Origin: a virus
Lineage: Duplodnaviria; Caudoviricetes
Length of the DNA stretch: 53,449 nt
Strand: one strand, 5' to 3'
IMG/VR virus record: IMGVR_UViG_3300006790_000003
Location: 1 to 53,449 of that record
Shown here: piece after piece, positions 1-53,449 of the stretch
Layout of the letters: each line of letters opens with the position of its first letter
Position numbering within the stretch: the first letter of the stretch is position 1
Notes under the pieces: generated by a model
What the model saw: the letters and a program-made list of their open reading frames with translations, nothing else
Told to the model about the DNA's origin: nothing
The model's database searches: none
Position numbers and translations under genes: made by a program

Positions 1-32369: not shown

Positions 32370-33244
32370 CGTTGAACCCTTTCTGGTCTACGTTGTGATT
32401 GTTGTTGTGGTTCATCAGCTGCTACTGCACCAGTAATACTTCTTAATTCAGCAATAGCACGTTGATAAAAATTTAATGATTGTTGTACTCGTGTATTTGC
32501 TAAACTTAAATCTCCTTGAGATACTGATATAACACTAGCCGCCATTTCTGGGTCTTCATCTTCTAACCAATGGATAGCACTTAAACTTGTTTTACTTGTT
32601 GCATCAGTACTCTTTACCCCACCTTCTAAAATCTTTTCAGCATCAGCTACATTAGACAAACGTAACATATCCAAAGAAGCCGCATATAATATAGCGACAT
32701 TCTCATATTCTGTTAATATCCAAGCATCTGTGTTTTCATCAATAATTGGCGGTGCTGAATAAACAATAACTCCTTTATCACCATTTCCAGCTGTAACTGT
32801 GGTGTCTGCTACCGCCCCTGGTTTTGTATAAACCAAATCTGAAGTAGTATCATTGTAATCAGGGTCTGGTTTAATAAATATCTTTCCACTTAATTTATAA
32901 TACTTAGGAAACATTTTTGTTGGAAAGTTTAAACTATCACTTTCATCAGTTAAATGAATCATTCTATCAGGGATTTCTTGTGCAATTCTTCTTTTTGTTC
33001 CATCATAACGATATACTGCTAATACTTTATCATAAGCAATAGATGAACCATTACCTATAACATTTGTATCTGTGCTATTTACTACATCTCTTCCATATAT
33101 TTCAATTTCAGAAGCAACAGACCATAAAAACTTTTCAGGCAATGATGAAACAATAAATTTTGCACCAGCATTTAAATACTCTACTAAGAAACGAGCTTTG
33201 GATTCGTTCCCAGTGATATTATTTACTTTTTCCCATAATCTCAT
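32366..33244 (-). CDS. Putative head-tail connector/tail tubular protein
   Basis: First gene after the capsid; PKYY...IFIKP and AILYAA motifs. Confidence 0.55.
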   Translation of the reverse strand: MRLWEKVNNITGNESKARFLVEYLNAGAKFIVSSLPEKFLWSVASEIEIYGRDVVNSTDTNVIGNGSSIAYDKVLAVYRYDGTKRRIAQEIPDRMIHLTDESDSLNFPTKMFPKYYKLSGKIFIKPDPDYNDTTSDLVYTKPGAVADTTVTAGNGDKGVIVYSAPPIIDENTDAWILTEYENVAILYAASLDMLRLSNVADAEKILEGGVKSTDATSKTSLSAIHWLEDEDPEMAASVISVSQGDLSLANTRVQQSLNFYQRAIAELRSITGAVAADEPQQQSQRRPERVQR

Positions 33245-33262
33245 AATTCATTCCTTTTCGCA

Positions 33263-33311
33263 GTCCACTCCCCAAAGGGAGAAAGGAGGTAAAGAACCTT
33301 CAGGGAGCGAC
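33263..33311 (-). promoter_or_regulatory. RNA hairpin displaying an anti-SD-like loop
   Basis: About 15-bp stem with G-U pairs on the - strand; loop UUCUUUACCUCCUUUCUC. Confidence 0.65.
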
Positions 33312-33333
33312 CACAAATTACCTACTTAGTACC

Positions 33334-34887
33334 TTAGTACCAAATAGCGTGTGATTCTGGCATCATAAATTCGAAACCAGCCTCAGTTAATATCATATCG
33401 ACTCTTTTATCGATACCTGAGTTCTCTAAAGTTTGAACTCCGACATAGATAGAAGTGTCTCTATTAACCCCATTAGCAACAAGAGGTCTGTATTTAACAT
33501 TGTTCATATTCACAGCTAGGATTTTGACGTGAGAACCATCTAATGCAATACATCTTGATACATTTAAATCACCATATACTGTTGAGATAGTTGTTACATC
33601 TAAGCCCATAACTTTCTTACGTCCAGTTACAGCTAAGTCAGCTCTAAATTGTCCGTCAATGCCAATGTTGTTACCAAAGAATCCACCTAGTTTGTGTAAC
33701 CAAGTGTAAACCTCAGTAGAACATAGGAATACAGTTGCTTTATCGCTATTGTATCTTGGGTCTTGATATTGAGACATATCTTGTAGGAAGTCATCAATTG
33801 ACTTAGCACTTGTCCAAGAGAAGATGTTTCCATAATTCAAGACATAGTCAACCGCACCCTGAGTATGTTGAATCCCAGCAGAATCATTCATTTGAGTTGA
33901 GAATAATCCAGCGTGTTCAATGTCCCATTTGTGTTCAATAAGTTTTTCTTTCCAAACTCTTGCCCACTCATTTGGTTCATATTTAAGAGCTGTTGCTCTA
34001 GCTGTATTAGTCATACCAAATTCAGTTCTGAAAATCTGAGTTTGTCCATAACCAGTTGAATAAGGGTTGTCTTTCCAACTTTTATCTAGAAGTGAAGAAC
34101 CTTCAGCGTAAGATGTACCTACGACCATAGTTCTTTTAGCTTCTAGATTTTCAGCAATGTCTAGATTGTATACTTCACAAACTGGAGCATCACTTGCAAA
34201 GGAAGCCAAATAAAGTGCCGCAGCTGAGTTAGCAGCTTTAAGGACTGTTGCCTCAACTTGCTTCACTTCAGCAGTTGCTGAACCGCCACCACCTGATAGG
34301 TCTGCTGGTTCTTGAGCGCCTACAGAATCAATTCTTACAAGAATGTAATCTGTTACTGCTCCACCGCCATCAGTTGAAGAAACAGGTACTTTAAGAATTT
34401 GATTTGGCATCAAAAACTCAGGAGCTGTTCCTGCATCACCTACGTGAATTTCGGTATTTGAATTTCCTTGAATGTTTTGAATGTTACCTGCTGAGTAGTA
34501 ATCACTAGCAACAAATAAAGAAACACTTTGATTAGCCGCTGTAATAGCTGCAGCACTTGTGTCTACAATATCTGCTGAATCGAATACATCAGCTGTACCA
34601 TTATTAAAACCTACTACATAGACGTATCTTTTCATAAAAGAATGTCTTTTTTCGGTGTATTTGAATTGTGGGTCATCAGTTGGTTTTTTCGCTAAAGTTG
34701 AAACCAATCTGAAGAAAGGTGTCTGAGCTAGAGCTAATTCTGAAAATCTTTCAGAAAAGTCATATCGTCTACGTAAATCTCCAGTATCTAACGCTGAACC
34801 AGCAATTCCGCTAAAACCACCTTGGCTTAATGCTGTACTATCAACAATTGCCAAAGGGCTTGTTTTGGGATAACTTGTATCTGCCAT
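33334..34887 (-). CDS. Major capsid protein
   Basis: Follows portal and scaffold; TPF, TQIFRTEFGMTNTARA, TVYGDL and EAG motifs; strong SD. Confidence 0.85.
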   Translation of the reverse strand: MADTSYPKTSPLAIVDSTALSQGGFSGIAGSALDTGDLRRRYDFSERFSELALAQTPFFRLVSTLAKKPTDDPQFKYTEKRHSFMKRYVYVVGFNNGTADVFDSADIVDTSAAAITAANQSVSLFVASDYYSAGNIQNIQGNSNTEIHVGDAGTAPEFLMPNQILKVPVSSTDGGGAVTDYILVRIDSVGAQEPADLSGGGGSATAEVKQVEATVLKAANSAAALYLASFASDAPVCEVYNLDIAENLEAKRTMVVGTSYAEGSSLLDKSWKDNPYSTGYGQTQIFRTEFGMTNTARATALKYEPNEWARVWKEKLIEHKWDIEHAGLFSTQMNDSAGIQHTQGAVDYVLNYGNIFSWTSAKSIDDFLQDMSQYQDPRYNSDKATVFLCSTEVYTWLHKLGGFFGNNIGIDGQFRADLAVTGRKKVMGLDVTTISTVYGDLNVSRCIALDGSHVKILAVNMNNVKYRPLVANGVNRDTSIYVGVQTLENSGIDKRVDMILTEAGFEFMMPESHAIWY

Positions 34888-34919
34888 TTTTAGTCCCTCC
34901 TAAGGGTATGTTTAGGTTA

Positions 34920-35807
34920 TTATATTATACTATCTAACCCAGTACCTGTCGAAAGCAACTTATCAAAGACGGCATCGTCTACTGATTTTTCTTCTCTTTG
35001 TGCGTTCCCTGATGATGCAATACTTGTTGGCATTTGCCTAACATTCTTCATCTGATTAATTACTTCATTCCTAGTATTATTAGCTACCGCTTGGTCTCTA
35101 TTTTCTCTATTCTTTAAGTAATAAACATCTTCCAAAGTAAGTTTGTGTGATTTTGCATAATCAATTAAATCATCATATTGCTCTTCAGAAACATTGTGTC
35201 TAGTTTTAAACTCTTGTTCCTCGGACGCTTTACGTGATTGTTCTGATTGTTTTTGAGCAAAATCATTCAATCTTCTTTGCACCACTCCATCAACAGTTGC
35301 ATTAAACAACTTTGCTGATTCTGAATTAGGGTCTGACACAGCATCGTCATAATCAAAAACGAAATCTTCGTCTAATCCTAATTGCTCTTTTACACTCGTA
35401 GGTGCTGAGCCACCACCCTGAAAATAACCTCTAACGTGAGAAATTAAATTCGGGTCCTCTTTCATAGCATTTAGTAAAGGCATATAAGGTTCTAACTCTT
35501 TTAAACGAGTGTTAAGTCGTTTAGCTTCACGAGAAGAATCACTATATCTCTTTTCTAAATTTGCTACATCCATTTCTGGATTAGCTACTTGCTCTTGTTG
35601 TTCAGGGTTCCCTTCGGGGGAAGTTGTCTGCGTCTGTTGAGCTGGTTCTGGACTATCTTCGTCCAGGGTTTCACCCATAACTTGTTTGTCAAGCTGAGAA
35701 AAAAAATTTTCTGCAACAGTATCATTACCTTCATCTTGAGGGGCTAATTCTTGTTGTTGCTTTCTTTCCGCATCATCAATCATTAGGTTGTTCTCTATGT
35801 TTTCCAT
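34920..35807 (-). CDS. Capsid scaffolding protein
   Basis: Acidic low-complexity N-terminus, coiled coil (LEKRYSDSSREAKRL), between portal and capsid. Confidence 0.75.
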   Translation of the reverse strand: MENIENNLMIDDAERKQQQELAPQDEGNDTVAENFFSQLDKQVMGETLDEDSPEPAQQTQTTSPEGNPEQQEQVANPEMDVANLEKRYSDSSREAKRLNTRLKELEPYMPLLNAMKEDPNLISHVRGYFQGGGSAPTSVKEQLGLDEDFVFDYDDAVSDPNSESAKLFNATVDGVVQRRLNDFAQKQSEQSRKASEEQEFKTRHNVSEEQYDDLIDYAKSHKLTLEDVYYLKNRENRDQAVANNTRNEVINQMKNVRQMPTSIASSGNAQREEKSVDDAVFDKLLSTGTGLDSII

Positions 35808-35822
35808 ACTGTAAATCTCCTT

Positions 35823-35851
35823 AATTTACTATTATTATTCTGTATTATCAA
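35823..35851 (-). promoter_or_regulatory. Possible sigma70-type promoter for scaffold/capsid
   Basis: TTGATA-N17-TAAATT, but very close to the SD. Confidence 0.4.
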
Positions 35852-38060
35852 CGTTTTTATTTGATAATTCTTTTTCCCTATCTACCATACGTTGTTGCAA
35901 TAGTTTTTGTTGGGCAATAGTCTTCGTAATTTGTGAATCTACTTCTCTACTACCTTCATCTATTTTATTTTGTATTTCAGATTGGATTACTTGTCGTTGT
36001 AGTGTTTCTATAGTACCTTCTTTATCTTTTAATGTTTCAGTCATACTTTCTAGTTGTTGTTGTAATTGACTATATAATGATTTACGTTGTAAGATAGATT
36101 TCTTGTTACGTATATCAGTATGCTCTAACATTGCTATATCATCAATAAGACCAGATTGATACCATTTGAAGTATTCGTCTAATAATGCCCAACGATTAAT
36201 TGGTTGTGTTGCACCAGCTACAATACGAATATCAAATTGAGCAGCGCTATAATCGTTAAAACGTTCTACAACTTCTCCAAAATCATTGTACATAGGAATA
36301 TTAATAGATACTTGTTCTATTTCACCTTGTGTTTGACCAGCTTCTGGTTGTACAATTCTAAACACTTTTTGTGATGTATAGGTAAATTGTGCAATATCTT
36401 TAAATACGTGCCCTAAGTGTTCTAGGGCTGGTTCTACACAATTGTTTACCCATTGTCTAATTCTTCTTGTTCCATATTCATCCATTGCTAACATACCACG
36501 ATAAGTTTCGTGGCTATCTTGACCAACACCTTGCATACTAGATGAAATACCACTAATGTATTCTATATCTGCTTTTCCTTGTTGAGTTACAGTATAGAAC
36601 GCATTGTTAATTGGTAATGGTTGTACTGGTGTAGGCGGAGTAAATCCTTGTCTGAATTTTAACATCGCACCTGGAGCAGATGAATATTTTTCCCACTCTT
36701 CTTCATCTACAGCACCTTCGGTGTATAACCATCTTAGATTACTTGCAAGATTTGCATTATGTAACATAATTTGGTGTGCTTTATTAATTTCTCTTTGTTT
36801 ACCAATCATAGGCAATACCGCACTCATAGGAAATGGAGTATTGGTATGCATATATGGTACTGGAACAATTGGATAATCTTTAATTGGTAATATTGTTTCA
36901 TATAAATACATATCACCAGCACTTGCACACATCTTTACTTGTGTTTTATAAAACTCTACGGCTTCTACTAAGTTTGACCTAAACATAGGACTTTTATTTA
37001 ACTCATTAAATTCAGCTTGAGTCATTACTTGTTGAATAGTTTGTGTTTGAGCTTGAACCATTTGCGCTTCCATTAACGCCATTTGTTCATTTACTTGAGC
37101 CGCCATTTGTTCTTGAGTTTTTTGTAGTTCAAGTTCCATACGCTCTTGAAGCATTTCACCTTGTGCTACAAGTCCAGCTAATTCTGTTTCACGTTCTTTT
37201 AAACGCACTTCATTTTCTTGAGCCATCATTTCAACATTTGCTTTTGCTTGTTGTTTGATAGCTTCTAATTCTTCAGGAGTAGGTGTTTTCTTTGAAAATA
37301 CATTAACAAAAGGTACACGTTCTTTTGTGTACACTTCATAATAATCTAGAATTTCATCTTGTTCCCCTTCTATATCAAATGCTTCTTGTTCGACATCTCC
37401 TGGTTGAATGTTTGTAGATTCGTGAACATCACGCATTGAATAATTTTTTGTTTCAGCATTTCCTGAAGCTCTAACAATTTTACGTTTAAAATCAGGAAAC
37501 ATTTTTGTTAATTGAGTTTTAGGCAAATTCTTTTGTACAATAATATAACTTGCATCTCTATAAAGAAAATCCCTACTCATAGGGTCTACATAGACATCAT
37601 AAGGGTCAATAGTTCTAAATACCACTTCACCCATACCTTTATCAGCATCAGGGTCAATATCTACTCTAAAAAATCCTACCCCTTTAACTAAAGAATCTTG
37701 TATGACATTACCAAATAAACTTTTACCACCAGATAAATGCCAACAATATTCAGAAATCATAGAGTGTACGTGAGCAATATCAGTATCACTACCTTCTGTA
37801 CCTACTGCTTGCCACTTTGGATTGTTTGCTGTAACAAAATATTTCATAATCTCAATCGCTGGTGTAATACGATTGATAATAAAGTCTGGCATACCACCTT
37901 CTTTTAAATCTTCTTGTTCTTCAGCAGTAAGTTGTTCATTTAAATAGAAGTCCATACATTTCTGAGAATCCATAAACCATTTTTTACGATAATAACTATT
38001 CGCTTTTTGAAATAATTCTCTATTTACAAGTGCTTTATTTTTTCTACCTTTTTTAGCCAT
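35835..38060 (-). CDS. Portal protein (P22-like, with helical barrel)
   Basis: FY..EQ, INRI.P, VYVDP, YPIVP, QREINK, FDIRI and C-terminal coiled coil. Confidence 0.88.
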   Translation of the reverse strand: MAKKGRKNKALVNRELFQKANSYYRKKWFMDSQKCMDFYLNEQLTAEEQEDLKEGGMPDFIINRITPAIEIMKYFVTANNPKWQAVGTEGSDTDIAHVHSMISEYCWHLSGGKSLFGNVIQDSLVKGVGFFRVDIDPDADKGMGEVVFRTIDPYDVYVDPMSRDFLYRDASYIIVQKNLPKTQLTKMFPDFKRKIVRASGNAETKNYSMRDVHESTNIQPGDVEQEAFDIEGEQDEILDYYEVYTKERVPFVNVFSKKTPTPEELEAIKQQAKANVEMMAQENEVRLKERETELAGLVAQGEMLQERMELELQKTQEQMAAQVNEQMALMEAQMVQAQTQTIQQVMTQAEFNELNKSPMFRSNLVEAVEFYKTQVKMCASAGDMYLYETILPIKDYPIVPVPYMHTNTPFPMSAVLPMIGKQREINKAHQIMLHNANLASNLRWLYTEGAVDEEEWEKYSSAPGAMLKFRQGFTPPTPVQPLPINNAFYTVTQQGKADIEYISGISSSMQGVGQDSHETYRGMLAMDEYGTRRIRQWVNNCVEPALEHLGHVFKDIAQFTYTSQKVFRIVQPEAGQTQGEIEQVSINIPMYNDFGEVVERFNDYSAAQFDIRIVAGATQPINRWALLDEYFKWYQSGLIDDIAMLEHTDIRNKKSILQRKSLYSQLQQQLESMTETLKDKEGTIETLQRQVIQSEIQNKIDEGSREVDSQITKTIAQQKLLQQRMVDREKELSNKNVDNTE

Positions 38061-38062
38061 TA

Positions 38063-38104
38063 TTATTTCCTTCTAGTTTTACGTCTATTATTTCTTCTAG
38101 GCAT
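38063..38104 (-). CDS. Candidate 13-aa Arg/Lys micropeptide MPRRNNRRKTRRK
   Basis: Stop lies 2 nt before the portal ATG; no clear SD. Confidence 0.35.
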   Translation of the reverse strand: MPRRNNRRKTRRK

Positions 38105-38128
38105 TTATTTTTTTTTATTCTTCGTTAA

Positions 38129-38521
38129 TTAATCTCGTATCTCAAAATGTGGTAAATCATCAAAGTTATTATCTTTTACTTGTGTATCAGAATCCCAATC
38201 TCCACCCCAACGAATGTTATATCCTAATGAAGTAGCAATTCCTTTAACAAATCCAGCAAAATAAGTAAATCGTTCTCTATCTTTCCAGTCTACTGGATAA
38301 GGAGCAACGTCTACAGCTAACGATGGATATTGATTATGTTTTCCTTTTGGATACTTAAGTTTACTAAACCCTTCTTCAAATAATTTGTTCTGTTCTTCTT
38401 CTCCACGATGTCCTTGCAATACAGTACAATCAAAGTCTTCTACAACTTTTTCAAATATCTCGATTAATCTTGGGTCGCAAGTATTTAATCGCAACTTAGA
38501 TGTTTTTCCAAATTCAGCCAT
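38129..38521 (-). CDS. Endolysin, M15 family L-Ala-D-Glu peptidase
   Basis: GHR...Q, KH....AVD, RWGGDW, DLPHFE. Confidence 0.92.
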   Translation of the reverse strand: MAEFGKTSKLRLNTCDPRLIEIFEKVVEDFDCTVLQGHRGEEEQNKLFEEGFSKLKYPKGKHNQYPSLAVDVAPYPVDWKDRERFTYFAGFVKGIATSLGYNIRWGGDWDSDTQVKDNNFDDLPHFEIRD

Positions 38522-39201
38522 TATTTTGTTCTTTTAATTGCATCAAATAAATTGAATGAACCAAGTTTTTTCTTTGCTTTCATAAGCGTATCTTGATAAA
38601 TCTCTTTATTCGTTCTTGCTTCAGGGAATACTTGTTTATATTCTTCGTCTGATAAATTGTTAATACCACTTTGCCATTTTTTGTATAATTCTACATTTCC
38701 GTCTTCTAATAAATGCGCTGGGTATCCTTGTTTTTTTGCATACATAATATTTGAAATATATTGGTCATCAAATCCTTTTTGCATATACTCGTGATATTGT
38801 CTATCAGCTCTTGCAGTTTTTGGACCATAAATTCCATCTACTTTAACATCAAAATTCATATTTTTTAATTTTGTTTGATAATCCATATCTTTTTGATTTT
38901 TTGTATATGGTTGTGCTGCAGTACCCATTTGACTAAAATCTTGCATATATCTAGGAGTTTTCATTGGAGCAACTCTTTGAGGACCAGGGTCTTTAAACGT
39001 CCCATCTTTATTATACTCTACTTTTCCTATAGGTTTTTCTAGTTTTGGCGGAGCAGGGTTTTTAAACGCATTATCTCCAGGACCATCATTCCATTCAATA
39101 GTTCCTAGTGGTTTTTCCATTCTAGGTAAATCTTTTTGTTGTTGTAGTCTTTGTAAAAATGCCTCTCTTGTCTCATTTGGATATTTTTTGTCTTGTGGCA
39201 T
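38521..39201 (-). CDS. Protein with peptidoglycan-binding-like motif
   Basis: Q..L...VDGIYGPKT..A...Y; two short internal EKP.G..E.N repeats. Confidence 0.6.
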   Translation of the reverse strand: MPQDKKYPNETREAFLQRLQQQKDLPRMEKPLGTIEWNDGPGDNAFKNPAPPKLEKPIGKVEYNKDGTFKDPGPQRVAPMKTPRYMQDFSQMGTAAQPYTKNQKDMDYQTKLKNMNFDVKVDGIYGPKTARADRQYHEYMQKGFDDQYISNIMYAKKQGYPAHLLEDGNVELYKKWQSGINNLSDEEYKQVFPEARTNKEIYQDTLMKAKKKLGSFNLFDAIKRTK

Positions 39202-39211
39202 AACTTATTCC

Positions 39212-39427
39212 TTATTTTTTATAAACTTTTTCTGCACCTGCAATACCAAACGAACCTAGAGTAACCCAAACAAACGAATTATAAATATAGTCATTAACCA
39301 TAAGCTCTATACCAATAATACCCATAGCTAAATCTACAATTCCAAATACACACATTAACGCAAACGAAAGAAATCCAATGATATTCTTTTCGTTATATTC
39401 ATTTTTGTCTTTAAATAATTCCCACAT
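39212..39427 (-). CDS. Two-TM membrane protein, possible holin
   Basis: Two hydrophobic helices and a basic C-terminus; TAATG coupling to terL. Confidence 0.65.
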   Translation of the reverse strand: MWELFKDKNEYNEKNIIGFLSFALMCVFGIVDLAMGIIGIELMVNDYIYNSFVWVTLGSFGIAGAEKVYKK

Positions 39428-41001
39428 TATGCTGTTACCCAACTTTTCGCTTTTCTTTTTGGTTTATACCATTTAGGCTTACCACTTGCACCATCTTGTT
39501 TATAATTAGGCGGAAAAGCGTGTAAATTCGCATAATATAAACTCTCAATAGTGTCATCGTGCGCCATTCTTGGTCCAAATGTAATGATTTCGTTAATTAA
39601 ATCAAACATATTTTCTCTTAAATATAAGGAACCTGTACTAAAAATGCCAGATAAACCTGAATAAATTCTATTTCTTTTCTGTTGACCCCCTGGTTTTTCA
39701 GGAATTACGCTAATATCATAACGATTAATTCTCCTCCTTTCGTCATTTAGCGCTTGAAAAATACTTCTATTCATAGCAACATCTTCCACAGTAGCACTTA
39801 CACAATTGTATTTGTTATACAATTCAATGATATAATCTACTACTCCCATTTTATCCATAATACTTCCATCAGGATTTTTTGTACCAATAGTCGGAATACT
39901 GCGATGACGCTCGTATTCTAACACATAGCGATTGTTATTAGTATCTACCGCAATCACCATAATAGCACTAAAGTCTGATTCTTTTGTATTAATATCCGTA
40001 GCAGGGTCGCAGCCAATAAATACATTGACTGGTTTTCTATCTCCGTCCATTACTAGATAACTTTGTTTTTCTTCGGTATTATATTCGTAATACCCTTCCC
40101 AATACTTTAAATGTTTTTGTGTCCAAACAGAATCTTCTTCTGATTGTACTTCCATCATATATTCCTGATAGAATTTTGAAGGTGTACCTGAATCGTGATA
40201 GAATTTTTTCTTTTCTTCTAACTTTGATAAAGGAAACCAACTATCCCACAAGGACGTACCATCGGGTTGAATTGCCTTATACGTAATTACTCTCCACGCA
40301 AAATCTTCTTGCTTTTTCTGACTACGTTCGTAATTAATGATGAGGTTATTGATAAAGCTATCAAAGTGCACAGGAGTACCATTGACCCTAAGACGACCAG
40401 TATGAGGCTCAATAGCAGGATAAACAACAGCAGTAACGAGGTTGCTGTTTTTAGCCCTTGCTTCAGCCGTGATAGTATTTGCTTCGTGTTCAAAGTCGTC
40501 CAAAATGATGAGGTCGTATCTTTTATGTAGTTTACTACCTCCTCTAATACCCGCAACATTCGATTTACTAATAAGTTTACATCCATTTGTTAACTCCACA
40601 TCTTCTTCTGTCCATTTCTTTCCTTTAAGATTCCCAAAATAATATTTGATAGAATCGTTGTACTCAAAATGGTATTTAATATAATCCATATTACCCGTAC
40701 TTAGTTTTTGCGTCGCAGACACCCACGCATAAAATAGCATATCGTCTTTCGGACAAAAACAAAAGTCTTTGATAATAGAGCATTTCGTAAGAACTGTCTT
40801 CCCGTGTCCTCTAGGTAGAATAACCGCTAATTGTTTGACACTACTATCATCAATTGCATCCGCCATTTCATAATGAAACGGAGGAGTTTCACTACGCATA
40901 AAGTCATCGGGAAGAAACAGTTTCCCAAACGCTATTAAGTCTTTACTCGCTAGGAGTAGAGCTTTTTCCGCTTTGCTTACGTTTTTCTTGTTTATGTTCA
41001 T
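39427..41001 (-). CDS. terL: Terminase large subunit
   Basis: PRGHGKT, IRG, IILDD.E, NGTP, FYQEYM, GCDPA, DFSA, HDD..ESL. Confidence 0.95.
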   Translation of the reverse strand: MNINKKNVSKAEKALLLASKDLIAFGKLFLPDDFMRSETPPFHYEMADAIDDSSVKQLAVILPRGHGKTVLTKCSIIKDFCFCPKDDMLFYAWVSATQKLSTGNMDYIKYHFEYNDSIKYYFGNLKGKKWTEEDVELTNGCKLISKSNVAGIRGGSKLHKRYDLIILDDFEHEANTITAEARAKNSNLVTAVVYPAIEPHTGRLRVNGTPVHFDSFINNLIINYERSQKKQEDFAWRVITYKAIQPDGTSLWDSWFPLSKLEEKKKFYHDSGTPSKFYQEYMMEVQSEEDSVWTQKHLKYWEGYYEYNTEEKQSYLVMDGDRKPVNVFIGCDPATDINTKESDFSAIMVIAVDTNNNRYVLEYERHRSIPTIGTKNPDGSIMDKMGVVDYIIELYNKYNCVSATVEDVAMNRSIFQALNDERRRINRYDISVIPEKPGGQQKRNRIYSGLSGIFSTGSLYLRENMFDLINEIITFGPRMAHDDTIESLYYANLHAFPPNYKQDGASGKPKWYKPKRKAKSWVTA

Positions 41002-41188
41002 TTGCTTTTACTTCTTTTTCGATAAATTTGGTTAATTTATCTTGGTCTTTATTCATTCGTATATACTTATCTAACACATCATCTAGCATACGCATATGAT
41101 TTGCAACAAAGTTAATACGATTTTCCAACTCCTTGATAGAACGAACAATATCGTGCTTTGTAAGAGTCGGTTTATTACGTTTTCCCAT
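40943..41188 (-). CDS. Hypothetical basic protein
   Basis: GGAGG SD, operon packing. Confidence 0.7.
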   Translation of the reverse strand: MGKRNKPTLTKHDIVRSIKELENRINFVANHMRMLDDVLDKYIRMNKDQDKLTKFIEKEVKANEHKQEKRKQSGKSSTPSE

Positions 41189-41335
41189 TTATCCTCCTTG
41201 ACCTACATAACGTTTCTTATAATATTTCTTAGACAATTTGTTTCCAAATTTGGTGTTCTTTGATTGTCCTTGTCGTGTTTTTTTCTTTTGCACTTTTCGG
41301 ACTTTCTGAATACCAAATACTTGTCTACGAGCCAT
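41189..41335 (-). CDS. Small basic protein ending KKRYVGQGG (48 aa; not in ORF track)
   Basis: Fills the gap exactly and is coupled at both ends. Confidence 0.7.
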   Translation of the reverse strand: MARRQVFGIQKVRKVQKKKTRQGQSKNTKFGNKLSKKYYKKRYVGQGG

Positions 41336-41487
41336 TATTTTTTAACCTTTTTCTTTGTAGTTCTTTTTTTGGTTGTTTTCTTTTTCTTCGTAGCATACTT
41401 TCTTCTGCTATGACCTGTTTTTAAGTCGTTTCCGTTCATAGTAAACATCTCCACAATTGCTTTTTTTATTTTATTGAAATTAAACAT
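41335..41487 (-). CDS. Small Lys-rich protein (50 aa)
   Basis: Start moved to 41487 (GGGAG SD, TAATG overlap); KKKKTTKKRTTKKKVKK tail. Confidence 0.65.
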   Translation of the reverse strand: MFNFNKIKKAIVEMFTMNGNDLKTGHSRRKYATKKKKTTKKRTTKKKVKK

Positions 41488-42374
41488 TAGTTCTCCCAAC
41501 AGTTTATTTGTTCTTTTGTAAATTCCATTGTAATCCAACCCGTACGCTGAATGCCATAAAATGAGTATCGTGCATAATCTGCATAACGCATAAACGACCC
41601 TCCTCTTACATACCATTTACGTTTAAGTGTTTCTTCTCCGTTATTGTCAATTGTTAACGAATCCATTGGTTTACAATATAGTTGGTGATTATGTCCTAAG
41701 AAAAAGACATCTCCGTCACTATAGACAGATGCCATTTGATTTAATTCATTATCACCATTCTTTGCGCCGCTTTTTCCGTGTCCACTTACTAAAAACCAGT
41801 CTTTACCTTGAATACTAATCTTTGCATACCCTGGTAATCTAAAGTAAGGTACATCCATTTCAGCCGCTAAAGTCTTACAGACATCAAAGTCTAAAATATT
41901 AAAACTACGTAAGTAGTCGTGGTTCCCGCCACGAATAAATAGGCATTTATCCGCAATTGGTTGCACCAATTTTAGAAAGGCGGTGTATTGGTCCTCAGGA
42001 GCCATAGATTGTCCACGCTGATTAATGTTATAATTCGGTGGAATTAGTTCAATCAAATCACCATTACCAAACCATCGTGCATTCGGGTCTTCGTAAATAG
42101 CTTTAATTGCTTGTTGAAACTTCTTTAAATCAAATTCGTTCGCTCCAACGTGTACATCCGTCAACCCGTGAATACGCAACCTCTCATCACTTGACACCTG
42201 AAAGATTTTTCCAGGTTCAATATGTTTAGAGTCATATTCTTTTATATCAGAAGGAATAGGTATTGAAAACCATTTTCCACAAGACTTACAGCTAAATTGT
42301 TGTTTTACTGTTTCTTTGTTTCGTTTTTTCCCTTCTTTTTTGGTGAGCATACTACTACAATGTGGACATATCAT
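41487..42374 (-). CDS. Calcineurin-like metallophosphoesterase with N-terminal Zn ribbon
   Basis: CPHC...CKSC; DVH, GD, GNHD, HG and GHNH motifs; start at MICPHC behind GGAGG. Confidence 0.88.
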   Translation of the reverse strand: MICPHCSSMLTKKEGKKRNKETVKQQFSCKSCGKWFSIPIPSDIKEYDSKHIEPGKIFQVSSDERLRIHGLTDVHVGANEFDLKKFQQAIKAIYEDPNARWFGNGDLIELIPPNYNINQRGQSMAPEDQYTAFLKLVQPIADKCLFIRGGNHDYLRSFNILDFDVCKTLAAEMDVPYFRLPGYAKISIQGKDWFLVSGHGKSGAKNGDNELNQMASVYSDGDVFFLGHNHQLYCKPMDSLTIDNNGEETLKRKWYVRGGSFMRYADYARYSFYGIQRTGWITMEFTKEQINCWEN

Positions 42375-43173
42375 CAGTTTCCTCCTGTGGTTCCACTTCA
42401 TCTTCAAAGGCATCAGGTAATGCTTTACGCTGTGCACTTTCTATTTGGTCTGGTGAAAATCCTTGGAATAATCCTACGACACCTGTATCAATTTTCTTGA
42501 CTTGGTTTCCTAGAGTACCAATAGCTTTTCCCAATTCTTTTAATGATTGTAGTGCAATATTCTGGTCTTCACTAGTATCTGCTAGTTGTTTCAGCGACCC
42601 TAAGATATATGCGTGGTCAATTCCTAATTGCTTTGCTATATCCTTTGCACTTTTTTCTACTTCACTCATAACTCTCTCCTGTTTAAGTAATATTACTGCT
42701 TTTTTTCGTGCTTTTTGTGCATTGTCTTCTTTAAACGTTTGCATATACGCACTTACAGCATCCGTTCCTACCGCAACTTGTGTTGCAAATAATTTTTCTT
42801 TCTGAGTACACTTGGTTCGTTTCTTCATTCGTTGCGCACCCGTTAATAATTCTGGATTGGTAGAAAACGTATATCTATTTGGGTGTTTATCAAAATCCGT
42901 ATCCATAAAAGTTTTAGGTTTATTTAGGAATGTACCTACAATTGTTCGGACATATCCGTTTGTGAGCTTATAATTTTTTGTATCTCCAGGGTGGGACATT
43001 GATTTTGCTTTTAAAATTTGAACAATATTTCCATCATCACTATATACCCAATCACCTTCTTTGGCTGTTCTCCAATCTTTCACAATAGGAGTATCTTTAT
43101 CGTGGTGGTCATAAAATTCTTCCAAGGTTTCATAGACATAATGGCGTTTATATTTAATCGTATTCGATTTCAT
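42355..43173 (-). CDS. Putative terminase small subunit with extra N-terminal domain
   Basis: C-terminal KLFA...AY...KA..LL HTH and ALQSLKELGK pattern; upstream of terL. Confidence 0.55.
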   Translation of the reverse strand: MKSNTIKYKRHYVYETLEEFYDHHDKDTPIVKDWRTAKEGDWVYSDDGNIVQILKAKSMSHPGDTKNYKLTNGYVRTIVGTFLNKPKTFMDTDFDKHPNRYTFSTNPELLTGAQRMKKRTKCTQKEKLFATQVAVGTDAVSAYMQTFKEDNAQKARKKAVILLKQERVMSEVEKSAKDIAKQLGIDHAYILGSLKQLADTSEDQNIALQSLKELGKAIGTLGNQVKKIDTGVVGLFQGFSPDQIESAQRKALPDAFEDEVEPQEETDDMSTL

Positions 43174-43433
43174 TTTTTTTTACTTAATTGCTTATGTAAG
43201 GACTCAATTAAATACATTACTTCCTTATCTACCCAATATTTATTTCCATTAATCTCTAAAGGTACTTTTTTTATTTCATCTTCCATATCAATTGTAGACA
43301 ATACCATATCTTCGTCTTCTATGTTATCGTTATTTAACCATTTATGGATTTTCCCCAACTTTTCCAACTCCTCTAATATGTTGAGTTGGTCTTCTAAAGG
43401 AAGTCTTGATAACCATAATATTCCGTGTGCCAT
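43170..43433 (-). CDS. Hypothetical protein
   Basis: Start moved to MAHG behind AAGGA; ATGA coupling. Confidence 0.7.
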   Translation of the reverse strand: MAHGILWLSRLPLEDQLNILEELEKLGKIHKWLNNDNIEDEDMVLSTIDMEDEIKKVPLEINGNKYWVDKEVMYLIESLHKQLSKKK

Positions 43434-43443
43434 ATTTTTTTCC

Positions 43444-43472
43444 TTGACAACCCACTCCAAACACCTTAACTT
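43444..43472 (+). promoter_or_regulatory. Sigma70-type promoter antisense to the late arm
   Basis: TTGACA-N17-TAACTT. Confidence 0.5.
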
Positions 43473-43478
43473 TACAAG

Positions 43479-43530
43479 GTTATCTACCTGTTATCTACTA
43501 GTATATACTAGTAAATAATTAGTAAATAAT
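43479..43530. repeat. Iteron-like repeats and palindrome
   Basis: GTTATCTAC x2, perfect 18-bp palindrome TACTAGTATATACTAGTA (43496-43513), TAGTAAATAAT x2. Confidence 0.8.
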
Positions 43531-43532
43531 AT

Positions 43533-43673
43533 TTATTTCTTTTTCTTTGGTTCTTTCTTTTTCTTTAAAAGTTCGACCAACTGTTTATTCAGACGTTTCT
43601 CAGATTCTTCTCGTTGTCTACGAGCAACACCTGTGAGACCATCTCTACGAATATCTTTAGAAGTTATTGTCAT
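43533..43673 (-). CDS. Small basic protein (46 aa; not in ORF track)
   Basis: MTITSKDIRRDGLTG...LLKKKKEPKKKK; directly behind a promoter-like site. Confidence 0.55.
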   Translation of the reverse strand: MTITSKDIRRDGLTGVARRQREESEKRLNKQLVELLKKKKEPKKKK

Positions 43674-43681
43674 AATACCCT

Positions 43682-43711
43682 AATATAAGTAATAAAACCC
43701 ATGTGTTCCAA
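43682..43711 (-). promoter_or_regulatory. Possible promoter at the head of the late arm
   Basis: TTGGAA-N18-TATATT. Confidence 0.4.
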
Positions 43712-43812
43712 CATTTTTTTTCACCATTTTGAAATAGACCTACTCACACACACCCTACCCCCCTAACTGTGACTTTCAATATCAATTTTTTCATTATGAG
43801 GAGAAATCAATT

Positions 43813-44079
43813 ATGGCTAAAGCGAAAACAAACGCTACTCCCGCTATAGATGAGAAACAGCTAATGTTAAAGCTATTCAATGTTCAGGTACAACTGAAGA
43901 TGGCTAGTTTGACTAAGCGTCTCAACTCTAGAGCTGGATTACCAGGTTGGTTAGTAGACAAAGAGATTAACTCTTTAATTGACTCAGCGAAGACTATGGG
44001 ACTTACGGGCGAAGGCTCAGATGTTAAAGCTTCACTAGAGGAATTTAAAGCGGTAGCTTCGTCTATCCAATCTAGTTAA
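43813..44079 (+). CDS. First gene of the early arm, hypothetical helical protein
   Basis: GAGGAG SD; followed by a hairpin and T-run. Confidence 0.8.
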   Translation: MAKAKTNATPAIDEKQLMLKLFNVQVQLKMASLTKRLNSRAGLPGWLVDKEINSLIDSAKTMGLTGEGSDVKASLEEFKAVASSIQSS

Positions 44080-44112
44080 CAGTAGCTAGTGTCTGAATAA
44101 GATTCGGGGTTT

Positions 44113-44160
44113 AGTGCACCTGGCAACGGAACGCACTTATTTACTTTATTTTATTTATTA
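44113..44160 (+). terminator. GNRA-capped hairpin with T-rich tail
   Basis: AGTGC-AC-CTG-GCAA-CGG-AAC-GCACT, then TATTTACTTTATTTT. Confidence 0.5.
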
Positions 44161-44426
44161 TTATTATCATTCTATTACAGATACAGTACTATTTTAAGTG
44201 ATATGGCATATATACCTTAATATTTTAATCATATGTGATAGATATAGTTTAATATGTAAAGAGAAACACCCTATATACTATAAACTTTTAAGTAAACATG
44301 GGTAAACAACAATAGATTTACACAAATCGCTGAAATACAGCGTTATTATCTCTAAGTGATATGTCGTATTCACATTGATAATATAATGCAACCTATGCAC
44401 ATTCTCGTGCGTAAAAAGGACGAAAA

Positions 44427-44606
44427 ATGAGAATAAATCAAGTTCTTATGATACATAAAATCAATGCAATACTATGTGGTGGTTATATGACACGTGGTAA
44501 AGTAGAGATTATATGTGAACTAATACGAAAACAGAACATTGACGCTTCTAATGAAGACATTGATGTATTGTTACGTACCATAAGTGTTGTAGAAGACTAC
44601 AACTAA
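44427..44606 (+). CDS. Small hypothetical protein (59 aa; not in ORF track)
   Basis: AAGGA SD; MRINQVLMIHKINAILCGG... Confidence 0.6.
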   Translation: MRINQVLMIHKINAILCGGYMTRGKVEIICELIRKQNIDASNEDIDVLLRTISVVEDYN

Positions 44607-44609
44607 AAT

Positions 44610-45200
44610 TACCATTATAGTATGGCAACGATGTAGAGATGAGGATTAGTCCCCTTGTCTCTATATCATATAATTTGGTGGAATTATGCCTCTTGTGGGC
44701 GACCGTAAACTACGTGGTTAATCCAGGAAAGTAGTTGAAACGTGACCAGTCTTATATAGTATTATCTATTTCGATATGCATAGTAGATAGTCATTTACAA
44801 TCACGGTATGTATAAGATGAATGAAATATTTGCACAAATCGGTTATATAAATCCAGGCATCAATGCATAATGAAACCAATAAGTTTTTTTTCTCGTAGTA
44901 AGGACCTTTATCGTTCATTACCTCGTTCCTTTGGTTATGTTGTTTATCAATTAGGTTGGTAGAGGTCCAAAAATTATTAAAATACGGCTATATAAGTGGA
45001 TAATAATGTAACACCGCACATAATCCACCTTGAGGCAATTGGATATCAAAAGTATATCTGAGTAGTTAGGCAATGGTTAAATGACTGAGCAAACCTATGC
45101 TAATCAAGATACCGAACAAAGATAAGCGCAGGTGTATCTTAAGTGGTATTGTAGGGGGATAGCTTCCCAATGCGTAATCCTACTATAGACGTATTTTAAT
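44610..45200 (+). ncRNA. Candidate structured ncRNA cluster I
   Basis: No ORF of 60 aa or more; nested stems 44630-44667, 44675-44879, 44902-44968 and 44976-45200, with G-U pairs favouring the + strand. Confidence 0.6.
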
Positions 45201-45233
45201 ATCTTTAATCAAGTAAACAGAAAGTAGGTAGTT

Positions 45234-45857
45234 ATGAATATTAAAAAATGGGAGTACAAGCAACGTCAAGCTCCAAATAAACAATCGTTGCATTATAGGA
45301 ACTTTATGAAACAATATAGAGCTTATAATAAATTTATTGCTAAATGGGGTAGATTACCAATGCAAAGTAATAGTTGTAATCGTAGACCTATTGCAGAGCG
45401 TAGATTATATCAATGGGCATCACAGATAAAACATAGAATGCAACAACGTAAACTTCCGCAATGGAAATATAATTTATGTACAAATATTGCTGGTTGGGAA
45501 TGGAATAGACAAAGTAATGTATGGACACAACGTTATTTAGAATGTAAAGCATACATAGAACAATATGGTCATACTCCAACACAAATACGACCAGAACGCT
45601 TTCCAAAAAGAATACATAAAGGAAAGTGGATTTCACCAGTTGATGCACAATTACACACCTTATCTATATGGGTAATGTGTCAACGCAAGAAGTTTAATAA
45701 AGGTGAATTATTACCACAACGATTAAACGCATTAATAGATATTGATTTTGAATTTGAACCACCTATGGGTCGTTCCGTTAGAACTAATGGTATGATAGAT
45801 GGTATGGATACGATGGAAAATATCAATAGAATAGTAGAGGAGAATGATTATGTCTAA
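45234..45857 (+). CDS. Stand-alone tandem helicase-associated (HA) domain protein
   Basis: Two W...Y...YG..P...L..W...Q......L.....L..I.[WF].[WF] units. Confidence 0.8.
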   Translation: MNIKKWEYKQRQAPNKQSLHYRNFMKQYRAYNKFIAKWGRLPMQSNSCNRRPIAERRLYQWASQIKHRMQQRKLPQWKYNLCTNIAGWEWNRQSNVWTQRYLECKAYIEQYGHTPTQIRPERFPKRIHKGKWISPVDAQLHTLSIWVMCQRKKFNKGELLPQRLNALIDIDFEFEPPMGRSVRTNGMIDGMDTMENINRIVEENDYV

Positions 45858-46014
45858 ACCTTATCATCAGTATTATAATGAAATACAACATACTGATAAA
45901 CGTAAAAGTATTGCTGTTCTAAAAGCATATAGAAAATACAGACAAGAAACATTGTTAGGACGTATTGCAATTAGAATGGATAGTTTAATTGATTTGCTAA
46001 GAAGGAGGTCTTAG
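45850..46014 (+). CDS. Small basic hypothetical protein (54 aa; not in ORF track)
   Basis: GAGGAG SD; bridges the flanking genes. Confidence 0.65.
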   Translation: MSKPYHQYYNEIQHTDKRKSIAVLKAYRKYRQETLLGRIAIRMDSLIDLLRRRS

Positions 46015-46015
46015 T

Positions 46016-46546
46016 ATGGGAATGGATTTAGTAGCAAAAAAACCTAAAAATGAGAACTACACGGATTATAGATTTAATGTCTGGGGTTGGAGACCAGTAT
46101 GGGACTATTGTATACAATATGGATGTGAAAAATATATTAAAGATAGAAAGACACCACTTATATCAATAGAAACAGCTCAGAATGGACATTATAATAGTGG
46201 TCATTTAGTCTCAGAAGAAGAAGCAAAGAAATTAGCTGAAATGATTAAAGAACATCATTTAAATGGCACATTAGATAAACATCACGCTGGTATACAAGCT
46301 GGGATAGAAGAAGCAAAATTATTTAATGCTGAGTTAGAAAAGAGATTAGCATCTTTAAAGAAACAAGCAGAGAAAGAAGCTGGTAAATCTGATTTAGCAC
46401 CAATCAATTATCCTGAAACATATAAAAAGAGATATGATGAGCTTGTTGAAACTCGTGATTGGCGTAGTTATTATCCTTTTCATAGAGAAAAAATGTTAGA
46501 CTTTGCAATATTTATGGAACAATCTGGAGGGTTCGAAATATGGTAA
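46016..46546 (+). CDS. Hypothetical phage protein
   Basis: AAGGAGG SD; MGMDL...NVWGWRP...SGGFEIW. Confidence 0.8.
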   Translation: MGMDLVAKKPKNENYTDYRFNVWGWRPVWDYCIQYGCEKYIKDRKTPLISIETAQNGHYNSGHLVSEEEAKKLAEMIKEHHLNGTLDKHHAGIQAGIEEAKLFNAELEKRLASLKKQAEKEAGKSDLAPINYPETYKKRYDELVETRDWRSYYPFHREKMLDFAIFMEQSGGFEIW

Positions 46547-46809
46547 ATAAAAACAGCCAAAAATACCGCATCTTAAAGCACTTAAAAAGACATAGACGCA
46601 TCACATCAATGGAAGCGTTTACAAAATTTAATGCTACAAGACTTAGCGGTATTATATACAATCTTAGAGATGATGGGTTTATCATTAATACAGAACGTAT
46701 TGTAAAAAATGGAAAATCATTTGGACGATATTATCTGATTGAAAATGATACAAACGAATCGTTGTTAACTCAATATTTCTTACAAGATTGGGCAGTAATT
46801 AATGGTTAG
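46540..46809 (+). CDS. Winged helix-turn-helix protein
   Basis: SQ..RIL.HL...ITS.EA....RL...I..LR..G..I.T pattern. Confidence 0.8.
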   Translation: MVNKNSQKYRILKHLKRHRRITSMEAFTKFNATRLSGIIYNLRDDGFIINTERIVKNGKSFGRYYLIENDTNESLLTQYFLQDWAVING

Positions 46810-46821
46810 CACTCTACTTGT

Positions 46822-46839
46822 TTTACTTGGTGCGTAAAC
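46822..46839. repeat. Inverted copy of the 3721 dyad element
   Basis: TTTACTTGGTGCGTAAAC. Confidence 0.85.
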
Positions 46840-46840
46840 A

Positions 46841-46882
46841 AAAGGTTGAGGTGTATTCCTTGTGGATATGCCTTGACTTTTT
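46841..46882 (+). terminator. Intrinsic terminator overlapping the next promoter
   Basis: AAAGGTTGAGGTGTATTC/GGATATGCCTTGACTTTT stem followed by a T-run. Confidence 0.65.
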
Positions 46883-46901
46883 CTATTGATATTACTATAT
46901 T
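46873..46901 (+). promoter_or_regulatory. Sigma70-type promoter of the recombination/replication operon
   Basis: TTGACT-N17-TATATT, then GGGAGG and ATG 46925. Confidence 0.75.
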
Positions 46902-46924
46902 TAGAGACATTTCAGGGAGGAAAT

Positions 46925-47674
46925 ATGATAGATATTCCAAAGATATATAACGATTATCTACAACAAAAAAACAAAGAAAATCGTAAAAAGTACAAAGATT
47001 ACCAAGAGTGGTTTAGTGCTAGTAGCGCAGGTAGTTGTTATAGAAAGCAGTTGCATAGGCAACAAGATTTAACGCTAGAACCTTTAGAAGAAAAGAGTGC
47101 AAGACTTTTAAGATTAGGAACTTTAGTACACGCAGACTTTGAACAAGCATTAAAAGATTGGGACATACAAGAACACGTAGATAAACCTGATGAGATACAA
47201 GTATTTACAGAACATAGAATAGAAATACCTGAACTCAATGTAATGGGTCATTTAGATATTGGTGTTGTCAATCGTGAAGGTGAAATGATACACGTATATG
47301 ATATTAAAACCGCAGGTGCTTGGAAATGGCGTATGAAGTTTGGTAGAAATCCAGACAAAAGTCCTAGTACAAATTATGAGTTACAGTTAGCTACATATGC
47401 TATAGGACTAGGAAACCAAGAAGATATAACTGATGTGAGATTATCAATTATGTGGTATAACAAAGATAATTCACAAATGAAAGAAGAGCCAATTTCTAAT
47501 ATGTATATGGAAGCGGCGTTTGATTATTGGACAGATTTGAATGAAACAAGCGATAATGTGAAAGGTGAAGCAGAAATGTTAAACCCTGGAAGTGAAAATG
47601 TTCCTGTATATAAGTGGGAATGTAAGTATTGTGAATTTCAAGGTAAATATTGTCCTGGATTATATAACATTTAA
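46925..47674 (+). CDS. Cas4-like PD-(D/E)xK exonuclease
   Basis: S...C.R, G...H, E, GHLD, DIKT, QL..Y, C..C.F...C (Fe-S cysteines). Confidence 0.88.
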   Translation: MIDIPKIYNDYLQQKNKENRKKYKDYQEWFSASSAGSCYRKQLHRQQDLTLEPLEEKSARLLRLGTLVHADFEQALKDWDIQEHVDKPDEIQVFTEHRIEIPELNVMGHLDIGVVNREGEMIHVYDIKTAGAWKWRMKFGRNPDKSPSTNYELQLATYAIGLGNQEDITDVRLSIMWYNKDNSQMKEEPISNMYMEAAFDYWTDLNETSDNVKGEAEMLNPGSENVPVYKWECKYCEFQGKYCPGLYNI

Positions 47675-47696
47675 ACACTAGAAAGGAGGAAATCTA

Positions 47697-47945
47697 GTGA
47701 TAGAAGGTGAAACACAAGAATGTGTTATTTGTAATCAAGACATAGATAAGCAAATCTTAACAAGATATAACCCAATTACAGATACTGAAGTAAGAGATGT
47801 ATATTGGACGGAGGGACATAACGCTGAACCAGTTAAAAAAGGTAGATGTTGCACACATTGTAATAATACAGTAGTAATACCTACACGACTGGCACAGTTA
47901 CTTCCTGAGAATGCTTTAGATGCGGAGATTAGAAATGACGCTTGA
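47697..47945 (+). CDS. Zn-binding small protein, paralog 1
   Basis: CVIC...GHNAEPVKKGRCCTHCN..V.PTRL; GTG start with AAGGAGG. Confidence 0.75.
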   Translation: MIEGETQECVICNQDIDKQILTRYNPITDTEVRDVYWTEGHNAEPVKKGRCCTHCNNTVVIPTRLAQLLPENALDAEIRNDA

Positions 47946-48138
47946 TACATATAAAAACCCTAAGAATTGTTGTCTTTGTGGAGAGAAATTAGGAAACCCT
48001 TATGGATTCAATGCAGAGCCAATAAAAAATGGAAGATGCTGTGCAGTATGTAATTACCAAGCAGTATTACCAACACGATTAAAACTATTTGTAAACGAAA
48101 TAAAGAAAGAAGGTAAACACGATGGCGAACGTAAATAG
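47935..48138 (+). CDS. Zn-binding small protein, paralog 2
   Basis: CCLC...GFNAEPIKNGRCCAVCN..V.PTRL. Confidence 0.75.
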   Translation: MTLDTYKNPKNCCLCGEKLGNPYGFNAEPIKNGRCCAVCNYQAVLPTRLKLFVNEIKKEGKHDGERK

Positions 48139-48331
48139 TAAAACTTTTGGAGATGTAGTTGTTTATGAAAGTGAATGGCGTTCATTTCTAGAAGTGCAGA
48201 AGTCTGGAAATCATAATATGATGAGTCCAGCAGCTAGAGTAGAGGGAGGTTGCGACAAAGAAACTTGGTTTGCAATGCTATCTAATTATGAAACACTTGA
48301 AAAAGAATGGGGTAACGATGAAACAGAATAA
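48122..48331 (+). CDS. Hypothetical phage protein
   Basis: VQKSG.HNM...NY..L motif, operon packing. Confidence 0.7.
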   Translation: MANVNSKTFGDVVVYESEWRSFLEVQKSGNHNMMSPAARVEGGCDKETWFAMLSNYETLEKEWGNDETE

Positions 48332-48893
48332 CGTATTTGAAGTACTAAGTAAAATAGACGTCAAAGAACACATTGAGAAGAAAGGTAATTTTAGCTATCT
48401 TTCTTGGGCTTGGGCTGTGAGAGTATTATTAGAAAACTTTCCTCAAGCTACTTGGGAAGTACATACTTATTTTGATAATGGTGTAGAAACACCTTATATG
48501 CGTACTGAAGCTGGTGCATTTGTACAAGTAACAGTAAGTATAGAAGAAGTACGAAGAACTCAAGTACACCCAGTATTAGACCATACAAACAAAACTGTAT
48601 TAGAACCTAATGCTTTTCAAATAAACACAGCAATACAACGTTGTTTAGCAAAAGCAATAGCACTACACGGATTAGGATTGTATATCTATGCTGGTGAAGA
48701 TTTGCCAACAGCTCCTGATAAATTAAATAAAGAGCAATATGAATCTATCTTTGGATTGTTAAAAGTAATTGACGATAAAGAGTTAGAGGCAAAAGTAATC
48801 GAACAAATTGGTGATGAAACTATCAATGATGCTAACTTTAAAGCGGCGTATGCAAAACTAAAACGCAAAGCTGATAAGGTAGGTGCAAAATGA
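48318..48893 (+). CDS. sak: Sak (Rad52-like) single-strand annealing protein
   Basis: EKKGNFSYLSWAWA...PVLD...INTAIQRCLAKAIALHGLGLYIYAGEDLP. Confidence 0.92.
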   Translation: MKQNNVFEVLSKIDVKEHIEKKGNFSYLSWAWAVRVLLENFPQATWEVHTYFDNGVETPYMRTEAGAFVQVTVSIEEVRRTQVHPVLDHTNKTVLEPNAFQINTAIQRCLAKAIALHGLGLYIYAGEDLPTAPDKLNKEQYESIFGLLKVIDDKELEAKVIEQIGDETINDANFKAAYAKLKRKADKVGAK

Positions 48894-49150
48894 AGTTAGA
48901 AGAAATCAACAATACAGACGATTATAGAGATGATGTATATAAAGTAAACGCTAAATACACAATAGGTGTGAATGATGGTAAAGAATTTCGTGAAGCTACC
49001 TTTACTGGTACAAAGCTATATCACGGAAAACCAATAATGACATTTGTAATGTGGGGTGGTACACGTAATGGTCATCTAAACTTGAATATTAACCAAAGCT
49101 ATCTATCTTATGCGATAGAAGAGCCAATGGAGGTAGAACAAGATGGGTAA
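48890..49150 (+). CDS. Hypothetical protein
   Basis: ATGA coupling. Confidence 0.7.
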   Translation: MKLEEINNTDDYRDDVYKVNAKYTIGVNDGKEFREATFTGTKLYHGKPIMTFVMWGGTRNGHLNLNINQSYLSYAIEEPMEVEQDG

Positions 49151-49421
49151 ATTTACTCGTGAAGACGCAAAAGCAATGCTAGATGCTGGGAAAATAGACC
49201 AAGAAACTTTTGACGAAATGGAAAAAGATGGTGCATTTTCTAATTCTAGAAGAAGTACAACACGCTTTATTCAAACAGCAGATGGAACTTGGGTTTCTCC
49301 AAGACTCTATTTTGATGGATTAGGTAAAGCACAATACAGCGATAAAATGCTTGAATTGAAAACAAAGGTAAATTCTTTATTTCAAGAATATACCACAACG
49401 GAAACTGGAGACACTAAATGA
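49143..49421 (+). CDS. Hypothetical protein with N-terminal SHOCT-like motif
   Basis: AKAMLDAGKIDQETFDEM; GGAGG SD. Confidence 0.7.
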   Translation: MGKFTREDAKAMLDAGKIDQETFDEMEKDGAFSNSRRSTTRFIQTADGTWVSPRLYFDGLGKAQYSDKMLELKTKVNSLFQEYTTTETGDTK

Positions 49422-49984
49422 AACCGATAGAAAATGCGATATACAATGAAAGTAAAAACACATATAAACCAATACCTGAAGGTACATATCCAGCTCATAT
49501 TAACAAGTTTGAGTCAAAAGAATATAATGGTGCATATGTATTTAATATCACTTTTAAAGTAGCAGAAGAAGCCAAGGATATTGAGTTTGCTGAACAGCAG
49601 AAAGATAACAATGGTAAATTAGTACCAACAGGTGCTAGTGTTACTGGGAAACAAGCTGTAGGCAAGGAATATCGTACTGATAAAGGTATATGGTTAACAC
49701 CAAACTTATCTGAAGAAGATTCTTGGAAGAACAAACGTTATGCTGAGTTCTTTGCAAGTATTGGTATGGCTTTTGGAACAGACAAAGAGGGTAATACTCA
49801 ATTACAAATGGTTGAAGAAGCTGATGTAATGGGATTGCCTTGTTTAGTGGAATTGGTAAATACTGAGTTTAAAAATCAAGAAGGTGAAACTCGTTCATCA
49901 CTTAAAGTAGGTAAAGTACATAAGTGGGAAGACGGAGAACGCATTAGTTCTGATGAATTAGAAGCAGACGATTTACCATTTTAA
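49418..49984 (+). CDS. Phage ssDNA-binding protein (OB-fold, DUF669-like)
   Basis: PIPEGTY.A.I N-terminus, acidic EADDLPF tail, downstream of Sak. Confidence 0.8.
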   Translation: MKPIENAIYNESKNTYKPIPEGTYPAHINKFESKEYNGAYVFNITFKVAEEAKDIEFAEQQKDNNGKLVPTGASVTGKQAVGKEYRTDKGIWLTPNLSEEDSWKNKRYAEFFASIGMAFGTDKEGNTQLQMVEEADVMGLPCLVELVNTEFKNQEGETRSSLKVGKVHKWEDGERISSDELEADDLPF

Positions 49985-49997
49985 ATCACCAGACAGC

Positions 49998-50045
49998 GGG
50001 GTAGATGAATTAAACCTAACCAGGTTATCTTCATATTTCTACCCC
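49998..50045 (+). terminator. Stem-loop after the SSB gene
   Basis: GGGGTAGA/TCTACCCC closing stem; weak U-tail. Confidence 0.45.
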
Positions 50046-50062
50046 AAGTCTAATTTAGGACT

Positions 50063-50090
50063 TTGTTTCCTGAAAATTATTTTGTATATT
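50063..50090 (+). promoter_or_regulatory. Possible sigma70-type promoter
   Basis: TTGTTT-N16-TATATT. Confidence 0.4.
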
Positions 50091-50092
50091 AT

Positions 50093-50169
50093 ATGAGGGC
50101 TCACGTATTGAGATTAACCAGGATATTCCTGGTCATGTGAATACAGGTATGGCTACTTAGAGCTCTCGT
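50093..50169 (+). ncRNA. Candidate three-way-junction leader RNA
   Basis: ATGAGGGCTC/GAGCTCTCGT closing stem; ACCAGG/CCTGGT inner stem. Confidence 0.45.
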
Positions 50170-50185
50170 ATAATAAGGAGGAATC

Positions 50186-50365
50186 ATGGATAAACTTAAA
50201 CAAGCACAAGAATTGTTGCGTCTTGGTACTGTTTGGAATAAAATTATTGAAGAAATAAAAAACACTTTAGAAATTGGTTCCAGCGAAAAAGACATTATAG
50301 ATGATATTGTGCAAAGAACTTGGGCTGAGGAAAAAGAAAATGAACGAAGCAGTAATAACAATTAA
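50186..50365 (+). CDS. Small hypothetical protein (59 aa; not in ORF track)
   Basis: AAGGAGG SD; MDKLKQAQELLRLGTVW... Confidence 0.75.
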   Translation: MDKLKQAQELLRLGTVWNKIIEEIKNTLEIGSSEKDIIDDIVQRTWAEEKENERSSNNN

Positions 50366-50591
50366 ATTAAGTGATAGCGAAGTAAACTTACTTAGCGAAT
50401 GCTTATCAAACACTACATTAAACGGAAAACACGAACAACCAATTAAAAAATTAACCAAAGACTTTCAAACAATTCAAGAACTTGTTTCAACAGAAAGAAG
50501 AAAAAAGAATTTGTTAGAAAGCAGAAAAGGATTAGTAGAAAATATGGATTTATCTACTGTAAATCCTAATTGTGAGGTATGCGATGACTGA
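50340..50591 (+). CDS. Hypothetical protein
   Basis: Start moved to MNEAV; C-terminal CEVC. Confidence 0.7.
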   Translation: MNEAVITIKLSDSEVNLLSECLSNTTLNGKHEQPIKKLTKDFQTIQELVSTERRKKNLLESRKGLVENMDLSTVNPNCEVCDD

Positions 50592-50811
50592 ATGGAAAGC
50601 AGTTCCAAAGAAAGGATTTGTACACTTACACACTTTAGATATAGGTAATAAATTTGAAGTCAATGGCTTAACTGCTATGCTAGTTAATAAAGGAATTAAT
50701 TGCGATGTAGTTATTCTTGAAAAGAGTGATTGCGAATGGCATAGAAATTATGAATCTTATTATAGCGGTAAACAAACGTGGGCTAGTAAGACTGAAGTGA
50801 AACCATTATGA
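50584..50811 (+). CDS. Hypothetical protein
   Basis: GAGGT SD before MTEWK. Confidence 0.7.
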   Translation: MTEWKAVPKKGFVHLHTLDIGNKFEVNGLTAMLVNKGINCDVVILEKSDCEWHRNYESYYSGKQTWASKTEVKPL

Positions 50812-51230
50812 AGTGTGAATGTTGTGGACATATTAACGGAAGAAAATATAATCCACAAAGAAGAATTATCGAACTAATAGAAGCAAGAGAGCATAACAAT
50901 AAATTGAAAGATGTAATACGCTTAATTAGAAAAGAGATACCTTCTGATAAAGATAACCAAAAAACATTTTATTTCTTACAGGCAATATCAAAGATACCTG
51001 ATGATGCAGTTGAAAAGGTTATACATAATTATGTAACAGATGAACACGTATATCAAGGTAAAGGTTTTGCTTATTTGCAACGAATGATTATTGATGGATA
51101 CGCAAATAGAAGTAAAATGATAGAAAACGAAATTAAAAAGTTTGGTAGAACACCAAAAAAAGTGAAAGTAGAAAGAGGAGAGTATAAAAATGTCTATAGT
51201 AGCAATGGAGGAAACCCTATTTCCAGTTAA
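50808..51230 (+). CDS. Hypothetical protein, possibly a DnaD-like replication organiser
   Basis: Helical ...KGFAYLQRMI segment loosely resembles the DnaD YxxxI motif; function is speculative. Confidence 0.5.
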   Translation: MKCECCGHINGRKYNPQRRIIELIEAREHNNKLKDVIRLIRKEIPSDKDNQKTFYFLQAISKIPDDAVEKVIHNYVTDEHVYQGKGFAYLQRMIIDGYANRSKMIENEIKKFGRTPKKVKVERGEYKNVYSSNGGNPISS

Positions 51231-51975
51231 AGAAGTTCCAGCGACATTTATGAAAGCTGAAGGAAAGAAAAGAACTTTAGTAACTGGTACAGGTCATAAA
51301 TTCATCATAAGAGAAGATACAGGAGATGTATTGTCTTGTATGACTGAAGAATATAAAGTTGTTGATAATAGGTCAGTTGTCAGCAAAGTTCAAAAAGTAT
51401 TAAGAGGTACACAAACAGAACTCGTAGAAGCCAAAACATTTTCTGGTGGACAACGTGCTATCTGGAAGTGGAACTTTCCTAAAACGAAAGTAAAAGTAAA
51501 CAAAGGCGATTTAATTAATCCACAATTGATTGTTTCTAATAGTTATGATGGTAGTACATCAGTAAATATTATGGGTGGTGCATTTAGATTGGTTTGTTTA
51601 AATGGTTTAACTATTGGAAATGTATTGACTACTAAAAAAGCAGTACATAAAAATAGTAACACTAGTATTGACCAATTAGAGAATAATATTTCTCAAACAG
51701 TAGGTATGTTAGTGGAAATCTTTGAAACAGAGTTCCCTAATCTGATTAATACCAAGTTAAAGAAAAGACATATTATTGAAATGAGTAAACTTATGCCAAG
51801 TGTATATCTTGAAGAGTTTACAAGATATGTTTTGAATAACAATATGAATAATTATTGGGATTTGTTAAATGCGGCTACATATGTGTCTACACACTCTACA
51901 AATCGTGATAGAGAATCTGTTCATATTATGGAAAATCAGATATATCCTACAATAACAAAATTAGCAAGAGCGTAG
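51190..51975 (+). CDS. DUF932-family protein
   Basis: R.DTG..L...Y..V.N, NSYDGS, FRLVCLNG, WDL.NA.T. Confidence 0.85.
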   Translation: MSIVAMEETLFPVKEVPATFMKAEGKKRTLVTGTGHKFIIREDTGDVLSCMTEEYKVVDNRSVVSKVQKVLRGTQTELVEAKTFSGGQRAIWKWNFPKTKVKVNKGDLINPQLIVSNSYDGSTSVNIMGGAFRLVCLNGLTIGNVLTTKKAVHKNSNTSIDQLENNISQTVGMLVEIFETEFPNLINTKLKKRHIIEMSKLMPSVYLEEFTRYVLNNNMNNYWDLLNAATYVSTHSTNRDRESVHIMENQIYPTITKLARA

Positions 51976-52488
51976 GTTCCTAAAATGCATAAGGTCCCTG
52001 AGATTAGACCACTTGATAGAGACTGGCTACTGTACAGAAGTCATATAGAGAACGTAGCGTGACCCTCTCTACAAAGTCTATTCTCTTGCTAGTAAAACTA
52101 CAGAAGACGCACATGTAATCATTCCTTGTGATAGTTGAAGCCGATAACTATTTAATACCAGGTACACAAGGTTTTGCCTTATTCTGTAGTAAATTTAGTC
52201 TCACGGGAAGCATAGCAGACCACGTGGACGAAATTAATAAATATATAGTTAAGTCATTGGTAGCCTGAAGCCTAGGCAAATGTATACAGTAAAAAGCTGG
52301 TTGGCGTATACACTTAACTATATAATTGGGCGGTGATGGATTAGCCAGTAGACTCTAGAGTTTATAAGCCGCCTAAAAAATTAAGAATAGCAACAGATAG
52401 GTGAGTCTTACGTAAAGTCCATGGAAACCTATACTAGCTATATAACAGGGTAATATGTAAAGCCGTCACCGTGAGGTATTATTACCCT
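51962..52488 (+). ncRNA. Candidate structured ncRNA cluster II (seven tandem stem-closed modules)
   Basis: Consecutive closing stems up to 13 bp separated by A-rich linkers; no ORF of 60 aa or more. Confidence 0.65.
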
Positions 52489-52505
52489 AAACCTTTGGAG
52501 GAAAT

Positions 52506-52760
52506 ATGAAATTAAATAATAGAGAACAAGCTTGGCAACACAGAAAACAAGACAATGTAATCAAGGAAAGTTTTGAAGATAGACTAAAAAATTTTAAGTC
52601 TGTAGACCCCTGGAGTAAAAAAGCTATTGAAGAACGTGAAGAATTTTACAAAAAATTTGGAAGAGGTTGGTGGATATTTTGCGGAGTATCAGTAGTGGAA
52701 AAATATGAAAATGTATGGATTAATCAGTATAGAATACTAGATGGAGAATTAAATGAATGA
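52506..52760 (+). CDS. Hypothetical protein
   Basis: GGAGG SD. Confidence 0.75.
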   Translation: MKLNNREQAWQHRKQDNVIKESFEDRLKNFKSVDPWSKKAIEEREEFYKKFGRGWWIFCGVSVVEKYENVWINQYRILDGELNE

Positions 52761-53004
52761 TAGAAACCAATATTTAATTAGAGTATATATGGAATATGGC
52801 ATTGATTGGATATGTAAAAAATGTAAAAAAATGAATGTAAATCAAAGTTCTTGGACAAATGTAAATCATCCACACGAACTTGTAGATTTTGTAGACGATA
52901 GTAGTTATTGGTGTGAAAATTGTAATGAAGAAACTATTGTAATAAAATATGAGGAGAAGAAACATGGGAGTGTGCAAGAAGTTGTTAATAGAACGTATGG
53001 ATAA
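52753..53004 (+). CDS. Zn-ribbon hypothetical protein
   Basis: CKKC...WCENC. Confidence 0.65.
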   Translation: MNDRNQYLIRVYMEYGIDWICKKCKKMNVNQSSWTNVNHPHELVDFVDDSSYWCENCNEETIVIKYEEKKHGSVQEVVNRTYG

Positions 53005-53248
53005 CTACAAGTTAAGAGAAGCAGAAGACTTTGAAGACGGAATAGATAAGTATCCTATGCCACATATACCTACAGAAGAAGAAATAGAAGACACTAAACC
53101 AGATAACACTTGGAGTATTAAACACGAAGGACACTTGAACAGAAATAATATAATTTTTCATAATAATAAATATCAAAAACTTTATCAAAAACTTAAAAAA
53201 GTTGACGATAAATTGAAAGAAAGTAGAGGTGAGCAAAATGGAAAATAA
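52964..53248 (+). CDS. Hypothetical protein
   Basis: GAGGAG SD before MGVCK. Confidence 0.65.
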   Translation: MGVCKKLLIERMDNYKLREAEDFEDGIDKYPMPHIPTEEEIEDTKPDNTWSIKHEGHLNRNNIIFHNNKYQKLYQKLKKVDDKLKESRGEQNGK

Positions 53249-53449
53249 AATGGAATTTATATCTATTAAACTAAATTATAGAACAGATGAAAACGGAATT
53301 AGAATATATGATTACGATGAAATGAGAAATCAATTTGAACAGCATATGTTACAATGTGCGGCTAATACGCAAGGTGATTTAGATGGTTGGTCTGATAAAC
53401 AGGCAGATTATGCTATGGATAATATGACTAGTGATTTATATGACCAAGC
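53238..53449 (+). CDS. Hypothetical protein spanning the circular junction (stop at 140-142)
   Basis: GAGGTG SD; MENKMEFISIK...YDQAREVFE* read across the repeat. Confidence 0.8.
   Translation, partial: MENKMEFISIKLNYRTDENGIRIYDYDEMRNQFEQHMLQCAANTQGDLDGWSDKQADYAMDNMTSDLYDQ
53327..53449. repeat. Terminal direct repeat, copy 2
   Basis: Identical to 1-123. Confidence 0.97.

What the first reader, a model, noticed from the sequence alone, without database searches (positions are those of the whole stretch)
44610..45233. Second large structured non-coding block in the early region
Seen: a 15-bp hairpin (44630-44667), a ~205-nt multibranch domain (44675-44879), a 12-bp-closed domain (44902-44968) and a 225-nt domain closed by ATTAAAATACG/CGTATTTTAAT. 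The last holds about six inner hairpins (GTGGAT/ATCCAC, GGATAT/ATATCT, AAGATAC/GTATCTT, GTAGG/CCTAC). G-U pairs favour a + strand RNA. Inference: early ncRNA(s), possibly products of the virion RNAP acting in host takeover or anti-defence. ssDNA hairpin promoters, as used by the N4 virion RNAP, are an alternative reading.
Basis: partly seen in the sequence, partly recalled or inferred. Interest (0 to 1): 0.7.

Follow-up and report, generated by a model that had tools for sequence, protein, structure and literature searches.

The report
New structured RNAs in marine phage
The non-coding stretch holds two discrete, pseudoknotted RNA folds that are kept by compensatory mutations across related uncultured marine phages and match no known RNA family, so they look like new phage non-coding RNAs whose job is still unknown.

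Summary
Window 44610-45233 (+ strand) is non-coding and contains four RNA modules.

- **D1 (44675-44879) and D3 (44976-45200):** these are discrete, independently inherited structured RNAs.
  - D3: 16 distinct full copies, 74 pairs, 98.1% of cells paired, 7 pairs with compensatory changes. Slid controls gave 33-41%.
  - D1: 13 copies, 49 pairs, 95.1% paired, 10 compensatory pairs.
  - Both contain a pseudoknot. Many G-U pairs fix the RNA on the + strand.
- **The 15-bp hairpin (H, 44630-44667):** real, but an indel that sits elsewhere in other relatives.
- **The 12-bp-closed domain (D2):** only weakly supported.

No Rfam family matches and no frame is open. D1 and D3 occur together or alone, beside changing small ORFs and different downstream genes. 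Only 3 of 22 suitably sampled TerL relatives have D3, so they are accessory modules.

Contigs from marine RNA libraries, identical to the window, bridge D1-D2-D3. Two of them stop at 45131, inside D3.

Best reading: new accessory non-coding RNAs carried on an early phage transcript.

The parts
44427..44606 (+). Small conserved ORF (59 aa) just upstream of the block. It is part of the same RNA-library contig as the structured modules.
   Evidence: ORF list. 59-aa homologues are present in relatives L097 and L104. It diverges far more at the DNA level than the non-coding block that follows. The X3 contig 44180-45153 covers it.
44608..44667 (+). Module H: a small hairpin plus the 15-bp hairpin (44630-44667). 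It is an indel and a movable hairpin cassette, terminator-like in form.
   Evidence: Scan: 15 pairs. Absent from L002 and L003. Nearly identical copies sit at other places in L033 and in L105/L112, with G-U pairs that fit only the + strand. RNA-library contigs run through it.
44675..44879 (+). Module D1: a structured RNA with a conserved core at about 44684-44870.

Helices:
- 44684-89 with 44865-70
- 44693-95 with 44861-63
- 44701-05 with 44840-44
- 44708-13 with 44731-36, capped here by an inserted hairpin 44715-17 with 44723-25
- Pseudoknot pair: 44741-45 with 44801-05, crossing 44749-57 with 44810-18
- Variable hairpin 44762-68 with 44784-90
- The outer helix 44675-79 with 44875-79 is lineage-specific.
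   Evidence: 13 distinct copies. 95.1% of 553 cells are paired, 10 of 49 pairs changed on both sides, and slid controls gave 32-45%. The variable hairpin is absent or replaced by a different hairpin in other lineages. The outer helix is paired in only 72% of cells.
44902..44968 (+). Module D2: a long hairpin closed by about 12 pairs with several G-U pairs. Found only in the window's own lineage.
   Evidence: Folds. 16 consensus pairs with 0 double changes and 2 wobble swaps in 5 sequences. Weak support.
44976..45200 (+). Module D3: a 225-nt structured RNA with sharp borders.

Helices:
- P1 44976-86 with 45190-45200
- P1a 44988-92 with 45184-88
- P2 44996-45001 with 45023-28
- P2a 45006-09 with 45018-21
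- P3 45029-36 with 45099-45108
- P4 45039-46 with 45054-61
- P5 45062-65 with 45095-98
- P5a 45070-71 with 45089-90
- P5b 45075-78 with 45083-86
- P6 45109-13 with 45145-49
- P6a 45119-24 with 45135-40
- P7 45151-55 with 45179-83
- P8 45156-59 with 45165-68
- Pseudoknot 45126-30 with 45171-75
   Evidence: 16 distinct full copies plus 1 cut copy. 74 pairs, 98.1% of 1183 cells paired, 7 pairs changed on both sides, slid controls 33-41%. Conservation starts and stops exactly at the P1 arms. It is single copy in the window.
45131..45131 (+). Reproducible end of RNA-library fragments inside D3, at position 156, just 3' of the pseudoknot strand in the P6a loop.
   Evidence: Contigs of runs X4 (44514-45131) and X8 (44690-45131) both stop here. 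Each runs on into letters that I recognise, from recall, as sequencing adapter. Contigs of X2 and X3 bridge the site. This is a weak hint only.
45234..45857 (+). First gene after D3 (207 aa, no family). It is not a constant partner of D3.
   Evidence: No PHROG hit. In other lineages D3 is followed by unrelated genes of 172-186 aa, 173-175 aa or 56 aa, or by no ORF of 50 aa or more for about 240 nt.

Best explanation
Window 44669-45200 encodes autonomous structured RNA modules on the + strand. They lie inside the transcript that opens the phage's replication/recombination gene module, interleaved with tiny ORFs.

**What is shown.** D1 and D3 are separate RNA domains. Each closes on its own terminal helix, contains a pseudoknot, and keeps long invariant unpaired stretches. 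They are inherited and lost independently. Together with other unrelated modules in relatives, they form a mosaic 'RNA island' at one fixed genome position.

**What is inferred.** The modules act as RNA, not as DNA or peptide. They are accessory rather than core functions. Most likely they are stable non-coding RNAs, carried on or cut out of an abundant early transcript with one RNA end inside D3 at 45131. They would then bind a host or phage factor early in infection, for takeover or counter-defence.

**Odds.** I put about 0.9 on 'functional structured + strand RNAs'. I put about 0.4 on the specific 'accessory, factor-binding stable ncRNA' mechanism. The figure below is for the whole statement.
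For: **Structure.**
- D3: 98.1% of 1183 cells paired, 7 of 74 pairs with changes on both sides, against 33-41% paired when partners are slid.
- D1: 95.1% of 553 cells paired, 10 of 49 pairs with changes on both sides, against 32-45%.
- One D1 helix shows three different pair combinations at two positions.

**Strand.** G-U pairs are frequent and in places invariant.

**RNA-level selection.** The block is about 97% identical to L002 and L003, while the adjacent 59-aa ORF has diverged far more.

**Not coding.**

**Discrete modules.**
- Conservation begins and ends at the D3 P1 arms while the flanks are unrelated between lineages.
- D1 occurs alone in L113-L115. D3 occurs alone in L005/L009 and L013. 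Both occur with spacers of 97 to about 955 nt.

**Accessory.** D3 is in 3 and D1 in 1 of 22 TerL-related loci that reach far enough. Relatives without them carry other conserved non-coding modules at the same place.

**Not tied to one gene.** The downstream gene differs between lineages.

**Present in RNA libraries.**
- 9 runs labelled RNA hold 47-82% of the sampled words.
- In 4 of 4 runs laid, contigs with 0 differences cover the block. X2 (44705-45184) and X3 (44180-45153) bridge D1-D2-D3.

**New family.** 0 of 4227 Rfam families reach gathering score. The only hits are four chance-level ones at E 5-9.4.
Against: - No function was tested, and no partner protein, target or ligand is known.
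- Contigs cannot show strand, ends or level, and DNA carried into RNA libraries is not excluded (tool note).
- The 45131 end comes from two runs of one library type, and two other runs bridge it.
- Diversity is modest. D3 has mean column identity 89%, and 4 of its 13 helices never vary, so those are neither supported nor refuted.
- The shuffle control can be exceeded by related sequences without any structure (tool note).
- The D1 fold energy is no better than shuffles (z -0.15).
- D3 sits 33 nt before a start codon in the window, which also suits a cis-regulatory role.
- I found no complementarity to the phage's own genome that would suggest antisense targets: 29 11-mers against a mean of 37 in shuffles.
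Confidence: 0.42

Rival explanations
1. Cis-acting regulatory leader. D3, and perhaps D1, would be a riboswitch-like sensor, attenuator or processive antiterminator that sets how much transcription or translation continues into the downstream early genes.
For: - D3 ends 33 nt before the start codon of the next gene in the window. In most lineages it also ends close to a ribosome-binding site.
- Long invariant junctions and a pseudoknot are typical of ligand- or protein-binding RNAs.
- In several lineages a local strand can pair with the same pseudoknot strand as the distant partner, which would allow two alternative folds.
- All four RNA-library contigs that cover the block end within the 3' half of D3.
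Against: - The downstream gene is unrelated between lineages. In L097/L099 no ORF of 50 aa or more follows for about 240 nt.
- The modules are missing from most close relatives, which is odd for a control element of a core operon.
- No terminator-like stem with a U tract follows D3.
- Pairing between an upstream pyrimidine motif and the downstream ribosome-binding site is no better in cognate than in non-cognate combinations.
- No known riboswitch family matches.
Confidence: 0.23
2. D3 is a self-cleaving or site-specifically processed RNA. It would cut between positions 156 and 157 (45131/45132) and separate a stable upstream RNA from the downstream message.
For: - Contigs of two RNA libraries (X4, X8) stop at exactly 45131 and continue into adapter-like letters. 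This implies many fragments ending there.
- The site lies in a hairpin loop next to the pseudoknot strand, within a highly conserved fold.
Against: - Contigs of X2 and X3 bridge the site.
- Contigs cannot prove RNA ends.
- The two runs may belong to one campaign with one protocol.
- No known ribozyme family matches.
- The variable region around the site would also make assemblies break there.
Confidence: 0.1
3. The modules are message-protecting structures, 3'-UTR or intercistronic stabilisers that block host ribonucleases, with no further specific function.
For: - They sit after tiny ORFs on the same contig as those ORFs.
- H and D2 are plain long hairpins.
Against: - Simple stabilisers need neither pseudoknots, multi-helix junctions nor long invariant unpaired stretches.
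- The modules are swapped for unrelated ones rather than degenerating.
Confidence: 0.12
4. DNA-level element: single-stranded hairpin promoters of the N4 type, or a replication origin at the strand-switch region.
For: - The cumulative GC skew turns near 44 kb.
- An A+T-rich stretch lies at 44130-44300.
- The block precedes the replication genes.
Against: - Compensatory changes preserve long-range helices and pseudoknots. Many pairs are G-U, which would be A-C on the other strand.
- The modules are missing from most relatives, whereas an origin or early promoter should be universal.
- The skew turn coincides with the switch in gene direction.
- No virion RNAP was identified.
- From recall, N4 promoters are 5-7 bp stems with 3-nt loops, unlike anything here.
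Confidence: 0.05
5. Chance folding or hidden coding, either short peptides or a recoded frame.
For: - Whole-region folding energy is not exceptional.
- One copy (L110) has an open stretch of 68 codons in D3.
Against: - There are 2-11 stops per frame in all six frames of all 16 D3 copies and 2-9 in D1. Variable columns by codon phase are 20/23/20 and 25/19/22.
- DNA conservation exceeds that of the neighbouring genes.
- Covariation is seen in both modules.
Confidence: 0.03

Closest known systems
GOLLD and ROOL large ornate RNAs of phages and prophages
   Same: Large, intricately folded, pseudoknotted non-coding RNAs carried by phages, with unknown function and strong sequence conservation. I saw the search listing and the start of the abstract of 10.1101/2024.12.08.627333 and of PMC5737381.
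   Different: Neither Rfam model matches even at E 10. D1 (about 190-205 nt) and D3 (225 nt) are smaller and independent modules. No tRNA genes are nearby. Multimer formation is untested.
Small stable RNAs of phage T4 (species 1 and 2) (recalled, no call)
   Same: Phage-encoded stable structured RNAs processed from a longer early transcript, with function still unknown.
   Different: The T4 RNAs lie in a tRNA cluster and are processed with tRNAs. Here there are no tRNAs and no sequence relation was tested.
put RNAs of phage HK022 and other processive antitermination leaders (recalled)
   Same: Structured RNA just downstream of an early promoter that acts on the transcribing polymerase.
   Different: put is about 70 nt, consists of two simple stem-loops, and is a fixed part of the early operons. 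D1 and D3 are larger, pseudoknotted, and absent from most relatives.
Riboswitches and small self-cleaving ribozymes with pseudoknots, such as glmS and pistol (recalled features)
   Same: A discrete domain closed by a terminal helix, a pseudoknot, invariant junction nucleotides, and a position ahead of a gene. D3 also has a possible cleavage-like end inside it.
   Different: No family matches. There is no constant gene association. Neither ligand nor cleavage was tested.
N4 virion-RNAP hairpin promoters
   Same: Hairpin-forming sequences in an early region.
   Different: Those are short DNA hairpins. Here the helices are long-range, pseudoknotted and rich in G-U, and no virion RNAP was identified.

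Membership tests
Any Rfam 15 family (4227 models, including GOLLD, ROOL, IMES, riboswitches, ribozymes, RNase P, 6S, tmRNA) | Score at or above the family's gathering threshold | tested here: not met
   0 matches in the whole window. With permissive filters on 43900-45400 there were only 4 hits, at E 5-9.4 and 12-19 bits against thresholds of 70-100.
tRNA / tmRNA | ARAGORN detection | tested here: not met
   0 genes in the window.
Riboswitch (generic) | Constant association with genes of one function or pathway | tested here: not met
   Downstream genes differ between lineages, or no ORF of 50 aa or more follows for about 240 nt.
Riboswitch (generic) | Ligand-dependent change of fold, and an expression platform | not testable with these tools
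   No terminator-like site follows D3. The anti-RBS pairing test was negative. Alternative local pairing to the pseudoknot strand is seen in some lineages.
Self-cleaving ribozyme (generic) | Site-specific self-scission | not testable with these tools
   The only hint is two RNA-library contigs that end at 45131, while two others bridge it.
N4-type ssDNA hairpin promoter | Short hairpin (5-7 bp stem, 3-nt loop; recalled) used by a virion RNAP encoded in the genome | tested here: inconclusive
   The helices here are long-range or 12-15 bp. The 2929-aa ORF has no Pfam or PHROG hit, so a virion RNAP is neither shown nor excluded.
Intrinsic terminator (for hairpin H) | G+C-rich stem followed directly by a U tract, and transcripts ending there | tested here: inconclusive
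   The consensus scan lists it, with 15 pairs of which 5 are G-C and a tail of mixed A/T. RNA-library contigs of X4 and X8 run through it.
Protein-coding small ORF | An open frame kept across relatives, with third-position variation | tested here: not met
   Stops in all six frames of all copies, and no periodicity.
Miniature inverted-repeat mobile element (considered because D3 has an 11-bp terminal inverted repeat and sharp borders) | Multiple copies per genome, and no selection on internal pairing | tested here: not met
   Single copy in the window and per locus. Internal helices show compensatory changes.

The most novel reading that the evidence does not exclude
The early region of this abundant, uncultured marine podophage lineage is a shuffling island of RNA 'genes'. 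At least five unrelated, self-contained structured RNA modules (H, D1, D2, D3, the 'ncB' module and others) are exchanged like protein accessory genes. D3 would be a new class of catalytic or ligand-responsive RNA that cuts or ends itself at position 156. The released RNAs would act as decoys or inhibitors of host defence or host RNA machinery.
Probability: 0.15. Interest if true: 0.9.

Novelty: categorically new. Interest (0 to 1): 0.68.

Why it matters
D1 and D3 match none of the 4227 curated RNA families. Yet they have the marks of RNAs that do sophisticated work: multi-helix junctions, pseudoknots, invariant unpaired stretches, and DNA conservation above that of the neighbouring proteins. 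They come from a phage lineage that is common in marine viral data (at least 600 terminase relatives), and they are present in marine RNA libraries.

If they are stable early RNAs, they add RNA to the accessory tool kit by which marine phages take over their hosts. They would also show that RNA modules can be shuffled like protein genes. If D3 is a ribozyme or sensor, it would be a new class.

I mean 'categorically new' at the level of RNA family and fold. Orphan structured phage RNAs as a general kind do have precedents, such as GOLLD and ROOL.

Tried and rejected
**Searches that found nothing**
- blastn of 44080-45240 against 50,697 phage records: no match.
- TerL by tblastn: the best cultured relatives are only about 25% identical, so no model phage is available.
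- The covariance model of D3 over 76 sources, and that of D1 over 83 sources, found no remote or second copies. Only chance-level D3 hits appeared, at E 0.79 and above.
- A third D3 anchor pattern returned 9 new loci, all chance matches inside coding DNA.
- Exact-pattern scans of 185,579 prokaryote genomes found 0 for a D3 pattern and 0 for a D1 23-mer. These were exact matches only, so this is weak evidence of absence.

**Ideas tested and dropped**
- Anti-RBS pairing. A pyrimidine motif upstream of D3 looked complementary to the downstream ribosome-binding site. Cognate duplex energies were no better than non-cognate ones in a 13 x 13 table, so I dropped it.
- Antisense targets in the phage genome. 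29 complementary or identical 11-mers against a mean of 37 in shuffles. Dropped.

**RNA-library cover**
- The late-gene stretch 41000-43400 has almost no contigs in the four runs.
- The contig over the block has a higher depth figure than those over downstream genes: 39.4 against 4-7 in X3, about 14.5 against 3-8 in X4 and X8.
- The tool states that holes prove nothing and that contig depth cannot rank genes. The runs were also chosen for holding this stretch. I therefore do not use either point as evidence.

**Other**
- Three literature searches listed nothing that describes these RNAs. I saw only listings and starts of abstracts. Text search cannot find a sequence motif, and supplements are closed. 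'Not in print' is therefore only as strong as those three searches plus the Rfam result.

Full report
**Setting.** The window is a complete 53,449-bp virus record with direct terminal repeats.
- It encodes a P22-type portal, an SU10-type capsid protein and a large terminase on the minus strand.
- From about 43.8 kb onward it carries a + strand module: a Cas4-like exonuclease, a Sak-type annealing protein, SSB, a methyltransferase and a DnaB-type helicase.
- The nearest cultured phages share only about 25% terminase identity.
- IMG/VR holds at least 600 terminase relatives.
- The finding lies between a conserved 59-aa ORF (44427-44606) and a 207-aa ORF (45234-45857).

- The 15-bp hairpin (44630-44667) is found by the scan.
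- Folding energy alone is not persuasive:

| Stretch | Strand | z-score | Shuffles folding as well |
|---|---|---|---|
| Whole region | + | -1.49 | 1 of 20 |
| Whole region | - | -0.47 | 7 of 20 |
| D3 | + | -2.77 | 4 of 200 |
| D3 | - | -2.07 | 7 of 200 |
| D1 | + | -0.15 | 82 of 200 |

The evidence that this is more than chance is comparative.

**Relatives.**
- The 207-aa ORF led to two relatives at 89% protein identity.
- In the three-way alignment, DNA from 44668 to 45233 is nearly invariant, while the 59-aa ORF next to it has diverged strongly.
- A 56-nt block holding the 15-bp hairpin is simply absent from both relatives.
- Pattern scans of viral and metagenome contigs and a terminase-based fetch then showed that the block is not one unit.
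- nhmmer with separate pieces found two parts conserved independently of each other: 44669-44878 (D1) and 44976-45200 (D3).

**D3.**
- There are 16 distinct full copies and one cut by a contig end.
- Conservation begins exactly at the 5' arm of the closing helix and stops exactly at its 3' arm. The flanks are unrelated between lineages.
- I tested a curated model of 13 helices, including a pseudoknot between the P6a loop (45126-30) and the internal loop of P7 (45171-75).
  - It pairs 98.1% of 1183 cells.
  - 7 of 74 pairs changed on both sides.
  - Sliding the 3' partners by 1-3 columns gives 33-41% paired and 0-2 such pairs.
  - An earlier version of the model gave 99.1%.
- Compensatory changes support P4 (three pairs), P5, P6, P7 and the pseudoknot.
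- P2, P2a's inner pairs, P5a and P8 never vary, so they are untested.
- P6a is seen in each sequence folded alone, but in shifted registers. It aligns badly, with 66% paired.
- G-U pairs are common: one is G-U in 16 of 16 copies, others in 14, 11 and 9 of 16. They would be A-C on the other strand.
- In some lineages an inserted local strand can pair with the same pseudoknot strand. That leaves room for alternative folds.

**D1.**
- There are 13 distinct copies.
- The model has 9 helices. These include an H-type pseudoknot (44741-45 with 44801-05 crossing 44749-57 with 44810-18) and a hairpin of variable length. That hairpin is absent in some lineages and replaced by an unrelated hairpin in others.
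  - It pairs 95.1% of 553 cells.
  - 10 of 49 pairs changed on both sides, in 34 cells.
  - Slid controls gave 32-45% paired (10-sequence version).
- One helix (44701-05 with 44840-44) shows three pair types at one position and two at the next.

**D2 and H.**
- D2 (44902-44968) folds as a long hairpin. In 5 close relatives it shows no double change, only two wobble swaps. It may be real, but it is weakly supported.
- H occurs nearly unchanged at other positions in L033 and in L105/L112. Its one difference turns a G-U into A-U. It behaves as a small movable hairpin cassette.

**Not protein, not DNA.**
- Every one of the six frames has 2-11 stops in every D3 copy and 2-9 in every D1 copy.
- Variable columns fall 20/23/20 and 25/19/22 over the three phases.
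- Long-range compensatory pairs, pseudoknots and G-U pairs argue against a DNA hairpin or an origin.
- So does the absence of the modules from most relatives. Of 22 terminase-related loci that extend at least 6 kb to the relevant side, 3 have D3 and 1 has D1.

**Genomic behaviour.**
- D1 occurs without D3 (L113, L114, L115).
- D3 occurs without D1 (L005/L009, L013).
- Where both are present, the distance between them ranges from 97 nt (window) to about 325 nt with a 63-aa ORF in between, and to about 955 nt.
- The gene after D3 is the 207-aa ORF, or unrelated ORFs of 172-186 aa, 173-175 aa or 56 aa. In one lineage no ORF of 50 aa or more follows for about 240 nt.
- One relative keeps only the first dozen bases of D3 before a deletion.
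- Relatives that lack both modules still have 0.4-1.2 kb without ORFs at the same place, and that space holds other conserved blocks. One of these ('ncB') is again closed by a terminal helix and has a variable-length hairpin insert.
- The locus is therefore a mosaic of RNA-like modules and tiny ORFs.

**Expression.**
- Nine runs labelled as RNA hold 47-82% of the sampled words of 44669-45233.
- I laid four of them on 41000-49000. All four gave contigs without a single difference over the block.
- X2 (44705-45184) and X3 (44180-45153) bridge D1, D2 and most of D3. X3 also includes the 59-aa ORF.
- X4 and X8 contigs both stop at 45131 and continue into letters that I recognise, from recall, as adapter. 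This implies many fragments ending at D3 position 156.
- Contigs cannot show strand, ends or abundance, and DNA in RNA libraries is not excluded. I take this as consistent with transcription and as a weak hint of a processing or termination site.

**What it is.**
- No Rfam family matches and there are no tRNAs.
- The modules are self-contained, highly conserved in unpaired regions, accessory, and not tied to a particular neighbour.
- I therefore favour stable accessory non-coding RNAs carried on an early transcript, acting by binding some host or phage factor.
- A cis-regulatory role for D3 is the main rival. A self-cleaving D3, plain message stabilisers and DNA-level elements follow.
The 2929-aa ORF hits nothing in Pfam or PHROGs.

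**Limits.**
- Diversity is modest, and many sequences come from one phage lineage.
- The shuffle control can be beaten by relatedness alone.
- I could scan the large collections only with exact patterns.
- Supplements of papers were closed, and text search cannot find motifs.
- No experiment on function exists.

Noticed in passing
window 44080-44426: The non-coding stretch between the 88-aa ORF and the 59-aa ORF is also conserved in the window's lineage and has two hairpins with compensatory changes. One is a terminator-like hairpin just after the 88-aa ORF (about 44113-44137), followed by a T-rich run. The other lies just before the 59-aa ORF's start (about 44394-44413).
   Followed up: partly
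L022:4746-5904 (-), L033:5122-6311 (-), L025:4875-5228 (-), L014:6620-6941: Relatives without D1 and D3 carry other conserved non-coding blocks at the same locus, in gaps of 0.4-1.2 kb. The 'ncB' block (L025, L014, L113, L114) is closed by an 8-bp terminal helix and has a variable-length insert, like a further structured RNA.
   Followed up: partly
window 44427-44606; L010, L009, L098 and others: Tiny conserved ORFs are interleaved with the RNA modules: one of 57-59 aa upstream of D1 and one of 63 aa between D1 and D3 in other lineages. None has a PHROG hit.
   Followed up: no
window 6489-15278 (-): A 2929-aa ORF in the structural module has no Pfam or PHROG match at all.
   Followed up: partly
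L114, about 5130-5170 (-): This relative keeps the first dozen or so bases of D3's 5' arm and then jumps to the sequence that follows D3 in other lineages. This looks like a clean deletion of the module.
   Followed up: no
window 51976-52505 and 49985-50300: A crude ORF map shows two further stretches without long ORFs on the + strand.
   Followed up: no
window 44882-44890: A run of eight T directly after D1 is present only in the window's lineage. RNA-library contigs run through it.
   Followed up: no

What the first reader, a model, noticed from the sequence alone, without database searches (positions are those of the whole stretch)
51962..52488. Array of seven tandem stem-closed RNA modules (~530 nt)
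Seen: back-to-back closing stems at 51962-70/52083-91, 52097-105/52182-190, 52198-205/52223-229, 52242-254/52312-324 (13 bp), 52327-333/52369-375, 52387-391/52437-441 and 52447-455/52480-488. A-rich linkers separate them and several have inner hairpins. Loops reuse related words: TGAAGCCG, TGAAGCCT, GGAAGCAT, GTAAAGCCG, GTAAAGTCC. Possible cross-module pairs are 52022-29 with 52342-49 and 52330-39 with 52463-72. Inference: either one large multidomain phage ncRNA (size range of ROOL/OLE) or a processed array of small decoy or guide RNAs with a shared protein-binding loop. I recognise no known family.
Basis: partly seen in the sequence, partly recalled or inferred. Interest (0 to 1): 0.78.

Follow-up and report, generated by a model that had tools for sequence, protein, structure and literature searches.

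The report
Mosaic array of phage RNA hairpin modules
The gap after a marine phage's DUF932 gene holds seven separately folding, strongly conserved RNA-like hairpin modules that related phages carry in different subsets, so it looks like a set of swappable small RNAs of unknown job, not one big RNA.

Summary
All seven closing stems are reproduced by energy folding. Energy alone is modest: z = -2.32 for the whole gap and -0.99 to -2.69 per module.

The stronger evidence is comparative. In a clade of uncultured marine phages, the same gap holds different subsets of at least 14 stem-closed module families. Their order was the same in 23 of 23 arrays.

Modules are 85-100% identical between phages whose DUF932 genes are about 78-80% identical, with third codon positions about 62% identical. 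Stems show compensatory and G-U changes. 12 of 14 families fold better on the + strand.

The array is dispensable: L049 and L055 have none at this site. Modules also occur at a second intergenic site and in phages with no DUF932 gene in the stretch held.

Nothing matched Rfam, ARAGORN, GTDB genomes or cultured phages. Contigs from RNA libraries cover the array.

Verdict: this is a real mosaic array of independent structured RNA modules, not a single ROOL/OLE-like RNA. The function is unknown. My best guess is stable small RNAs that act in trans. Processing, the decoy role and a shared loop are untested or unsupported.

The parts
51190..51975 (+). DUF932 gene. Its last codons (L-A-R-A-stop) also form the 5' arm of module M1.
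   Evidence: Pfam PF06067, E = 1.4e-18; sequence. Relatives without the array encode the same LARA end with other codons.
51962..52091 (+). Module M1, 130 nt. A 9-bp closing stem encloses a small hairpin and a long branched arm. A candidate pseudoknot helix is present.
   Evidence: MFE -34.9 kcal/mol, z = -1.83. In 15 variants, 99.3% of cells are paired and 3 pairs changed on both sides, including the crossing helix (AU 8, GC 7).
52097..52190 (+). Module M2, 94 nt, with a 9-bp closing stem.
   Evidence: z = -2.63. There are 7 variants at 96-99% identity, one of them at a second intergenic site in L029.
52194..52236 (+). Module M3, a small hairpin (stem 52198-52229).
   Evidence: z = -2.34. It is 43/43 identical in the L011/L052 lineage, whose DUF932 gene is 78% identical.
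52242..52324 (+). Module M4, 83 nt. A 13-bp closing stem encloses two inner hairpins.
   Evidence: z = -2.13. Among 4 variants I read compensatory T-A to C-G and A-T to G-C changes. An M4-like copy sits alone in another gene gap in L138.
52326..52376 (+). Module M5, 51 nt, a three-way junction and the most widespread module.
   Evidence: z = -2.42. In 9 variants, 162 of 162 cells are paired, all 8 variable columns lie in stems, and 0 of 15 unpaired columns vary. A covariance model hit only this copy in 48 sources that lacked a BLAST match.
52381..52445 (+). Module M6 (stem 52387-52441). The closing stem is degraded in this window. It holds a conserved core with the palindrome UCCAUGGA.
   Evidence: z = -0.99. 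The same core occurs in 13 distinct contexts, inside at least four different closing stems.
52446..52490 (+). Module M7, 45 nt, with a 9-bp closing stem.
   Evidence: z = -2.69. The two variants differ by an A-T to G-C double change in the stem.
52494..52760 (+). Ribosome-binding site and 84-aa ORF directly after the array.
   Evidence: Homologues follow arrays in relatives, and abut DUF932 directly where there is no array.
49997..50176 (+). Second intergenic site of the same kind: two stem-closed modules (49997-50047 and 50084-50176).
   Evidence: z = -4.77 and -6.25. The larger one folds at -37.5 kcal/mol on + and -27.5 on -. In relatives this site holds M1+M4 (L055) or M9-like+M2 (L029).

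Best explanation
The gap is a chain of seven independently folding, stem-closed RNA domains read on the + strand. It is co-transcribed with the phage's replication/recombination gene block. Each domain is its own conserved family, a cassette. Phages of this marine clade carry different subsets of at least 14 such families, in a fixed order, between the same two genes and at a few other intergenic sites.

Shown:
- the structures;
- their independence from one another;
- conservation well above that of neighbouring genes;
- a preference for the + strand.

Inferred: the transcript is cut in the A-rich single-stranded linkers. The domains, with ends protected by their closing stems, persist as small stable RNAs. 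Their invariant loops are recognised by a host or phage factor, acting as a decoy, sponge or regulator. This would make the array an accessory 'RNA island' that is reshuffled by recombination.

My odds:
- real conserved modular structure: about 0.9;
- acts as + strand RNA: about 0.75;
- small RNAs acting in trans: about 0.4.

The confidence figure given for this explanation is for the whole statement, including the inferred steps.
For: (1) All seven stems are recovered by folding.

(2) The array is mosaic. BLAST of the 544-nt gap hit 27 of 31 loci, with module-sized pieces in different combinations. At least 14 families were defined. The order was collinear in 23 of 23 arrays.

(3) Module sequences are constrained or were exchanged recently. 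DUF932 nucleotide identity is 76-81% for divergent relatives, with third codon positions about 60-65% identical where lengths match. Shared modules are 85-100% identical. For example, M3 is 43/43 and M5 is 48/48 identical to L011, while M4 between them is 85%.

(4) Stems are maintained:
- M5: 162 of 162 cells paired, 2 pairs with double changes, and every variable column paired.
- M1: 99.3% paired, 3 pairs with double changes, and 0 of 500 shuffles reach the covariation score. Partners slid by 1-3 columns give 32-48% paired.
- The M6 core sits in at least 4 unrelated closing stems.

(5) Strand. 12 of 14 families are more stable on + (summed family means -264 against -234 kcal/mol). M5 has four G-U pair positions, which would be A-C mismatches on the other strand. 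All neighbouring genes are on +. No promoter-like site on the + strand and no terminator-like site lies inside the array.

(6) RNA libraries. 8 of the 20 runs that hold the stretch are metatranscriptomes. In 4 of 4 such runs laid, a contig covers M1-M5 (437-676 nt) with no differences. Those contigs carry word depth 30.7-37.6, against 2-8.5 for the neighbouring-gene contigs, with one at 23.1 in X5.
Against: - No start, end, strand or processing site of any RNA is shown. The runs were kept as contigs, and the tool warns that contig depth cannot rank genes and that holders were chosen for this stretch. Higher depth could also come from several co-occurring strains sharing the conserved modules, or from DNA carry-over.
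- Folding z-scores are modest, and M6 is not better than shuffles.
- Covariation rests on few independent events among closely related sequences.
- High identity could reflect recent exchange of modules rather than selection.
- M1 and M3 fold slightly better on the minus strand.
- No partner protein, target RNA or host is known. The longest complementarity to the rest of the genome is 13 nt, about the chance level by my estimate.
- Two close relatives do without the array at this site.
Confidence: 0.45

Rival explanations
1. Cis-acting mRNA punctuation. The hairpin modules would be processing or stability elements of the polycistronic early transcript. They would block exonucleases or serve as RNase sites, like REP/BIME elements or the RNase III sites between T7 early genes (both recalled, not tested). 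Tandem arrays would arise where the genes between them were lost.
For: The modules lie only between co-directional genes, and nothing promoter- or terminator-like lies inside them. In L138 single modules sit in separate gene gaps. Arrays always end just before a ribosome-binding site. The array is dispensable.
Against: A mere stabiliser needs a stem, not fixed loops. Yet M5 has 0 of 15 unpaired columns varying, while neighbouring third codon positions are about 38% diverged. Many different families are kept in one gap. The last module before the downstream gene differs between relatives (M7, M6, M9, M12 or M1), so there is no constant regulator of that gene.
Confidence: 0.25
2. DNA-level or selfish elements. 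The modules would be hairpin or cruciform cassettes that are recombination hot spots or mobile units (PeSL-like or MITE-like), or single-strand DNA structures used in replication, with no RNA function.
For: Whole stem-bounded units have moved. M1 in L055 sits at a second site and still carries the DUF932 end codons. M2 and an M9-like unit sit at that site in L029. Interiors are deleted or replaced while the closing stem is kept (L006, L023, L054). Junctions share short direct repeats. The phage encodes a Sak-like annealing protein and a Cas4-like exonuclease.
Against: - Each module is single-copy in its genome, and in 5 near-complete relatives it is found only at this locus.
- The order is collinear in 23 of 23 arrays, which fits deletion and homologous exchange rather than transposition.
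- There are no tandem repeats.
- The strand asymmetry from G-U pairs is not expected for double-stranded palindromes, although it is allowed for single-stranded DNA.
- No transposase or integrase was looked for systematically.
Confidence: 0.15
3. One large multidomain ncRNA of about 530 nt that folds and acts as a whole, in the size class of ROOL, OLE or GOLLD.
For: The size fits. The domains are contiguous with no ORF between them. RNA-library contigs span several modules. The palindromic loop in the M6 core could mediate RNA-RNA contacts.
Against: Relatives hold from 0 to 7 of these modules in many combinations. No Rfam large-RNA model matches, even at E up to 10. The proposed long-range pairs are at chance level and not conserved.
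Confidence: 0.05

Closest known systems
PeSL cassettes (promoter-early stem-loops) of T4-type phages (PMC2839356; abstract read)
   Same: Small intergenic stem-loop cassettes in plastic regions of phage genomes. Recombination between them shuffles modules between related phages.
   Different: PeSLs are a repeated family within one genome, each made of a strong sigma-70 promoter plus a terminator hairpin, and they flank small genes. Here every module is a distinct single-copy family. No promoter- or terminator-like site lies inside the array, interiors are conserved, and modules stand back to back with no genes between them.
REP/BIME-type mosaic palindromic units of enterobacteria (recalled from general knowledge; no paper read)
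   Same: Mosaic strings of palindromic units with short linkers between co-transcribed genes. They are thought to stabilise upstream mRNA.
   Different: REP units are present in hundreds of near-identical copies per genome. These modules are unique in their genome, are larger (43-130 nt) and branched, and have sequence-constrained loops.
Small antisense RNAs cut from phage early transcripts: P1/P7 c4 and P4 CI RNA (recalled; my recollection is that Rfam holds a C4 family)
   Same: Stem-closed, branched RNAs of 50-130 nt lying inside an early polycistronic transcript. They are released by host RNases and act through their loops.
   Different: No Rfam family, C4 included if present, matched at E up to 10. 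No complementary target was found in the phage genome (longest match 13 nt). Here there are many different modules in tandem.
Clusters of small structured RNAs and self-cleaving ribozymes in phage or metagenome intergenic regions (hammerhead, twister, pistol, hatchet, RAGATH motifs; recalled), and the large phage-linked ROOL/GOLLD RNAs (preprint 10.1101/2024.12.08.627333, search listing only)
   Same: Several unrelated structured RNA motifs are packed into phage intergenic DNA of unknown function.
   Different: None of the 4,227 Rfam models matches the window or the 20 relatives at gathering score. None matches the array at E up to 10, or 6 further loci at E up to 1. Self-cleavage was not tested.

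Membership tests
ROOL / OLE / GOLLD-type large ncRNA | Match to the family covariance model | tested here: not met
   There were no Rfam matches at gathering score on the window. Over 51800-52650 at E up to 10, the only row was a chance snoRNA hit at E = 8.
ROOL / OLE / GOLLD-type large ncRNA | A single conserved multidomain architecture present as a whole in homologues | tested here: not met
   Relatives hold 0-7 of the modules in many combinations.
Known self-cleaving ribozyme classes | Match to the Rfam models (hammerhead, twister, twister-sister, pistol, hatchet, HDV-like) | tested here: not met
   Searches found none. Catalysis itself cannot be tested here.
tRNA / tmRNA gene array | Cloverleaf recognised by ARAGORN | tested here: not met
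   0 genes were found in the whole window.
PeSL regulatory cassettes | Sigma-70-like promoter followed by a terminator stem-loop, repeated through the genome | tested here: not met
   No + strand promoter-like site and no terminator-like site lies within 51962-52505. The array matches only itself in its own genome.
REP/BIME or MITE-type repeats | Many copies per genome | tested here: not met
   There is one place in the own genome. In 5 near-complete relatives, matches occur at the one locus only.
CRISPR / solitary-repeat / TIGR-type arrays | Direct repeats alternating with spacers | tested here: not met
   Tandem Repeats Finder gave 0 rows. Only two-copy direct repeats of 10-16 nt were found. 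No Cas or Tas gene was sought systematically.
Structured ncRNA (generic): conserved secondary structure | Base pairs kept through compensatory and G-U changes in homologues | tested here: met
   M1: 3 pairs with double changes and 99.3% paired, against 32-48% when partners are slid. M5: 100% paired, with all variation in stems. By eye, further double changes occur in M4, M7, M8 and M10 and in the M6 core stem.
Structured ncRNA (generic): expressed as RNA | Transcript of defined strand and ends | tested here: inconclusive
   Contigs of 4 of 4 RNA libraries laid cover M1-M5. Contigs show neither strand nor ends, and DNA carry-over is not excluded.

The most novel reading that the evidence does not exclude
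These phages carry an 'RNA accessory island'. It would be a recombining library of scaffolded small RNAs, each a conserved recognition core displayed on an exchangeable closing stem, and each neutralising or hijacking a different host factor. An example target would be an RNA-binding defence or RNA-decay protein. This would be the RNA counterpart of the protein anti-defence gene islands in early regions of phages. The scaffold-and-core build fits this reading, because the same M6 core sits inside at least four unrelated stems, as does the palindromic loop that stays palindromic when it changes. Some modules might also pair with copies of themselves.
Probability: 0.2. Interest if true: 0.85.

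Novelty: new variant of a known kind. Interest (0 to 1): 0.65.

Why it matters
If the modules are functional RNAs, this locus yields at least 14 new structured RNA families from abundant uncultured marine phages. It also shows an unusual way for them to evolve: as single-copy cassettes that are gained, lost, nested and swapped as whole stem-bounded units while keeping their order.

It would give a concrete place to test whether phages use batteries of small structured RNAs, not only proteins and tRNAs, against host functions.

If they turn out to be cis-acting stabilisers or recombination scars, the result is still useful. It would explain a class of highly conserved non-coding islands in marine viromes that could otherwise be mistaken for genes or assembly artefacts.

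Tried and rejected
- Rfam: no matches at gathering score on the window or on 20 loci. At E up to 10 on the array there was only a chance snoRNA row. At E up to 1 on 6 more loci there was nothing.
- ARAGORN: no tRNA or tmRNA.
- Cultured phages (INPHARED): blastn of the gap found no match. The DUF932 protein gave 3 weak hits. The terminase is under 25% identical to any cultured phage, so host and taxon stay unknown.
- GTDB genomes: exact cores of M5, M1 and M8 gave 0 hits each.
- M5 covariance model over 48 sources (329 kb) lacking a BLAST hit: only the window's own copy matched.
- Antisense targets in the phage genome: the longest exact complement was 13 nt, at 2 places. Both are on the + strand where the long ORFs lie on the minus strand. 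About one such match is expected by chance (my estimate).
- Shared motif between families: not above shuffles.
- A conserved word at the second site, tried as a possible phage promoter: 8 matches against 7.1 expected. Rejected.
- Promoter and terminator scan: nothing inside the array.
- Tandem repeats: none.
- The pattern for the M9 3' arm gave 66 viral stretches, mostly chance hits. Among the new loci, 11 rows carried a 5'-arm-like word, and I judged 9 of them (5 distinct sequences) to be true M9-type hairpins.
- Read laying: the parts of the 8-kb stretch without contig cover in the RNA runs, and the stop of three contigs at 52383, say nothing about expression. At 52383 the sample's variant continues into module M8 (loose end and unlike continuation).
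- Only one laying call was allowed, so no DNA run could be laid for comparison.
- Supplementary files of papers were not opened. The candidate lists of PMC10690425 and PMC5737381 may contain these motifs, and I could not check this.
- Literature searches found no description of this array: 'DUF932' gave 13 papers, none about RNA by title and abstract start, and four word searches on phage structured RNAs, mosaic stem-loops, marine metatranscriptome ncRNAs and RNA decoys also found none.

Full report
**What is there**

The window is a complete IMG/VR virus record of 53,449 bp with a 123-nt terminal repeat. It is an uncultured marine phage. Its terminase is less than 25% identical to that of any cultured phage in INPHARED.

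The finding lies in a block of co-directional + strand genes. This block includes a Cas4-like exonuclease, a Sak-like single-strand annealing protein, a DnaB-like helicase and a D12-class DNA methyltransferase.

Positions 51976-52505 contain no ORF of 70 aa or more. They lie between a DUF932 gene (51190-51975) and an 84-aa ORF (52506-52760). GC content is about 38% in the gap and about 28-33% in the flanks.

**Check of the observation**

The energy signal by itself is weak to moderate:
- Whole stretch: z = -2.32, with 3 of 100 shuffles folding as well.
- Minus strand: z = -1.26.
- Units: z between -0.99 (M6) and -2.69 (M7).

On folding energy alone the case would remain open.

**Comparative evidence**

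The DUF932 protein retrieved 30 viral loci and 70 metagenome loci.

In loci whose DUF932 is 74% or more identical, the gap after the gene is 115-590 nt long. It is built from the window's seven units plus other units of the same style. I defined 14 families, M1-M14.

BLAST of the window's gap hit 27 of 31 loci, in module-sized pieces and different combinations. Examples:

| Locus | Modules |
|---|---|
| L002 | M1 M2 M5 M7 |
| L005 | M1 M5 M7 |
| L011 | M1 M10 M3 M4 M5 M8 M6 |
| L019 | M1 only |
| L006 | M10 M5 |

In all 23 arrays tabulated, the order of shared families is the same.

Two close relatives (L049, L055) have no gap at all. There DUF932 overlaps the start of the homologue of the 84-aa ORF.

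In loci with DUF932 at 38-51% identity, 25 of the 30 with a callable next ORF have a gap of 3 nt or less. None of the 14 families was found there by BLAST. The M5 covariance model found nothing in the 25 of these loci that I searched. So the array is an accessory insertion of one clade, not a companion of DUF932.

**Independence of the modules**

- M1's 5' arm is made of the last codons and the stop of DUF932. Relatives without the array encode the same four residues with other codons.
- In L055 a complete M1, still carrying that coding remnant, sits with M4 at a second intergenic site about 1.4 kb upstream.
- In L029 the same second site holds an M9-like unit and M2.
- The interior of M1 is deleted in L006 and L054, and replaced by another hairpin unit in L023, while the closing stem is kept.
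- The conserved core of M6 occurs in 13 distinct contexts, enclosed by at least four unrelated closing stems. These include contigs with no DUF932 match in the stretch held.
- In one of those contigs (L138), single modules sit in separate gene gaps, and a further array precedes the homologue of the 84-aa ORF.

These facts rule out a single co-folded 530-nt RNA as the unit of function.

**Conservation**

For relatives whose DUF932 gene is 76-81% identical at the nucleotide level, third codon positions are about 60-65% identical where lengths allow the count. In four rows that figure is spoiled by indels and should be ignored. Shared modules are 85-100% identical.

Against L011, M3 is 43/43 and M5 is 48/48 identical, while M4 between them is 85%. 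Either the constraint differs module by module, or exchange happens module by module.

A 1.15-kb ORF-poor region elsewhere in the genome (44080-45233) shows no such conservation.

**Structure support**

M5 (9 distinct variants):
- All 162 cells pair.
- Two pairs changed on both sides.
- All 8 variable columns are paired, and none of the 15 unpaired columns varies.

M1 (15 variants):
- 99.3% of cells pair.
- 3 pairs changed on both sides.
- 0 of 500 shuffles reach the covariation score.
- Partners slid by 1-3 columns pair in only 32-48% of cells.

One of the covarying M1 helices (alignment columns 95-99 with 114-118; A-U in 8 variants, G-C in 7) crosses another predicted helix. M1 may therefore contain a pseudoknot or two alternative folds.

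I read further double changes by eye in M4, M7, M8 and M10 and in the stem that closes the M6 core (U-A, C-G and U-G).

The numbers of independent events are small and the sequences are close relatives. This is solid support for pairing, but it is not a statistical proof for every helix. Taken over six families, paired and unpaired columns vary about equally (54 of 304 against 51 of 225). The 'all variation in stems' pattern holds for M5, M8 and M6, but not for M1.

**Strand and expression**

- 12 of 14 families fold more stably on the + strand.
- M5 depends on four G-U pair positions.
- The large second-site module folds at -37.5 kcal/mol on + against -27.5 on -.
- Genes on both sides are on +, and no promoter- or terminator-like site lies inside the array.
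- Of the 20 public runs that hold the stretch, 8 are metatranscriptomes.
- In the 4 RNA runs laid, a contig covers M1-M5 without differences. It has word depth 30.7-37.6, while the contigs on neighbouring genes have 2-8.5, with one at 23.1.

I treat the depth contrast as a weak hint only. Contigs show no strand or ends. The runs were chosen because they hold this stretch. Conserved modules shared by several strains would also pile up. DNA carry-over cannot be excluded.

**What it is not**

- No Rfam family matches.
- No tRNA or tmRNA is present.
- There are no direct or tandem repeats of CRISPR type.
- There are no extra copies in its own or in five related genomes.
- No copies were found in 185,579 prokaryote genomes for three module cores.
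- No convincing antisense target exists in the phage.
- Sharing of words between families is at chance level.

**How it most likely works**

Shown: a chain of autonomous, stem-closed folds on the + strand, kept by selection or repeated exchange, and individually dispensable.

Inferred: co-transcription with the early block, cutting in the A-rich linkers, and persistence as small RNAs whose fixed loops are recognised by some factor.

The main rival is a cis role as mRNA punctuation. That reading explains the position of the modules and their dispensability. It does not explain the invariant loops or the number of different families.

A purely DNA-level role is less likely because of the strand asymmetry and the collinear order. 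However, the way whole stem-bounded units move shows that recombination at module borders shapes the locus. The phage's own annealing protein and exonuclease may assist in this.

**Comparison and novelty**

The nearest described phenomenon in phages is the PeSL cassette of T4-type phages (PMC2839356, abstract read). PeSLs are repeated promoter-terminator units that flank genes, and the features that define them were tested here and not met. I draw the resemblance to REP/BIME mosaics and to the c4/CI RNAs from memory only.

I found no paper describing this array in five literature searches. Supplementary motif lists of the large phage RNA screens could not be opened.

I rate it a new variant of a known kind: structured non-coding RNAs in phage intergenic DNA. 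What is unusual is the cassette-like, scaffold-plus-core organisation.

Noticed in passing
window 49997-50176: A second intergenic site holds two stem-closed modules with much stronger folding scores than those of the finding (z = -4.77 and -6.25). It favours the + strand by 10 kcal/mol. Relatives hold M1+M4 or M9-like+M2 at this site.
   Followed up: partly
window 51962-51975; L055:1023-1150: The 5' arm of M1 is also the last four codons and stop of DUF932. A copy of M1 at another site in L055 still carries this coding remnant. Relatives without the array use other codons for the same residues.
   Followed up: yes
window 52414-52421; loci: The M6 core contains the 8-nt palindrome UCCAUGGA. 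In three of the 13 distinct contexts it is UCUAUAGA, again a palindrome. This could point to pairing between two copies, or to a DNA site for a dimeric protein. It rests on a single double change.
   Followed up: partly
window 44080-45233: A 1.15-kb stretch without ORFs of 70 aa or more lies at the start of the + strand gene block. It is predicted to be rich in hairpins but is only patchily conserved in five relatives (69-89% identity, in short pieces).
   Followed up: partly
window 22636-22942: A 307-nt gap between minus-strand genes contains a G5/C5 hairpin followed by T-rich sequence. It may be a terminator.
   Followed up: no
window 6489-15278 (-): A very long ORF of 2,929 aa lies in the structural block. 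It was not examined.
   Followed up: no
window 725-1546, 46886-47674, 48270-48893: A D12-class N6-adenine DNA methyltransferase, a Cas4-like exonuclease and a Sak-like annealing protein lie in the same gene block as the array. A phage-borne recombination system could explain the module shuffling.
   Followed up: partly
L138 (reverse strand), about 8995-9149 and 10756-11126: A related phage lineage has no DUF932 match in the stretch held. It carries an M4-like module alone in one gene gap. Before the homologue of the 84-aa ORF it has a 370-nt array, including an M9 scaffold that encloses three inner hairpins.
   Followed up: partly
window 52383 (RNA runs X2, X4): In the sampled communities the commonest variant of the array continues from M5 into module M8, not M6. 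This combination (M1-M5 of the window followed by M8) was not seen in any assembled locus.
   Followed up: no
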